The notes: a model not told the origin generated them from the letters alone. A stretch of 64,000 nucleotides of DNA from Abditibacterium sp. (GCA_965246885.1 OZ251992.1:2176001-2240000), one strand, 5' to 3'. Positions 1 through 64,000 are shown, counted from the stretch's first letter. A program made the numbers and translations.

Positions 1-4
1 AATC

Positions 5-355
5 TCATTTCCCCTCAAACGATGCAATGATGTCTTCGGGCAAAGGCGCGTCGAAGTCATTGGGTACGACGAACTGACCCGCACATAATCCCATTGGACG
101 CAACTCCGATTTCGTTGAAAGGCTGACTTCGGCGGTGTCGTAAGAGTCCATCTCCGGCGCGTCCCAATCGCCAAAAGTTGCAAACGACGCGCGAAGTTCC
201 TCTGCCTCGGTTCGCCCGATGCCGCGCGCCCTCAAATCAACTCCCGCTTCATCTATAAAAGTTACGATGACGCGCGTTTCACTTTTCACGTCGGTGGGCA
301 ACTCGGCGAGGTCTACGCGCCCGTTGCGATATGTCCCTTCAACAGTTGTCAACAT
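5..355 (-). CDS. Putative antitoxin, apparent fusion of two antitoxin-like modules
   Basis: N-terminus MLTTVEGTYRNGRVDL...DWDAPEMDSYD. C-terminus LRPMGLCAGQFVVPNDFDAPLPEDIIASFEG resembles DUF2281/Phd-type antitoxin tails. The stop overlaps an ATG (ATGA) starting M-R-(L/F), which runs off the window edge. Confidence 0.6.
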   Translation of the reverse strand: MLTTVEGTYRNGRVDLAELPTDVKSETRVIVTFIDEAGVDLRARGIGRTEAEELRASFATFGDWDAPEMDSYDTAEVSLSTKSELRPMGLCAGQFVVPNDFDAPLPEDIIASFEGK

Positions 356-488
356 GGTTTTGCCTCGCCTTCATTTTACCAACCCTACCGCGAGAGAGAC
401 CAAGCTCACCCGCCAAAAGCCGGAGCCACGAACCAACGCAGTGCCCCGTTCCATACTGTAGATGGCTTTCAAGGCGTGCTTGTCACGC

Positions 489-1001
489 CTAATCGTTCAG
501 TCTGCTTGCTTCACCCGCTTCTCTTGCTCTGCGACACCATTTCGTCGGTGGCGCTGCTTCCTCGGCAACACGCAACAGAGATTCTGCATCCTGACCGTTG
601 TCAGGATAAAACGCCACCCCAATCGTAAGCGTGATCTGAACGACGTGCTGGTTGACGTTTAACGGCTGCTTGGCCAATTGCTCACGAATCTGTTGAGCGA
701 CCATTCTGGCTTCGGCTCCCGATGCGGACGGCAACACCACGAAAAATTCATCGGTGCAAAAGCGACAGACCGTGACTTTGTCGCCTACAATCCCTTCAAA
801 CCTTTGCGCCGACTGACACAGCACAAGGTCACCAGCCTCGTGGCCAAGCGAACAATTTAAATCCGAAAAGTGTTCGATGTCGGCAAAAAGAACGGCAGCC
901 GTTTCGCCCCGTTGCTTTGCTTCGGCTACCGCACGTTCAAGCTGCGCCATGCCATAGCCCCGATTGTAAAGGCCGGTAAGCCGATCACGCTGGTTGTTCA
1001 T
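489..1001 (-). CDS. Stand-alone degenerate GGDEF-domain protein
   Basis: DRLTGLYNR, DIEHFSDLNCSLGHEAGD and TLTIGVAFYP motifs; active site reads RFCTDEF instead of GG[D/E]EF. Start placed at ATG 1001, with TATAAT 7 nt upstream. Confidence 0.8.
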   Translation of the reverse strand: MNNQRDRLTGLYNRGYGMAQLERAVAEAKQRGETAAVLFADIEHFSDLNCSLGHEAGDLVLCQSAQRFEGIVGDKVTVCRFCTDEFFVVLPSASGAEARMVAQQIREQLAKQPLNVNQHVVQITLTIGVAFYPDNGQDAESLLRVAEEAAPPTKWCRRAREAGEASRLND

Positions 1002-1112
1002 AGCGAACATTATAAGCCAAGGCGCCAACGAGCCAATTAGAAGGGCGTCGGAGCATCCTGCGCCGCGACGTTCTTATGCCCGCCGCTTTTACGCCAAACT
1101 TCCCCCTACACA

Positions 1113-2750
1113 ATGGCTGTTTCCACTTGGTCGCAAGACCTCATCGCGCGCTATGAATCGGGGGCGAGCAACCAGTTCCTGTTGTATGGCAACGTCGAGG
1201 ACGAGTTCCTGCTGCGCGACGGGAAGGTGGGCACCATCCGCGACTTTCTGCTTGACACCTTGCTCGGCGGGTTCGATGTCGTGCTTTCCTACGACCTTGG
1301 AAACGGGTTGCGGGTCGAGAAGGGCGCGCCGATATTTTCGACTTGGCCCGCTTACAAGGCCAACCCGACTTTGCCGCGCGAGCCGCGTCCGGCGCTGGAT
1401 GCGCTTACACATTACGGGCGCTTCGCGGCGAATCTGGCGCGCGTCGGGCAATTGGCGCCGCGCGTGGCGGTGGTTGTCGGGAGCGTGCAACTGCTCGCGC
1501 CCGCCAGTCCGGGCGGCGTTGACCACGAAACGGGCGCCCTTGCGCTTATTATGCGCGAGTGGAGCCGCGACGCCCTGCTGGCCGATTCGCCCTTCGCGTC
1601 GTTCCTGATTGCCGAAAACCTCAACGATTTGCACGCCCTGCTGGTGCAGAACCCGCGCGCGGCGCGCTTCAAAGTGCCGCTTCCCGATGGAGATAATCTC
1701 GGCGCCGCGTTGGACGAGTGGAAAAAGACCGCGCCCATCGCGCTTTCGCAGTTCGCTGATGCTCTGCCCAACTTGGGCCAGCAACTCGCGGGCGCGTCGC
1801 TCGCCGCGCTGGACTCCCTCCTCAAAACCCGCGAACACGCCAAAACACCCCTCGCGCCGAACGATGTCGCGCGGCTCAAGAAGGAGTTGGTCGAGTCCGA
1901 TGCGGGGAGCCTGATTGAGTTCATCACCCCCACGCGCACCCTCGACGACCTCTACGGGCAGGAAAAGGTCAAGGCGCACCTGCGGGCCGACATCGCGCTG
2001 TGGACTCGCGGCGAATTAGAAGCGCTGCCCAAAGGCTACCTTCTGTGCGGCCCCGTCGGAACCGGCAAGACATTCTTGGTCGAGTGCTTAGCGGGCGAAG
2101 CGGGCGTGCCCGTCGTTAAAATCAAGAACTTCCGCGACCGATGGATTGGCTCGACCGAAGGCAACTTGGAGAAAATCTTCCGCTTGCTTGGCGCGCTCGG
2201 ACGCTGCTACGTTTTCGTGGATGAAGCGGATCAGTCGCTCGGCAAGCGCGATTCCGGGAGCGGCGATTCGGGCATTTCGGGGCGCGTCTACGGCATGTTC
2301 GCCGAGGAGATGAGCCGGAGCGACAACCGGGGCAAGATTATCTGGATACTCGCCAGTAGCCGCCCCGACCTCATCGAAGTGGACTTGAAACGACCGGGCC
2401 GCATAGATGTGAAAATTCCGCTTTTCCCGACGACAACACCCGAAGAATCCTTCCAACTCGTGCGCCAACTGCTCAAACGGCGCGGTCTGGACTTGGGCGT
2501 AGGCGGCTTCGAGGCCGTCAAAGCGCAGCTGCCTCTTCTCCTGACTCCCGGTGCGGCGGAAGCGCTCGCCGTCAAGGTCTTCCGCGATGTCAAAGTCGGC
2601 GGCAAAGCGCCCATAGATGCCCTCAAAGATTCGCTGCAAACTTACCGTCCCCCCATTGCGCCCGAAGTGTTGGGCGCGCAAATCGAGTTAGCGGTGCAGG
2701 AGTCCAGCGACTTGGAATGGGTGCCCGAAATGCTGCGCCCACGCAGTTGA
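1113..2750 (+). CDS. AAA+ ATPase with N-terminal domain of unknown function
   Basis: Walker A GPVGTGKT, Walker B VFVDEAD, SRH region SSRPDLIEVDLKRPGRID. Confidence 0.85.
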   Translation: MAVSTWSQDLIARYESGASNQFLLYGNVEDEFLLRDGKVGTIRDFLLDTLLGGFDVVLSYDLGNGLRVEKGAPIFSTWPAYKANPTLPREPRPALDALTHYGRFAANLARVGQLAPRVAVVVGSVQLLAPASPGGVDHETGALALIMREWSRDALLADSPFASFLIAENLNDLHALLVQNPRAARFKVPLPDGDNLGAALDEWKKTAPIALSQFADALPNLGQQLAGASLAALDSLLKTREHAKTPLAPNDVARLKKELVESDAGSLIEFITPTRTLDDLYGQEKVKAHLRADIALWTRGELEALPKGYLLCGPVGTGKTFLVECLAGEAGVPVVKIKNFRDRWIGSTEGNLEKIFRLLGALGRCYVFVDEADQSLGKRDSGSGDSGISGRVYGMFAEEMSRSDNRGKIIWILASSRPDLIEVDLKRPGRIDVKIPLFPTTTPEESFQLVRQLLKRRGLDLGVGGFEAVKAQLPLLLTPGAAEALAVKVFRDVKVGGKAPIDALKDSLQTYRPPIAPEVLGAQIELAVQESSDLEWVPEMLRPRS

Positions 2751-2788
2751 TACCGGACGCTTGCTGTTGCTAACGGCACCCCGTTCCA

Positions 2789-2809
2789 CCCCTCCTCTTC
2801 GAGGAGGGG
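2789..2809. terminator. GC-rich hairpin between convergent genes
   Basis: CCCCTCCTC-TTC-GAGGAGGGG; no clear U-tract. Confidence 0.4.
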
Positions 2810-2855
2810 AGTATAACGCCACCCTCAGTCTGTCACTTGCGGGCGACTAACTGGC

Positions 2856-3620
2856 TTAACCCGCACTGGCGGCTTTCGAGCGGGTCGCGGCGTGGTTCCA
2901 GCCGCGCAAGACAAGTCCAGAGTAGGTGTGGTCGTGTCCCTCTTCCATCTCATCCTGCCCAGAGTGCATTTGCACCAACACGGTTTTGCGGACTTGGCTG
3001 GAGCGGTTGGGCATCGAGCCGTGCAAGGTCAGGTAGTTAAAGAACACGACGTCGCCCGCCTTGGCTTCGAGCACGGTCGCGTTTTCGATGGAGTATTTCT
3101 CGGCGTCCGCGCCCTGAAGGTAATTGCCCTGTTGGAAGCGGCCCAGCTTGTGCGAGCCGGGATAAACGCGCAAGCACCCCATCTCATCGGTGGCGTCGGA
3201 CACGAAAATGACGCCCGCCATCATGGTGTCGTAGACGGACGGGAAGTAGGTGTAGTCTTGGTGCATCGGAAACGGCGAGCCGTTCTCGGCGGGCTTTTGA
3301 AACAGCTTGGTATGGTGCAAGATGATGTCTTCGCCGATTAACCCCGCCGTCTGATCGAGGAAGTTCTTGTGGAGCAAGGCGCGCAACCACACGGCAGAGA
3401 AGGTCTGCACTTGGTGGGTGTGGAAGATGACGGAGTTGCCGCCGTCCAACTTGGCCATTTCTTCGCCGCCCCAACGGGCGTTGGTTGCTTCTCCCGAATT
3501 GGACATCTGCGACACGATGCGGTCGAAGTCGCCCTCCATCGCGCGCAGATCGTCCGCGCCAAAAACGCCTTGGGCGTGGTAATAACCGTTCTCTTTCCAA
3601 AATTCTTGTGTGGTGGACAT
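2856..3620 (-). CDS. Phytanoyl-CoA dioxygenase (PhyH) family Fe(II)/2-oxoglutarate dioxygenase
   Basis: NGYYHAQGVF, HQD metal motif, GCLRVYPGSH, HGSMPNRS...R. Confidence 0.9.
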   Translation of the reverse strand: MSTTQEFWKENGYYHAQGVFGADDLRAMEGDFDRIVSQMSNSGEATNARWGGEEMAKLDGGNSVIFHTHQVQTFSAVWLRALLHKNFLDQTAGLIGEDIILHHTKLFQKPAENGSPFPMHQDYTYFPSVYDTMMAGVIFVSDATDEMGCLRVYPGSHKLGRFQQGNYLQGADAEKYSIENATVLEAKAGDVVFFNYLTLHGSMPNRSSQVRKTVLVQMHSGQDEMEEGHDHTYSGLVLRGWNHAATRSKAASAG

Positions 3621-3709
3621 GGTGTGGTCGGAGCCGCGCGAAACACGAGCAACCTCGCGGCTTTGTTCCGTATCGCTGTATATTCTCCACTTTGCGCCGG
3701 GTTTTGCCC

Positions 3710-4597
3710 TTAGACCAAATCGCCGCGCTTTTGGATATTCGGGCCAGAGGGACGCTCCGTCAGTGGCCCGCCGCGCCGTCGAAAGTCGCCGGGCGGGTTG
3801 CCCGCGCGCCGCGCAAACACCCTCGAAAAGTGCGCGACATCCTCAAAGCCGACCTCCCGCGCGATGGATTTGATGGGTTTTGCGCTCCGCAATAGGAGCG
3901 ATTCCGCGCGGTCGAGACGCGCGCGCTCTATATATTGCGCGGGGCTGGTGCCGACAAACAAGGCGAACAAGCGCACCAGTTGGCGCGGCGAAACGTGGAT
4001 GTGCGCGGCGATTTCGGGAAGCGTCATCTTCTTGGCGAGGTTGTCGTGGATGTAACGGAGGGCTAATTGACATTGAAGCGCGCGGGCATCCGAGGCAGGG
4101 AGTGCGTCCGGTTGCGTTGCCGCACCAACCGAGAGAATCGCGCCCAACAGTGCCCCCACTAATTGGCGGAGCACCCACTCGCCCGAAGTCGCCGCTTCCC
4201 CTGCCACGCGTAATGTCTGCCACAGCGCCACCAAGGGTTCATCGCGCGCGACGACGACGGGCCGGTCGGCAAAGTCGCGCGCCATCTGACTCCGCCCATC
4301 AAGGGCAAATGACACCCAAAACAGTTCCATCGGGTGAGGCGCTGTGTTCACGATTTGATGAATTGCGCCCGGTCGCACCCAAAACGTATCGCCGCTTGCG
4401 ACGGGGTGAATCGCGTCGGGCGCGCGGAACTCGCCGCTTCCGTGCGCGCCGACAGTGCAAATCTCGAAATAGGTGTGGCGGTGCGGCAGGTTGTCCGGCA
4501 GATGGAATTGGTGATTCCACGAAATCACCTGCGCCCGTCCCCAGTCGCCCAACTCCCACTCTCCGCCCAAAGCGTTCAAGCGTTGCGTCCAAAGCAT
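3710..4597 (-). CDS. AraC family transcriptional regulator with N-terminal cupin domain
   Basis: HRHTYFEIC cupin motif; C-terminal double HTH IAREVGFEDVAHFSRVF. Confidence 0.92.
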   Translation of the reverse strand: MLWTQRLNALGGEWELGDWGRAQVISWNHQFHLPDNLPHRHTYFEICTVGAHGSGEFRAPDAIHPVASGDTFWVRPGAIHQIVNTAPHPMELFWVSFALDGRSQMARDFADRPVVVARDEPLVALWQTLRVAGEAATSGEWVLRQLVGALLGAILSVGAATQPDALPASDARALQCQLALRYIHDNLAKKMTLPEIAAHIHVSPRQLVRLFALFVGTSPAQYIERARLDRAESLLLRSAKPIKSIAREVGFEDVAHFSRVFARRAGNPPGDFRRRGGPLTERPSGPNIQKRGDLV

Positions 4598-4615
4598 GGT
4601 CGGAGTTTGCGAAAG

Positions 4616-4775
4616 AGAGGGCGGCGACGCGATGGGAGACGTCTATCACCAAATCCCAGACGTCTGGGACTGCTCGGCGGACGTCCGCCATCGCGTCGCC
4701 GCCCTCTGGGACTCGGCGACAGACGTCTGGGACTCGGCGACAGACGTCTGGGACTCGGTTACAGACGTCACTCCT
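4616..4775. repeat. Dispersed 21-nt-unit element, copy 1 (7 units, internal 20-bp inverted repeat)
   Basis: Units from 4629 in exact 21-nt register, e.g. TCGGCGACAGACGTCTGGGAC twice. 4616-4635 is the reverse complement of 4688-4707. Confidence 0.9.
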
Positions 4776-4801
4776 TCTTTGCTTGCCGCAAAATGAATGG
4801 C

Positions 4802-5908
4802 ATGAAATGGACTCTTCAAGCGGTGCGCCAAACCCCCCTTGGCATCGCCCGCGCGGGGCTGTTGGAGTTGCCGCATGGAACAATCGAAACCCCCGTGTTC
4901 ATGCCGGTCGGCACCTTGGCGAGCGTCAAGGCGATGTTGCCGCACGAATTGGAAGAACTCGGCGCGCAAATCATCCTCAATAACGCGTTCCACTTGCACT
5001 TGCGACCGGGCGCCGAGGTCGTGCGCGAGGCGGGAGGCTTGCACGCTTTTCAGGGCTGGTCGCGCCCGATCCTCACTGATTCCGGTGGTTTTCAGGTTTT
5101 CTCTCTTGCCAAAATCCGTAAAGTGACCGATGCAGGCGTGCACTTCCAAAGTCCGGTGGACGGCTCCAAGCACTTTTTCACGCCCGAATCGGTTATCGAA
5201 CTTGAAGAAGCGCTTGGCCCCGACATCGGCATGATCTTGGACGACGTCATCGCGCTTCCCGCGACCTACGACGATACCGCGCGCGCCATGCGGCGGTCTG
5301 TCGAGTGGGCGGCGCGCGCGGCGAAGCACCGGGCGCGCACGGATCAAAGTATTTTCGGCATCGTGCAAGGCGGCCTCTTTCCTGAACTGCGCCGCGAGTG
5401 TGCCGACGCGCTTATCAGCATTGGCTTTGACGGCTACGCCATTGGCGGCTTGGCGGTAGGCGAAACCCCTCAGGAGATGGACGAGATGGTCGAGCAAATC
5501 GCGCCAATGCTACCCACCGACGCCCCCCGTTACTTGATGGGTGTGGGCACGCCGCGCGATCTCGAAGCGGGAGTGCTGCGCGGTGTGGACATGTTCGATT
5601 GTGTGTTGCCCACACGCTTGGCGCGGCACAACGTCGGCATCGTTTCTTCGGAAGAGCCGGTCGGCATTGCGGGTGGAAGCGTGCAAGTCAACCTCATTAA
5701 AGCCGTCCACAAGCATGACTTCTCGCCTTTGGACGCGCGCTGCGAGTGCTTCGTGTGCCGGACGTGGACGCGGGCCTATTTGCATCACTTATGCAAGTGC
5801 GGCGAAATCGCCGGGGCGCGTTTGCTGACCTACCACAACCTTTACTTCTATCAATGCTGGATGCGACGGTTGCGCGCGTGGGTTATGTCGAGTGCAGATA
5901 ACACTTAA
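4802..5908 (+). CDS. tgt: tRNA-guanine transglycosylase
   Basis: TPVFMPVGT, TDSGGFQVFSL, GIVQGG, DMFDCVLPTR and zinc site CECFVC...H. Confidence 0.97.
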   Translation: MKWTLQAVRQTPLGIARAGLLELPHGTIETPVFMPVGTLASVKAMLPHELEELGAQIILNNAFHLHLRPGAEVVREAGGLHAFQGWSRPILTDSGGFQVFSLAKIRKVTDAGVHFQSPVDGSKHFFTPESVIELEEALGPDIGMILDDVIALPATYDDTARAMRRSVEWAARAAKHRARTDQSIFGIVQGGLFPELRRECADALISIGFDGYAIGGLAVGETPQEMDEMVEQIAPMLPTDAPRYLMGVGTPRDLEAGVLRGVDMFDCVLPTRLARHNVGIVSSEEPVGIAGGSVQVNLIKAVHKHDFSPLDARCECFVCRTWTRAYLHHLCKCGEIAGARLLTYHNLYFYQCWMRRLRAWVMSSADNT

Positions 5909-5996
5909 AGCCTCATCTTGGGAAATTCCCACCTGAAATATCAAGAATTCTTAAACCAAAGGGTGTAAAATTACTTCTGTCCCTTTAGGTATTATC

Positions 5997-8900
5997 GTGT
6001 CTTCTTCGAGTCCTGTCTTTTTTGACCCTTCCGGCGCGCGCGCGCGGCGCTTGCGGCTGTGGGGCGCCGTCGCGGGCGTTTTGGTCGCGGTGTTGACGGT
6101 TGTTTTTGCTCTGACCGTGATGCACACGCCCGCTCCGGCGCGCGCGCGCACGTGGAGCAAGCTGGTGCGCTTGGTAGACAACAAGCCGGAGCGGTGGAAT
6201 GTGAATTACTATTTCGCGTCCTCGCCTTCCCATGCCAATGTGCACGGCGCCCCCGATGAAATGGGCGTGACCCGTTGGGGAGTGTGGGAGCAAATCGCCA
6301 CGCCGCCAACGGGGGAAATGCGCTTCACGGCGCGCGGTGGGCGCACCGGCGGCCAGTGGGAGCCGGTGCCAACTGCCGCCCCCTCTGTTGTCAACGGGCG
6401 CGTGGTAGCGGCCTTCTATGATCCGTCGCAGGCGACTGGACTCGCGTCGTTTCGTGTGGCTGCGCCACACCTGACGCACGTTTTACCCGCTTGGATCCAT
6501 CTCGCGGACGACGGCGCCGGATTGGATTTGACGGACTTTAACTTCGATGACAACCCCAACAACCGCGCGCTGATTTCGCTCGCGGAGCAGAAGAACGTCG
6601 CGGTCGTTCCAGTGTTTTCCAACGCGCACGGCGGCGATTTCGACCCGCAACGCGCGCACCTCTTGCTGTCTTCGCCCGACAAGCAACGGGTGCTCGTGTC
6701 ACGCTTGGTCGCGTGGGTGCAGGAACACCACTTCGCGGGGTTAAACCTCGACTTGGAAAACTTAACCGATGCGGACGCGGCGCTGTATCCCCGCTTCGCG
6801 GCCTTCGCCGCGCACGAACTAAAGGCGCGCGGTTTGGAGTGCTCGATTGATATCGCCGGAGATGACGCGCCCGACACAGAAGATGTCGCGCGCGTTCATG
6901 CCCTGACCGCGCCGTGCGACTTCGCGGTGTTAATGGCCTACGACCAGCACGAAGCGAGCGGGCCGGAAGGCCCCATCGCGGCTTTCGATTGGACGACGTG
7001 TGTGGTGCGGGAGGCGCTCCGCAGTGTGCCCGCCACGAAACTGGTGCTGGGCGTGGGCAACTACGGCTACGATTGGAACTTGGAAGACAAAACGAAGAAC
7101 GCGGCGCTGTCGTATCAAAGCGCCATCGCCCTCGCACGCGCAACAGCAGGCAAGACGGCCAACGTCCAGAACATTGAGTTCGACCCGCAAACACTCAACG
7201 CCACGTTCAACTACGCCGATACGACGGGCAACCAGCACGAGGTGTGGATGCTCGACGCGGCTTCGGCGTACAACGACTGGAAGCTGATGAACCGCGCCCA
7301 TTTGCGCGGCGGCGCGCTGTGGTCGTTGGGGCAGGATGACCCGTCGGTGTGGGATTTTTGGCGCAAAACCGCCGTTCCCGACGCCCGCGCGCACGCTGAT
7401 ATGATGCGTGTGCACTTCCCCTTCGAGGTGGCCTATACCGGGCGCGGCGATATACTCACGGTTGCTTCGCAACCGCGCGAGGGCGCTCGCGCGTTCGATT
7501 TCGACTACGCGACGGGGCTGATCACCGACGAGAATTACCGCCGCTTTCCAGCCTCGACGGTGATTGCCCAAAGCGGTTACTCGCGCCGCGACATCGCACT
7601 CACCTTTGACGACGGCCCCGACCCCGCGTGGACGCCCGCCGTGCTGGATGCCCTGCGCAAATACCGCGTGCCCGCCACCTTTTTCGTGGTTGGCGCTCAG
7701 GCCGAGCGCAATCGTGGCCTCGTGCGGCGCACTTGGGACGAGGGCCACGAAATTGGCAACCACTCGTTCAACCACCCCGACCTCAGCGACGTGTCTGATG
7801 CGCGCGCGGACTTCGAGATCAACGCCACGCAGCGCGCCATCGAAGCCATTACCGGCCACGCCACCACGCTTTTTCGTGCGCCGTACGACTCCGACATGGA
7901 GCCGCAAACCGCCGACGAAGCGGCCACCTTGGAGCGCGCCAGCGCCTTGGGCTACAAGTCCATCGGCAACGCCGTTGACCCGCAAGACTGGAACCCTACC
8001 ATCGCCAACGACGCCGGAGTTTCGCGCGCCCGCACCGCGAGCGACATTGCCGAGGAGATTTTAAGCGAGGCGCGCGCCGGTAAGGGGAACATCGTGCTCC
8101 TTCATGATGCGGGCGGCGACCGCTCCAATACCGTCGCGGCATTGGGTATGGTCATTCCGCAGTTGCAGCGCGAGGGCTTCCGCTTTGTGACCGTTTCGCA
8201 CCTCATGGGGCAACCGCGCGCCGTCGCCATGCCCCCAGTCACAGGGCATGAAGCGGTTGTCGTCGCGTTTGACCGCGCCATTTTCACGACGGTCTTCTCC
8301 TTTCAGTGGCTGATGGGCGCGGCGTTCGTCGCGGCCATTGGACTGGGGTTGGCGCGCATGGCGGTTATTGTCCCGCTTGCCCTCGTCGCGCGCCGCCGCG
8401 AACTGGCAAAGACCTTCGACCCCGCTTTCACGCCGCTTGTTTCAGTTGTAGTGGCGGCTTACAACGAGGCCAATGTCATTGAGCGCTCGCTCCGCTCCAT
8501 TTTGGCGTCCGATTACGCGCACATGGAAGTCGTCGTCGTGGATGACGGCTCGAAGGACGGCACGTCCGAGGCGGTTCTGGCCGCTTTTGGCGACGACGCG
8601 CGCGTGCGCTTGCTGCGCCAAGCCAACGGCGGCAAAGCCAGCGCGCTCAACCACGCCCTGACGGAAGCGCGCGGCGACATTTACGTCGGCTTCGACGCCG
8701 ACACCCAAGTGGCGACGGACGCCGTGTCGCTCCTTGTGCGCCATTTTAGCGACCCCGCTATTGGCGCTGTCGCGGGCAACGTGGTCGTGGGAAATCGCAA
8801 CAACCTGTGGACGCGGTGGCAGGCCGTCGAGTACATCGCCAGCCAGAACCTCGACCGACGCGCGCAGGCGTTGTTGGATGCCGTCGTCGTCGTGCCCGGA

Positions 8901-9554
8901 GCTATTGGCGCGTGGCGCCGCGACGCCGTGTTGGGCGTGGGCGGATACGCGAGCGACACTTTGGGCGACGACATGGACTTGACGTGGCGCTTGCACGGCG
9001 CGGGCTGGAGAATCGCCAACGAGTCGAGCGCCAAAGCGTGGACGGAAGCGCCCGACTCCATCCGTCCTTTGTGGAAGCAGCGCTTCCGGTGGGGCTACGG
9101 CACCTTGCAATGCCTCGCCAAGCACCGCCGCTTGATGGGGCGCACGGGCTGGTTCGGGCGCGTCGCCCTGCCGATGACGTGGGTTTTCCAATTCGCCTTG
9201 CAGTGGATCGCGCCGATGGTGGATGTCATGCTCCTTGGCTCCGCCATCAACGCGGTTTTAGGCCAAATCGCGCATGGGACGGACGCGGCGACACTCCTTT
9301 CTTTCTATCGCATCGCCGCGATCACCTTCGCTTTTTTCGCCATCGAAATGGGCAGCGCGTGGGTCGCCATCCGCATGGAAGATGAGGACATGAAGCTCCT
9401 CCCGCAACTGGTGCTTCAGCGCTTTGTATATCGGCAGATGCTTTATTTGGTCGTTCTCAAATCCACTTGGACGGCACTGTCGGGTTTCCGTGAAGGCTGG
9501 AACAAATTAGCGCGCAAGGGCACGGTCGTGGTCGGCGAAGCCAAAGCCGCGTAG
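5997..9554 (+). CDS. Trifunctional GH18-like hydrolase / polysaccharide deacetylase (CE4) / GT2 glycosyltransferase
   Basis: GH18-like GLNLDLE and LMAYD; NodB motifs TFDDGP, HSFNHP, LLHD; GT2 motifs DDGS, DAD, QRFRW; C-terminal TM helices. Confidence 0.9.
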   Translation: MSSSSPVFFDPSGARARRLRLWGAVAGVLVAVLTVVFALTVMHTPAPARARTWSKLVRLVDNKPERWNVNYYFASSPSHANVHGAPDEMGVTRWGVWEQIATPPTGEMRFTARGGRTGGQWEPVPTAAPSVVNGRVVAAFYDPSQATGLASFRVAAPHLTHVLPAWIHLADDGAGLDLTDFNFDDNPNNRALISLAEQKNVAVVPVFSNAHGGDFDPQRAHLLLSSPDKQRVLVSRLVAWVQEHHFAGLNLDLENLTDADAALYPRFAAFAAHELKARGLECSIDIAGDDAPDTEDVARVHALTAPCDFAVLMAYDQHEASGPEGPIAAFDWTTCVVREALRSVPATKLVLGVGNYGYDWNLEDKTKNAALSYQSAIALARATAGKTANVQNIEFDPQTLNATFNYADTTGNQHEVWMLDAASAYNDWKLMNRAHLRGGALWSLGQDDPSVWDFWRKTAVPDARAHADMMRVHFPFEVAYTGRGDILTVASQPREGARAFDFDYATGLITDENYRRFPASTVIAQSGYSRRDIALTFDDGPDPAWTPAVLDALRKYRVPATFFVVGAQAERNRGLVRRTWDEGHEIGNHSFNHPDLSDVSDARADFEINATQRAIEAITGHATTLFRAPYDSDMEPQTADEAATLERASALGYKSIGNAVDPQDWNPTIANDAGVSRARTASDIAEEILSEARAGKGNIVLLHDAGGDRSNTVAALGMVIPQLQREGFRFVTVSHLMGQPRAVAMPPVTGHEAVVVAFDRAIFTTVFSFQWLMGAAFVAAIGLGLARMAVIVPLALVARRRELAKTFDPAFTPLVSVVVAAYNEANVIERSLRSILASDYAHMEVVVVDDGSKDGTSEAVLAAFGDDARVRLLRQANGGKASALNHALTEARGDIYVGFDADTQVATDAVSLLVRHFSDPAIGAVAGNVVVGNRNNLWTRWQAVEYIASQNLDRRAQALLDAVVVVPGAIGAWRRDAVLGVGGYASDTLGDDMDLTWRLHGAGWRIANESSAKAWTEAPDSIRPLWKQRFRWGYGTLQCLAKHRRLMGRTGWFGRVALPMTWVFQFALQWIAPMVDVMLLGSAINAVLGQIAHGTDAATLLSFYRIAAITFAFFAIEMGSAWVAIRMEDEDMKLLPQLVLQRFVYRQMLYLVVLKSTWTALSGFREGWNKLARKGTVVVGEAKAA

Positions 9555-11398
9555 TAATGCCGTGCCGCAGCGCGGTTGCCATACAAGGAGTAGCGCGTGT
9601 TTCCGCCCAACCGTTGGAGCGGCACTCGCGCCGTTGCCCAACTGGGGGCTTCAAATCCCTTGCCGCGCGCGATGACAAAGAGCGGCGTGCTTTCTTTCCC
9701 CCAACGCGCCAGTTGCGATCTATCCGTGCAAAAGAATGTCGCGTGCTCTGAGGGGGGCATGCGCTCGTAACCGGGTAACAATTCGCGTGGCAAAGCGAGC
9801 CGGGTTGAGGCCCCATCGCCCCCAGCCAAAATTACGCGGCGCGAGGTGTAGAATGACACGCTTTGTGCGAAGCCGACGGAAACGAGGCGCGTGTCGGGCG
9901 TGAGCGACTGCCGCACTGGAAGCAGCAGGTTGCGCAGCGTGATGGCCGATTCGACCGACCCCCAAAAAAATAGCGCCACCATAAGCAGGGGAGCGAACCC
10001 GCCCGCCGTCACTATAAACAGTGCGCGCCCTTGGCCGCGCTTGGCGCACGATGCGAGGCAAAATGCCCATCCCATCGCGAGGGCCGCCGCCACGAATAAC
10101 CAAGGCGCTCCCGACACTCCGAGCGCCTTGCCGATGGGCACCCGCGCCACGAGCAAACCAATTCCCGTCGCTAAAGCCAGCACCGCCATGACAAATCCCT
10201 CGACCTTCAACGCGCCACGCGCCCACATCCGGTCGAACCACGCTCCTAATAAGGCGCAACCAAGCGGCACCATTGGCAAGATGTAAGTGACGATCTTCGA
10301 CTTGGAAAGAGAAAAGAACGCGAGTGTGAACAGCGCGCCGAAGGTCAGAAACGCGACGGCGCGCGCCCGCTCGTCGGCTTCTACACTGCGTGCGCGGCGC
10401 AAGATGGCGGTTAGCTCTGTAAGTGCGCGCGGTGCATAGACCGACCAAGGGAAGAAGACGAGCGGCAGGAGGGGCAGAAAGTAATACGGCGGCTCCCAAT
10501 GATCGGGCACGCCCGCGCCGCCGGTAAAGCGTTGAAAGTTCTGCTTCCACCAGAACAAGTGGTTGAACTCCGGGTTGCGCGCTTGCACCGCGATAAACCA
10601 AGGCGCCGCCACCCCAAAGAAGAGGGACACGCCCCACGCCCATCCCATGCGCCAACCTCCGAGCGGGCGGCACCAGAGCAAGTAGGAAACGATCGCTCCA
10701 AAGCACAAGACGACCGCCACTGGCCCCTTCGCCAACACGCCTGCTCCCAAGATCGCCCAAAACAGCGCGAGCCAAACCGTCCGGCGCCCTGCGTGCGCCC
10801 CTTCTGTGTGCGCCAACCACCACGCACACAAAGCCACCGTTGTTGTCGCCGCGAGGGGGGTGTCGGTGATGACGAAGCGCGACATGACGGGCCATATCAG
10901 CGTTGTGAGCAGTGCCGCCGCGCCCAACCAACCCGCGCGCGCGCCAAACGCCCGCCGCCCTAAGGCATAAGTCGCCGCGACGCCTATAGCTCCAAAAACA
11001 ACCATCGCCAAGCGCGCCGCGAATTCTGACACGCCCAGCGCACCGTAGCTGGCCATGATGCTCCAGTAAGTCAAAGCGGGCTTATCAAAGAACTTCACGC
11101 CGTTGATGGTCGGCGTTATCCAATCGCCGCGCGCCAGCATCTCGCGTGGGATGCCCGCGTAGCGCCCCTCGTCGGGGTCTATCAGCCCGTAACTACCCAG
11201 ACCGAACAAAAGGGTGAGCACGCCCAGTAGAACGAGCACCAGCAACGACACGGGCCGCTCGAAGAAAGAAGCGACGCGCGTGGGAGAAGAGGTTTCGGGG
11301 GTAGGGGTGTCGGAAAGGAACGGCGAAAGTGCGATGGAGAATCCTTGAAAGGGGCGGGGAGATGTTAAGCTCCTCTTAAGGATAAAGCGATGGTTCAC
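9443..11398 (-). CDS. ArnT/PMT (GT-C) family lipid glycosyltransferase
   Basis: DPDEGRYAGIPREM, GDWITP, FFDKP, LAKGP, SKSKIVTYILP; many TM segments. Start codon uncertain. Confidence 0.88.
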   Translation of the reverse strand: MNHRFILKRSLTSPRPFQGFSIALSPFLSDTPTPETSSPTRVASFFERPVSLLVLVLLGVLTLLFGLGSYGLIDPDEGRYAGIPREMLARGDWITPTINGVKFFDKPALTYWSIMASYGALGVSEFAARLAMVVFGAIGVAATYALGRRAFGARAGWLGAAALLTTLIWPVMSRFVITDTPLAATTTVALCAWWLAHTEGAHAGRRTVWLALFWAILGAGVLAKGPVAVVLCFGAIVSYLLWCRPLGGWRMGWAWGVSLFFGVAAPWFIAVQARNPEFNHLFWWKQNFQRFTGGAGVPDHWEPPYYFLPLLPLVFFPWSVYAPRALTELTAILRRARSVEADERARAVAFLTFGALFTLAFFSLSKSKIVTYILPMVPLGCALLGAWFDRMWARGALKVEGFVMAVLALATGIGLLVARVPIGKALGVSGAPWLFVAAALAMGWAFCLASCAKRGQGRALFIVTAGGFAPLLMVALFFWGSVESAITLRNLLLPVRQSLTPDTRLVSVGFAQSVSFYTSRRVILAGGDGASTRLALPRELLPGYERMPPSEHATFFCTDRSQLARWGKESTPLFVIARGKGFEAPSWATARVPLQRLGGNTRYSLYGNRAAARHYYAALASPTTTVPLRANLFQPSRKPDSAVQVDLRTTK

Positions 11399-11470
11399 AT
11401 GGCGCGCAGTCGCATGGAGCAGCAGAGCGCGCCTCCCCTCCCTCTACGACCGCGTGCCACTGATGCGAAG

Positions 11471-14400
11471 CTACATCACCGCCCCATTGACGATGTGCGG
11501 GGTGAAAGTGGGCTTGTCGGCGCGTTTGAGGCGGAACTCCAAGCGCACTTGCACTCGCCCGCCGACGCCCAACGCTCCGCCCGCAAGCGGCACGCTCACA
11601 AGCGGCACCCCGTTGGTGTCGGTTCCCGCCGCGCCCACGACGGTCACGCTCGACGGCAAGCCATCCAAGGCCAACAGAAGCGGCGCGTTCGCGCTCGCCG
11701 AGCCGGTGTTGGTGATGGTCACATATTGAATGAGGTGCGCGCCGGGGTGATACAGCGAGGGCGAATACGGCCCGACGTTGATGAGCTTGCCCACTCCAAA
11801 GGTGTAAGCGGGAACGCCGTTGGCAATGGGCACGGTCACTTGGGCGGCAACCGGTATCGTGCCCGTCGCGCCTGCGATGGCGTTGCTTTGCAAGGTGCCG
11901 ACGGTGGCCGGGGCCGTCAAGCGCACGATCACGGTTTGGCTGGCGTTCGGTGCCAACGTGCCCAGAGAGAAGCCAATCATACCTTCGGCGTTCGAGGTCG
12001 GAGCGGGAGTACTCGATAGGAGGGTGGCTCCGGCGGGCAGGGTGTAGATCAGACTCGCATCGGTCGCGGGAGCAGAACCTGTGTTCTTGACGACAAGCGT
12101 AAAGTCCACTTCGCCGCCCGTTGACACCGTGTTCACCGACGCCCTTTGGGTGAGGGCAAGAGCAGGCGCGGACACGCCATTGACCACTTGGCTGACGGTG
12201 TTGGAAGTGCTGCCGTTGTAGTTCGCGTCGCCGCCATAGGTCGCCGTCAGCGGGTGCGTGCCTGCCGCCAACGCGGAAGTCGAAAGCGTCGCCACGCCGC
12301 CCGACAGCGTGCCGGTGCCGATGGGCGTTTGCCCGTCGTAGAAGGTGACGGTGCCCGAAGGCGCGGCCTGCAAGGGGCGCGGCTTGGCCGGGCGACCCTG
12401 CATGATGGGCGTCCTGCGCCCCAAGTTCGTGCCCGGCGTCGTGGGAGTAGTCGGCGCGGTCAGGGAGACCGTCGCCGTCAGCGTCACGCTTTGCCCCACG
12501 TTCGAGGGGTTGGGAGCGGAAGAGAGCGTCGTCGTCGTGTTCGCTTTGCTCGGCGAGGGCGTGGCTGTTGGCACTGCCGTTGCGGTGGGCGCGGGCGTCG
12601 CGGTGGGAGTGGCCGTTGGAATTGCCGTCGCGGTGGGTTGTGGGGTTGGAGTGGGCGCGACGCCCCCAACCGTGAAAGCTTTGGAGAATTCGCTGGTGTC
12701 GCCGTTGATGGCCAACTCCGCTGCGCCTGGCTGGGCTGTCGCGGAAACATACGTTGCCGTCGCAGTGATGGCGCGGCCCGCGATGGAAACGGGCGACGTG
12801 AAATTCCACGAAACGTTGCCACTGGCGTCGGTGGGCACCGATGTGAAGCCGAGGAATTGCTCGCCTTCGCCATAACCCGACGGGTCGGCGGCGGCGTTGG
12901 AGAACAGTTCGATGCGGTAGCTTTCGCCTGCCCCGGTCGGCGCCGCGTTGAGGGTGCCAGAGATGACGCTACCGCTCACACCGGTGATGACGGGGAAGTT
13001 CTGCAAGTCGTTCGGGCCGGAGTCAGTGTCGCCGGGGTCGTTGAGCGTGACGCCGTCGTCGTTCAGGTCAATGCCTAAGCCGCCGTTCGAGAAGATGGAG
13101 TTGCCCGAAATGCGGTTACCTTTGGGAACAGCGTAAGCGGCGTCGGTGACGGCGACGGTGATGCCCGCTTTGCCATTGAACGCGATGGTGTTGCCGCCAC
13201 CCGTAGCGCCGGACGCGAGTCCGATAATCGTATTCTGTGTTCCCTTGTGGATGCGGATGCCCTCTTTGCCGTTGCCCAAGTTGAGCGTGCCGCCAAGGTC
13301 GGTGCCGATGAAGTTGCCCTGAATGACGTTGCCGCCCGCTCCGGCGACGCGCGAGGCCAAGATGCCCTCTTCGCCGTTGCCGGAAATGACGTTACCTTCT
13401 CCCGCGTTCACGCCGCCGATGACGTTGGAGGGCGCGTTCAAGAAAATGCCCTGACTGGAGTTGCCGATGGCTTTGGTGCCGGAGATGTCGGTGCCGAGGA
13501 AGTTGCCAAGCACCTTGTTGCCCGTCGCCAAGTCGTCGTCTATGCTCATGGCCTCGTCGCCGTTGCCCGAAATGACGTTGCGCGCTTGGCTATTGGCGCC
13601 GCCAACGGTGCAGTTCGTGCCGCGAATGTCGAGGCCCTCACTCCCGTTGCCAAGGGCTTTAGTGCCGGTCGCGTCAAGGCCGATGATGTTGCCTTGCGCG
13701 AGGTTGGCGTTGCCGCCGATGATCGTGAAGGTCTTGAAATCCGCGCTATATTTGCGGTATGGCCCTTGGGCGAAGCGCAAGCCGACATCGCCCGCTCCGA
13801 CGATGAGGTTGCCCACGTTTTGGCCGGGCGTGGCGGTGGGGCCACCGACGGTGTTGTTGGAGCCTTCGATCCGCACGTCGTCACTGCCTTGCCGACCGGC
13901 TTGGTTGCCGTTGCCGATGCTCTTGGTGCCGCTCGCGTCCGACCCGATGTAGTTGCCCAAGATACTGTTTTGCGTGGCGTCCGTGAAGGTTTCGGGGGTC
14001 GTGCGGAAGTTGTCGCTGACGGTGATTCTGACCGCGTTGCCATAGTTGCCCGACAGGAGGTTGCGCTGTGCGGGCAAGGCGCCGCCGATGCGGTTGTTCG
14101 AGATGCCCACGATTTTGACGCCGTCGTTGTGGTTAGGAAGCGCGGTGGCTCCGGTGGCGTCGGTGCCGATGAAGCAGCCCTCGACGGCATCGCCGCCGAG
14201 GGTGTCGAACAAAATGGCGGAGCCGCCGCCGAATTGGAAAGAGGCGCCGACGCGGTTCAGAATCAAACCGCGCACGGTCGAGGAGCCAGCGGTGACGTGG
14301 AGCAAGTCGCCCGGCGTGTTGGTGCCGTCTATTTCGACTTTCAAAACAGCGTTGTCCCCGACTGCGAGCGTGTTGGCGCTCGCGGCGGGTTGCGTGAGGC

Positions 14401-17400
14401 CGTCGAGGGTGACGGCGTTGGTGAGGGTGGGAAGCGCGGTGATGGGCTTGATGGTTTGCACGCCCGCGCCGGGGATGTTGAAGGAGATGGTTTGCGCTCC
14501 GGTTTTGGAGTTGGAGCACTCCATCGCGCGGCGCAGGCTTCCTGCGCCGGTGTCGAGGGTGTTGGTCACGACCGTCGAGCACGCATCGGGCAGGGCGTCG
14601 CGCGCGAACTCGCTCGTGTTGCCGCCCGCGTCGGTTGCGGTCGCGCTAACGGGGCCGGAGTTGTCGCCCGTTGTGGGGAAGGTGCCGGTGAAAGTGCCGT
14701 TGCCCGCCGCGTCGGTGGTGACGCTCGCGGTGCCGAGGAAGCGCTGACCCTCGCCGTAGCCCGAAGCGTTGCCGCCGTCGCTTTGAAACAGTTCGACCGT
14801 GTAGGTGGCGTTTGGCTTGGAGTTCAGGGTGCCGCCGATGGTGACGCTGCTGGCCGCCGTCGAGAAACTCGTAATGACGGGGAAGTTTTGCAGCCCGTTC
14901 GCGCCCGTATCGGCGTCGCCCGCGTCGTTGGGCGTCACGCCGTCGCCGCCCAAATCTATGCCCAGACTCTTGTTGCTGTAGATGGAGTTGCGCGAAATGG
15001 TGAATCCCGATGAAGTATCTGAAGCGAACCCAATGGTAATACCCGCGAGGCCGTTGAAGGCGATGATGTTGCCCGTGCTGGGGCCGCCAATAAGCGGCGT
15101 GCCGGATGAAGAGAATACGTTGACGCCCGCAGCGCCATTGCCAAGGGCCGTCGTGCTGTCGGCGCCCACGCCGATGAAGTTGTCGGCGAGGGTTGTGCTA
15201 TCGCCCTGATTGGTGATGCCTGCTCCGCTATTGCCGGAGATGACGTTGGTCGCGGCGGTCACAGCGGTCAGGGCACGCGTGATTTTGACCGCACCCATTG
15301 TCCGCACGGGCTGGGTGCCAATCACGTTGCCGCTTGGCGTGGTGGGACTGGAAAAACTCTTGGCGACCAAAATTCCGGTTTGGTTGGGCAAAGCCTTTAA
15401 ACCCGTCGCGTCCGTCCCAATGAGGTCGCCCTGCACGAGGCCGTTGGTGGATTGCAACTGCACGCCCGCGCCGCCGTTGCCGGAGATGAGGTTGCGCGCG
15501 GCGGGAGAGGTGCCGCCAATCAGCGTGGCATCCGCGTTCACTTGCACGCCGCCGCCGCTTTTATTGGGTATGGAGAGCGTGCCAGTCGGGTCAGTGCCGA
15601 TGAAGCAGCTTTCGAGCTTGTCCCCGCCCTTGATGTCGAATGCCACTCCGTAGCTTTGGGTGAAAGAGTTCGCCGCTCCGGTGCCAAAACCGTTGACAAC
15701 GAAGCCGCGCACGATGCTATTGCCACCAACGAAGCGCAATCCATAGAACGCCGAATTGCTGGAACCGGCGGCGGCGAGGGCCTTGGAGCCGTCGAGTTGA
15801 ATCAAGAGCGTGGCGTTGGTGCCGCTTGCGAGGGTATTGGCGCTCGCGCCCGGTTGGGTGAGGGCGTCAACGGTGACGGGCACCGCGACGTCGGGCAACT
15901 GCGTGGCGGGCACGATGGTTTGCACGCCCGCGCCGGGGATATTGAATTTGATGCTGGCGCCGCCGCCGCCGTTGGCTTCTTGAATGGCGGCGCGCAGGGT
16001 GCACTCGGCGGCGCCGCCCGCGATGGTGGCGCCGGTGTTGCAGTTGCCGTCACCGGGGGTGGTGTCGGGCGCATCGCCAACGGAGTTAACGACCGAAACC
16101 CGCGCCGTTGGCGGTATGAACACGGCGGAGAACTCCGACGTGTCGCCGCTTGCGCTCGTGGCGGTGGCGGAAATCACTTTGCCGTTGGAAAAGGGGCTGG
16201 GCAAGGTGATGGAGACTGTGCCGGTGTTGCCCTGCGCGTTGGTCGTCACGTTTTGCGCGCCCAGAAAGGTCTGCCCTTGGCCAAAGCCGGAGGGGTCGGC
16301 GGCGTCCGAAGCGAAGACTTCGATGCGATAGGTAGCGCTGGGCTTCGAGGTGAAGTTGACGCCGACGGTGCTACCGCTTGCGTTCACGATGACGGGGTAG
16401 TTCTGGCGGTTGTTCGGGCCGCCGCCAGTCTGCGGACTTTGGTTGGGAGTCACGTTGAACGCGAGTTCGTCGCTTGTCGAAAGGTCAATGCCGAGGTTGC
16501 GATTGCCGTAAATCGAGTTGCCTTGCACCGCGTTGCCGGTGCCATTGAAAATCTTGACGCCCGCGCCGCGTCCATTCTGGCCGACCGTGCCGTTGAAAGC
16601 GATGATGTTGCCCGCGCCCGCCGCCACCCCGCCGATCTGATTGTTGCTGCCCTGACCGATCTCGATGCCGTTGAGGCCGTTGGGAAGAGCGGTCGTGCCA
16701 TCCGCCGCGACGCCGATTTTGTTGCCCCGAATCGTCAGGCTGTCGGCGGTGTTGAGAAGTAGGCCTTCGTTGTTATTACCCGAAATGACGTTGCCCTGCC
16801 CGGTACCCGCCCCGCCGATGGTGTTATTGGCGAGCGTGCCGGGGTCACCCTGCGGTGTCAAGGCGGCGATGCCGATGCCGTTGGGGATAGCTTTTTGGCC
16901 AGTGGCGTCGGTGCCGACGAAGTTGCCTTGAACCGTGTTGCCTGTTGCGCCCGAACCGAACAGCGTGATGCCGCGCGACGAGTTGGAAAACACGTTGCCG
17001 CTAATGGTTGTGTTCGAAGCGTTGATAATCCCAAGCGCGTTGCCAGCACTGGCGGTCGCGGGCAAAGCGGCACTTCCGCTCGCGTTGACGCCGACGAAGT
17101 TACCTTGAACAGTGGTGCCCGAAAGCGGCCCATTCAAATTGATGCCGCTGTTGGCCGCGACGATGACGTTGCGCGCCCCGGCACTCGCGCCGCCAATGGT
17201 GTTACTCGAAGCGCGCAACACGCCGATGCCAAATCCACCGCCCGGCGACAGCGCGCTTTGGCCGTCCGCCGAAACGCCGACGAGGTTGCCCTGAATCACG
17301 TTGTTTTGGGCGCCAGCTTCTTGCAGTTGGATCGCCGCGCGTCCCAGGCCGCCGATGACGTTGCCCTGTCCGGGTGTGGTGCCGCCGATAAGGTTGTTCG

Positions 17401-18727
17401 GGGTGAAGAAGTAGATGCCCGCCGAGCCAAGCGCGGTCGTTCCTGCCGCGTTGGTGCCAACGTAATTGCCCTGCACCTTGGTGCCACTGCTGCCGTCGGC
17501 GCCGTTGAAGTCCGACCAAATAGCGGGGTTGGCGCCGCCGGTCACGACGTTGCGCCCCGCGACCGTGCCATCGCCTATCACGGTGCCCGGCGAGTTCTGC
17601 AGGTAAATCCCGCTCTGGTTCGCCACGAGGCTATCTCCCGCCGCGTTGAACCCGATGATGTTGCCCAGAATCGTGTTGTTCGCACTTCCAACGCACGCGA
17701 TGCCGTTGGAACCATTGCCTGAGATGACGTTGTTCTTAATTGTGTTGCCGTTAGAAAGGAGGCCAATGCCGTTGCTATTGTTGGTCAGGGCCGTCGCGCC
17801 GTCTTTGGCGAGACCGATGAGGTTGCCTTGAATCAGAGCGCCCGTCGCGTCCGAGGTTTGGGCGAGGATGGCGGAGGTTGCGCCGTTGCCGGAAATGAGG
17901 TTACGGTCTGCCGCGTTCACGCCGCCAATGATGTTGCCCGTTGGCTTGGCGTCATCGGCCCCATTGCGAAAGCCGGTGATGCGCACGCCGGAAAAGCTGT
18001 TGGCCTGCGCGAGGGCGCCCGCCGCATTGGTGCCGATGAAACAGCCCGCGACGGTGTTGCCCGGCGAGTCGAGTTCGATGCCCGTATCTCCTGCGCCCGA
18101 CAAAATCAGACCGCGCACCGACGAGCCACCGCTGCCCACGCCAAGTGTCAGGTCATTGCCTGTGCCCGCGTTGCCCACGATTTGGACGAGCGGAACGGCG
18201 TTGAGCGCGCCCGTTGCGAGGGTGTTGGCCGAACTGCCGGTTTGCGAGTAGCCGTTGATGACAACGGGCTTGGCGATGATGGGGAGCGCCGACCCAAGCG
18301 TGATGGTATTTACGCCCGCTCCGGGAATGGCGAAGTTGATGGCGCCGCCGCCGCTTGCGTTGGCTTCGGTGAGGGCGGCGCGCAAGGTGCAAGTGGCGCC
18401 GTTGGCCGAACTGGTTTGGCAGAGGCCGTCGCCGGGTGTGGCATCGTCCGCGTCGCCCGTCGAGTTGACCGAAAGCGTCAAGACCGCGCGCGGGCGGATG
18501 GCGCGCTTTCGACCATAGACCGCCAACTGCATGCGCGGCATTTCCGCCCTAAGCGCGGGAGCGCTGGTCGCCCCAGAAAAGCGGGCGAGGGGCGCCAGAA
18601 GCGCATGGCGAGTGCGCGGCGGAAGCCATGCGGCGGTGCAAGCGGCGCCCAATAAAAGCAAAGTGGCGGCGGTTTGGGAAACGGGCAGTTTGGCCGAAGC
18701 CCACGAGCGGAGTGACTGGAGATGCAT
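11471..18727 (-). CDS. Giant secreted/surface protein: three CSLREA plus parallel beta-helix modules, P/T linker, Ig-like and DUF11-like domains
   Basis: CTLRAAL, CTLRAAIQEAN and GSLRRAM motifs; dozens of GNxIG/NVISGN repeats; each module ends ATAT...TSEF; TTTLSSAPNPS...ATYGGDANY Ig-like domain. Confidence 0.85.
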   Translation of the reverse strand: MHLQSLRSWASAKLPVSQTAATLLLLGAACTAAWLPPRTRHALLAPLARFSGATSAPALRAEMPRMQLAVYGRKRAIRPRAVLTLSVNSTGDADDATPGDGLCQTSSANGATCTLRAALTEANASGGGAINFAIPGAGVNTITLGSALPIIAKPVVINGYSQTGSSANTLATGALNAVPLVQIVGNAGTGNDLTLGVGSGGSSVRGLILSGAGDTGIELDSPGNTVAGCFIGTNAAGALAQANSFSGVRITGFRNGADDAKPTGNIIGGVNAADRNLISGNGATSAILAQTSDATGALIQGNLIGLAKDGATALTNNSNGIGLLSNGNTIKNNVISGNGSNGIACVGSANNTILGNIIGFNAAGDSLVANQSGIYLQNSPGTVIGDGTVAGRNVVTGGANPAIWSDFNGADGSSGTKVQGNYVGTNAAGTTALGSAGIYFFTPNNLIGGTTPGQGNVIGGLGRAAIQLQEAGAQNNVIQGNLVGVSADGQSALSPGGGFGIGVLRASSNTIGGASAGARNVIVAANSGINLNGPLSGTTVQGNFVGVNASGSAALPATASAGNALGIINASNTTISGNVFSNSSRGITLFGSGATGNTVQGNFVGTDATGQKAIPNGIGIAALTPQGDPGTLANNTIGGAGTGQGNVISGNNNEGLLLNTADSLTIRGNKIGVAADGTTALPNGLNGIEIGQGSNNQIGGVAAGAGNIIAFNGTVGQNGRGAGVKIFNGTGNAVQGNSIYGNRNLGIDLSTSDELAFNVTPNQSPQTGGGPNNRQNYPVIVNASGSTVGVNFTSKPSATYRIEVFASDAADPSGFGQGQTFLGAQNVTTNAQGNTGTVSITLPSPFSNGKVISATATSASGDTSEFSAVFIPPTARVSVVNSVGDAPDTTPGDGNCNTGATIAGGAAECTLRAAIQEANGGGGASIKFNIPGAGVQTIVPATQLPDVAVPVTVDALTQPGASANTLASGTNATLLIQLDGSKALAAAGSSNSAFYGLRFVGGNSIVRGFVVNGFGTGAANSFTQSYGVAFDIKGGDKLESCFIGTDPTGTLSIPNKSGGGVQVNADATLIGGTSPAARNLISGNGGAGVQLQSTNGLVQGDLIGTDATGLKALPNQTGILVAKSFSSPTTPSGNVIGTQPVRTMGAVKITRALTAVTAATNVISGNSGAGITNQGDSTTLADNFIGVGADSTTALGNGAAGVNVFSSSGTPLIGGPSTGNIIAFNGLAGITIGFASDTSSGFTISRNSIYSNKSLGIDLGGDGVTPNDAGDADTGANGLQNFPVITSFSTAASSVTIGGTLNSKPNATYTVELFQSDGGNASGYGEGQRFLGTASVTTDAAGNGTFTGTFPTTGDNSGPVSATATDAGGNTSEFARDALPDACSTVVTNTLDTGAGSLRRAMECSNSKTGAQTISFNIPGAGVQTIKPITALPTLTNAVTLDGLTQPAASANTLAVGDNAVLKVEIDGTNTPGDLLHVTAGSSTVRGLILNRVGASFQFGGGSAILFDTLGGDAVEGCFIGTDATGATALPNHNDGVKIVGISNNRIGGALPAQRNLLSGNYGNAVRITVSDNFRTTPETFTDATQNSILGNYIGSDASGTKSIGNGNQAGRQGSDDVRIEGSNNTVGGPTATPGQNVGNLIVGAGDVGLRFAQGPYRKYSADFKTFTIIGGNANLAQGNIIGLDATGTKALGNGSEGLDIRGTNCTVGGANSQARNVISGNGDEAMSIDDDLATGNKVLGNFLGTDISGTKAIGNSSQGIFLNAPSNVIGGVNAGEGNVISGNGEEGILASRVAGAGGNVIQGNFIGTDLGGTLNLGNGKEGIRIHKGTQNTIIGLASGATGGGNTIAFNGKAGITVAVTDAAYAVPKGNRISGNSIFSNGGLGIDLNDDGVTLNDPGDTDSGPNDLQNFPVITGVSGSVISGTLNAAPTGAGESYRIELFSNAAADPSGYGEGEQFLGFTSVPTDASGNVSWNFTSPVSIAGRAITATATYVSATAQPGAAELAINGDTSEFSKAFTVGGVAPTPTPQPTATAIPTATPTATPAPTATAVPTATPSPSKANTTTTLSSAPNPSNVGQSVTLTATVSLTAPTTPTTPGTNLGRRTPIMQGRPAKPRPLQAAPSGTVTFYDGQTPIGTGTLSGGVATLSTSALAAGTHPLTATYGGDANYNGSTSNTVSQVVNGVSAPALALTQRASVNTVSTGGEVDFTLVVKNTGSAPATDASLIYTLPAGATLLSSTPAPTSNAEGMIGFSLGTLAPNASQTVIVRLTAPATVGTLQSNAIAGATGTIPVAAQVTVPIANGVPAYTFGVGKLINVGPYSPSLYHPGAHLIQYVTITNTGSASANAPLLLALDGLPSSVTVVGAAGTDTNGVPLVSVPLAGGALGVGGRVQVRLEFRLKRADKPTFTPHIVNGAVM

Positions 18728-18760
18728 GATGAGACCTGTGAAGACAACGGTGGGCGCGGC

Positions 18761-19549
18761 TTACTTTCCTCCGAAAGCGTAGCTAATGCCGACGAAATAC
18801 TTGGTATCGTTGCGCAGTTTGCCGATGCCGATTTGGGCGGACAGGGGCTTGCCTTGGGGGGCGTAGCGGGCCGAGAGGGTGTAGGCTTTGGCGACGTCGC
18901 CGTTGCGCGCGAGAAAGTCGGCGCCAATCGACACATCGGGACTAACGATGGCCTCGGCGCCCACGAAGGGGCGGGCATACGTTGTGTTTTTGCCCGGAAC
19001 GTGCGACCTTTGGCCCAAGATGCCCGCGTGCAAACGCGCGCAGGTGCGCTCCTCGCCGTTGCGCAGGTCGTAGCTGCCCGTCGCATACAGCGACAAGACG
19101 TTGCCCAAACTGCTGCCGCCGTTGCTGCCAAAGTCGTAGAGGTGCGCGCCCACAGCGACCGAGCCAAGTCCGTCGGGCGTGGTGTAAACGCGGTATTTGC
19201 CGTGCAAGGTGTAGTAGTTGTCCGTCGCCGAGAAGCCTTGAGTCGCCGTCTTTTGGCGCAGGTAGGACGCGCCGATCTCGCCGCCTTGGAAGCCGTAGCT
19301 CAAGTTGGCAAACGGCTGCAAGTCGGCGTGTCCGCCGCCGTTGGCGAGGCTCACATACTCATAGCCCAGCGAGGCTTCGATGGCGCCGGACGCAACGGTT
19401 TGCGTGGTGGGGATCACGCCCAAACCCGTCGGGCCGGGGAGCGGGTCGCCCGCAGGCGTGGCATGGGCGCCACTTCCCAAAGCGCCCACAACGGCGGCGG
19501 CAAATAACAACGCCAAGGGGCGGCGCGAGACAAGTGGAAAGGACGGCAT
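18761..19549 (-). CDS. Exported protein, probable outer-membrane beta-barrel
   Basis: Signal peptide (...GAHA), alternating amphipathic strands, C-terminus YFVGISYAF. Confidence 0.6.
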   Translation of the reverse strand: MPSFPLVSRRPLALLFAAAVVGALGSGAHATPAGDPLPGPTGLGVIPTTQTVASGAIEASLGYEYVSLANGGGHADLQPFANLSYGFQGGEIGASYLRQKTATQGFSATDNYYTLHGKYRVYTTPDGLGSVAVGAHLYDFGSNGGSSLGNVLSLYATGSYDLRNGEERTCARLHAGILGQRSHVPGKNTTYARPFVGAEAIVSPDVSIGADFLARNGDVAKAYTLSARYAPQGKPLSAQIGIGKLRNDTKYFVGISYAFGGK

Positions 19550-19737
19550 AAAAAAGAGCGCGCGCCCCACCGCGCGCGGCGCGCAAGCCGCCTCGATTTT
19601 ATCCGCTTTGGAGCAGTTTGGCAACGGTTTTTTCGCGTTTTCTTTGAAAGAAGAAGCTGAGTTTTTTCCTCTTGATGATGACTTGACACTGCGGCGTCGT
19701 GTGGATATAGGCCCGATGGCGGCGCACGAATGGCGCA

Positions 19738-19894
19738 AGGCGGCGATGCGATGACAGACCTCTATTGAGCGGTGGCAGGGGTCTGTTGGCCAATGGCAGA
19801 GGTCTGGGAATTGGTGACAGACCCCTGCCGGCCAGTGACAGACGTCCGCCGAGCGATGACGCGCCCGCGCCGAGCGGCCACAGACGTCTCTTCT
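19738..19894. repeat. Dispersed 21-nt-unit element, copy 2 (7 units)
   Basis: Units from 19748, GCGATGACAGACCTCTATTGA to GCGGCCACAGACGTCTCTTCT; same GGCGGCGAYGCGATG leader as copy 1. Confidence 0.8.
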
Positions 19895-19926
19895 CCTCCG
19901 GCGGGCGGGCTTTTACACTTTCCGCC

Positions 19927-21669
19927 ATGAATCCCAATTCAACCGAACTCGAAAACTCCCCGGCCCACCGCAAATACTCGCGCATCGTCGTGGAAGGCGC
20001 CGACCGCGCCGCTTCGCGCGCCATGTATCACGCCCTCGGCTGGACGCCCGACGACTTCGGGAAGTCGCAAGTGGGCATCGCTTCGACGTGGAACATGGTG
20101 ACTCCGTGCAACATGCACATTGACAAGCTCGCCCTTGAAGCCGCGCGCGGCGCCGACGAAGCGGGCGGCAAGGCCGTCATCTTCAACACCATCGGCATTT
20201 CTGACGGCATCTCGATGGGCACCGAAGGCATGAAATACTCCCTTGTGTCGCGCGAGGTCATCGCCGATTCCATCGAGTGCGTCGTCGGCTGCGAAGGATA
20301 CGACGGCGTCGTGGCCATCGGCGGCTGCGACAAGAACATGCCCGGTTGCTTGATTGGTCTGGCCCGCCTCAATCGGCCATCGGTCTTCGTGTATGGCGGC
20401 ACCATTTTGCCGGGTTGCTTGACGGGCGGCGCATGCGACCTCGACGACCCCACGCAACAGAAAATAGACCTTGTATCGGTTTTCGAGGCCGTTGGGGGGC
20501 ACGCGGCGGGCAACGTTTCGGACGATGAACTGCGCGAAATCGAGCAACGCGCCATCCCCGGCGCCGGGTCGTGCGGCGGCATGTACACCGCCAACACAAT
20601 GGCCAGCGCCATCGAAGCGATGGGAATGTCCCTCCCCGGCTCCAGCGCGCAGATCGCCGTTTCGCCCGCCAAAAAGAGCGACTGCGAGCGCGCGGGCGCG
20701 GCTGTTATGCACCTCATCGCCCGCGACATTAAGCCGCGCGACATTATGACCCGCGAAGCGTTCGAGAACGCCATCACCGTCGTTATTGCACTTGGCGGCT
20801 CGACCAACGCCGTTTTGCACCTGCTCGCTATGGCGCACGCGGCGGAAGTGCCGCTTTCGATTCACGACTTTTCCGCTATCGGCAAGCGCACTCCCGTTTT
20901 GGCCGACTTGAAGCCCTCCGGCAAGTATTCGATGGCCGAACTGTCGCGCGTCGGCGGCATCCAGCCGTTGATGAAGCGCCTTCTCGCGCAGGGCTTGTTG
21001 CACGGCGACTGCCTGACCGTCACGGGTCGCACCGTCGCGGAGAATTTGGCGGAAGTCGCCGACTACGACGAGAAGCAGTCCATCATCCACGACTTTTCCG
21101 ACCCCATCAAGCCCGATTCGCACATCGTTATCTTCGGCGGCAACCTCGCACCGGGCGGCGCCGTCGGCAAGATTTCTGGCAAAGAAGGGCTGTCCTTCAC
21201 GGGCCGCGCGCGCGTGTTCGAGGGTGAGGAACACTGCCTCTGTTCTATATTAGACGGCACCGTCGTCGCGGGCGACGTGTTGGTCATCCGAGGCGAAGGG
21301 CCAAGAGGCGGGCCGGGGATGCGCGAGATGCTCTCGCCAACGAGCGCCGTCATGGGCAAGGGGTTGGGCAAGACCGTCGCGCTTATCACCGATGGCAGAT
21401 TTAGCGGCGGCAGTCACGGCTTCGTTGTCGGCCACATCACGCCCGAAGCCTTCGAGGGCGGCCCGATTGCCCTTATCCACGACGGCGACGAAATCTCCAT
21501 CAACGCGCAGTCCCGCGAACTCAGTCTCCACATCCCCGCCGAGGAGTTGGCCAAGCGTGCCGCCGCGTGGCAAAAGCCCGCCCCCCACTACCGGCGCGGC
21601 TTGTTGGCAAAGTATGCCGCGCAAGTCACCAGCGCCAGCTTGGGCGCGGTAACTGACTTGGGGTTGTAA
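19927..21669 (+). CDS. ilvD: Dihydroxy-acid dehydratase
   Basis: [44 protein letters not shown]. Confidence 0.97.
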
Positions 21670-21709
21670 ACAAAGCAGCATGCCACGCAAGTGGCGCACG
21701 TTCCAATAT

Positions 21710-22237
21710 ATGCAGATACAATACGAACTCACGCCCGCCGATATAATGGCGTCTCAGTCGCTCTTCCAGTGGCGCCGCTCTCGTCTGGTCAGTTGGGGAC
21801 TTACGCTCTATGGCGTCCTGTTTTTTCTTTGGGGGCTGTTGATGCTTATTGCTGGCTCGCTTTCGCTGGCCGTAGTGCCTTTGATTCTTGGAACGTTTGC
21901 GGCTACTTTTATGCCGGTGATTATGCCGCGCCTTCTCCTGAAGAACTGGAGCAAAGCGCGCAAACCGAATGGGCCAACAACTCTATCCACTTCGCCCGAT
22001 GGTGTAGAGATTAGCCACTCGCTTGCGCGCCTTTCGATGAAATGGGAGATGTTTATTGACGTTCTCGAAGGCCCAACTCTTTGGCTCTTGTTTATACAGC
22101 CTCAATTCTATTATGTCATTCCCAAGCGCGCCTTCGCGTCAGTAGCCGATCAAGACCTGTTCCGCACCGATCTGTTGCACATTGAGGCGGCGAAGCAAAC
22201 CGCGAGTGCGCCGTCACCGCCCCTTTCGGTGCCTTAA
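21710..22237 (+). CDS. YcxB family membrane protein
   Basis: Two TM helices followed by the C-terminal KW...IPKRAF signature. Confidence 0.75.
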   Translation: MQIQYELTPADIMASQSLFQWRRSRLVSWGLTLYGVLFFLWGLLMLIAGSLSLAVVPLILGTFAATFMPVIMPRLLLKNWSKARKPNGPTTLSTSPDGVEISHSLARLSMKWEMFIDVLEGPTLWLLFIQPQFYYVIPKRAFASVADQDLFRTDLLHIEAAKQTASAPSPPLSVP

Positions 22238-22623
22238 TCTCCCTCCAACACCACCACTGCCGCCGCTATGCCACCGTCGTGGGTGATGGAGAGCAGCACG
22301 TTCGAGACGCCGCGTCTGCCTGCAATTTGCGCGGCGACGCCGATAATGCGCAGGGTGGGGCAGCCGTTTGGGGCGCGGACGACTTCGAAATCTTTCCACG
22401 TCACGCCGTCGGTAAAGCCGGTGCCCAAGGCTTTACTGGCGGCTTCTTTGGCGGCGAGGCGGCCCGCGACGTGGTTGGCTTTGGCTCCGGGGTGAGAGTA
22501 TTTGGCGGCTTCGAGGGTTTCGGCATGTGTGCAGATGCGCGCGAGGAAGCGGTCGCCGTGCCGCTCGATGTTGGTGGCGACGCGGTCAACGCGGGCGATG
22601 TCGAGGCCCAGTCCGATGACCAC
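22234..22623 (-). CDS. acpS: Holo-[acyl-carrier-protein] synthase
   Basis: IGLGLDI, AGRLAAKEAASKALGTG, LSITHD. Confidence 0.93.
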   Translation of the reverse strand: MVIGLGLDIARVDRVATNIERHGDRFLARICTHAETLEAAKYSHPGAKANHVAGRLAAKEAASKALGTGFTDGVTWKDFEVVRAPNGCPTLRIIGVAAQIAGRRGVSNVLLSITHDGGIAAAVVVLEGD

Positions 22624-23115
22624 TTAGCTTTGCCCCGCGAAAGCGCGCACGTCGTCTTCGCTGAGCACTTTGCCGGGGAAGCGCGCGGCGACGAGTTCGA
22701 GGTCTACGCCCGCATCCTTGGCGGCGCGGCGCGCGGCGGGGGTGGCGCGCAGGCGGGTGGAAGTGGCGGCGGGAGTGCCGTTATCTTCCAGTCGGGCGGG
22801 CTGGGAGTGGGGGGAAGTGGGAACAGAGACCGCGCTTGTCAAGGCCGCGTTCTCTCCTGACACATCGGGCACCGCTTCGTCTGCCTCGCCAACGAGCGCG
22901 AGGATGAACCCAACGGGGACGACGGCTTTTTCGGGGGCGACGAGTTGGCGGACGGTTCCGGCGCTCTCGGCGGGGAGTTCGAGGTTGGTCTTTTCGGTGA
23001 TAAGTTCGCAGAGCGGCGTGCCGACCGAAACGGCATCGCCCTCGCGCACCAGCCAGCGCCCGACGGTGGCCTCTTCCATGTTCTCGAACAAGCGGGGGAG
23101 AGCGATTTTTTGCAC
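22624..23115 (-). CDS. Lipoyl-domain plus E3-binding (PSBD) protein without E2 catalytic domain
   Basis: WLVREGDAV...ITEKTNLELP...G lipoyl fold; RATPAARRAAKDAGVDL...EDDV PSBD; stop at 163 aa. Confidence 0.8.
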   Translation of the reverse strand: MQKIALPRLFENMEEATVGRWLVREGDAVSVGTPLCELITEKTNLELPAESAGTVRQLVAPEKAVVPVGFILALVGEADEAVPDVSGENAALTSAVSVPTSPHSQPARLEDNGTPAATSTRLRATPAARRAAKDAGVDLELVAARFPGKVLSEDDVRAFAGQS

Positions 23116-23121
23116 GGCCCC

Positions 23122-23131
23122 AGTTTATACT
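23122..23131. promoter_or_regulatory. Overlapping bidirectional -10 elements
   Basis: TATACT (+, 23126-23131) 8 nt before ATG 23140; TAAACT (-, 23127-23122) 6 nt before GTG 23115. Confidence 0.55.
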
Positions 23132-23139
23132 CGCTTCCC

Positions 23140-23979
23140 ATGCCCATCCCCCTCCCTTTTGCCATTGAGGACGCCCTTGCCATTGCGCGCGAAGCGGGCG
23201 CCCTCGCCCTCGCCATGAAAAGCACGGCGCGCGTCGAACTCAAAGATGACGCCACCCTCGTCACCGAAGCCGACCGCGCCGTTGAGCGGCTCCTGCACGC
23301 GAAGCTCGGCGACCTCGCGCCGGGGTGGAGCTTTCTGGGGGAAGAAACCGGCATGAGCGGCGACCCCTCCGCGCCCTCGTGGGTGATTGACCCCATTGAC
23401 GGCACCACCAACTACGCGCGCGGTATTCCGACGTGGTGCGTGTCCATCGGCGCCGTCGCCGAGGGCCAGCCCATCTTCGGCGCCTTGTGCGTGCCGGAAC
23501 TGGGAGAACTGTTTTGGGCCGCGCCCGGACAAGGCGCGTGGAAAATCAAGGGCGGCGCCACCACGCGTTTGCACGTGCGCGACGCTTTGCCCTTGGCCCA
23601 AGAAGACCCCATTGCAGGTAACACCACCGTCGAACGCATCCTCGATTTTGGCGACGTGCCCAACCGCTTGCGCAATTTCGGCTCGCTCGCCTACCACTTG
23701 ACCCTGCTCGCGCAAGGCTCGCTCGTCGCCAACATCGCGCACTATCACAAGCTCTATGACGTGGCCGCCGGACTTTGCCTGTGCTTCGAGGCGGGCTGCG
23801 AAGCGCGCTACATGGATGGCTCCGTGTGGCACGCGCGCGTTTCCACCCACAGCGAGACCACCCCCATGCTGTGCGCGCCGCCCCAAACGTTGGAGTTCCT
23901 GCTCCGCAACCTGCACTTGAAAGCCATCCCCGAAGTCTCATCGGAAGAAGCCGACAACAAGGGCATGGCCGTTGATTAG
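23140..23979 (+). CDS. Inositol monophosphatase family protein
   Basis: VTEAD, LGEE, WVIDPIDGTTNY, YDVAAG. Confidence 0.92.
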   Translation: MPIPLPFAIEDALAIAREAGALALAMKSTARVELKDDATLVTEADRAVERLLHAKLGDLAPGWSFLGEETGMSGDPSAPSWVIDPIDGTTNYARGIPTWCVSIGAVAEGQPIFGALCVPELGELFWAAPGQGAWKIKGGATTRLHVRDALPLAQEDPIAGNTTVERILDFGDVPNRLRNFGSLAYHLTLLAQGSLVANIAHYHKLYDVAAGLCLCFEAGCEARYMDGSVWHARVSTHSETTPMLCAPPQTLEFLLRNLHLKAIPEVSSEEADNKGMAVD

Positions 23980-24000
23980 TCGGGCACACTACACACCCAC

Positions 24001-24291
24001 ATGATTCACCACATGGTTTGGTTCAAGCTGCGCGAGGACATCGCGCCCACCGATAAAGAGTTCCTGCGCGCCCAACTGACCGGCCTGACCGAGCAAATTC
24101 CTCAGATCGTCGAACTGGCGTGCGGCGAGGATTTCTCCGAACGCTCGCGCGGCTTCGGCTGGGGGTTGTACGTGCGCTTCGCGTCGAAAGAGGACGGGCA
24201 AATCTACGACAAGCACCCCGAACATCAAGCCTTCATCGCGCGCTGCAAGCACTTGTGGAGCGACGTGCAGGCGCTCGACTTCGAGGGCTGA
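24001..24291 (+). CDS. Dabb family stress-responsive A/B barrel protein
   Basis: MIHHMVWFK...YDKHPEHQ...LDF. Confidence 0.88.
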   Translation: MIHHMVWFKLREDIAPTDKEFLRAQLTGLTEQIPQIVELACGEDFSERSRGFGWGLYVRFASKEDGQIYDKHPEHQAFIARCKHLWSDVQALDFEG

Positions 24292-24297
24292 GGCGCT

Positions 24298-25581
24298 TCA
24301 CACCACGTCCAGCGTTAGCACCCAGTCAATTCCCTCTTCGGGTGGGGTGAACTCCCGCCAACCGGACGGGGCGACCGAGTCAAAGGCGTGCGACTGGCCG
24401 GTGCGCGGGTCGAACCAACCGGCGCGCGCCCTGCCGCTTAGGACGCTCGTATCTACTTCGATGGGTTGCGATGCGGGGAAGTAGACGAGGGCGAAGCTGC
24501 CCTTGGCGTCGCGGCTGGCGCGGATTGTGTCGGAGCCTTCGCCCAAGTCGCCGCGCAGAATGGCTTGGGCGGGCACGCGGGAGAAGAAGGCGCGGCTTTC
24601 GAGCAACTGTCGGACGTGCCCCATCTGGAAGGCGCCGGGTAAATCGAGGGCCTGGCGCCATGTGCGGCGACTGCCAAAGCCGTCGAAGACGCCCTTCTTG
24701 TCGCATTGAAAGACGGAATTGGCGCCGTAGGTGTGCCCGCAAGCGCCCGCGAAGAGGGCGATGTAGGCGGCTTTGCGGGCATCGAGGTCGTCAAAGTAGC
24801 CGTTGGCTTTGTCCCACTTGTCCGGCTCGGCCCAGTTCCACGCGATGGGGTGGTCTTCGTAGCGCGGCTCGCCGTCGAGCACGGGCTTGACTGGGATGCG
24901 CGCGTAATCTGCTTCGATGAGCGGGGCGTTGGAGATTTCCGGGCGAGAGTGCCCGCTTTGCTGCATGTGAAAGTCCACCCACGCCTCGTCGGAGAAGTAT
25001 TTCGAGGACGAGTAGGGGCCGGGCGGGTGGAAGGATTGCAACTGCGCGCCGCCACCAGCCTTCAAACCGGCGGACAGGGCACGGATGGTGGCCCTGTGCT
25101 CGTCGGTTTCGACGTGCCGGTCGCCGCCCAACACCCAAAAGAGCGGTGTGCCTCGGAAATAGTCGCCGAGCCACTGGCCGTAAACTCCGGCGTTGTCGGG
25201 AGTAAAAACTTGCGGGCCAATGCCGCCATCCACGCGCCACTTGTCGCCCCATGTCGGCAAAAGCGCAATGGTAATGCCGCGCTTGCCAGCCTCTCCGCAC
25301 ACCCACAGGACGTGCGCCCAAAATGCGGGGTTAGGGCGCGTCGGGTCGAGATCGAAAAGCGGCAATTCGCCGTCGGCGTTGCCCACGCGCAATCCGTCAA
25401 ACTCGGAAATGCCGACCATTTGCGCGACCGTAAAGCCTTTGGCCGCGCGGTCGTCGAGATAGTCGAGCGTTTCGGCTTTGTCCAAGCGTTGCGGCACGGC
25501 CCATGCCGTATCGCCAAGCCAAAAGAACGGCGAGCCGTCGGCGTGGGCCAAGAAGCGGCGGTTAGCGGAGAGTTGAAACAT
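24298..25581 (-). CDS. DUF4038 / GH140-like glycoside hydrolase with C-terminal collagen-binding-like domain
   Basis: DGSPFFWLGDTAW, LGGD, QSGH, KPVLDGEPRYE, GHTYG, WFDPRTG, DWVL. Confidence 0.85.
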   Translation of the reverse strand: MFQLSANRRFLAHADGSPFFWLGDTAWAVPQRLDKAETLDYLDDRAAKGFTVAQMVGISEFDGLRVGNADGELPLFDLDPTRPNPAFWAHVLWVCGEAGKRGITIALLPTWGDKWRVDGGIGPQVFTPDNAGVYGQWLGDYFRGTPLFWVLGGDRHVETDEHRATIRALSAGLKAGGGAQLQSFHPPGPYSSSKYFSDEAWVDFHMQQSGHSRPEISNAPLIEADYARIPVKPVLDGEPRYEDHPIAWNWAEPDKWDKANGYFDDLDARKAAYIALFAGACGHTYGANSVFQCDKKGVFDGFGSRRTWRQALDLPGAFQMGHVRQLLESRAFFSRVPAQAILRGDLGEGSDTIRASRDAKGSFALVYFPASQPIEVDTSVLSGRARAGWFDPRTGQSHAFDSVAPSGWREFTPPEEGIDWVLTLDVV

Positions 25582-25614
25582 TCAATTGCGAGGCGTGCAG
25601 TGTGCCCGTCTGCT

Positions 25615-26895
25615 TCACTCCGACGCGACGGCGGCGCGCTTGCGAGAAGGCGTATCTACATGATGCGCCTGCGACTTGAAGACACGGTGCGGCTCGACGT
25701 GGACAACAGGGCAAATCACTGGGTGCAAGCGGCGCAAGAGGAAGTTGACGAGGCCGTTGTGGTGCTTGATGAAGAGGGACAAGCGGAAACCTTGGACGCC
25801 CAAGCGACTCTTGAACTTGTAGGAGGTCTGGCCGGTGGAAACGTGCGACACGCCGCGCTCGCACGCGAGGGCAATGGCGGGGTAGATCAGGTTAAAGTAG
25901 ACGTTGTAGTCGTCGTTGACGGCGTAATCCACGCCGGTATAGAGGTCTTGCACGCCAGCGCGGGTTTCCATGAGAAGCTCGATGCCGACCAGCCTGCCGG
26001 TTGCTTTTTCGCGTGCGGTGACGAGGCGGGCGCACTCGCAATCGCCCAAAGCGCGGAAGAACGCGGGGGTAAGCTCCTCGAAAGTGGCTTCGGCGCGGGC
26101 CAGCACTTGCGAATACAGGGCGTGCGCTTCTTCGGCGAGGTGGCCAAAGTTCGTCTCGACGCGAATATCAAGGCTGGTGGAGCGCTCTTGGTCGTCGCGC
26201 ACGGCGCGACGATAGAGCTTACGCATGGCGCCGGTGTAGTCGTCCAAGGAGTGCCAGTCTTGCTCGATGTCAATGCGCGTTCCGGGAAGAGAAGCGGCTT
26301 GCACGAAGCCGGAAGTTCGCAAGGCGGGGCCGAACTGAGTGACGGACTCGTCGGGCAGTTCAAAGAACAAACGCAAGCCGGGGCCAGACAAGCCCTCGAC
26401 GGCCTCGACGAGTTGGCGGGCGACTTTCTCGCGTTCGGCGCCTTCCAATTGGGGTGCAAGGGCGAGGTTGGGGCGGCAGTTGGTGATGATGGGGCCGCAG
26501 GTATGAGCACGCAAGATGCCCAGACGCTTCATCGGCCCTTTGCGAACGCGCGCGGCCCACTGTTTGAGCGAAGGCGCGGCCAAAGTCAGCAGGTCAATCT
26601 CGCTTTGAAACACGACCGCGACGCCTGCGATGCGCCCTTGATGGGAAACGGCGAGGTAGCGCGGACGCTTCATCATGCCGGACGACTGGGCGGCGAAGAG
26701 GAAGTCGTGGCGCAGTTGCGGCTCTTCTTCGGGCAATGCCGCGTTCCACTCCTGCGCGTCGAACGCAAGAATGGAATCGCACACTTGGAGGGACGAAGCG
26801 CCTTCCGATAGAGTACGCTCAGAATCGGTCAAGGCCGTATTCACCCCGTAGTCGAGCGGCAAGGAGGGCAACGGCAACGAGGAGTGACGGGTCAT
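25615..26895 (-). CDS. GNAT/FemAB-like acyltransferase
   Basis: SLDDYTGAMRKLYRRAVR, YTGVDY...YFNL, GQTSYKFKSRLG. Confidence 0.75.
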   Translation of the reverse strand: MTRHSSLPLPSLPLDYGVNTALTDSERTLSEGASSLQVCDSILAFDAQEWNAALPEEEPQLRHDFLFAAQSSGMMKRPRYLAVSHQGRIAGVAVVFQSEIDLLTLAAPSLKQWAARVRKGPMKRLGILRAHTCGPIITNCRPNLALAPQLEGAEREKVARQLVEAVEGLSGPGLRLFFELPDESVTQFGPALRTSGFVQAASLPGTRIDIEQDWHSLDDYTGAMRKLYRRAVRDDQERSTSLDIRVETNFGHLAEEAHALYSQVLARAEATFEELTPAFFRALGDCECARLVTAREKATGRLVGIELLMETRAGVQDLYTGVDYAVNDDYNVYFNLIYPAIALACERGVSHVSTGQTSYKFKSRLGVQGFRLSLFIKHHNGLVNFLLRRLHPVICPVVHVEPHRVFKSQAHHVDTPSRKRAAVASE

Positions 26896-27017
26896 AAGGC
26901 AAGCGCAGAAGCGGAGAATTTGGACGTAGGTTTAACATGCGAGATTCGCGTGTTAAGGGATATTAAGAGCATCCTCATAAGCCCTTCACAATGAAACACA
27001 CAGCGCTCGGTAGTATT

Positions 27018-27953
27018 TCACCCGGCAAACGCCCGCCACAGCGCGATGTTAGTCGCCTCATTGCGACGAAGTTCCGCTTCCGAGGGCGTGCGCGGGGCCG
27101 GATGGTCGGCGCGCGAAACTGCCCGAAACAAGAAGTTGCGCGGCTGCCCGCCGCTCCACTCACCGGTCACGTCCGCGCCCACAATCACCTTCTCGGCGCG
27201 AATCGCTTCGATGGCCGCGCACACGTCGGGCAACGCCAATTCCCCCGCATCCCAGTTGGAAATGGCGCTTTCTGGGCGCAGGCAATCCTTATCGAGAGAG
27301 ATGTAGACTGAGCGCGTCGGCAGACGCGCCAGCACGTCCGTCAATATCGCGTCCCACCCCGCCGCCGCAATCGTTTTCCAACGAAGCCACACTCCCTTTT
27401 GCTTTGCTCCCGACGTCAGAGTGCGCGCCCGCACCGTTGGCCACAGCGACCGCGCCAGCGTCGCCGGGTAAATCTCCAACCGTCCACTGAGAAGCGCCGC
27501 GCGGTTGCCGCGCCATAGTTGCGCGCCGCCCAAATCCTCCTTGCCCGCGCCCAACACCACGATGCGCTCGACGTGGGGCAACCGGAGCGCCGCGTTGACC
27601 CACGTTCCGCAACAGGGCCAAGGCGAAGTTGTGTCCCAATCGGGATGCTGGTCGAAGACGATCACACTCAGCGGTTCACGGTGAAATTTCAAAAGCGAAA
27701 ACGTCAGATGGTGGAAGTCGCCCGACCCGTAAAACGTGAGGCGGTGTTTATGTTCTGGGGCCGACTGCTGCGCCAAGCGGTGCTCGAAACTCGCGCGCCT
27801 TTGGACGCGGCAGAGGTAGCGCAAGTGTGGCCCAAGCGCTGCGAAAGACGTGGTGTGGGCACCCGAAACGGATAAGAACTCGCGCTGGCGAGAAAGCGAG
27901 CCATCCAAATCCAAAACGCGTGGCTGGGGCGAAAACGGCGAACTAAGCGGCAT
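27018..27953 (-). CDS. Arginase/ureohydrolase-fold metalloenzyme
   Basis: GSGDFHH, FDQHPD, YISLDKDCL, GADVTGE metal-ligand motifs. Confidence 0.78.
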   Translation of the reverse strand: MPLSSPFSPQPRVLDLDGSLSRQREFLSVSGAHTTSFAALGPHLRYLCRVQRRASFEHRLAQQSAPEHKHRLTFYGSGDFHHLTFSLLKFHREPLSVIVFDQHPDWDTTSPWPCCGTWVNAALRLPHVERIVVLGAGKEDLGGAQLWRGNRAALLSGRLEIYPATLARSLWPTVRARTLTSGAKQKGVWLRWKTIAAAGWDAILTDVLARLPTRSVYISLDKDCLRPESAISNWDAGELALPDVCAAIEAIRAEKVIVGADVTGEWSGGQPRNFLFRAVSRADHPAPRTPSEAELRRNEATNIALWRAFAG

Positions 27954-28016
27954 GGGAGGAGCGAAAGAGGCCAATACAGCGTAACCTTTGCGGTGCCCGC
28001 GCGTTCCGCTTAGCCC

Positions 28017-28313
28017 ATGCCCGCCCTGATTTCCCCCGCGTATCTCGAAGCCGCGCGCGTCCTTGCGCTGTCGTCGAGCCTGATTGTCACCATCGGCTCC
28101 TACGATCAAGTCTGGAGGATTTGGCGCTCGAAAAGCGTGCGCGATATTTCGCCGAGCCTTGTCTATCTATCGGGAGTCAACGAAGTGACATGGCTCAACT
28201 ACGGTTTCGCGCTCCAAGAGTGGCCCATGATTCTGGTGGGCGTCATCAACTTCCCGGCGTGCGTGTTGGCGATTTGGGGCTACCTCAAATTCCGCGAGCG
28301 GAAGAAAGAATGA
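28017..28313 (+). CDS. SemiSWEET/PQ-loop family small transporter
   Basis: 98 aa, 3 TM helices, QVWRIWRSKSVRDIS, WLNYG, N in TM3; the PQ motif reads DQ. Confidence 0.7.
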   Translation: MPALISPAYLEAARVLALSSSLIVTIGSYDQVWRIWRSKSVRDISPSLVYLSGVNEVTWLNYGFALQEWPMILVGVINFPACVLAIWGYLKFRERKKE

Positions 28314-28338
28314 CGGCGGCGGGCGATTCCCAGAAGTG

Positions 28339-28443
28339 GGCGGGCAGAATAATTAACTAACTGACGCCAGAATTAACTGCGCCATCGGCAAAATAATGCG
28401 CGCCGCCGGAAGAATTATACGCGCCGCCGGGAGAATTAGGTGG
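28339..28443. repeat. Degenerate 21-nt tandem repeat (second type), about 5 units
   Basis: GCCATCGGCAAAATAATGCGC / GCCGCCGGAAGAATTATACGC / GCCGCCGGGAGAATTAGGTGG in 21-nt register. Confidence 0.6.
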
Positions 28444-28561
28444 GGCGACCGGCGGCGCGACTTATTCCTTTGCTGTCCCATGCCGGTCAGGGGCGCTCCG
28501 GCTCACTTGGAATGTTCCGAGCCTTGCGGTTTCCAATGGCGCGGGGCCGCACACTGAAACG

Positions 28562-29782
28562 GTGCACCCCTTTCAGCGTTTGCTCAACCGCGCCCTGCGC
28601 CGCTTGCGCGGCGGGACGCTGCGCGTGACCTACTGGAACGGCCAAACGCGCCGTTTCGGGCGCGGCGAACCCACCGTTCACCTCCACCTGAAAAGCCCCG
28701 CCGTTGTGCCGCGCTTGTTGCTCGACCCCGAACTCGCTTTTGGCCAAGCGTATCAGCGCGGCGAACTGGAAATCGAGGGGCGCCTCGAGGATCTGATGCG
28801 TTTGGTCGCCGCCAACGAAGCCCCGATGCCGCGCGCTGTCGAAGCCCTCTTTCACGGCGCCGCCCTGTTTTCGCGCTGGCAGGGCGTGTCCATCGGGCGC
28901 AACCGCGAGGACGTCCAAGCGCACTATGACCTCGGCAACGACTTCTACGGGCGGTGGCTCGACCCCTCCATGACGTACTCGTGCGCTTATTTTCGCACCC
29001 CCGACGACTCTTTGGAAGTCGCCCAAGCCAATAAAATTCGCCACTTGCTGCGCAAGCTGCGCTTGGAAGACGGTCAGAGTTTGCTCGATGTCGGTTGCGG
29101 CTGGGGCGCGCTGTTAGCGCAGGCCGCGCGCGACTCTGATGTGCAGGCGTTGGGAATTACTTTGTCGGAAGAACAAAAGAAGTGGTTCGACGAGCGCACT
29201 CGCCCATCGTTAAAAGGACGCGCCGAAGTTCGCTTGCAGCATTACCACGATTTAGCGCAAAGCGGGCAGAAGTTCGACCGATTGGTGTCGGTGGGCATGG
29301 CCGAACACGTCGGGCGCGCCAATCTACCCGCTTATATCGAAGACCTCCGAATGTTGCTCAAATCCGGTGGTATCGGCGTTTTACACTGTATCACCAGCGT
29401 TGCCGAAGAGCCAACGAGCGCATGGCTGGTTAAATACATTTTTCCCGGCGGCTACATTCCCTCCTTCGCCGAAATCGTGCGCGAACTATCGCGTCAAGAG
29501 TTGGTTGTCTACGATATCGAGAACTTGGGACAACATTATGCCCTGACACTCGACAAGTGGAGCGAGGGGTTTGAACGGAACGTCAAATGGGTGCGCGACC
29601 GCTACGGCGAAGAGTTCGTGCGGATGTGGAGCTTATACCTTCAATTCGCCGCCGCTTCTTTTCGGGAAGAGGATATCTACGTTCATCAAATCATCTTTTC
29701 CAACGGCAAAGCGACCGATTACCCTTTGACGCGCGAGTGGATGTATTCTCCCGACCCAGACGCGTCTGCTCCGCGCGTTTAA
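28562..29782 (+). CDS. cfa: Cyclopropane-fatty-acyl-phospholipid synthase family methyltransferase
   Basis: HYDLGNDFY, MTYSCAYF, LDVGCGWG, KYIFPGG, HYALTL. Confidence 0.92.
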   Translation: MHPFQRLLNRALRRLRGGTLRVTYWNGQTRRFGRGEPTVHLHLKSPAVVPRLLLDPELAFGQAYQRGELEIEGRLEDLMRLVAANEAPMPRAVEALFHGAALFSRWQGVSIGRNREDVQAHYDLGNDFYGRWLDPSMTYSCAYFRTPDDSLEVAQANKIRHLLRKLRLEDGQSLLDVGCGWGALLAQAARDSDVQALGITLSEEQKKWFDERTRPSLKGRAEVRLQHYHDLAQSGQKFDRLVSVGMAEHVGRANLPAYIEDLRMLLKSGGIGVLHCITSVAEEPTSAWLVKYIFPGGYIPSFAEIVRELSRQELVVYDIENLGQHYALTLDKWSEGFERNVKWVRDRYGEEFVRMWSLYLQFAAASFREEDIYVHQIIFSNGKATDYPLTREWMYSPDPDASAPRV

Positions 29783-29852
29783 GTGGGAATCCTCTTACTT
29801 TGTGCGTTTCCCACGACGGGCAGGAATGACCGTTGCCCAATACTACCCGCCG

Positions 29853-30509
29853 ATGATTCGATTTTCTTCCGTCGCTCTCCCCACCCTTTTGGCCGCGAGC
29901 CTCGCGCTTCCCCTTTGTGCCCACGCGCAAACAAGCGCGGAGTTGGGTGTGTCGCCCGCCGCATCCGTTGCCTCAAGCGGTCAGGCCGACGTGCATCTGA
30001 GCGCCGCCACGAGCACAAGCAAACCGGCGTGGGCCAAGTTCGCGTCCAATACGGGCAACCTCATCTTTCTGGGCGCGGGGACGTTACTTCCGCTTGTGGA
30101 AGACGGCCATAACGGGAATCAGCACGCCCTGCGCGTTGCCGATGCCGTCATTTCCGCGACGCTTCTCACCGAGGGCTTAAAGCGCGTTTTTCGGGAAAAA
30201 CGTCCGGACGCGAACTCGCGCGATTCGTTCCCGTCGGGTCACGCCACTGCCGCGTTTGCCGTTGCGACGATGCAAGCGCACTTTCATCCAAACCAAGCGA
30301 TCTTTTGGTATGCCGGAGCGAGCGCAATTGCCTACTCGCGCGTCAAGCTGCGCCGCCATTACAATCAGGACATCCTCGCGGGCGCGGCGGTGGGCATCCT
30401 TACGGCCCGCGCCGAAATCTCCCAATCGCGCGGCCTGCTACTATTTCCCTTTATTCACGGCGAGCGCAAAGCGAGCACAAGCGGCGTCGCTGTCAGCATC
30501 AACTTCTAA
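29853..30509 (+). CDS. PAP2 family phosphatase
   Basis: K..FREKRP, SFPSGH, SRVKLRRHYNQD; start uncertain. Confidence 0.88.
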   Translation: MIRFSSVALPTLLAASLALPLCAHAQTSAELGVSPAASVASSGQADVHLSAATSTSKPAWAKFASNTGNLIFLGAGTLLPLVEDGHNGNQHALRVADAVISATLLTEGLKRVFREKRPDANSRDSFPSGHATAAFAVATMQAHFHPNQAIFWYAGASAIAYSRVKLRRHYNQDILAGAAVGILTARAEISQSRGLLLFPFIHGERKASTSGVAVSINF

Positions 30510-30548
30510 GCGCCCTCACCCTTGAGCGTTTCCCCTCCGCGTCTTGTC

Positions 30549-31880
30549 ATGGTTTTTCGTTCTTCCTTTGTTTGTCTGGCGCTTCTTGCGGTTCCCACTG
30601 TGTCCGTGCACGCCCAAGGGGTGCCGTCCGCCCCAACTCCAAGCGCACCTGCCGGGGTTGCAGGAACGGCTTCGCTTTCCCCGGCCACTCCCGTTGTTTC
30701 CCCGGCGCAAACCGGTGCGCTGTCGTTGGACGCGGCGCTTTTGGCGGGGCGGAGCGGGAGCTTCACGCTGGGAAGCGCAAGCGCGCGTATTGCGGCGGCG
30801 CAGGCGCGTTTGGCGGGGGCGGGCGCGTTTTCGGGAACGACGCTGACGCTCGCGCGGGCGTTTGGCTCGCGCAACACGGCGGGGTTCGACGAGGACGTGA
30901 TTCTGAGTCAGATAGTGGAATTGGGCAAGCGCGGTTCGCGGGTTGCGGGTGCGCGAGCGGATATTGAGGCAGCGACTTTCGACCGCGCGGGGGTTGGGAC
31001 GGACTTGGAGTTTGCCATTCGCTCGGCCTACTTTGACGCTTTGCGCTTTGACGTGGAGTTGAACTTGGCGATGCAGTCGCTCGCGCGGGCGCAAAAGTTC
31101 GAGGCGGCGGCGCAAGCGGGCTTTACGGCGGGCGATGTGCCGCGCGCCAACGTGGTGCGCGCTCAGGTCGAGACCGCGCGGGCCGAGTCGGATGTGCGTA
31201 CGGCTCAGTCGGAGCGGCGCATCCGCTTGGCGGCGCTGCGTTCGTTGCTGGGAATGGCGGATGACGCGCCCATCCAAACCTCGGATACGCTGAGTTTCAA
31301 ACCGGTGAGTTATGAGTTGCCCGCGCTGTTGCAGGTGGCGCTCGCGGGGCGCGCCGATGTCCGTAGCGCGCGGGCGACGCTGCGCTCCAAGCAAGCCTCT
31401 GCCGCCGCCGCGCGCGCTTTAGGCCGCCCCGATGCCTTCATCGAAGCACGGCGGGCGGGGATAGTGGCTTACAACGGGAATCCCAACGGCACTTCTGTGC
31501 GCGTGGGCGTCACTATTCCCCTGTTCGACTTCGGGCGCAATCGTGCAAGCGCGGCGGAAGCGCGGGCGAACGTCCAAGACGGGCAGGGCACGCTCGATAC
31601 GGCGCTTCGGACGGCGCGGTTGGATGTGACGACGACGTTCGAGCGGCTGATGGCGGCGCAGCGCGCGGTGCAGGGGTTCGATCAAGGGCGCTTGGCGCGC
31701 GCGACCGAACTGCTGGACATGGCGCAAACGGGCTACGAGCGCGGGGCAAACTCGTATCTGGAACTGCTTGACGCGCAAGCAGTGTACAGGACGGAGCAAG
31801 CGGAATACGCCCGCGCGCTCGCGGCGTGGAACACGGCGCTGGCGGATTTGCAGCGCGCGGTGGGAGGGAAACTACCATGA
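30549..31880 (+). CDS. TolC family outer membrane efflux protein
   Basis: Signal peptide, VTIPLFD, YERGANSYLELLDAQ; first gene of the efflux operon. Confidence 0.88.
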   Translation: MVFRSSFVCLALLAVPTVSVHAQGVPSAPTPSAPAGVAGTASLSPATPVVSPAQTGALSLDAALLAGRSGSFTLGSASARIAAAQARLAGAGAFSGTTLTLARAFGSRNTAGFDEDVILSQIVELGKRGSRVAGARADIEAATFDRAGVGTDLEFAIRSAYFDALRFDVELNLAMQSLARAQKFEAAAQAGFTAGDVPRANVVRAQVETARAESDVRTAQSERRIRLAALRSLLGMADDAPIQTSDTLSFKPVSYELPALLQVALAGRADVRSARATLRSKQASAAAARALGRPDAFIEARRAGIVAYNGNPNGTSVRVGVTIPLFDFGRNRASAAEARANVQDGQGTLDTALRTARLDVTTTFERLMAAQRAVQGFDQGRLARATELLDMAQTGYERGANSYLELLDAQAVYRTEQAEYARALAAWNTALADLQRAVGGKLP

Positions 31881-33796
31881 ACGAAATTTCCAAACCACCG
31901 GCTAAACCGACCGGCCTCGTTGTGGGCGCCCTCGCCCTCGGTTTGCTTGGTGGCGCGGGCGCGATGAAGGTGCTTTATGGCCCGACCGCACCGAAAGAAG
32001 TTCCGACTGCTCCTGAAGCCGCGCCCGAAGACAAGAAGGCGGCGCCGATTACGGTCGAGGTGGCGCGCGCGACACTGGGCCGGATTGAGACGACGGTCGC
32101 GGCCAAAGGCACGCTTGTGGCGGCGCAAGGGAAAAGCGCGCGCGTGGCCGCGCTGTCGGCCAGTCGTTTGGCGCGGGTGCTGGTGTCCGAAGGGGATCGC
32201 GTCCATGCTGGGCAGTTGGTGGCGCTGTTGGACAATCGGAGCAGCCAATCGGCGGCGAGGAGCGCGGCGGCGGCGTTGTCGGCGTCTTTGGCGGACGCTC
32301 AGAGCGCTGAACTGGCAACGCGCGCGGCGCAGTCCGACCAAGCCAATGCGCTCCGAGCGGCGCGGCTGGGTTTGCAAAGCGCGCAAACGGAAAGGGACGG
32401 AGCGATACGCGCGGCGGCGAACGCGTTGCGTGGAGCGGAAAGCGACGCGCGCAAAGCGGCAGTCGGCGCACGCGCCGGGGATGTCGCCGGTGCTCTGGCG
32501 GCGGCGCGGCTGGCGCTCCGCTCGGCGCGCGTGGATAGGGGGGCAAGTGTGCGGGCCGCGCGTAATGCGCTCCAAAGCGCCCAAACCGACCTCGCGCGCC
32601 TGCGGGCAGGCGCGCGACCGTTGGAATTACGGCAGAGTGAAGCCGCCGTCACCCAAGCGCAGGCCACGCGCGACCGCGCGGCGACCGAGGTGACGCGCTT
32701 GCAGTTCCTGTATGAACGGGGCATCAAAGCGCGCCGCGATTTGGACGACGCCCAAACCGCGCTTCGCGTCGCGGACGCGAATCTGGCGAGCGCGCGCGCG
32801 GCGTTGTCGCTTCTGCAAGCCGGGGCGCGAAGCGAGGATGTGCAGGCCGCGCTCTTGCGGGTCAGTGGCGCGCGCGAGGCACTCACGGCGGCGGCGCAAA
32901 GTGGTGACGCGAAGGTTGCCGAAGCGACGGCAGCGCTCCGCTTAGCGCAAAACGGAGCGAGCCAAGCCGCTCAGTCGCGCCCGGAAGATGTGAGGTCGGC
33001 CACTCTGCGCGTGCAAGCGGCGCGCGAAGCCCTTGCCCAAGCGCAGTCGTCGGGAGCGTCTCGCGTCGAGTCGGCGCGCGCGGCTTTGGATGCGGCGCGG
33101 GCGAGCGCGATTCAAATTAACCTCAAAGCGCAGGACGCGCGCTCGAAGCGGGCATTAGCGAGTGGCAAAGCGGCGGATTTACGGAGCGCCGAAGTCGCGG
33201 CGGGCGTGGCGGAGCTACGCGCACCCTTGTCCGGCATCGTGGCGAAGCGCCTGCTCAACCCCGGTGACTTGGCCGACACGACCGCGCCCGTGCTGGAGAT
33301 TGCCGATACAAGCGAACTGAACCTGCTCGCCAACGTGTCGGGCGAAGCGGGCGCGCGCATCCAAGCCGGTCAAACGGCGCGCGTCACGCTCGCCGATGCG
33401 CGCGGGCGCACATGGACGGGCCGCGTGGTGAGCGTGGGGCAAATAGACCCGCAGACGAACTTGCTTGCTATTCGTATCGCGGTTCCCAACCCCGACGGCG
33501 CGCTGAAAATTGGCGCGTTTGCGAACGCGCGTATCGTGGTGGCGGCCAAGCCGCTCGCGGTGCAGGTGCCCGCGTCGGCGCTGCTTTCGCGCGACGGCAA
33601 AGCCCTTGTCCTCGTTGCCGGAAAGGACGGCAAAGCCCACGAGCGCCCCGTCGAGCCGGGGCAAGAGCAAGGCGGGCAACTAGAAATCAAGCGCGGCCTG
33701 CAACCGGGCGATGTGGTGATTCGCGCGAACAACTACCAGTTGGACGACGGCGCGGCCATCACTACCGGGGGCGCCCATGCCAAGGGAGCGGGCTAA
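31877..33796 (+). CDS. RND periplasmic adaptor (MFP) with very long Ala-rich coiled coil
   Basis: VSEGDRVHAGQLV, LRAPLSGIV, GLQPGDVVI; ATGA overlap with the TolC stop. Confidence 0.88.
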   Translation: MNEISKPPAKPTGLVVGALALGLLGGAGAMKVLYGPTAPKEVPTAPEAAPEDKKAAPITVEVARATLGRIETTVAAKGTLVAAQGKSARVAALSASRLARVLVSEGDRVHAGQLVALLDNRSSQSAARSAAAALSASLADAQSAELATRAAQSDQANALRAARLGLQSAQTERDGAIRAAANALRGAESDARKAAVGARAGDVAGALAAARLALRSARVDRGASVRAARNALQSAQTDLARLRAGARPLELRQSEAAVTQAQATRDRAATEVTRLQFLYERGIKARRDLDDAQTALRVADANLASARAALSLLQAGARSEDVQAALLRVSGAREALTAAAQSGDAKVAEATAALRLAQNGASQAAQSRPEDVRSATLRVQAAREALAQAQSSGASRVESARAALDAARASAIQINLKAQDARSKRALASGKAADLRSAEVAAGVAELRAPLSGIVAKRLLNPGDLADTTAPVLEIADTSELNLLANVSGEAGARIQAGQTARVTLADARGRTWTGRVVSVGQIDPQTNLLAIRIAVPNPDGALKIGAFANARIVVAAKPLAVQVPASALLSRDGKALVLVAGKDGKAHERPVEPGQEQGGQLEIKRGLQPGDVVIRANNYQLDDGAAITTGGAHAKGAG

Positions 33797-33799
33797 GAG

Positions 33800-36700
33800 A
33801 TGAACCTTTCGGCTTGGATGTGGGTGCATCGCAAGGCGGCGGCGACGTTGCTGCTCATTCTGTGCTTGCTGGGCGGCTATTTCGCCCTCCACTTGCCAGT
33901 CGCCATCTTCCCGCAACTGACGGTGCCGCGCATCGTGGTGGCGGGCGAAGCGGGCGATATTCCCATCGAAACGACCGTGACGCAACTCACGCGCCCCTTG
34001 GAAGCGGCGGTTTCGACCGTGCCGGGGGTGACGAAGGTGCTTTCCACGACGAGCCGGGGCGCGGATGGGTTGGATGTTTCATTTGTATCGGGGACGGATA
34101 TGCAATTGGCGCTGGGCCGCGTGCAGGGCAAAATCTCGGAAGTGCGCGCTTCGCTCCCAACGGGCGCGAACGTGACGGCGGAAGTCATTAACCCGTCCAT
34201 CTTCCCCATCATGGGCTACAGCCTTAGCTCGAAGACGCGCGACCTTGCGGGTTTGCGCCGCTTGGCGGTCTATACGCTACGCCCCCGCTTGGCGCGCTTG
34301 CCGGGGGTGGCACAGATTCGCATCACGGGCGGCGACGTGCCGGAGTTCTTGGTGTCGGTGCGTCCTGCCGCGCTCGCGGCGCGCGGCTTGTCCTTGGGGG
34401 ATGTGCAAAGCGCGCTCGCGGCCTCGAACGCAATTGCCTCGGTGGGCAACTTCGACCGCGCTTACCAGCGCACGGAGATTTTTGTGTCGGGGTTGCTTCA
34501 CGATGAGAACGACTTGCGCCGCGTTACCATCGCCGCCAAAGGTGGCATCCCCGTTCTGCTATCCGATGTGGCGACCGTGTCGCGCTCGGTCGCGCCGCAG
34601 ACGATTCTGGCGACAGGCAACGGGCGCCCCGCCGTGATTCTCAACGTCATCAAGCAGCCCGACGCCAATACGGTGCAAGTCGCTTCCGAAGTGCGCGACG
34701 CGCTCGCGGCGCTGAGGTTGTCGCTTCCCGCCGATGTGACGACCTCCTTGTTTTACGACCAGTCCCAGATAGTCAGTGAGTCGGAAGCGAGCGTGATCGA
34801 GTCCATCGTCATCGGCGGCGTCCTCGCGCTGGTGGTCTTGATGCTGTTTCTGGGCAATGCGCGGGCGGCGAGCATCGTGCTGATTCTGCTGCCGATGAGT
34901 TTGCTCATCACTTTTGGCCTCATGAAGGCGCTCGGCCAAACGCTGAACATCATGACGCTGGGCGCCTTAGCGGTGGCGTTGGGGCTGGTGATAGACGACG
35001 GCATCGTGGTGGTCGAGAACATGGTGCACGAGTTGGAAGCGGGCCGCGCGCGGCCCGACGCGGTTGGCGCGGGGCTGGCCGCCATCACTCCGGCGATGAT
35101 TGGCTCGTCTCTGACGACGATGACCGCGTTCCTGCCACTCACGTTCTTAGGCGGGGTGACGGGCCAGTTCTTCGCGCCGCTCGCGCTCGTGATGATTGCG
35201 ACGCTGTTCGTGTCGCTGGCGTTGGCGCTCCTGCTTACGCCGCTCTTGGCGAGCGTCCTTCTGCCGCTTCACGCCGCGCACGCGGGGCAGGGAAGCAAAA
35301 TAGAGCGGGCGCTTCAGTTCTTTCCGTCGCTGTTCGACCGGCTCGCCATCCGCTACCGGCGCGCGTTCGAGTGGTGCCTGCGCCGTCCGCTTGTGGTGCT
35401 CCTCGCGCTCGTGCCAGTCGTGCTCGGTTCGTACTGGCTCGTGGGCCGCTTGCAAACGGGCTTCTTTCCGGAGTTCGACGAGGGCGCGTTCGTGATAGAT
35501 TACCGCTTGCCGTCGGGCACCTCGCTCGCCGAAACGGATGCCGTGTGTGGCAAGGTCGAGGCGTTGCTGGCCCACACGCCGGAAGTGGTGAGTTGGTCGC
35601 GCTTGACCGGAGCGCGTTCGGGGTCGGGGTTGGAACTGACGGAGCAGAACCAAGGCGATATTCTGGTGCGGTTGCGCCCCGACAAAAAGCGCGCGTCGGA
35701 TGAGGTCATGACCGACGTGCGCGGGCAAATCGAAGCGAGCCAGCCGAAGATGGAAGTGGACTTGATCCAGATCCTCCAAGACGGCATCGGCGACATCGCG
35801 GGGTCGCCCTCGCCCATCGAAGTCAAGATTTTCGGCGACAACCCCGCGACTCTCACCCGCTTGGCGCACAAGGCGGGCGCCATCGTAGCGAAGACGCCCG
35901 GCGTGGTGGACGAAAGCGACGGTATCATCCTGAGCGGCCCAGAGTTGGTCGTTCATGTGGATGGGCAACGCGCCGCGCGCGCCGGGTTGACGACGCAAGC
36001 CGTGACTGCCGCCGCCGAAGCCGCCTTGCGCGGCACGGTCGCAACGACCGTTCAGCAGGGCGAGGAAGGCGTGGCGGTTCGGGTGCGCGGCGCGCGCGAG
36101 AACACAGGACTCAGCGCCGATGCGCTTCCCGACGTACCTATTGCCTCTCCCGCACTTGCGGCGGCGAGTGGCAACACTGCGCTTCCCAACGGCGGGACGG
36201 TGCCACTCCGCAGCGTGGCGAATTTGGAATCCGCGCTCGGAACGCCGCTCATCACGCGCGAAGACCAAGCGCAGCGCGTCGCAGTGACGGCGCGCTTGGA
36301 AGGCGTGGACTTGGGAACGGGCGTGCGGACGGTGCGAAGCCGCTTAGAACGGGGGTTGAAGTTGCCGCCCGGTTATCGCATCGAATACGGCGGGCTGTAT
36401 GCGTCGCAGCAAGAGTCGTTCGCGCAGTTGGGAACGGTGCTGGGTCTGGCGTTCTTACTGGTAACGACACTACTGGTGATTCAGTTCCGCTCGTTCCGGC
36501 AGTCGCTCGCCCTCTTCATCGCGGCGATTTTGTCGCTGTTTGGGGTGCTGCTTGGGTTGTGGGTGACGAAGACGCCGCTCAACATCTCCAGTTTCACGGG
36601 CGCAATTATGATCGTCGGCATCGTGACCGAGAACGGCATCGTGCTGTTTGACTTTGTGAACCAACAGCGCAAAAAATACCCCGACCGGGCGCTCCTCGAA

Positions 36701-36931
36701 CTGGTCGCGGAGGCGGGGCAGTTGCGCTTGCGGCCGATTTTGATGACCACGCTCGCGGCGATTCTGGCGCTGTTTCCGCTTGCGCTCGGTCTGGGCGCGG
36801 GCGCCGCGATGCAAAAGCCGCTCGCCGTTGCCGTGATTGGCGGCTTGTCGGTTTCGACGCTATTTACCCTCGTCGTCGCGCCGGTTTTGTGGGTGTGGAG
36901 CGAAAGCTGGAAGCGCCCGAAGCCGGACTAA
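33800..36931 (+). CDS. RND efflux permease (AcrB/CusA family)
   Basis: 1043 aa; NIMTLGALAVALGLVIDDGIVVVEN, RLRPILMTT, PLAVAVIGG. Confidence 0.95.
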   Translation: MNLSAWMWVHRKAAATLLLILCLLGGYFALHLPVAIFPQLTVPRIVVAGEAGDIPIETTVTQLTRPLEAAVSTVPGVTKVLSTTSRGADGLDVSFVSGTDMQLALGRVQGKISEVRASLPTGANVTAEVINPSIFPIMGYSLSSKTRDLAGLRRLAVYTLRPRLARLPGVAQIRITGGDVPEFLVSVRPAALAARGLSLGDVQSALAASNAIASVGNFDRAYQRTEIFVSGLLHDENDLRRVTIAAKGGIPVLLSDVATVSRSVAPQTILATGNGRPAVILNVIKQPDANTVQVASEVRDALAALRLSLPADVTTSLFYDQSQIVSESEASVIESIVIGGVLALVVLMLFLGNARAASIVLILLPMSLLITFGLMKALGQTLNIMTLGALAVALGLVIDDGIVVVENMVHELEAGRARPDAVGAGLAAITPAMIGSSLTTMTAFLPLTFLGGVTGQFFAPLALVMIATLFVSLALALLLTPLLASVLLPLHAAHAGQGSKIERALQFFPSLFDRLAIRYRRAFEWCLRRPLVVLLALVPVVLGSYWLVGRLQTGFFPEFDEGAFVIDYRLPSGTSLAETDAVCGKVEALLAHTPEVVSWSRLTGARSGSGLELTEQNQGDILVRLRPDKKRASDEVMTDVRGQIEASQPKMEVDLIQILQDGIGDIAGSPSPIEVKIFGDNPATLTRLAHKAGAIVAKTPGVVDESDGIILSGPELVVHVDGQRAARAGLTTQAVTAAAEAALRGTVATTVQQGEEGVAVRVRGARENTGLSADALPDVPIASPALAAASGNTALPNGGTVPLRSVANLESALGTPLITREDQAQRVAVTARLEGVDLGTGVRTVRSRLERGLKLPPGYRIEYGGLYASQQESFAQLGTVLGLAFLLVTTLLVIQFRSFRQSLALFIAAILSLFGVLLGLWVTKTPLNISSFTGAIMIVGIVTENGIVLFDFVNQQRKKYPDRALLELVAEAGQLRLRPILMTTLAAILALFPLALGLGAGAAMQKPLAVAVIGGLSVSTLFTLVVAPVLWVWSESWKRPKPD

Positions 36932-36935
36932 GCGC

Positions 36936-36961
36936 AAAAGCCCGCCGTTGAGTGGCGGGCT
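36936..36961 (-). terminator. Rho-independent terminator downstream of tRNA-Ser
   Basis: Minus strand AGCCCGCC-loop-GGCGGGCT followed by TTT. Confidence 0.7.
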
Positions 36962-36973
36962 GTAATGGCTATC

Positions 36974-37058
36974 CAGAGCGAGAGGGATTCGAACCCCCGG
37001 AAGGTTGCCCTTCGACGGTTTTCAAGACCGTTGCCATAAACCACTCGGCCATCGCTCT
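36974..37058 (-). tRNA. tRNA-Ser(UGA), long variable arm, CCA not encoded
   Basis: Acceptor stem AGAGCGA/TCGCTCT, discriminator G, D-arm TGGCCGAGTGG, anticodon arm ACGGT-CTTGAAA-ACCGT, T-loop GGTTCGAATCC. Confidence 0.95.
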
Positions 37059-37089
37059 ATGTTTTTATTTTAACCAACTGCGTCGGGGT

Positions 37090-37527
37090 TTAGCCGCGCC
37101 CTGTCGATCCGAAGCCGCCCTCGCCGCGCGCGCTGGTAGCCAACTCTTCCACTTCGTCCAGTTCCACGCGCTCGAAGCGGGCGAAGACCAGTTGCGCGAT
37201 GCGCTCGCCGCGCCGGATGGTGAACGGCTCGCGGCCTAAGTTGGTGAGGATAACGCCCACTTCGCCTCTGTAATCGGGGTCAATGGTTCCCGGCGCATTG
37301 AGGAGGGTGATGCCGTGACGTAGGGCCAAGCCGGAGCGCGGACGCAGTTGCGCTTCGATGCCGTCGGGCAACTCCAGCGCGAAGCCGGTGGCGACTAACA
37401 CGGTTTCTCCCGCTGCGACAATGTGCTCGCTCGCGGCGCGCACGTCCATTCCGGCGGCGCCAAGAGTGCCGTAGGCGGGTAACTCCAACCCCTCACTGCC
37501 CGCCAAGCGGCGGATGGCAACTCTCAC
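37090..37527 (-). CDS. dut: dUTP diphosphatase
   Basis: [37 protein letters not shown]. Confidence 0.97.
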
Positions 37528-38108
37528 CCGTGCGCCGCTCCGACCAGTTCCGGCTTCGCTTCTTGTTGGAGCAGAACGGCGACTTGGGCTTGCAGCGACT
37601 GCCCTTTGCGCCCGCCCGTCACCTTCGATTCAAGGGCTTGGATGAGCGCCTGCTGTTCTTCGTCCGTGAGCGGCTGTTGCGCCTGTCCGCCGGAGATCAT
37701 TTTGCCAAAGCAGCGCGAGTTGGTGCGCCCGCAGATGGTCGAGATAATGGCTCCATTGTCGCGCCCATCCAACAGGGCGAGCGAAAAGGACAAGCCTCCG
37801 CTGACGTCGTCAAAGGCATCGTAGCGCACGAGGGCAAAGTGCTGGATGCAGCCCTCGAAGCGCGCCGCCATTTCCGCCACTTGCGCTGACAGAAGGCGGC
37901 TACTTTCGCGGGCGACGCGCGCATCTTCAAGAGTGCGCTCCAGCAACTCTTGCAGGTTCTCGTCTTGGGGGCCGGAAAAGAACTGGCGCAGCATCTTGGT
38001 TTGGCCCGCCAAGCGGCGGTTCATCCCGATTAAAAAGGCGCACTGGACGGCGACGCACGCTCCTAAACCAACGACTACAGCAGGTAACAACGATAAGGGC
38101 ACGGACAT
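37524..38108 (-). CDS. DUF4446 family protein
   Basis: N-terminal TM helix, [26 protein letters not shown]. Confidence 0.82.
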
Positions 38109-38136
38109 GAGCGCAGAGTGTAAACCGCCCGGAGCC

Positions 38137-38164
38137 AAAAAACCCGCCTTTGGGGGGCGGGTTT
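38137..38164 (-). terminator. Rho-independent terminator after secF
   Basis: Minus strand AAACCCGCC-loop-GGCGGGTTTTTT. Confidence 0.8.
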
Positions 38165-38171
38165 CCGCTTT

Positions 38172-39212
38172 TTATTTTGTCCGCTTCACGGCAGAAGAAC
38201 GCGGCGTCTCGCGGACGGAGACTTGCGACCTGTTGGCGCGCAGTTGGGCGGCCTTCTTTTCGTCGAATTGGTGCCACAAGACCAGCACCATCGAGGCGTT
38301 GAAGATGGACGAATACAACCCTGACGCGATGCCGACCAGCATGGCGAGGGTGAAGTTGTAAATGCTGGGGCCGCCGAAGAGGAGCAACACAAACAACATA
38401 ATTAGCACCGTCAGGCCGGTATTGATGGAGCGGCTCATCGTTTCGAGCAGAGAGTCGTTCACCACTTTGTTGAACGGCTCGCCGCGCCGCAAGCGCAGGT
38501 TTTCGCGCAAGCGGTCGAAGATGACAACGGAGTCGTTGATGGAGTAGCCGACGACGGTGAGGAGCGCCGCGATAAAGCCGCCGTCCACCTCGACGCTCGG
38601 CGAAATCTTCCCAATGAGCGCGAACAATCCGACCAGCACCAACACATCGTGCAAGAGGGCGACGATGCCTGCGACGGCATAGCGCAATCCGTCCCCGGCG
38701 AAGTTGTAGCGGATGTAAATCCACAGTGCGATGAGCGCCACACCAATCACCACGCCCTTGACCGCGTTGGCGCGCAGTTCGTCGCCAATGACCGCGCCGA
38801 CCTGCGCGCTGCCTTCTGGCTTAATGGTGGGCACGCCCAACACGGACGCGACGGTTTTGGACGCGATGCCCTCTTGCGCCTGCTTCTCGGACGACGTGAG
38901 CGCCGGGGTGTTGACGATCAAGTCCTGCCCGCCCGCGATTTGGGTGCGGGTGCCAATCAGCCCTTGCGAAGCCAAGCCCGCGTTTACCTTGCCAATGAGC
39001 GCCGCTTGCGCCGCGTCGTTGCCCACGCCCAGTGTCCCGCGCGCGGCTTCCGGGATGCGGTAGGTGAACTGCGAGCCGCCCCGAAAATCTATGCCCTCGT
39101 TGAGGCCAAACAGCGCGAGCGAAACGAGGCCCACGACAATCAGGGCGAGCGACAGGCCGAACCACAGCCACATCTTGCCGACTAAATCGATATTTTTACC
39201 GCGAAAATCCAT
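38172..39212 (-). CDS. secF: Protein translocase subunit SecF
   Basis: GIDFRGG, ALLHDV, GYSINDSVVIFDRLREN, RSINT. Confidence 0.96.
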   Translation of the reverse strand: MDFRGKNIDLVGKMWLWFGLSLALIVVGLVSLALFGLNEGIDFRGGSQFTYRIPEAARGTLGVGNDAAQAALIGKVNAGLASQGLIGTRTQIAGGQDLIVNTPALTSSEKQAQEGIASKTVASVLGVPTIKPEGSAQVGAVIGDELRANAVKGVVIGVALIALWIYIRYNFAGDGLRYAVAGIVALLHDVLVLVGLFALIGKISPSVEVDGGFIAALLTVVGYSINDSVVIFDRLRENLRLRRGEPFNKVVNDSLLETMSRSINTGLTVLIMLFVLLLFGGPSIYNFTLAMLVGIASGLYSSIFNASMVLVLWHQFDEKKAAQLRANRSQVSVRETPRSSAVKRTK

Positions 39213-39218
39213 GATGAG

Positions 39219-41303
39219 TTAGCCCCGCTTAACCGCCGGGGTGGTGGGCGGCGCGGGGAGTTGGGCGGCCATGAGGCCGCGATGCGTTTCGCCAAAGCGC
39301 GCCACGCTCCACATAAAAAGGCGCGTGACCGAAATCGCCGAAAACAAGGAGAGCAAGACGCCCACGCCGAGCGTGAGGGCGAAGCCCTTCACCGGGCCGG
39401 TGCCGAACTGGAACAGGATGACGGCGGCGATGAGGGTAGTGACGTGCGAATCGAGGATGGCCGTCCACGCGCGGTTGAAAGCGGCGCGTAGCGCGGCGGA
39501 AAAGGTCGGCTGGATGGCCATCTCTTCTTTCAAACGCTCGAAAACGAGGATGTTGGTGTCCAGCGACATGGCGAGCGCGAGCAGAAAGCCCGCAATGCCG
39601 GGAAGCGTCAGAGTGCCGCCAATGAGAACGAACAGCGCGAGGTTCAGCACCATGTACACCGCGAGCGCGCAGTTCGCCAAGATACCCGGCAAGCGGTAGA
39701 AGACGACCATGAAGACGGCGACGGCGATGAGGCCGAGGAAGCCCGCGCGCAACGACTTGACGAGCGAGTCGTTGCCCAGCGTCGCCGACACGGTGCGGTT
39801 TTCGACGACATCAATGGGCGCCGGAAGCGCGCCGGAGTTGAGGAGCAGGGCGAAGCCGCGCGCTTCTTCCACGTCTTTGCTGCCCGAAATGATGCCGCTT
39901 CCATTAATGCGGTCGTTGACGACCGGAGCGGAAATGCAGCGTTCGTCCAAGAAAATGGGGATGCGCCCTTTTTGGGCGAGGGCACCCGTCACAGCGGCGA
40001 AGTTACGGCTACCGTCCCCCTGAAGTTCAAAGGCGACTGCCGGGTTGGAATGGTCATCGAAAGTGACTGTCGTAGTTGGCTTGACGTCTTGACCCGTCAC
40101 GACGGCTTGCGGCTCGCCGGTTTTGCTTAGGCCGAGTTGTCGAAGCAAGCGCCCCGACTCCGCTTCGCAGCGTTCGAGGGCTTCGGCGCCGGAAATCGGG
40201 CCGTTTTTGTCGGAGAAGATGGTGACGTGCGGGTCTGCTTTGTCGGCTTCGGCTTGTAAATCGGGGGGAAGCACGACAATGCGCATTTGCGCGGTTTGGC
40301 CAACGACGGCGACGGCTTTTTGCGGGTCGTTAACGCCGGGGAGTTGCACGATCACACGGTCGGGCGGCTGTGGTTGGATGACCGGCTCGGAAACGCCGAG
40401 CTTGTCCACGCGCGACCCCAGAATCTCGACGGTGCGCTTCAGCAGTTGCGTTGAGTAGTCCGCGCCAAAGCCCAACTTCTGTCCGGTGTCGGTTTGGGCG
40501 GCGTAGAACTGCGCGCGTCCGGGTGTGGCGGTGCCAACTGCCGCTTTGACGAGGGCATCGAGGGCGGCTTTTTGCGCGTCGAACTGGGTTTGGTCTTTGG
40601 CTTGCGTGCGGATCTCGAACTGGTTCTCGCTGCCCTTGGATTGGAGAAACGCGACATCCGTGCCGCGTAGTTCGAGATTGGGGGCCGTCGCCGCCAAGCC
40701 CGCGCGGACTTTGGCGAGGATGGCCTCGCGCTCCGTCGCCTTGGCGGGGGCTTGCGGCAAGCGATACGGGAACGCGGCGCGGCGGATTTGCAACACGAGG
40801 TTGACGCCGCCTTGCAAGTCGAGGCCGAGCTTGATGGCCGGAACCGTCTTGCCGTCGCGCTGGCGCGGCGGGAAGATGGCGGAGTCACCGAGCGCAAAGA
40901 GGGGTTTATCGCTCAGCCCCGCGACGGTTTGCGTCCACGACGGCGCGAGCGCCACGCCCTTGAACTTGGTGTTCAGCGCCGTCACGATTTTTTGCGCGCG
41001 GGCCTGCGCCGCGTCGCGCGTATCGCCGGGAGCGGGGTCGTTAATGGTCGCGGTTTTGCCATCGGCGCCGATGGTTAAGGCACCGGGAAGCGTCTGCCCC
41101 GGAAACGCTTTGAGGAGCGCGGCATCGGCTTCGTCGGCGGGCGTTTTGCCTTTGGCCACCAACTGAGCGAACGGGGTCGCCGACACGAGCGGCACTTGAA
41201 GCGCGCCCGATTGCGGCTTGGGGCCAATCGGGAAGAAGATCACCCCCAAAGAAACCAGCAGGAGCAGCAAAAGTGCAAGATATTGAACGGGACGGCTTTT
41301 CAT
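39219..41303 (-). CDS. secD: Protein translocase subunit SecD
   Basis: LGLDLQGG, LGVSEP, VQLPG, SGALP, TLPGIAG, NILVFERLKEE, GPVKGFA. Confidence 0.95.
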   Translation of the reverse strand: MKSRPVQYLALLLLLLVSLGVIFFPIGPKPQSGALQVPLVSATPFAQLVAKGKTPADEADAALLKAFPGQTLPGALTIGADGKTATINDPAPGDTRDAAQARAQKIVTALNTKFKGVALAPSWTQTVAGLSDKPLFALGDSAIFPPRQRDGKTVPAIKLGLDLQGGVNLVLQIRRAAFPYRLPQAPAKATEREAILAKVRAGLAATAPNLELRGTDVAFLQSKGSENQFEIRTQAKDQTQFDAQKAALDALVKAAVGTATPGRAQFYAAQTDTGQKLGFGADYSTQLLKRTVEILGSRVDKLGVSEPVIQPQPPDRVIVQLPGVNDPQKAVAVVGQTAQMRIVVLPPDLQAEADKADPHVTIFSDKNGPISGAEALERCEAESGRLLRQLGLSKTGEPQAVVTGQDVKPTTTVTFDDHSNPAVAFELQGDGSRNFAAVTGALAQKGRIPIFLDERCISAPVVNDRINGSGIISGSKDVEEARGFALLLNSGALPAPIDVVENRTVSATLGNDSLVKSLRAGFLGLIAVAVFMVVFYRLPGILANCALAVYMVLNLALFVLIGGTLTLPGIAGFLLALAMSLDTNILVFERLKEEMAIQPTFSAALRAAFNRAWTAILDSHVTTLIAAVILFQFGTGPVKGFALTLGVGVLLSLFSAISVTRLFMWSVARFGETHRGLMAAQLPAPPTTPAVKRG

Positions 41304-41369
41304 CGGAAGGCGGCGCAGGGCGCCGGAAAGAACTACTACACACGAACACGGCGGGGAAAGGCCCGAAAA

Positions 41370-41966
41370 TTATAGCCCCTTGAAGGCGCGGCGCGCAAAT
41401 AAGAGGAATGAAGGCGGGGCGAGCGGTGCCCCTTTCGCCGTCTCGAACCCCCCGCACAGCGCGCCGCCCATTGCCAAACACAGCGCCGCGCCCGTGAGCA
41501 GATACAACCGCGACGACGCTTCGCGCAGTGTCCACCAATACGGCACGACGACGACCGAGTGTCGCTTCGAGCCGACGCAATCCCAGAACAGGTGACTTCC
41601 CGTACCGATGGCGCTCCCCAACGCGAACTGGTAAAAGAGCGGCGACGCGAGACCCGGCCAGTGCCAGAGCGCGCCCACAAGGAGCGCCGGAAGCAGGGGC
41701 GAATGCGTCAGCCAGTTGCGGTGCGACGCCGGGCCAAGCAGCAGCACATCCCAGTCGGGGAGCGGGTAGTGCAGAAACTTCCACAGACCCCGCTTAGCCC
41801 ACCTGTCCGGCACCCAAAAGAACGCCGCCGACGACACCACAAGCGCAAAGCTAAACGCCGGAAACTGCAGGAAATAAAGCGGTTGTCCGTGTTGCCACGC
41901 GGCAAAAGCAACGGCAAAAGCCATCGCCGCCGCCATGTGCCACAACCCCGACCAGAAATAGCTCAT
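41370..41966 (-). CDS. Membrane-bound metal-dependent hydrolase-like protein (YdjM/DUF2227-like)
   Basis: H..., LPDWD, HRNWLTHS and SHLFWD motifs within TM segments. Confidence 0.6.
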   Translation of the reverse strand: MSYFWSGLWHMAAAMAFAVAFAAWQHGQPLYFLQFPAFSFALVVSSAAFFWVPDRWAKRGLWKFLHYPLPDWDVLLLGPASHRNWLTHSPLLPALLVGALWHWPGLASPLFYQFALGSAIGTGSHLFWDCVGSKRHSVVVVPYWWTLREASSRLYLLTGAALCLAMGGALCGGFETAKGAPLAPPSFLLFARRAFKGL

Positions 41967-41978
41967 CTCCCGCGCCCC

Positions 41979-44696
41979 TTAGCGGCGCCCTGCTCCCCCG
42001 TTATACGGCTCGATGGTGACAACGCTCGCGGCGCCTGCGAACTCAATCGCCAAGCGTCCATGCGCGTCCGCGACGACGGTGAGCGTATCCGTCGCGCCGT
42101 TGCCCCGAACAGTTTTGCCCTTGGGCACCTCGCCGGGGTTGCCTATTTCCGTCACCATGACGCGGTGCCGACTGCGCGGAGGACAACGATACCCATCTGG
42201 TGAATCCACCACCGTCACGCGGAAGTTCGCAACCCCATCCGGCGCGAGGGGTTGCCAGCCGACACCGTTCATCGGCGCCGCGACTTGGATCGTGTCTCCC
42301 CACACCCGTAGCGTCAGCTTGCCTGCCGCCTCGCCCGTAATCTGGCCCGTCACGCCGCCCCCGCCTTGGTTCTGAATAGCGACCGGGCGCATCCGGCACA
42401 CCGTTTGACTTCCCGCCGCCACCGTCGAAAACAGCGACAAAGGCCGCGTCCGTGATTCCACATCGTCGGCATCGGCCACTGGAGAGGGGCGCGCGGCGCC
42501 ATTGGTCAACGCCGACGCGGGGAGCATCCGCGTCAGGGCGTTCGACCACAGCCAGTCTCCGGTGCCGGTCGTGTCAAGGGCGACATTGCGCGTCGCGGCC
42601 CCCGCATCGTGATTGAGGAAGGCGATGCTGGACGGACGGTTGATGGTTTCGGGGAAGCGCGTCGTTCCCAAGCGCGTTCCGGCAGGAAACGGTGTGAGAG
42701 CGTCGGTTCCGATCGCCAAGTTTGCGCCGCGCGCCAGAATATCGCCGAACAAGGGATCAAAGCCGAACTGTCCCGGTCGCCATGTCGCCCACAAGCGAAA
42801 GGGTGCGAACACGAAAAAGCCGCGCCCAACCGGAGCCAGCGACAAAGCCACGCGGCTCGCGGGCGCGGCGGTGCCCTCGCCACCATAACCGCTCGGAACA
42901 ACCATCGAAGGGCCACTCGCCACCGTCGCGGCATTGGCGGGCGCGGGCGCGAAACCCACCGGGCCGGAAAACGCGCTGTCGTCGTCCCCATCGCCGCGCG
43001 AGAGAATCATACCGGGGCGCTCGTCGAGCATCTTACTCCATGTTGGCAAAAGCGGATGCCCTGCTGCGCCGCGCAGGTTAAAGGCGTTCTGGCGCACTTC
43101 AAATGGCCCGACGCCGCCCGCCAAGAGCGCCATTTGCGGTGGCAGAGCGCTCGCGCTTCCTCCGTTTTGCAGTGCGCCCAAACCCAAATCGGCCACCAAC
43201 ACGCCGCCGCCCTTCATCCAATCGGTTAACTTTTGCGCGGCATCGGGCGGGCAGTCGAGCATCTGCGGCGCCAGAATCGTCGCATATTTGGACAAGTCCA
43301 CGCTCGCCAAGTCGCCCGACGAAAGATAATCCACGCTCCCAAACGCTGTTCCCCAGCGCAACGACGCCACCAAGTTGGACGGTTCCCCCGTCGCCAAGCC
43401 GTCGCCAAAGCCATACAAGCCGCGCGGCGCGGCACTTTCGACACTTTGGCCCAACTGCGGAGATGCGCCCTCGGCCAACGGCTCCAGTAGCACGGCGACT
43501 GTTGCGAGCGGCGCCTCGGTGTCTAAAGGCGCCGCTCTAAAACGCGCGAGCGTTTTAGAGACGGCTTGGAGCAACTCCGGGTTGCGTTCAAGCGCGCCAA
43601 ACGAGTCAAACGCGATTCCCCGCGCTCCGTGCGCGAGCGCCGCCTCGACCCAACGCGGCAACAGTTGGGCGACCGCCGCCGAAGTCAATTCCCCGCGCGG
43701 CGCGAGCGAAAAGCGGGCGACCGCCACGCGCGTTCCTCCCCGGCGCGCGATGTCTACGGCCTGCGGGTTGCCCGTCACAATGTCCGGCTCCGCGAGGTTG
43801 GGCGAGGCGCCCGCGACGGCCACATCCACGCCTTCTGGCATTGCCAACAACTGCGCGTAGTCGGGGCAAACGCCCGAAAAAACGGGGTGTTTCGCATCGC
43901 TCCCGCGCACCGTCGCCGCCCAGAGAGTCATCAACTCCGCCCAACTGCTCGCTTTGTAATCGGCCAACGCCAGCGCCGCCGGAGCGAACGCGGCGTTTGG
44001 ATCGGACTCCGCGCCGAGCGAACCGAGCGCGGGTAGCATCCCTTTGGCCCCGCCCGCGATGCGCTCGCGCCACGCTTTGACGAGCGCGTCCACATCCGAG
44101 ACGGCGACGGAATCGAAGTCGGCGTAATTGGTGCCCCAGCGCGCGTTGAGCGCCTCGACCGACGCGAAATGCGACGACAAATAGCGGCGAAACCCGGCAT
44201 CGTCGAAGGTGGCGATGGCGCGCGCGTCATCGGGGAGCATCCAACCCGCGAGGCCCGGCGTGTCGAGGAGCGCGGTGGCGGCGCTTTGCGCCCAGTTTGT
44301 CCACAGCGCGGAGTAGGAGGGCGAATCGGCGCCGATTCGCGCCACGCTCAAACCGTCCGGGGCGGCGGGCAGGGCGAAGATAATCTTCAAGCCGCGTTTG
44401 GCGCCTTCGACAGCGAGGGCGCGCTGTGGGCCGAAATTGGCGTCGAAGAGGGCGTTGTCGGCGCCCGCCCGCCAAGGGAGAGGAATGACGAGAGTGTCGA
44501 ACCCCGCCGCGACATAAGCGGGTAAGTCGCTTTGGTCGGCGACGCCCGCGCACCAGAAAAAGCGCGCGCCCGTCAGGTCAAAGCGCGGCGCCACGAGGCC
44601 AGTGGGCGGCGGCCCCGCCTCTCCCTGCGCCCACGCGGGGACGCCGCACAAAACAAGGCCCACGATGAGGGCGCGGGCAACGAGAAGAAGGCGCAT
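41979..44696 (-). CDS. Secreted GH42-like (beta-galactosidase-like) protein
   Basis: Signal peptide; FRRYL...SVEALNARWGTNYADFDSV; trimerisation-like DLSKY...GGVLVAD; TGATG overlap with the tatC stop. Confidence 0.6.
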   Translation of the reverse strand: MRLLLVARALIVGLVLCGVPAWAQGEAGPPPTGLVAPRFDLTGARFFWCAGVADQSDLPAYVAAGFDTLVIPLPWRAGADNALFDANFGPQRALAVEGAKRGLKIIFALPAAPDGLSVARIGADSPSYSALWTNWAQSAATALLDTPGLAGWMLPDDARAIATFDDAGFRRYLSSHFASVEALNARWGTNYADFDSVAVSDVDALVKAWRERIAGGAKGMLPALGSLGAESDPNAAFAPAALALADYKASSWAELMTLWAATVRGSDAKHPVFSGVCPDYAQLLAMPEGVDVAVAGASPNLAEPDIVTGNPQAVDIARRGGTRVAVARFSLAPRGELTSAAVAQLLPRWVEAALAHGARGIAFDSFGALERNPELLQAVSKTLARFRAAPLDTEAPLATVAVLLEPLAEGASPQLGQSVESAAPRGLYGFGDGLATGEPSNLVASLRWGTAFGSVDYLSSGDLASVDLSKYATILAPQMLDCPPDAAQKLTDWMKGGGVLVADLGLGALQNGGSASALPPQMALLAGGVGPFEVRQNAFNLRGAAGHPLLPTWSKMLDERPGMILSRGDGDDDSAFSGPVGFAPAPANAATVASGPSMVVPSGYGGEGTAAPASRVALSLAPVGRGFFVFAPFRLWATWRPGQFGFDPLFGDILARGANLAIGTDALTPFPAGTRLGTTRFPETINRPSSIAFLNHDAGAATRNVALDTTGTGDWLWSNALTRMLPASALTNGAARPSPVADADDVESRTRPLSLFSTVAAGSQTVCRMRPVAIQNQGGGGVTGQITGEAAGKLTLRVWGDTIQVAAPMNGVGWQPLAPDGVANFRVTVVDSPDGYRCPPRSRHRVMVTEIGNPGEVPKGKTVRGNGATDTLTVVADAHGRLAIEFAGAASVVTIEPYNGGAGRR

Positions 44697-45727
44697 CAAA
44701 GCCATTTCACAATCCAGATAGACAGCAAATACAGCAGACACGGCGGAAGCGCGCACGCCGTCATAGTGAGCGGATCCCACGTCGGCACCACGAACGCCAC
44801 GAGGGTGAAGATAACCACAACGGCGTGCCGCCAATACTGAATCAACAGGTTGCGCGACACAATCCCAGTCTTGTTAAGAAAGATGGTCAAGACCGGCACC
44901 TGAAACGCGATGCCGAAGATAAGTAGCGTCTTCGCTATTAGTACCATTGATGTGTAATAATCCCAGTTTGCCGCCACACCCGTTGGCTGGAAGGCGAGGA
45001 AGAAGTTGAGGAACATGGGCGTCATTAGATAGCCCATCCCGACGCCCATAAAAAATAGCGCGCTTGAAAGGGGCACTAAAACGAGTGTGTATTTGCGTTC
45101 CTTGTTAGTCAGCGCCGGTTCCAAGAATCTCCAAACTTGAAACAACAGGAATGGCATCGTTAAGATAAGCGCCGATACGAGGGAGACTTGCAGGTATATC
45201 TCAAAGAACCCGGTCGGATTCATCGAAACGGGTGTGCCTCTTCCTTTGAGTGCTTGTTTAATTGGGTGTCCGAACCACTCAGAGATGGCGAGGCTTCTAC
45301 TCCAAGTGAAGATCATCGCAATGCCTACGGCGGCGACGCAATACAATATCCGCGCGCGCAGTTCCGCCAAGTGCGCCCATAGCCCCATTTCCTCGTCGCG
45401 GGGCGTGTTGGGGTCGGGGGCGTATGTCCCGCTTCCACCCGCCGATGTCGGCGGCTCGCCGCCGCCACTACCGCCAAAAGCAGATACGTCTGTAGTCGCG
45501 TCGCGCGCGTCTGTCACCGATTCCCAGACATCTGTCGTCGCGTCGCGCACGTCTGTCAACGGCTGGCGCATGTCTGTCGTCGCGTCCGGGGAAGCGGCGG
45601 ACGCGTCGCCGCCCTCCGGCGTTGGTTCGACGGGGTCGGTGGATAGGAGGCGGCGCGCGGCGCGCTCGCCTTCGGCGGGCCGCAATACAAGAGGGGAGGA
45701 ATGACCGTTGGACGCGGAATCGGGCAT
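44696..45727 (-). CDS. tatC: Twin-arginine translocase subunit TatC with long N-terminal extension
   Basis: HLAELRARI, QVWRFLEPAL...E, FQVP, WRHAVV, PTWDP. Confidence 0.93.
   Translation of the reverse strand: MPDSASNGHSSPLVLRPAEGERAARRLLSTDPVEPTPEGGDASAASPDATTDMRQPLTDVRDATTDVWESVTDARDATTDVSAFGGSGGGEPPTSAGGSGTYAPDPNTPRDEEMGLWAHLAELRARILYCVAAVGIAMIFTWSRSLAISEWFGHPIKQALKGRGTPVSMNPTGFFEIYLQVSLVSALILTMPFLLFQVWRFLEPALTNKERKYTLVLVPLSSALFFMGVGMGYLMTPMFLNFFLAFQPTGVAANWDYYTSMVLIAKTLLIFGIAFQVPVLTIFLNKTGIVSRNLLIQYWRHAVVVIFTLVAFVVPTWDPLTMTACALPPCLLYLLSIWIVKWL
45476..45616 (-). repeat. Dispersed 21-nt-unit element, copy 3, in frame inside tatC
   Basis: Leader GAGGGCGGCGACGCG, then units GCGACGACAGACATGCGCCAG / CCGTTGACAGACGTGCGCGAC / GCGACGACAGATGTCTGGGAA / TCGGTGACAGACGCGCGCGAC / GCGACTACAGACGTATCTGCT. 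Confidence 0.85.
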
Positions 45728-45760
45728 GAGGTTAAGTTTGAGGGCGCGGGAGCCAACGGG

Positions 45761-46870
45761 TCAAAGCAGCGCCAGTTGCTCGCCCATCGCGGCATCGCGC
45801 GGCGCGAAGCGATCGAACAAGCGGCGCATCATCGAAGGCATCGCTAAAACGTGCGCTTCTTTAGCGTCAAACCAACGAAGAACAGCGCACTCCCCAAAGG
45901 GCGCGACGCTTATACGCCAACATTCGAGTTCGATGGTGTAGCGCGTGACGCCATGTTTGACCGTCGCGGCGCGGTTTTGGGGCGCGAACAATGCGCCCAG
46001 TTCTTGACCCAAGCGAATTAGCGCGTCCTGCGCCGACTCGCCCGCTCCTCGCGTGGTGCGAGGCAACTCCCACATGCCGCGCCACCAGATTTTGGCGTCG
46101 TCCGGGCGTTGGCGGAGCAAGACGCGCCCCCTCCCGTCAACGGCCAAGGCGCACACGTCGAACAGGGGCGTCGGCGCGGGGCGGGGCGGGATAAAGGGCA
46201 ACTCGTTTTGGCGACCTTGGCGCTTCGCCTCGCACAACCCCGCGACGGGACAGATGGAACAGCGCGGGCTTTTCGGGGTGCAGATAAGGGCGCCCAACTC
46301 CATTATGGCGGGGTTGACGGTGCGCGGCTCAACGTTTGGAACTGCGACGACGTTGGCGGCGGCGTCCCATAACGCCGCTTGGTTGGCGGCGGATTTGAGA
46401 TCGCCTTCGAGGGCCAATACCCGTCCCAAGACGCGGGCGACGTTGGCGTCCACGATAGGCGCGCGGTCGTTGAAAGCGATGGACGCGACCGCGCCCGCCG
46501 TGTAGCGTCCCACGCCGGGAAGCGCGAGCAGAGCGGCCAAATCGCGCGGGAAGACGCCGCCGTGCTCGGCGACAATGACCTTGGCTGCGCGCTGCAAGTT
46601 GCGGGCGCGGGCGTAGTAGCCCAACCCCGCCCATTGCGCTAAGACATCCGCTTCGGGCGCGGTGGCAAGGGAGGCGACGTCGGGGAAACGAGCCAAGAAG
46701 CGTTCATAGAACGGCCCAACGGCGGCGACGGTGGTCTGCTGAAGCATGACTTCCGACACGAGGATTCGGTAGGGGTCACTCGCGTTGTGGGCGTGGCGCC
46801 ATCCCAAGTCGCGCTGCCAGACGGGAAACCACGCGGCCAACTGTCGCGCGAAGAGCAAGGGGGAAAACAT
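45761..46870 (-). CDS. mutY: A/G-specific adenine glycosylase
   Basis: SEVMLQQT, WAGLGYYARARNL, LPGVGRYTA, Fe-S site C-x6-C-x2-C-x5-C, C-terminal NUDIX-like domain. Confidence 0.95.
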   Translation of the reverse strand: MFSPLLFARQLAAWFPVWQRDLGWRHAHNASDPYRILVSEVMLQQTTVAAVGPFYERFLARFPDVASLATAPEADVLAQWAGLGYYARARNLQRAAKVIVAEHGGVFPRDLAALLALPGVGRYTAGAVASIAFNDRAPIVDANVARVLGRVLALEGDLKSAANQAALWDAAANVVAVPNVEPRTVNPAIMELGALICTPKSPRCSICPVAGLCEAKRQGRQNELPFIPPRPAPTPLFDVCALAVDGRGRVLLRQRPDDAKIWWRGMWELPRTTRGAGESAQDALIRLGQELGALFAPQNRAATVKHGVTRYTIELECWRISVAPFGECAVLRWFDAKEAHVLAMPSMMRRLFDRFAPRDAAMGEQLALL

Positions 46871-46904
46871 GGTGTCGTTTCTCCAGTTTCGTAAAACTCT
46901 CCTT

Positions 46905-47543
46905 GTGTCCCAAGCCCTCCAATCTCGTCCCGTGTTGTGGGCGCTCGCGTCCCTTTCGTTCGCCTGTCTGCTCGGCCACTTCTACGGTTTCTGGTCAATG
47001 AAAGTTTTTGCGCCTTGTGTGTTAATCCCCGCGACCGCTTTGCTGGTGGTGTTGGCGTGGAAGGGCGACGCGCAGACGCGCTTTATTATCGTGCAGGGCG
47101 CTTTGGCGGGCTTGTTCGCGGCGGTGCTGTATGACCTGTTTCGCGTTCCGTTCGTGCTCGCGGGCAAGCCGCTTTTTGGGGTGTTTCCGCAGTTCGGGCA
47201 ACTGCTGCTGTATGGCCACTTGGTCAAGGGCGACAAGAGTCTGCCGGTTCAACTGGCGGGCTGGGCGTATCACTTCCAAAACGGCATGGCGTTGGGCATC
47301 ATGGGCGCCGCGATGATTCCCCCGACGGCAACGCCCAAAGCGCGCTTTTGGGCGTGCGTCTTGTGGGCGACGGGTGTGGAAGTGTTTCTGCTCGTGTCGC
47401 CGTATTATCACTACTTGGGATTGGAGATGCCGATGCGTCAGTTCGTGCCCATCACGCTCGCGGCGCACCTTGTTTTCGGGGCGGCTCTGGGCCTGTATTT
47501 TGGGCGGCGCTGGTTGGGCGCGGGGGCGTTACGGGCGGCTTAG
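46905..47543 (+). CDS. Hypothetical membrane protein
   Basis: Multiple TM helices, YDLFR, YHFQNG, AHLVFG; start uncertain. Confidence 0.65.
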   Translation: MSQALQSRPVLWALASLSFACLLGHFYGFWSMKVFAPCVLIPATALLVVLAWKGDAQTRFIIVQGALAGLFAAVLYDLFRVPFVLAGKPLFGVFPQFGQLLLYGHLVKGDKSLPVQLAGWAYHFQNGMALGIMGAAMIPPTATPKARFWACVLWATGVEVFLLVSPYYHYLGLEMPMRQFVPITLAAHLVFGAALGLYFGRRWLGAGALRAA

Positions 47544-47560
47544 GTGGCGGTGCTGCGGTC

Positions 47561-47590
47561 ACTTCCTCCCGCCGAAGGGCGGGAGGAAGT
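47561..47590. terminator. 13-bp GC-rich hairpin
   Basis: ACTTCCTCCCGCC-GAAG-GGCGGGAGGAAGT. Confidence 0.4.
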
Positions 47591-47605
47591 ATAACTTAGG
47601 GCGTT

Positions 47606-48160
47606 ATGGAAGATGAAAACCCCCTCGAAACACGGGAGCAACTGGAAGAGATGCGCGAGCACGCCAAGGCTGGCGGCTGGGTGCATTACCTGAGCATTAG
47701 CACCGCCATCATCGCGGTTCTGGCGGCGCTCGCCACGCTCTTGTCGGGCAACTACGCCAACGAAGCGTTGCTCCTCAAAAACAACGCCATCCTGAAGCAA
47801 ACTCTGGCGAGCGACCAGTGGAGTTACTATCAGGCCAAGGGCATCAAGCACGACATCGCCCAAGGTTTCCAAGAGTTAAAGCCCGGTGCGGCGCTCGCCG
47901 CGCGCATCGAGAAGCTCGCCTCCGAGCAGGAAGTCATCAAAACCAAAGCCGAGGGCTACGCCAAAGAAGCCGAAGCCGACAACAAGGAATCCGAAACCAA
48001 CCTCGAACACCATCACAAGTTGGCCATTGGCGTGACGCTCTTCCAAATCGCCATCGCCCTGTCCGCCATCGCCGCGCTGCTTCGGCAAAGACCAGTTTGG
48101 CTGCTTTCCCTTGTCGGCGCGGCGGTGGGCTTGTTCTTTCTGCTGGCAGGCGTGCGCTAA
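47606..48160 (+). CDS. DUF4337 family membrane protein
   Basis: STAIIAVLAA, ASDQWSYYQAKGIK, LFQIAIALSAI. Confidence 0.82.
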   Translation: MEDENPLETREQLEEMREHAKAGGWVHYLSISTAIIAVLAALATLLSGNYANEALLLKNNAILKQTLASDQWSYYQAKGIKHDIAQGFQELKPGAALAARIEKLASEQEVIKTKAEGYAKEAEADNKESETNLEHHHKLAIGVTLFQIAIALSAIAALLRQRPVWLLSLVGAAVGLFFLLAGVR

Positions 48161-48697
48161 CTACTTGGCTGGTGCCGGTTTGGGCAAAAGCGGGAGAACC
48201 GCCGCTTCCAAGCTCTCGTTGGTCAGCGCGGGACGCCCGCCTCGGAAGATGGCGCGGATGACGCCTTGCCCATCCACAATGTAAGTTGCGGGCAGGCTGT
48301 CTATGTCGCCAAAACCGTTGGCCTTGGCATCGCAGAGCAGGGCGGCGGGAAAGGAGAATGTGCGCATGACCTTCGCTACCGCTTTGCGATCGTGCCGGTC
48401 GTCCACGCTTTCGCCAATCACTAAGACATCGCCCTTGTGAGCAGTGTAAAACGCCGAAAGAAGCGGCATTTCGGCGCGGCACGGCGGACACCACGTCGCC
48501 CAGAAGTGGACGACGACCACTTTACCCTTGCACGCCGCCAAGTCGAACGGTTGCCCGTCCATTTGTGGCCCGATTAAGGCCGGTGCCGTTTGGCCAACGG
48601 CGGGAGCCGCCGCGACGGGGCGGCTCCCAAGGGTGCACAGCGCGACTGCGCCCAAGCCAATCCGCGCCCAGTTGTGTTTGGAAAGAATGTGAGTCAT
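48161..48697 (-). CDS. TlpA family thiol-disulfide oxidoreductase
   Basis: Signal peptide, GKVVVVHFWATWCPPCRAEMP, LPATYIVD. Confidence 0.92.
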   Translation of the reverse strand: MTHILSKHNWARIGLGAVALCTLGSRPVAAAPAVGQTAPALIGPQMDGQPFDLAACKGKVVVVHFWATWCPPCRAEMPLLSAFYTAHKGDVLVIGESVDDRHDRKAVAKVMRTFSFPAALLCDAKANGFGDIDSLPATYIVDGQGVIRAIFRGGRPALTNESLEAAVLPLLPKPAPAK

Positions 48698-48706
48698 GGC
48701 CGGGTT

Positions 48707-49636
48707 TTAGCCGAAGTCGCGGCTGATGGTGAGTTTGAAGAGCGTGTTGGCGGTCAGTTGGTTGCCGCGCACGTTTTGGTAAATGGGGACGCCGACTTGC
48801 GCGAACACGCGCGTGCCGCCGAAGTGCGTTTCCAATCCCGGCGCGAGCAAGACGCGGTGGTAGCCACTGTCTTTGGGCGCCGAGCGGCTTCCCGAATCGC
48901 CCCTGCGATACGAGCCGATGAGTTGCAGGAGCGGCACGACCTTGGTTTTGCCCACGCGCAAGCCGGAATAGTACACGCCCGCCACCCCGTCCACTTCTGT
49001 GCCGGGATGGTAGTCGCCCCGACTGGCGACGGGCTGTTGCAGTTCGCCGTTGAGGAAGTAATTGAAGCGACTGCGTTCCGAGAAGCGGCTGGTCTTGAAC
49101 GCGCCCAACAGAACGTCGGTGCTGCCGCTTCCGATGCTCGTATCGGGGTCGAATCCCGCGTAAGAGGAGTCGCCCGTCGGAAGCTTGAGGCCATAAGTGA
49201 CGCCTGTTGACATATCCGGCGAGAAGCCGGTATAGATGCCGCGCAAGCGAATGTCGCCGATGCTGGCGTGGCGGAAGCTGACAAGGTTTCCGGTGTCGGC
49301 GTCGGTAGTGATAAAGCGGCGTTGCCAGTAAGGAACGTCGAGCATAACGCCGTTTTTGCGGTTGAACATGTACTGCGCGCCAACGGTGAAGAAGTTGGTG
49401 CGGATGCCCTTATCCGGGTTGTTGGCAGCCGGGGCGGATGAGGTGCCGCTCCGGTTGCGGTTCTGGTTCATGGTGTCGTATTCGACGTACGCCACGCCAC
49501 CGGGATGGTTGGGAAGCATGGTGCCGATAGAGACATCGAATACGCCGCATCCGCAAGCGCACGAATGAGCCGTACGCGGTGCGAGCGCCAGCAAAAGGGC
49601 GGCGCCCATTGGGGCCGTGAGAATGAATTTATTCAT
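48707..49636 (-). CDS. Probable outer-membrane beta-barrel with N-terminal CACGC motif (putative metal transporter)
   Basis: Signal peptide ending AHS, mature N-terminus CACGC, GDIRL, GLKLPTG, GSGSTD, PIYQNVRGNQL, C-terminus ISRDFG. Confidence 0.7.
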   Translation of the reverse strand: MNKFILTAPMGAALLLALAPRTAHSCACGCGVFDVSIGTMLPNHPGGVAYVEYDTMNQNRNRSGTSSAPAANNPDKGIRTNFFTVGAQYMFNRKNGVMLDVPYWQRRFITTDADTGNLVSFRHASIGDIRLRGIYTGFSPDMSTGVTYGLKLPTGDSSYAGFDPDTSIGSGSTDVLLGAFKTSRFSERSRFNYFLNGELQQPVASRGDYHPGTEVDGVAGVYYSGLRVGKTKVVPLLQLIGSYRRGDSGSRSAPKDSGYHRVLLAPGLETHFGGTRVFAQVGVPIYQNVRGNQLTANTLFKLTISRDFG

Positions 49637-49645
49637 GTTTTGGCT

Positions 49646-50290
49646 TTACAGGCGCGGGATGGCGCAACCCATTGCGGGGGCCTGCGCGCGCGGGACGGGT
49701 TTGCCCGCGACGACGGCGGCGAGGGCGTTGGCGAGGTCATGTTTCGTGGCGGCTTTGGGGTCGAAGGTTTCGTTGTCCACGCGGCCATGATAGCGGAGCA
49801 CGCCCGCGCGGTCGAAGAGGTAAACCTCCGAACTGGCGCGGCCATCGAGCATCTTCAGAAGGCTCTGATTTTGGTCAACGATGGCCGGATAGTCGAGCAA
49901 ATGGTTTTGCATGAAGCGCGCGATTTCGATGGGCTTTTGGCCGGGTGTGGCGAAAACATAGGCAACACGCAGACCCTTAGGGCTGTATTGCTTCGCCAAG
50001 TTCTTGATGCGTTCCTCGACGGCGACGACGCACGGACACTGCGTGTCGGCGAGGACAAAGAGGCCGATTTTGCCCTTGAACGAGGCTTTGGACAAGCCGC
50101 GTCCATCAAGTGTTTGGGCGGCGAAGGGCGGCATCGGCTGCCCAATGCGGGCGGTGGCAGAGGAGGAAGCGTGTGCGAAGTTTTTGGTTTCGGCTTTGAG
50201 TTGGCCGAACCCTTTTTTGGAGAAGTTGTGGGCGAGCGCGGGCGCCGCCAAGGCGCACAGCGCGGCAAGTGTGAGAATGTGTTTGTTCAT
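49646..50290 (-). CDS. Exported redoxin/AhpC-TSA family thioredoxin-fold protein
   Basis: Signal peptide, TQCPCV, LRYHGRVD, C-terminal MGCAI. Confidence 0.85.
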   Translation of the reverse strand: MNKHILTLAALCALAAPALAHNFSKKGFGQLKAETKNFAHASSSATARIGQPMPPFAAQTLDGRGLSKASFKGKIGLFVLADTQCPCVVAVEERIKNLAKQYSPKGLRVAYVFATPGQKPIEIARFMQNHLLDYPAIVDQNQSLLKMLDGRASSEVYLFDRAGVLRYHGRVDNETFDPKAATKHDLANALAAVVAGKPVPRAQAPAMGCAIPRL

Positions 50291-50291
50291 A

Positions 50292-50329
50292 GTTGACCTC
50301 GACTTTCATAGGGCGAAAGCGAGGGCAAC
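50292..50329 (-). promoter_or_regulatory. Shine-Dalgarno-sequestering hairpin directly after the RGPP codons
   Basis: Minus strand GTTG-C-CCTCG-CTTTC [GCCCTAT] GAAAG-T-CGAGG-T-CAAC; the 3' arm holds GAGGT, 5 nt before ATG 50290. Confidence 0.75.
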
Positions 50330-50767
50330 GGGTGGGCCGCGATTGGAAAAGGCGCGGGCAAAGCGGCGCGCAGCGAAGTCGCGGCGCGCGGCACACGGGA
50401 CGGCGACGAGGGTGGCGAGGCGCGCGAGGTGTGTGGGCGATACCAACACTCCGGGCATCGCTCTAAGTAGCAGCGCTAAACACTGCGCGTCGTGCGCCAT
50501 TGGGCTGTGGGCGGCGAAGTGGAAGCGCGCGGTGGGCGCGCTTTGGGAACTTCCTTCGGGGTGCGGAGCGCAGAAGCAAATGGGCGCCCCCGATGCCGAG
50601 CGCAAAAGGCGCGGCTCGTGGTGCGCCGCGTCACAGGTCGCGTGAGCGTGCCCGCCCAGTTCGCAGATGTGCCACGTCGGGGCGACGAACGAGAGCAGGG
50701 CCAGCATCGCCACGAAAAAGCGCAACTGACGCGGGAAGCGCTCGAACCAACTCCGTCCCGACAACAT
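50306..50767 (-). CDS. His/Cys-rich leader protein with C-terminal RGPP motif (DUF2946/CruR-like arrest peptide candidate)
   Basis: N-terminal hydrophobic segment; WHICELGGHAHATCDAAHH, ICFCAPH, HDAQC; ends FSNRGPPVALAFAL*. Confidence 0.7.
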   Translation of the reverse strand: MLSGRSWFERFPRQLRFFVAMLALLSFVAPTWHICELGGHAHATCDAAHHEPRLLRSASGAPICFCAPHPEGSSQSAPTARFHFAAHSPMAHDAQCLALLLRAMPGVLVSPTHLARLATLVAVPCAARRDFAARRFARAFSNRGPPVALAFAL

Positions 50768-50869
50768 GAGCACTCAGTTAAACGCTTTGGTGCCGCGCGA
50801 AAACGCCCGGTTTGCTCTGAACTGAACCGCGCAAAAGCGTTGCTACACTTCCCTTCCCAAAGGCCCGCT

Positions 50870-52108
50870 TTGAATACCTCAACTCTTATCCACACCTTGC
50901 CCAACGGCCTCACGCTCGTGGGCGAACCCTCCAACAAGCAAGTGGTCGCGTGGAGCCTGCAACTGCCCGCCGGAAGCGCGACCGAACCCGAAGGCAAAGA
51001 CGGACTCACAACTGTCCTCGAATCCGTCATGATGCGCGGCGCGGGCGAGCGCGATTCCCGCCGACTCTCGGATGCCCTCGACGATTTAGGCATCGAGCGC
51101 GGCGGAAGCGCCGAGGTTGAATCCGTCTCCTTTGGCGGCGCCACGCTGGGCTTGTATTTGGCCGACGCCCTTTCCCTCTACGCCGACGTCGCCCGCCGCC
51201 CACGCTTGCCAGAGGACGAATGGGAAGCCGCGCGCGACCTCGCGCTGCAAAGCCTCGACTCGCTGGAAGACTCTCCCTCGCGCAAGATGTTCGTTCAACT
51301 GCGCCGTAGCTGGTTCACGTCGGGGCACCGGCGCGCCGCCATCGGCACCCGCGAAGGGTTGGAGTCTCTTTCCCTCGAAGATTTGCGCGCCGACCACGCC
51401 GCCCGCTTCCGACCCGACGGCGCCATCCTCGCCGTCGCGGGCGGTTTCGATTGGGCCGCAACGGTCGCGCAGGTCGAGCAACTCTTCGGCGACTGGACTG
51501 GAAAGGCGCCGGAGTTAGGCGCCCCGCAAGTCGTGAGCGAGCCGCTTTTCCAGCACATCGAGCAAGACACCGCGCAACAGCAAATCGGCGTCGCCTACTT
51601 GGGTGTTCCTTCAACAGACGCCGACTTTTATGCTTTCCGCGTGGCAACCGACATCCTGAGCGGCGGCATGGGCGCGCGGCTCTTTTCCGAAGTGCGCGAA
51701 AAGCGTGGTCTCGTGTATTCCGTCTCGGCATCCGCGTCGTCGCACCGGGGCATTGGCTACACCCTCGGCTACGCGGGCACCACGCCCGAACGCTCGCAAG
51801 AAACGCTCGACGTCCTCCTTGCCGAGCTTGCCAAGATGCGCGAGGGCGTTTCGCCCGACGAACTCGAACGCGCCCAAGTGCGCATGACCTCCAGCCTCGT
51901 CATGGGCGAGGAGTCCTCCCGCTCGCGGGCAGGCGCGCTCGCGCGCGACTTCTGGATGCTGGGCCGCGTGCGCTCCTTGGAGGAAGTGACCCAGAAAATC
52001 CGCGCCGTCACGCCCGCCGCTATCCGCGTCATGTATGAACGCTTCCCGCCGGAGAATTTCTCGGTCGTCACGCTCGGCCCGCGCAAGCTGGAGCGCCCGG
52101 CCTCCTAA
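50870..52108 (+). CDS. M16 (pitrilysin) family peptidase, probably non-catalytic subunit
   Basis: LPNGLTL, PAGSATEP, LSGGMGARLFSEVREKRGLVYSV; HxxEH replaced by TVLES. Confidence 0.88.
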   Translation: MNTSTLIHTLPNGLTLVGEPSNKQVVAWSLQLPAGSATEPEGKDGLTTVLESVMMRGAGERDSRRLSDALDDLGIERGGSAEVESVSFGGATLGLYLADALSLYADVARRPRLPEDEWEAARDLALQSLDSLEDSPSRKMFVQLRRSWFTSGHRRAAIGTREGLESLSLEDLRADHAARFRPDGAILAVAGGFDWAATVAQVEQLFGDWTGKAPELGAPQVVSEPLFQHIEQDTAQQQIGVAYLGVPSTDADFYAFRVATDILSGGMGARLFSEVREKRGLVYSVSASASSHRGIGYTLGYAGTTPERSQETLDVLLAELAKMREGVSPDELERAQVRMTSSLVMGEESSRSRAGALARDFWMLGRVRSLEEVTQKIRAVTPAAIRVMYERFPPENFSVVTLGPRKLERPAS

Positions 52109-52909
52109 ATGGAAATCCTTGCGGCCCTTCTCCTTGGTGGCTTCTTCGCGTTTAATACGCTCGCCACGCCCGCGCGCGTCGGCAAAGCGGCGGAAAGCGC
52201 GCTCCGCAAACAGTTCCCCGGCGCCGCCGTTCATGTCGAAGTGCGCGGCAAACGGGGCCGGGCTGTGCTTCAGGGACGCTTCCAAAGCGTGCGCGTCGAG
52301 ATGAGCGGCGCCCGCTTTGGCGCCACCGCGCTCGCGTCGCAAGCCAATACCTTGGGCGGCATGCCGCCCAAGGTGCGCGTGGGCACGGTCGGCCACATGG
52401 AAGTGCGCCTGCGCGACTGGTCGTTCGGCGAATTGGCCGTGAAGAAGACCGATGTGTCCTTGGACGACGTGAGATACGACTTCGGCGCGCTCAAGAGCCG
52501 CTCGCAGTTGCGCCTCCTTTCCTTTGCCAACGGGAAAGTTGCCTTGGCATTGGATGCGCCCGCGCTTTTGCCCCTCTTTGTGCGCCGCGCGCCGGAAATT
52601 GTCGCTCCGCGCATCGAACTGCGCGATGGCGAGATGATCTTGAGCGGGCGCCGCGAGTTTCTGGGCACCAGCACCTCCGTCGTCGTGCGCGGGCCGTTGG
52701 TCGCGCACGGGCAAAACTTGGAAATAAGTGCGGCGCGCGTCGAAGTCGGCGGCACGACGCTTCCGCCCGCCTTGGCCGCTCCGATACTGCGCGGTGTGAA
52801 CCCGATTTACTCTTTCGACGCGGGGAAGTGGCCCTTCGCTCTCGATATTCGATCCATCCGCGCGCAAAGCGACGCCCTCGAAATCGAGGGCGCTTTGTCC
52901 GCGAAGTAG
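52109..52909 (+). CDS. LmeA/DUF2993-like protein
   Basis: N-terminal hydrophobic anchor, VLQGRFQSVRV, beta-rich elongated pattern. Confidence 0.55.
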   Translation: MEILAALLLGGFFAFNTLATPARVGKAAESALRKQFPGAAVHVEVRGKRGRAVLQGRFQSVRVEMSGARFGATALASQANTLGGMPPKVRVGTVGHMEVRLRDWSFGELAVKKTDVSLDDVRYDFGALKSRSQLRLLSFANGKVALALDAPALLPLFVRRAPEIVAPRIELRDGEMILSGRREFLGTSTSVVVRGPLVAHGQNLEISAARVEVGGTTLPPALAAPILRGVNPIYSFDAGKWPFALDIRSIRAQSDALEIEGALSAK

Positions 52910-52975
52910 AGCAGGGTGCTTCTTTGCGCGGCGTGGTGCCAATGAAAGGTGGCGCCGGGCGTCAAACTTCCTATC

Positions 52976-53365
52976 ATGCAGTTGCCGCAAGACCGCCATT
53001 ACACGCGCGATGACCTGTGGGTGCGCGCGGATGGCGAGGGAATTTATACGCTCGGCCTCACCCACTACGGGCAGGAGGAGTTGGGAGAATTAGTGTTCGT
53101 GGAATTACCCGCGCTCGACCATCCGGTGCGCTTGGGGCAAAGCGTAGCCGTCGTGGAGTCGGTCAAATCGGTGTCAGAAGTGGCGTCGCCCGTCGCGGGT
53201 GTGGTCGTTGCCGCCAATGCGCGCGCCGGGGCAACGCCAGAGTTGGTGAACGAGTCGCCCTACGAGGAGGGTTGGATCGCGCGTATCCGCGCCGGGTCGC
53301 CGCCGGAAAACCTGTTATCGCCCGCACAATACGCGGCGTGGCGGCGTCTGCCACTGTCCGTATGA
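52976..53365 (+). CDS. gcvH: Glycine cleavage system H protein
   Basis: GLTHYGQEELGELVFVELP, lipoyl site VESVKSVSE, VNESPYEEGW. Confidence 0.92.
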   Translation: MQLPQDRHYTRDDLWVRADGEGIYTLGLTHYGQEELGELVFVELPALDHPVRLGQSVAVVESVKSVSEVASPVAGVVVAANARAGATPELVNESPYEEGWIARIRAGSPPENLLSPAQYAAWRRLPLSV

Positions 53366-56190
53366 GTTTCCGCCCCTTCCTTCTGGCGCTCTTCCTGTGC
53401 GCCTTGTCGCCCTTTGCCCGCGCCCAAAACGCTACCCCTTCCCTCGCGGCGCAGGGGATGTTCCCGTTCGCCTTGCCTTGGGACGACGGCGCGCCCGGCC
53501 CCACAGATGTTTCCTTTCTCAACACTTCGCCCGCCGGGGCGAACGGGTTCCTGCGAGCAGAAGGCGAGAGTTTCGTGGACGAACGCGGCGGGGCCGTGCG
53601 GTTGTGGGGCGTCAATCTCAACTTCATCGGCGCTTTCCCTGACAAAGAAACGGCTCCCAAGGTCGCCGCGCGTTTGGCCAAGTTCGGCTTTAACGCCGTG
53701 CGCTTCCACCATATAGACGGTCTGCCCGCTCCCGGCGGCTTGTGGAAGGCCAACGGCGGACGGTTGCTCTGGCCGAACGAACTCGACCCCGCCCAATTCG
53801 ACCGCATTGACTTCTTTATCAACGAGCTTCTCAAGCGCGGCATCTACGTGGACTTCAACCTCCACGTCGCGCGCAAGGTCACCGAGCGCGACGGCTTCCT
53901 CGACGCCACTAAGCTCCCCGAAAAGGACAAGGGCATCGCCACCTTCGACGCCCGCTTGGACGCCCGCAACCGCGACTTCGCCCGCGCGCTCTTGACCCAC
54001 GTCAATCCGTACACTTCCCGCGCTTACAACGCCGAACCCGGCGTGTGCGCGGTCGAAGTGGACAACGAATCGAGCCTGTTGCAACTCTGGTTGGACGGCA
54101 AACTGGACGATCTTCCGCCCACCTACGCTGAAACCCTCCGGGCCGGTTGGAACGACTGGGCGCGCGCCAAATACCGAACCGACGAGAAAATGCGCCGCGC
54201 TTGGACGGAGTTGGAGCGGCCCCGCACCGGCCCGGAACTGCTTCTGCCCGCGCCGACGCCCACCCCGCTTCCCACCCCGACGCCCAAACCCACGCCGATT
54301 TCGGTCGCGTCGGCGCTCGCGGGCGTCGCGCTGGTCGTTCCCACGCCCGCGCCTTTGCCCGAAGCGCGCGGCAACGCTGCGCCCACGCTCGAAGATTGGC
54401 AACTGGTCACGTCGGGCGGCGCGCGCGGCGCCGTCTTTCAAGACGAACTGGCTGGCCCCGCCATAGACGGCATCGTGCAACCGGGGCTTTCCCTCCGGCT
54501 GGACGCGGCGGGGGCTGTGAGTTGGGGCTTTCAACTCGCGCGCGACGGTTTGCAATTAGAAAGCGGCAAAATCTACACCTTGAACTTCGCGGCGCGCTCG
54601 CCCAACGGTCGCAACATCTCCGTCAACCTGTGGGAAACACGCCATCCGTTCAAGTGGCTGGGCGTCAAACAGGTCGTTCGCATCCGCGATGACTGGGGCT
54701 TCTATTCCGTCACCTTCCGGCCCGTCGGTGCCTCGCCGGGGTTTGTACGTCTGGCTTTAGATGTAGGCAACATTCCCGGTAGCGTGCAACTGGGCGCCCT
54801 TTCGCTTCATAGCGGCGGGCGCTTGGCGGCGCCGGAGGACTGGACTTTGCGCGGCAACTTGCCCCTTGTTGACGCGCAAAACGAGCCGGTCTTTGCGGTG
54901 CGGCGCGATTTCGCGCGTTACTTGGGCGAGTTGGAAACCAAGCACACCGCCGCATGGCGCCGCTTTTTGCGCGACGACTTGAAGGTGCGCGTTCCCATCT
55001 GGCACACTCAAGCCCAGTTCGGCGGTTGGGGCGGCGCGCTCCGGGAAAGCGAGTCCGACGCCCTCGACATCCACATTTATTGGAAGCACCCCGAATTTCT
55101 GGGCGCCGCGTGGGACGCTGCCAACTGGCGCGTCGGGAACCAATCAATGGCCGCGTCGCCCGACGCCGACCCGCTCGTGACGTTCTCCCTCGCCCGCGAA
55201 GAAGGCAAGCCGCTCGTTGTGACTGAGTGGAACTCCGGCCAGCCCAACGACTACGGCGCGGAAAGCCTCCTCATGGCCGCCTCGCACGCCGCGCATCAAG
55301 GCTGGGCGGGCGTGTGGATGTTCGACTACCACTCCAACGGCGCGTGGAACCGGACGCAGTTCGAGAACTTCTTCTCCATTGACTCGAACCCCGTCAAAAT
55401 GGCGACAGCACCCTTGGCCGCGCTCCTCTTCCGGCGCGGCGATGTGGCGACTTCGACCGACGGCGCGACGCTGGCCATCCCCGCCGTCCGCGCATGGGAC
55501 GAACTGGCGCGCGCCCCGTTCGGCCCGACGATGCAGCCCTTTGTCAAGACGTGGACGGAAAACGGCGGCAAGCGCGACGCCGCCTTGTCGGAGCGCGTCG
55601 GATGGACGAATACGCCTGCCCTCTTCCCGACGCCCTCGCGCGCGGTGCTCGATTCGGAAAGCACCCTCGCGTCCGATACGACCGTTTCCGATACGGGCCA
55701 AATCACGCGCGAAGAGCGCGGCTGGGCGCTCGATTCTCCCCGCGCCAAAGCGTTTGCTGGTTTTGTCGGCGGGCGCCGCTTCCGGTGGGGCGAAGTCGAA
55801 GCGTGGTTCCCCGCGCCCGCGACGTGGGCGGCGGGCGGCGTTGTCGCAATGGACGACCAGCCGATCGCCACTTCCAAGCGTCTGCTCTTAACCGTGTGCG
55901 GACGCGCGGAAAACCCCGGCATGATTTGGAACGCGGCGCGCGACTCCGTTGGCAGCAACTGGGGGCAAGGGCCAACCTTCATCGCGTCGCCGCCCGCGAC
56001 GTGGAAAGTTTGGATAAGCGCATCGGAAGCTCACGTCTGGGCGCTCGACGAACATGGCCAACGGCGCGGCAAGATTCCCTCGACCCTACAAGATGGCGCG
56101 CTGAAATTCACCACCTCGAACGAGTGGCGCACCCCTTGGTATGAGATCGCCATCGGCGCCCCCGCCGAAAGCGCGAGCGGCCCCGGTTAA
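53362..56190 (+). CDS. Secreted clan GH-A (GH5/GH42-like) glycoside hydrolase with inserted CBM4/9-like domain
   Basis: Signal peptide; GFNAVRFHH, VEVDNE (acid/base), VVTEWN (nucleophile), P/T linker; ATGA overlap with gcvH. Confidence 0.75.
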   Translation: MSFRPFLLALFLCALSPFARAQNATPSLAAQGMFPFALPWDDGAPGPTDVSFLNTSPAGANGFLRAEGESFVDERGGAVRLWGVNLNFIGAFPDKETAPKVAARLAKFGFNAVRFHHIDGLPAPGGLWKANGGRLLWPNELDPAQFDRIDFFINELLKRGIYVDFNLHVARKVTERDGFLDATKLPEKDKGIATFDARLDARNRDFARALLTHVNPYTSRAYNAEPGVCAVEVDNESSLLQLWLDGKLDDLPPTYAETLRAGWNDWARAKYRTDEKMRRAWTELERPRTGPELLLPAPTPTPLPTPTPKPTPISVASALAGVALVVPTPAPLPEARGNAAPTLEDWQLVTSGGARGAVFQDELAGPAIDGIVQPGLSLRLDAAGAVSWGFQLARDGLQLESGKIYTLNFAARSPNGRNISVNLWETRHPFKWLGVKQVVRIRDDWGFYSVTFRPVGASPGFVRLALDVGNIPGSVQLGALSLHSGGRLAAPEDWTLRGNLPLVDAQNEPVFAVRRDFARYLGELETKHTAAWRRFLRDDLKVRVPIWHTQAQFGGWGGALRESESDALDIHIYWKHPEFLGAAWDAANWRVGNQSMAASPDADPLVTFSLAREEGKPLVVTEWNSGQPNDYGAESLLMAASHAAHQGWAGVWMFDYHSNGAWNRTQFENFFSIDSNPVKMATAPLAALLFRRGDVATSTDGATLAIPAVRAWDELARAPFGPTMQPFVKTWTENGGKRDAALSERVGWTNTPALFPTPSRAVLDSESTLASDTTVSDTGQITREERGWALDSPRAKAFAGFVGGRRFRWGEVEAWFPAPATWAAGGVVAMDDQPIATSKRLLLTVCGRAENPGMIWNAARDSVGSNWGQGPTFIASPPATWKVWISASEAHVWALDEHGQRRGKIPSTLQDGALKFTTSNEWRTPWYEIAIGAPAESASGPG

Positions 56191-56294
56191 CCATCGGCGC
56201 ACGCACGGGAATCATCAGCGCGCGCGCGGGAATGATTGACAGACATGCACGAGCGATTCCCGTGCATGCGCCGATAATTCCCACGACTAATTCT
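56190..56294. repeat. Degenerate 21-nt tandem repeat, about 5 units
   Basis: ACCATCGGCGCACGCACGGGA / ATCATCAGCGCGCGCGCGGGA / ATGATTGACAGACATGCACGA ... Confidence 0.5.
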
Positions 56295-56407
56295 TTCGTT
56301 CCCTCTGGTGGGCGGACGAGAGAAATGGGCCGCTCGCCCCAGAAGCGGCTCCCCGTTGTCTTAAACTGGGGCTTCTCTGCCACAGTGGGCGGAAGCGGAA
56401 TAGAATT

Positions 56408-57298
56408 ATGCCTTGGGTTGCCACTTGCACGTTTCGTGAACCGGTGAAAAGTTACTACCTCGATCCGGGAGAGTTGGAGTTGATGGTCGGAGCGGCGGTG
56501 TTGGCCGAAACCGCGCGCGGCTTGGAGTTGGGCCGCGTCAAATTCCGGGCGCGCGAGGTGCCGCCCGACAAATTCGCCGCGCCGCCGCCGCGCGTGTTGC
56601 GCGTTGCCGACAAGGACGATTTGGAGCGCGACGAAGATAATAAGTCTTTCGAGAACCGCGCGCTCCTCATTGCCCGCAGTCGTGTATCGGCGCACGGCTT
56701 GAATATGAAAGTCGTCAAGTGCGAGGTGATGTTCGACCGCTCGAAGCTGTGGGTGTACTACGAATCGGAGTCGCGCGTGGATTTCCGGGAATTGCTCAAA
56801 GACTTGGGCTTTCGCTTGGGCGTGCGCTTGCATTTGCAGCACGTCGGCCCGCGCGACGCGGCCAAAGTGCTCGGCGGTTGCGGCCCGTGCGGACAAAGTT
56901 TGTGCTGCTCCACGTTCCTCAAGGAAACCCCCGCAGTCAATTTGAAGCTCGCCAAAGAGCAACGCCTGAGCCTCACGCCCTCCAAAATCTCCGGCGCGTG
57001 CGGGCGCTTGATGTGCTGCCTGCGCTACGAGGTCGAGTTCTACCGCGACGCCAACCAGCGACTTCCGAAAAACGGCGCCAACGTGGACACCCCCGAAGGC
57101 CCCGGCACGGTCGTCGAGGTGAACGTCTTCAACGAGACCGTTTTCGTCCGCTTGGGCGATGGCCGCCACATCTCGGTCGAGGGCGAAACTCTGCGCTCCC
57201 TGCGCGAGGAACGCGGCGGCGTCAAAAGCTGCGCCAATCACATAGACAACGGCGGCGGCTGCTCCAAGGGCGCCAAAGCGCGCGATGGGGGGAGTTAG
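56408..57298 (+). CDS. ricT: PSP1-domain / RicT (YaaT) family Fe-S regulatory protein
   Basis: RVDFRELLKDL, GPCGQSLCC, KISGACGRLMCCLRYE. Confidence 0.88.
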   Translation: MPWVATCTFREPVKSYYLDPGELELMVGAAVLAETARGLELGRVKFRAREVPPDKFAAPPPRVLRVADKDDLERDEDNKSFENRALLIARSRVSAHGLNMKVVKCEVMFDRSKLWVYYESESRVDFRELLKDLGFRLGVRLHLQHVGPRDAAKVLGGCGPCGQSLCCSTFLKETPAVNLKLAKEQRLSLTPSKISGACGRLMCCLRYEVEFYRDANQRLPKNGANVDTPEGPGTVVEVNVFNETVFVRLGDGRHISVEGETLRSLREERGGVKSCANHIDNGGGCSKGAKARDGGS

Positions 57299-57307
57299 GG
57301 CGCCAGT

Positions 57308-58036
57308 TCAGTGGGGAAGTCGCTCCAATTCCGAGCGTAACCTTGTATAGCGCGCGTCAACCCAAGCGGGGCGCTGGGCATCTGAGGGCACGTCGCGCGC
57401 GCGAAAGTCGAGCGGGCAGAGCAGCACCTCAATGTTTTCGATGCCCGTTTGCGCGGCCAAGACAAACAGATCTTCGGCGGCCTCATCGCCCATTGCCAAG
57501 CAGCCAACTGAGGCATTGGAGCCATGAATCATGATGTCGCCGCCCAAGCCGGTGCGATGGTCAAGGGCCGCCTGCGCGCGGTCTTCGGCGTTCGGATAAC
57601 CCACGCGAAGCGCGAGGTGAAAAGCGGAGTTCGGGTTGAGCGACTCGATGCGATATACGCCTTCGGGCACTTGTAAGTCGCCTTCGCGCAGCTTGGGGCC
57701 GCTCTTGCCGCTCGCCGCCAGCATGGGAAAAGAGCGAATAAAGCGCGGCTCGCCGTCATCGCCGCACGCGTAGACCTCCAACCGCTTTTCCTGCTTCAAG
57801 CCGACGAGCACCAGTTTGCGCGGCGGGTAGGGGACGTGAGCGGCTTGGAAATACGGGTTCCAGCGCGCCTGAACGACGGAGCCGTATTGCGCGAGTCGGT
57901 CGGAAACGATGGCTTTGCCTTGCAGTTTTTGCATCACAACTGTGCCGCCCGGAAAGCGCGATGGATGTAGGGCGACCACGCCGAGAAAGGCGCAAACTCC
58001 CGCAAACGCGAATAGACCGATGTGGCTCCTTTTCAT
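57308..58036 (-). CDS. L,D-transpeptidase (YkuD) family protein, YafK/DpaA-like
   Basis: GPKLREGDLQVPEGVY, NPNSAFHLAL..GYPN, GGDIMIHG...GCLA. Confidence 0.87.
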   Translation of the reverse strand: MKRSHIGLFAFAGVCAFLGVVALHPSRFPGGTVVMQKLQGKAIVSDRLAQYGSVVQARWNPYFQAAHVPYPPRKLVLVGLKQEKRLEVYACGDDGEPRFIRSFPMLAASGKSGPKLREGDLQVPEGVYRIESLNPNSAFHLALRVGYPNAEDRAQAALDHRTGLGGDIMIHGSNASVGCLAMGDEAAEDLFVLAAQTGIENIEVLLCPLDFRARDVPSDAQRPAWVDARYTRLRSELERLPH

Positions 58037-58109
58037 GCCATCAGTTTTAGAAAATCCCCGACCGCGCGGCGTCGCCGGACGCGCAAAGGTTCACACTGAG
58101 ACGTAATCC

Positions 58110-60137
58110 ATGCAACCGAAGCCCTTTTTTATCACCACTCCGATTTACTACATCAACTCTGTGCCGCACGTCGGGCACGCTTACACGCAGATTGCGGCGG
58201 ATGCGCGCGCGCGCTTCGAGCGGCTTCGCGGACGCGAAGTGTACTTCCTCACGGGCACCGATGAGAACGCCCTCAAAGTCGCGCGTGCGGCGGGGGCGCA
58301 GGGGCGCGACCCGTTGGAGTTTTGCGATGAGTTGGCGCGCGCCTTTCAGGAGGTGTGGGCCGCGCTCGACATCTCTTACGACGACTTCATCCGCACGACC
58401 GAAGCGCGCCATGTCGGGCCGGTGCGGGAAGTCGTGCAAAAGCTGTGGGACGGCGGGTTCTTGGAGTTGGGGACGTATTCGGGTTGGTATAGCGTTCCCG
58501 ACGAGACCTTTTTCCGCCCCGAAGAGGTCGTCGAGCGCGACGGCGCGCACTATTTGATTTCCCCCGGCGAAGACCAAACCAAAGAGCCGCTCGAATGGAC
58601 GGAAGAGGTCGGGCACTTCTTCAAGCTGTCCAGCTTTGGGGCGCAACTGCTCGCCATCTACGCCGCCCACCCGGAAGTGTTGCGTCCCGAATCGCGCCGT
58701 AACGAAACGCTGCGCTTTATCGAGCGCGGCCTGTTCGATACCTCCATCTCGCGCGCGCAGGAGTGGGGCATCCCGCTTCCAACGGGGGTGCCCGAATCGG
58801 CGGGCAAGGTGGTGTACGTCTGGTTCCCGGACGCCCTGCTCAATTACGCGACGGCTCCCGGCTTTTTGGCGAATGACGAACGCTTTCAGTCGCTGTGGCC
58901 GCCCGACTTGCAACTGATGAGCAAGGACATCTTCACCCGCTTCCACGCGACGCTGTGGCCCGCCTTGCTTCTGGCGCTTGGTCTGGAACTGCCTCGCGAA
59001 CTGTTCGCGCACGGCTTCTGGACGGTGGACGGCGAGAAGGTTTCCAAGCGCAATCCCAACACCATCGTGGAACCCATCGCGTTTGCCACACAAATTGCCG
59101 AAGCTGCGGGGGGCGCTGACATGCGCGTCGGAGTGGACGCGCTCCGCTACTATTCGCTGCGCGAAGTGACGTTTGGCGCGGACGGGGATTTCTCCAAACT
59201 GGGCTGCGTCATCCGCTACAACGCGGACTTAGCGAACGGGCTGGGCAACCTCGTCCAACGCGCGACGGTGATGCTTCATAAATACTTCGAGGGCCGCGTT
59301 CCCGCGACGCACAGCGTGGGCGGCGCGTGGCTGGACGACTTGCGCGCACGGCAAGGGGCAGTCGCGGCGGCCTACGAAACGCTCGACTTTTCCGGCGCGC
59401 TCGCCGAAATATGGGAAGTCGTCGGCATCGCTAACCGGTGGATCGAGGACGAGAAGCCTTGGGCCAAAGTCAAGGCGGGAGATTTGGAAGGCGCCGCCGA
59501 TTTGCTGCTGCGCCTGTTGACCGTAGTCCAATGGGTCGCGGTTTGCACGTGCCCCGCGATGCCACAAAGCGCCGCGCTGTTGTGGGCGGCGTTGGGCCGG
59601 AGCGAGCCAATGACGTGGGAAAGTTCGCTCGCGCCATTCGAGACGGATCACGAACTCCCGCCGCCGTCGCCCATCTTCCCCCGTGCCGATACTAAACCCT
59701 TCGAGCCACAACCCAAGGAACCCATTATGTCCGACACCACACCCGCCACTCAAACCGAACTTACCACAACGAAAAGCGCGGAGCCTGCTTCCGAGGCGCC
59801 CGCCGCCGAGAGCACGTTCATCTCGATAGACGACTTCGCCAAAGTGCAACTGCGCGTGGGCCGCGTTCTCGAAGCCGAGCGCATCCCCAAAGCCGACAAG
59901 TTGCTCCGCTTGCAGGTGGACTTGGGCGGCGAAACGCGCCAAATCCTCGCGGGCATCGCGCAGCATTACACGCCCGATGAAATGATTGGCCGCTCCGTCG
60001 TGGTCGTCGCCAACCTCGCGCCGCGCGCCCTGCGGGGCTATGAGTCGCAGGGAATGTTACTGGCCGCGTCGGACGAGTCGGGGAAACTGGCGCTCATCAG
60101 CCCCGGCGAAGTCGCGCCCGGCGGGGTGGTGCGTTAA
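58110..60137 (+). CDS. metG: Methionine--tRNA ligase
   Basis: TTPIYY, HVGH, TGTDE, YVWFPDALLNY, KVSKR (KMSKS-like), C-terminal tRNA-binding domain. Confidence 0.96.
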   Translation: MQPKPFFITTPIYYINSVPHVGHAYTQIAADARARFERLRGREVYFLTGTDENALKVARAAGAQGRDPLEFCDELARAFQEVWAALDISYDDFIRTTEARHVGPVREVVQKLWDGGFLELGTYSGWYSVPDETFFRPEEVVERDGAHYLISPGEDQTKEPLEWTEEVGHFFKLSSFGAQLLAIYAAHPEVLRPESRRNETLRFIERGLFDTSISRAQEWGIPLPTGVPESAGKVVYVWFPDALLNYATAPGFLANDERFQSLWPPDLQLMSKDIFTRFHATLWPALLLALGLELPRELFAHGFWTVDGEKVSKRNPNTIVEPIAFATQIAEAAGGADMRVGVDALRYYSLREVTFGADGDFSKLGCVIRYNADLANGLGNLVQRATVMLHKYFEGRVPATHSVGGAWLDDLRARQGAVAAAYETLDFSGALAEIWEVVGIANRWIEDEKPWAKVKAGDLEGAADLLLRLLTVVQWVAVCTCPAMPQSAALLWAALGRSEPMTWESSLAPFETDHELPPPSPIFPRADTKPFEPQPKEPIMSDTTPATQTELTTTKSAEPASEAPAAESTFISIDDFAKVQLRVGRVLEAERIPKADKLLRLQVDLGGETRQILAGIAQHYTPDEMIGRSVVVVANLAPRALRGYESQGMLLAASDESGKLALISPGEVAPGGVVR

Positions 60138-60152
60138 GCGCCACCAACGGAA

Positions 60153-60181
60153 GCAGCCCGCGTCGAAACGACGCGGGCTGC
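60153..60181. terminator. Hairpin between convergent metG and NlpC/P60 genes
   Basis: GCAGCCCGCGTCG-AAA-CGACGCGGGCTGC. Confidence 0.7.
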
Positions 60182-60202
60182 TGAGTTTAACCGGGCGGGC
60201 CG

Positions 60203-61219
60203 TTAGCTCTTGGCGACTAAGCGGCGCGCTCCGGCGTAGTGCTCGACCCATTTGGGTTCGTTGAGGGACGAGATGATGGTGCCCACGTGCGAGTTGGCGG
60301 CGTGGATGAAGCGGCCCCGGCCCAGATAAATGCCGACGTGCGACACGCCGGGTTTGTAGGTGTTGGCGAAGAACACGACATCGCCCGGCTTAAGCGACCC
60401 GCGCGCGATGGGCGTCCCGTAGCGGAACTGCTCGGCGGCGGAATGTGGCAGAGCACGGTAGCCCAAGTCGCGCATCACGCGCATGATGAAGCCAGAACAA
60501 TCGAAGCCGCGCGCGCTTTCGCCGCCCCAGACATACGGCGTGCCTAAATAACGTTGCGCGACGCGCACAAAGGGGTGCAAGCCGCTCCCGTCGTCACCCG
60601 CGTCCGCCATAGCGGAGCGCAGGACGGACGTGAATACGCCCAACTGCCGTTGGCTGCGCGCCAAGCTCGCTTGGCTCCTGTTCAAGCGCGGTTCTTCGGC
60701 ACCCAAGTCTGCGTCAAGCTGCACCAGCCGCGCCCGGTTTTGCAGCGCTGCGCGCGAGGCTAAGTCATGAGGACGCGCGATGGCTGGCGCCAGAATTCTG
60801 GGCGCGCTCGCGGGCGCTGGAAAGGCTTCCGGCCCGGTCACTTCTCGCGGCGCCGGTGGGAACAAGGAGCCAATCGACAACGACACGGCGACTTTCACGG
60901 CGGGTGTCGCTTCCACCGGTGCGACGACTTTCTTGCCCAGAGTAGGGGCGGTCGCTTGCAACAGGGGGCGTGGGGCCGAGGAGTGATCGCGGGGCGCGTC
61001 GCGTTTACTATTGGCGACAACACTTTCGGCAATAGCGCTGCCCGGTTTGGCGCTTGGAGACAACACCGGCGCGACCACAATAACGGGAATTGGCGGCGCG
61101 GGCGGAGTTGGGGAGGGGATGGGCACGGCTTTCACCACGTCGGTGCGAGGACTTTCGTCCGCCAGCGCCGGGCGCAATAACATGACCCCTAAAAAGGATA
61201 AGAAGACAAGACGAAACAT
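60203..61219 (-). CDS. NlpC/P60 (C40) cell-wall peptidase
   Basis: Signal peptide, Pro-rich linker, YLGTPYVWGG..GFDCSG, HVGIY, FIHA. Confidence 0.93.
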   Translation of the reverse strand: MFRLVFLSFLGVMLLRPALADESPRTDVVKAVPIPSPTPPAPPIPVIVVAPVLSPSAKPGSAIAESVVANSKRDAPRDHSSAPRPLLQATAPTLGKKVVAPVEATPAVKVAVSLSIGSLFPPAPREVTGPEAFPAPASAPRILAPAIARPHDLASRAALQNRARLVQLDADLGAEEPRLNRSQASLARSQRQLGVFTSVLRSAMADAGDDGSGLHPFVRVAQRYLGTPYVWGGESARGFDCSGFIMRVMRDLGYRALPHSAAEQFRYGTPIARGSLKPGDVVFFANTYKPGVSHVGIYLGRGRFIHAANSHVGTIISSLNEPKWVEHYAGARRLVAKS

Positions 61220-61287
61220 AAGGGCTACCGGAGATGCAGGGAACGGCGAACAGTGTGCGCGACGGGGGTGTGTCGGTCAAGCGCTCT

Positions 61288-63348
61288 TTAGCTTGTTGCT
61301 TGCACAACGACGGGCACCGCTTTTTTGTCTTCCGGTTTGAGTTGCGAAAGTAGCAGTATCGGTTGGTCTACGACGCGCTCGCCGTCGCGCAGGCCCGACT
61401 TGATTTCGACGTCGAAGGCGGTTTCGTGCGCGATCTGGACGGCCCGCCATGTGAGCGAAGAGGACGCCGATGCCGTGCCGGAGGAAGCGAGAACGGCGAC
61501 AAACGACGCGCCGTCGCGCGGTAACACGACCGAGGCGGGCACGACGACGGACTTCTCGCTGTTGGGAATGTTGGATGCGACGGCGGGCAGGACACCGGCG
61601 GGCAGTTCGGCTTGCACGGACTTCTCGCCGGTTGCAGGCGCGTTGTCGAGGCTCTGGGCGTCAATTTGCGCGGTGCCTCCGTCGTGGTCGGGCGGAGTAA
61701 TGTGAGTGATGCGAACCGAAAACGTCGGCGCGGGAACGGCGTTTGGTGAGGCAGTAGAGCCGGAAGGGCCGCTCGTGGGCATTGCGGGCGAGGGTGCCGA
61801 GGCACTGTTTTCGGGCGCATCGGCAGAAACGCTGGACGCGGCGCGCAAGGTCTGGCCGACTTGGAGCAACTTCCATGCTCCGCTTCGGTCGCTAAAGCGC
61901 AGGAAGCCGTTTTGCCCGCGCGACAGGCCGAAGATGGGTTGCCCAACGCCAACCTCACGCGCCAAGCGCGCAATCCACGTGACCGTCCCTGCGACGGGGG
62001 CGCGCCCAGAAACAAAGGTGGCGCGCGGCACGGACTGCATGACGGTTTCTTGGGCGGACTGCAAATCCTGCGTGGCGACTTCGACGCGTTGCGAGGTGTC
62101 TTTGACTTGCCGCTCGTACTGCGCGACGCGTGCGCGCACGCGGTCGGCTTGCCGGATGGCGGCCTTCGACTCGCGGAGCGCGGAGGCTACCAAGGGTGCG
62201 GCTTGCTCCGCCGTCATGGTGCGCGCGTCGGCGGAAGCATCGGGGGCACCGGCGCTCTCGTCGGGGGCGGAAGCGGCCTTTGGAGCGGTATCGGCGGAGC
62301 GATGAGCGCGCTGGGCTTCGGCTTGCGCGGCGTCCGCTTTTTGTTGGCGGGATGCGGCGGCGCGCTCGGCGACATCGGCGCGCGTTTGGGTGGCCTTGAG
62401 CGTCGAGGCGGCCTCATCGGCGGTGTCGCGGGCGCTTTGCAACACGTCGGCGGTGATTTTCTCGGCCCCAAAATCCGCTTCGGCCTTGCTGAGGGCCGCC
62501 GCCGACTTCTTGGCAGCGCGTTGCGCGTCGGCAAGGGCTGCTTTGGCGTCGTCGGAATCGGACTGGGCGCTCTCTGCGCTTCCCTTGGCACGTTGCGCGT
62601 CGGCCTGGGCGCGCACTTCTTCGCGGCTGGCGGGCGCCGCTTCGGAGTCAGGGTGGCGCAGGCGTTTTCGCTTCTTTCGGGGTGCGGGAGTGCCCGCTTC
62701 GAGCGGGATTTTCTCGCCGTTAATTAAGCGCTTTACAAGGGTGCGTGTCGAGGCGACTTTCTCCTGCGCGCTGGCGACGCGCTCTTGTGCGGCGGCGAGT
62801 TGGGTGCGGGCGATGGCGAGGTTTTGCGACAGTTCGGCCTGCCCCCGGTTGGCTTCAACTTCGGCGCGCTCGGCGCGGTTTTGATGCGTGGTTTCGACAA
62901 CGGGCGCGGAACGGGACGCGACGCCGGTGGAAATTTCGACTACGCGGTCGCCCGCTTCGACGTGCGCACCCGGCTCGACGACCCAGCGCGCGACTTCGCC
63001 GGAAGCGCGCGCGTGCCCAACGGAGTCCGTCGTCAACTTCCACTCGCCCGACAGCATCCGGGCGCTCGTCTTGGTCGGAACAAGGCGCGCCTGCACCAGT
63101 TGCGAGGCGGGCACAACCATCGGCGCGACGGGTTGAACCGTTGGCCCCGTCGCGCTTTGGGAAGTAACGGGCGGCGGCACGAGGCGAACCATGAGCGCGC
63201 CTACAAGGAGGGCGCCGCCGCACGCCGCAACGGGGCGCATAAAGCCCCAGTCGCGCGGGCGTTTGGGAGCGGCGAGGGCGGCGGGTTGAATTTCGGGAGC
63301 CGGAATTTCGGCGGTGACGAGCGAGGAAGGAGGCGAAGAAGCGTTCAT
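61288..63348 (-). CDS. Membrane-fusion-protein-like periplasmic adaptor, orphan
   Basis: TM helix, VEPGAHVEAGDRV, long Ala-rich coil, RAPVAGTV, VVPASVV, SGLRDGERVV. Confidence 0.7.
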   Translation of the reverse strand: MNASSPPSSLVTAEIPAPEIQPAALAAPKRPRDWGFMRPVAACGGALLVGALMVRLVPPPVTSQSATGPTVQPVAPMVVPASQLVQARLVPTKTSARMLSGEWKLTTDSVGHARASGEVARWVVEPGAHVEAGDRVVEISTGVASRSAPVVETTHQNRAERAEVEANRGQAELSQNLAIARTQLAAAQERVASAQEKVASTRTLVKRLINGEKIPLEAGTPAPRKKRKRLRHPDSEAAPASREEVRAQADAQRAKGSAESAQSDSDDAKAALADAQRAAKKSAAALSKAEADFGAEKITADVLQSARDTADEAASTLKATQTRADVAERAAASRQQKADAAQAEAQRAHRSADTAPKAASAPDESAGAPDASADARTMTAEQAAPLVASALRESKAAIRQADRVRARVAQYERQVKDTSQRVEVATQDLQSAQETVMQSVPRATFVSGRAPVAGTVTWIARLAREVGVGQPIFGLSRGQNGFLRFSDRSGAWKLLQVGQTLRAASSVSADAPENSASAPSPAMPTSGPSGSTASPNAVPAPTFSVRITHITPPDHDGGTAQIDAQSLDNAPATGEKSVQAELPAGVLPAVASNIPNSEKSVVVPASVVLPRDGASFVAVLASSGTASASSSLTWRAVQIAHETAFDVEIKSGLRDGERVVDQPILLLSQLKPEDKKAVPVVVQATS

Positions 63349-63450
63349 ATTCGGGCGCAAGATAATACCAAGAGGCAAGTGTGCCCGCTCCAAGGTGAAG
63401 AGGACGTTAGGAAAGACGAGGAATCTCGCCAAAGTTTCAAAAGATGGCAC

Positions 63451-63485
63451 AAAAAAGCCCGCTTCAAGGGATGAAGCGGGCTTTT
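63451..63485 (-). terminator. Rho-independent terminator after rpoC (possibly bidirectional)
   Basis: AAAAAAGCCCGCTTCA-AGGGA-TGAAGCGGGCTTTT. Confidence 0.88.
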
Positions 63486-63501
63486 CGGTTGGGGAATGTT
63501 C

Positions 63502-64000
<499 letters not shown>

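Follow-up and report, generated by a model that had tools for sequence, protein, structure and literature searches.

A conserved R[AG]PP leader and a stem anchored to its Pro-Pro codons as a probable translation switch ahead of a redoxin operon in Abditibacterium

A redoxin operon of Abditibacterium sp. (GCA_965246885.1 OZ251992.1:2176001-2240000; genome G000, 62.5% GC, G000:C1:2176001-2240000) is preceded by a leader, a conserved coding open reading frame (ORF) that ends in R[AG]PP, and by an RNA stem that is conserved as a structure, which starts at the nucleotide following the motif's second Pro codon and runs to just before the next start codon. The whole 64,000-nt stretch analysed is called the window below. 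Leader and stem very probably form a cis-acting translation switch in which a ribosome stalled in the leader melts the stem.

The leader starts at ATG 50767 on the minus strand, encodes 153 amino acids (aa), and stops at TGA 50308-50306; an in-frame GTG at 50773 is an alternative start that would give 155 aa (Table 1). An earlier note on this DNA had described a minus-strand ORF of about this size with an N-terminal hydrophobic segment and RGPP at 50341-50330 followed by 7 further codons before the stop, and all of these elements were found as described. The N-terminal hydrophobic stretch has a Kyte-Doolittle 15-mer maximum of 2.27, and AlphaFold predicts a helix over residues 12-32, with pLDDT 88-94 across residues 11-30. 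The model as a whole (pTM 0.35) has no folded sensor domain, and its low-confidence middle is too uncertain to support a metal site. The composition includes 10 His and 6 Cys. The terminal motif is not rare alone, since 78 ORFs of at least 50 aa in six frames of the whole genome end in R[AG]PP, and the case therefore rests on conservation.

The stem spans 50329 to 50292 and, as the same note had it to the nucleotide, begins directly after the Pro-Pro codons and holds the GAGGT Shine-Dalgarno (SD) sequence of the redoxin gene, 5 nt before its ATG at 50290. GAGG is paired, and the T lies opposite a C as a mismatch. RNAfold adds one G-U pair, giving 15 bp and a 5-nt loop. The fold of 50270-50360 has a free energy of -24.1 kcal/mol (z -3.4), and none of 200 shuffles was as stable. 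Under a modelled ribosome footprint, the cost of opening the start region falls from 17.4 to 6.5 kcal/mol, the latter being the genome median. Rfam gave nothing at gathering score for the seven loci searched.

Table 1. Leader, stem, and operon features, numbered from the first nucleotide of the window
Feature	Position	Strand	Basis
Leader ORF, 153 aa + stop; unnamed R[AG]PP uORF family	50306..50767	-	Conservation; third-position codon bias
RGPP candidate arrest motif (CGC GGC CCA CCC)	50330..50341	-	R[AG]PP in 49/50 representatives
N-terminal hydrophobic helix, residues ~17-31, signal anchor or signal peptide	50675..50719	-	Hydropathy, AlphaFold
H33-x-C35, His/Cys pair directly after helix	50663..50671	-	Invariant in 49/49 aligned members
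C64-x-C66, variable middle region	50570..50578	-	CxC 27, CC 10, CxxC 4 of 47 members
C96-L-A-x-x-L motif; Cys 47 residues before arrest Arg	50465..50482	-	Invariant
Stem 5' arm; first 9 nt GTTGCCCTC pair with GAGG-T-CAAC	50314..50329	-	RNAfold
Stem 3' arm, holding leader stop (50308-50306) and SD GAGGT (50300-50296)	50292..50308	-	RNAfold, SD to anti-SD
Exported redoxin (Redoxin/AhpC-TSA), CPC, C-terminal GC, His after predicted signal	49646..50290	-	Pfam, PDB
Probable outer-membrane beta-barrel, N-terminal HSCACGCG	48707..49636	-	Atlas neighbours, lead only
TlpA/ResA-like thiol-disulfide oxidoreductase (WCPPC)	48161..48697	-	Domain search

A profile search of 1.84 billion representatives yielded 50 leader-family proteins. 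R[AG]PP is present in 49 of them and RSPP in the remaining one, at a distance of 1-9 residues from the C terminus; the motif is conserved among homologs. Because the profile itself contained R[AG]PP, a metagenome scan with the WHVC and CLAxLL patterns served as a motif-independent check, and R[AG]PP was present in all 10 complete loci among the 12 found. Columns A29, H33, C35, C96, L97, A98, L101, R143, P145, and P146 are invariant in 49 aligned members. The distance from the invariant Cys to the arrest Arg is 47 residues in 40 of the 50 proteins and 48 in the other 10. N-terminal hydropathy has a median of 2.3 among 47 members, and codon differences between the leaders of four orthologue pairs fall mostly at third positions. 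The family occurs in 17 of the 26 other genomes that belong to its taxonomic family and in none of the 274 other phylum genomes searched; the closest named relative bears the source label 'Abditibacteriota bacterium'. Redoxin orthologues (56-77% identity) occur in all 12 other genomes of the genus, preceded by a homologous leader in nine and by none in two (G002 and G004), the remaining locus being uninformative because its contig ends too soon. Neither Pfam nor NCBIfam has a match for the leader, and a tblastn search of plasmids with the family protein P0011 returned six records, all partial and at chance level.

No paper on the leader family was found; the uORF list of PMC12992588, which is without organism names, may include it. 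In the part of its RAPP list that was compared, the family's motifs do not appear. The supplements of PMC9426467 and PMC9973294 have, in the parts available, no Abditibacter, Armatimonad, redoxin, or AhpC entry.

Several side observations concern the leader genes themselves. The arrest Arg codon is CGC in 27 of 27 leader loci while the other three motif codons vary freely, which reflects either codon bias or constraint. Genome G003 holds two leader copies (G003:C1:551465-551917 and 6878081-6878539), one preceding a redoxin and the other a DUF1559 gene; the stem of the second copy pairs over the AUG. At L047 (G026:C6:610873-611302) a frameshift close to a G5 run divides the leader, and no PP-anchored stem is present; the frameshift is possibly real decay, or possibly a sequencing error at the G run. 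A sigma-70 scan found no site before the leader in the window. A TAxxxT hexamer lies about 10-13 nt before the leader start (TTAACT here, within 50768-50800), TAAACT and TATACT forms occur upstream of the leaders in L011, L012, L013, and L006, and one also lies at the same position upstream of the redoxin starts in G002 and G004, which have no leader. This hexamer may be a -10 box, in which case the 5' untranslated region would be very short.

The stem was assessed in 27 distinct leader loci, of which 17 precede a redoxin gene and 10 some other gene. Duplicates (L052, L053, L061, L067, and repeat copies of counted loci), truncated loci (L010, L056, L064), and weak or false matches (L050, L054, L055) were left out. 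A locus was scored positive when at least 9 bp linked the stretch after PP (starting by +4) to positions -20 to +3 of the next ATG and when opening -15 to +3 became at least 4 kcal/mol cheaper with a footprint past the second Pro held single-stranded. This footprint was 9 nt, which we take to be the reach of the ribosome past its A site. Such a stem was present at 22 of the 27 loci (16 of 17 redoxin loci and 6 of 10 others), compared to 10 of 596 same-strand genomic gene pairs and 1 of 240 shuffled spacers; these frequencies are to be read with thresholds set after the loci had been seen, control pairs taken from crude ORF calls, and loci that are related. The 10.9 kcal/mol footprint effect at the locus in the window was reached by none of 300 shuffles. 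The five exceptions were L006 and L042, where the stem is weak, L051, where it pairs over the AUG and the following codons, and L047 and L065, which have no stem. In G002 and G004, whose redoxin genes lack a leader, the start regions are open (1.2 and 4.8 kcal/mol).

Some features of the stem were shared across these loci. First, its opening is anchored to the Pro-Pro codons. When a modelled ribosome was slid along the 24 loci with spacers of up to 100 nt, the mean opening cost held at 10-11 kcal/mol up to the third codon ahead of the second Pro and was then 9.2, 5.7, 4.0, and 3.1 kcal/mol at offsets -2, -1, 0, and +1, respectively. This agrees with the earlier proposal that a ribosome stalled at Pro-Pro covers the 5' arm and frees the start region. 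The stem start had a standard deviation of 2 nt relative to PP compared to 8 nt relative to the stop codon (24 loci, link of at least 6 bp), with the 5' search window itself set on PP. Second, the two arms have changed together. The GTTGA core occurs in three different reading frames after PP (L002/L003, L004, and L005) and is therefore a constraint on the RNA. Arm swapping replaced a column-wise covariation count because differing loop lengths kept MAFFT from usefully aligning the spacers. Cognate arms paired at -12.2 kcal/mol compared to -5.7 kcal/mol for swapped arms, and the cognate arm was the best partner in 15 of the 27 loci; none of 100,000 permutations matched, a result inflated by the related loci. 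Third, the stem survives insertions: in L004 and L057 its arms still meet over some 230 additional nt, and in L058 and L059 they enclose hairpin inserts. Finally, the PP-to-ATG distance is 39-98 nt in 24 of the 27 loci, and the shortest, 39 nt, would still give an initiating ribosome enough space. Across loci, the 3' end of the stem stays with the start codon and persists through insertions, which points to control of initiation.

The inserts have features of their own. That in L004 (1230-1500) is an approximately 200-nt repeat-like element with inverted ends inside the stem loop, and those in L057 (3439-3707) and L059 (3436-3525) are palindromes starting with GTAG, presumably REP-like; the outer stem is kept in all three.

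The SD sequence had been regarded as what the stem hides, and as a conserved target this does not extend to the relatives. At the locus in the window, SD to anti-SD pairing is worth -7.1 kcal/mol, and the 16S 3' end of this genome is the usual CCUCC. Nine of the 17 redoxin loci lack an SD yet keep the stem, and a clear SD is present in 8 of the 10 other loci. The conserved function of the stem is occlusion of the initiation region, not SD hiding. SD-like pairing in the crude gene pairs of G000 is near background (183 of 596 compared to 166 after shuffling).

The redoxin is supported by Pfam (E 1e-11) and by PDB 2cvb (E 5e-18), and its CPC rather than CxxC, C-terminal GC, and His after the signal region (by eye) are found in 17 of 17 redoxins. 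The Atlas neighbours of the probable barrel are porin-like, with PF13557 on 13% of one cluster's members, which is a lead; the protein has no Pfam or NCBIfam match. Barrel and TlpA occur elsewhere only behind the G019 leader (61% and 57% identical, among the loci fetched), and so the redoxin/barrel/TlpA set put forward in the earlier note is not supported as the defining cargo. The first gene after the leader is a redoxin in 17 of the 27 loci, DUF1559 in 7, HMA in 2, and DUF7282 in 1. Further operon genes encode DUF4198, CusF, DJ-1/PfpI-YHS, HMA, and barrel-like proteins, most cargo proteins have signal-like N termini, and no efflux pump, oxidase, sec, or yidC gene occurs in the operons read. 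DUF4198 proteins bind Zn (PMC12663993) and Ni (PMC12537917), and zinc limitation induces DUF4198 in Neisseria (available part of PMC12663993). Judged from its domains, the cargo would serve periplasmic metal handling with thiol chemistry, and it does not name the metal. An N-terminal His also begins the barrel (HSCACGCG) and DUF4198 (HDTW), and the operon's products may together form a group of metal binders with an N-terminal His. Prepilin-like DUF1559 proteins carrying DHFHP recur (L069, L071, L072, L074-L079, and L081), often beside DJ-1/PfpI-YHS, and are possible surface metal-binding pilins.

The closest known leaders include CruR and CutF. CruR (Bp2923, DUF2946/PF11162, Bordetella pertussis) is likewise the first gene of a metal operon with an N-terminal export signal, a poorly structured middle, a C-terminal RAPP-like motif (its RAPP is about 3 residues from the end), and a Cys about 47-49 residues before the Arg. 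The hallmarks of CruR are CxxC, RAPP, and the spacing between them (C90 to R139 = 49), and its homologues head operons with AhpC_TSA genes (available text of PMC9426467); it acts through Rho termination (PMC9426467), and its arrest was shown in PMC12992588. Unlike the present family, CruR needs its CxxC and uses Rho termination over a 162-nt spacer, whereas the family has C-L-A-x in 50 of 50 members and CxxC at the DUF2946 position in only one (P0021), scores below the Pfam cut-off, and carries a stem that is anchored at PP and covers the start site. Membership in DUF2946, suggested earlier, was not borne out. Against the PF11162 gathering cut-off of 23.7 bits this leader gave no match, and weak matches in 6 of 48 relatives (E 3e-4 to 0.078, best 21.8 bits) all stayed below it. 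In an alignment scan DUF2946 came up for 1 of 11 (E 0.17), in the Atlas a DUF2946 cluster ranks seventh with a score of 0.95 and 147 shared features (a lead), and a PF11162 search of the own genome gave one sub-threshold match elsewhere (E 0.07). With hhalign, nine DUF2946-type proteins of the phylum aligned to the leader with 8.7% probability and over RxPP only, and with 1.9% probability without RxPP. By the tests run, which compare sequences, the leader does not appear to be a DUF2946 member. The first CxxC Cys lies 47-51 residues from the Arg in those nine proteins, and four of the nine loci show the same footprint effect, of at least 7 kcal/mol, so the geometry is not unique to the leader family. 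Another phylum genome carries two tandem DUF2946-type RAPP leaders (L113:1264-2124).

In CutF, a metal-sensing leader, a stalled ribosome opens a stem that shields the SD (PMC9973294; bioRxiv 10.1101/2025.02.05.636593), and about 45 residues are argued to put its Cys motif at the periplasmic mouth of SecY (available part of PMC9973294). As in CutF-cutO of Rhodobacter capsulatus, the leader studied here is a predicted exported, Cys-containing protein with a proline-rich C-terminal candidate stall motif about 45 aa from its Cys motif, and a stem lies, in silico, over the downstream ribosome-binding site. CutF has CxxxC, a cleavable signal, an EF-P-tied proline-repeat stall motif, a stall prolonged by copper, and a multicopper oxidase target; the present family has RGPP/RAPP, HxC together with one invariant Cys where CutF has its Cys motif, and a stem often over an SD-less start. 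The rules for CutF-like proteins (PMC9973294) include PP in the last 15 residues, a signal peptide (here predicted), and a same-strand neighbour within 1,000 nt, all found here, and a length of <150 aa, which the leader marginally exceeds at 153 aa; several relatives have 133-148 aa. By analogy, the leader appears to resemble CruR and CutF leaders in its working, and it may descend from a leader of that type.

Similar small secreted or membrane leaders with C-terminal RAPP/RGPP were described by Fujiwara et al. 2025 (PMC12992588, available text), including SLIV_27375 and a DUF1559-upstream class, and these uORFs likewise precede thioredoxin-domain, metal-related, and DUF1559 genes. Such leaders before DsbA- and thioredoxin-domain genes are enriched, and one was shown to arrest; DUF1559 is a listed RAPP target class (112 RAPP compared to 68 AAPP, 6.5-fold; supplement file 8). 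RGPP/RAPP arrest is strong, EF-P-resistant, and without a ligand, and RAPP-like motifs alone are insufficient for arrest (PMC12992588, in the part available); arrest position and strength are treated in PMC10951233 and PMC12992588. How arrest controls the downstream genes is left unsettled by Fujiwara et al. in the available text, and the leader family suggests a PP-anchored stem. The family also shares with SecM/MifM/VemP and ApdA/ApdP a stalled ribosome predicted to disrupt an SD-hiding stem and, presumably, RAP/P arrest chemistry (PMC10987492, PMC10951233). Those leaders precede secA, secDF, or yidC and sense export, whereas here the cargo appears metal- and thiol-related and the leader has invariant His and Cys. 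The idea that the arrangement may be undescribed does not hold for the class of mechanism in view of the CutF model (PMC9973294), the RAPP/RGPP leaders of thioredoxin genes (PMC12992588), and the CruR-AhpC_TSA operons (PMC9426467), as far as the available portions go.

The genome contains a second RGPP leader (G000:C1:377233-376787, minus strand; L031:5788-6234), of 148 aa and unmatched by the profile of the first. It has two CxxC, 79 and 91 aa from the Arg, and is followed by a 626-aa protein with a weak copper-binding domain match, with ccmE and ccmF further on. A stem from PP pairs over the AUG (z -3.3), and the opening cost falls from 7.3 to 2.6 kcal/mol. A search of 26 family genomes gave no clear relative and one weak match (E 0.003).

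The proposed switch would work as follows. The N-terminal helix would take the chain to the Sec translocon. A ribosome at Pro-Pro would cover about 9 nt beyond its A site and, in the model, unzip the bottom of the stem, freeing the initiation region, which holds the GAGG SD here and an SD-less start in about half of the relatives. The footprint would lie on GTTGCCCTC, the partner of GAGG-T-CAAC, and because this lowers the opening cost, the stalled state would be operon ON. At 47-48 residues from the arrest Arg, the invariant Cys would lie at about the outer mouth of the translocon, near H33/C35 on the anchor helix. A thiophilic metal bridging Cys and His might then pull the chain and release the stall, the stem would refold, and the metal-capture genes would be OFF; our guess is that the metal would most likely be Cu, with Zn, Ni, or Co possible. 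For the stall-melts-stem switch count the stem statistics, the PP-anchored opening, the arm pairing, the insertions, and the metal cargo, and the stemless, frameshifted G026 leader and the open starts of the two redoxin genes without a leader were counted for it as well. The whole chain, with metal as the releasing signal, we hold to be evenly poised between right and wrong. Metal-triggered release is favoured over a CutF-like sign, redox sensing, coupling or export monitoring, and a mainly Rho-based output, because the arrest by RGPP/RAPP is strong and EF-P-resistant and the cargo looks like capture, not efflux. Against this explanation stand the absence, outside the one member in 50, of the CxxC that senses copper in CruR, and the CusF and HMA cargo, which also fits detoxification and favours the opposite sign. 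A more specific proposal, doubtful at present, is that the CxxC-less leader senses Zn, Ni, or Co through a split site made of H33/C35 on the anchor and the Cys 47-48 residues from the stall, and controls initiation, in a lineage that barely uses SD pairing, by gating the unfolded state of the start region.

If the sign were as in CutF, metal would prolong the stall and turn the operon ON for detoxification or buffering. CutF works in this way, with 45-aa spacing and an SD-shielding stem (PMC9973294, available part), the short PP-to-ATG distances resemble translational control, and CusF and HMA genes lie within the operons. However, a strong, ligand-free, EF-P-resistant arrest (PMC12992588, as available) suits release by a signal, the operons read lack an efflux pump or oxidase, and DUF4198 responds to zinc limitation in Neisseria (PMC12663993, as available); we consider this sign unlikely. 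Alternatively, a C35-C96 disulfide might release the stall, so that redoxins would be made when oxidative folding is disturbed. The two invariant Cys, the redoxin in first position at most loci, and the TlpA that follows here suit such a periplasmic thiol signal, which the available text of PMC12992588 raises for SLIV_27375, upstream of a thioredoxin-domain gene. The invariant His beside C35, the 10 of 27 loci whose first gene is DUF1559, HMA, or DUF7282, and the recurring metal-binding cargo make it quite unlikely.

Plain translational coupling, or an export monitor like SecM acting on an operon whose products are exported, would need no small-molecule sensing, and the stem also opens under a ribosome placed at later codons; the signal-like N termini of most cargo would fit as well. 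However, the stem tracks PP and not the stop, the fixed Cys-to-Arg spacing and invariant His/Cys are unneeded for coupling, and the operons read hold no sec or yidC gene, which leaves these readings very unlikely. In an output of the CruR type, the stall would mainly block Rho-dependent termination, with the stem secondary, as a pause site or for fine-tuning. The leader is rich in C in its 3' half (five of its final six 60-nt windows have 24-29 C compared to 12-19 G), and CruR acts via Rho (PMC9426467, available part), but a stem whose 3' end follows the start codon through insertions makes this highly improbable as the main output; both outputs could coexist. Finally, a chance ORF with a chance hairpin, as the 78 R[AG]PP-ending ORFs of this GC-rich genome might suggest, is hardly credible given the family conservation, third-position bias, and stem statistics, and an intrinsic terminator was rejected because the stem has no U tract and is not listed by the terminator scan.

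A stall-operated stem switch of this kind belongs to a class of mechanism already known, and the gain is incremental. What appears to be new, from comparison of sequences, is the unnamed CxxC-less family and the comparative evidence of a stem pinned to Pro-Pro and to the start codon whether or not there is an SD. In the available part of PMC12992588 the question of whether non-Sec genes are controlled by RAPP/RGPP arrest, and by what means, is listed as open, and the leader family provides comparative evidence for one answer: the 5' end of the stem is fixed to Pro-Pro and its 3' end to the start codon, through compensating changes and long insertions, with an SD or none. As a CxxC-less putative sensor with a near-fixed Cys-to-arrest distance, the family would be a clean test of the translocon-mouth sensing idea put forward for CutF. 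The compensated stems, loop insertions, and leader losses that the family offers as a natural series would make the coupling of arrest to output directly testable.
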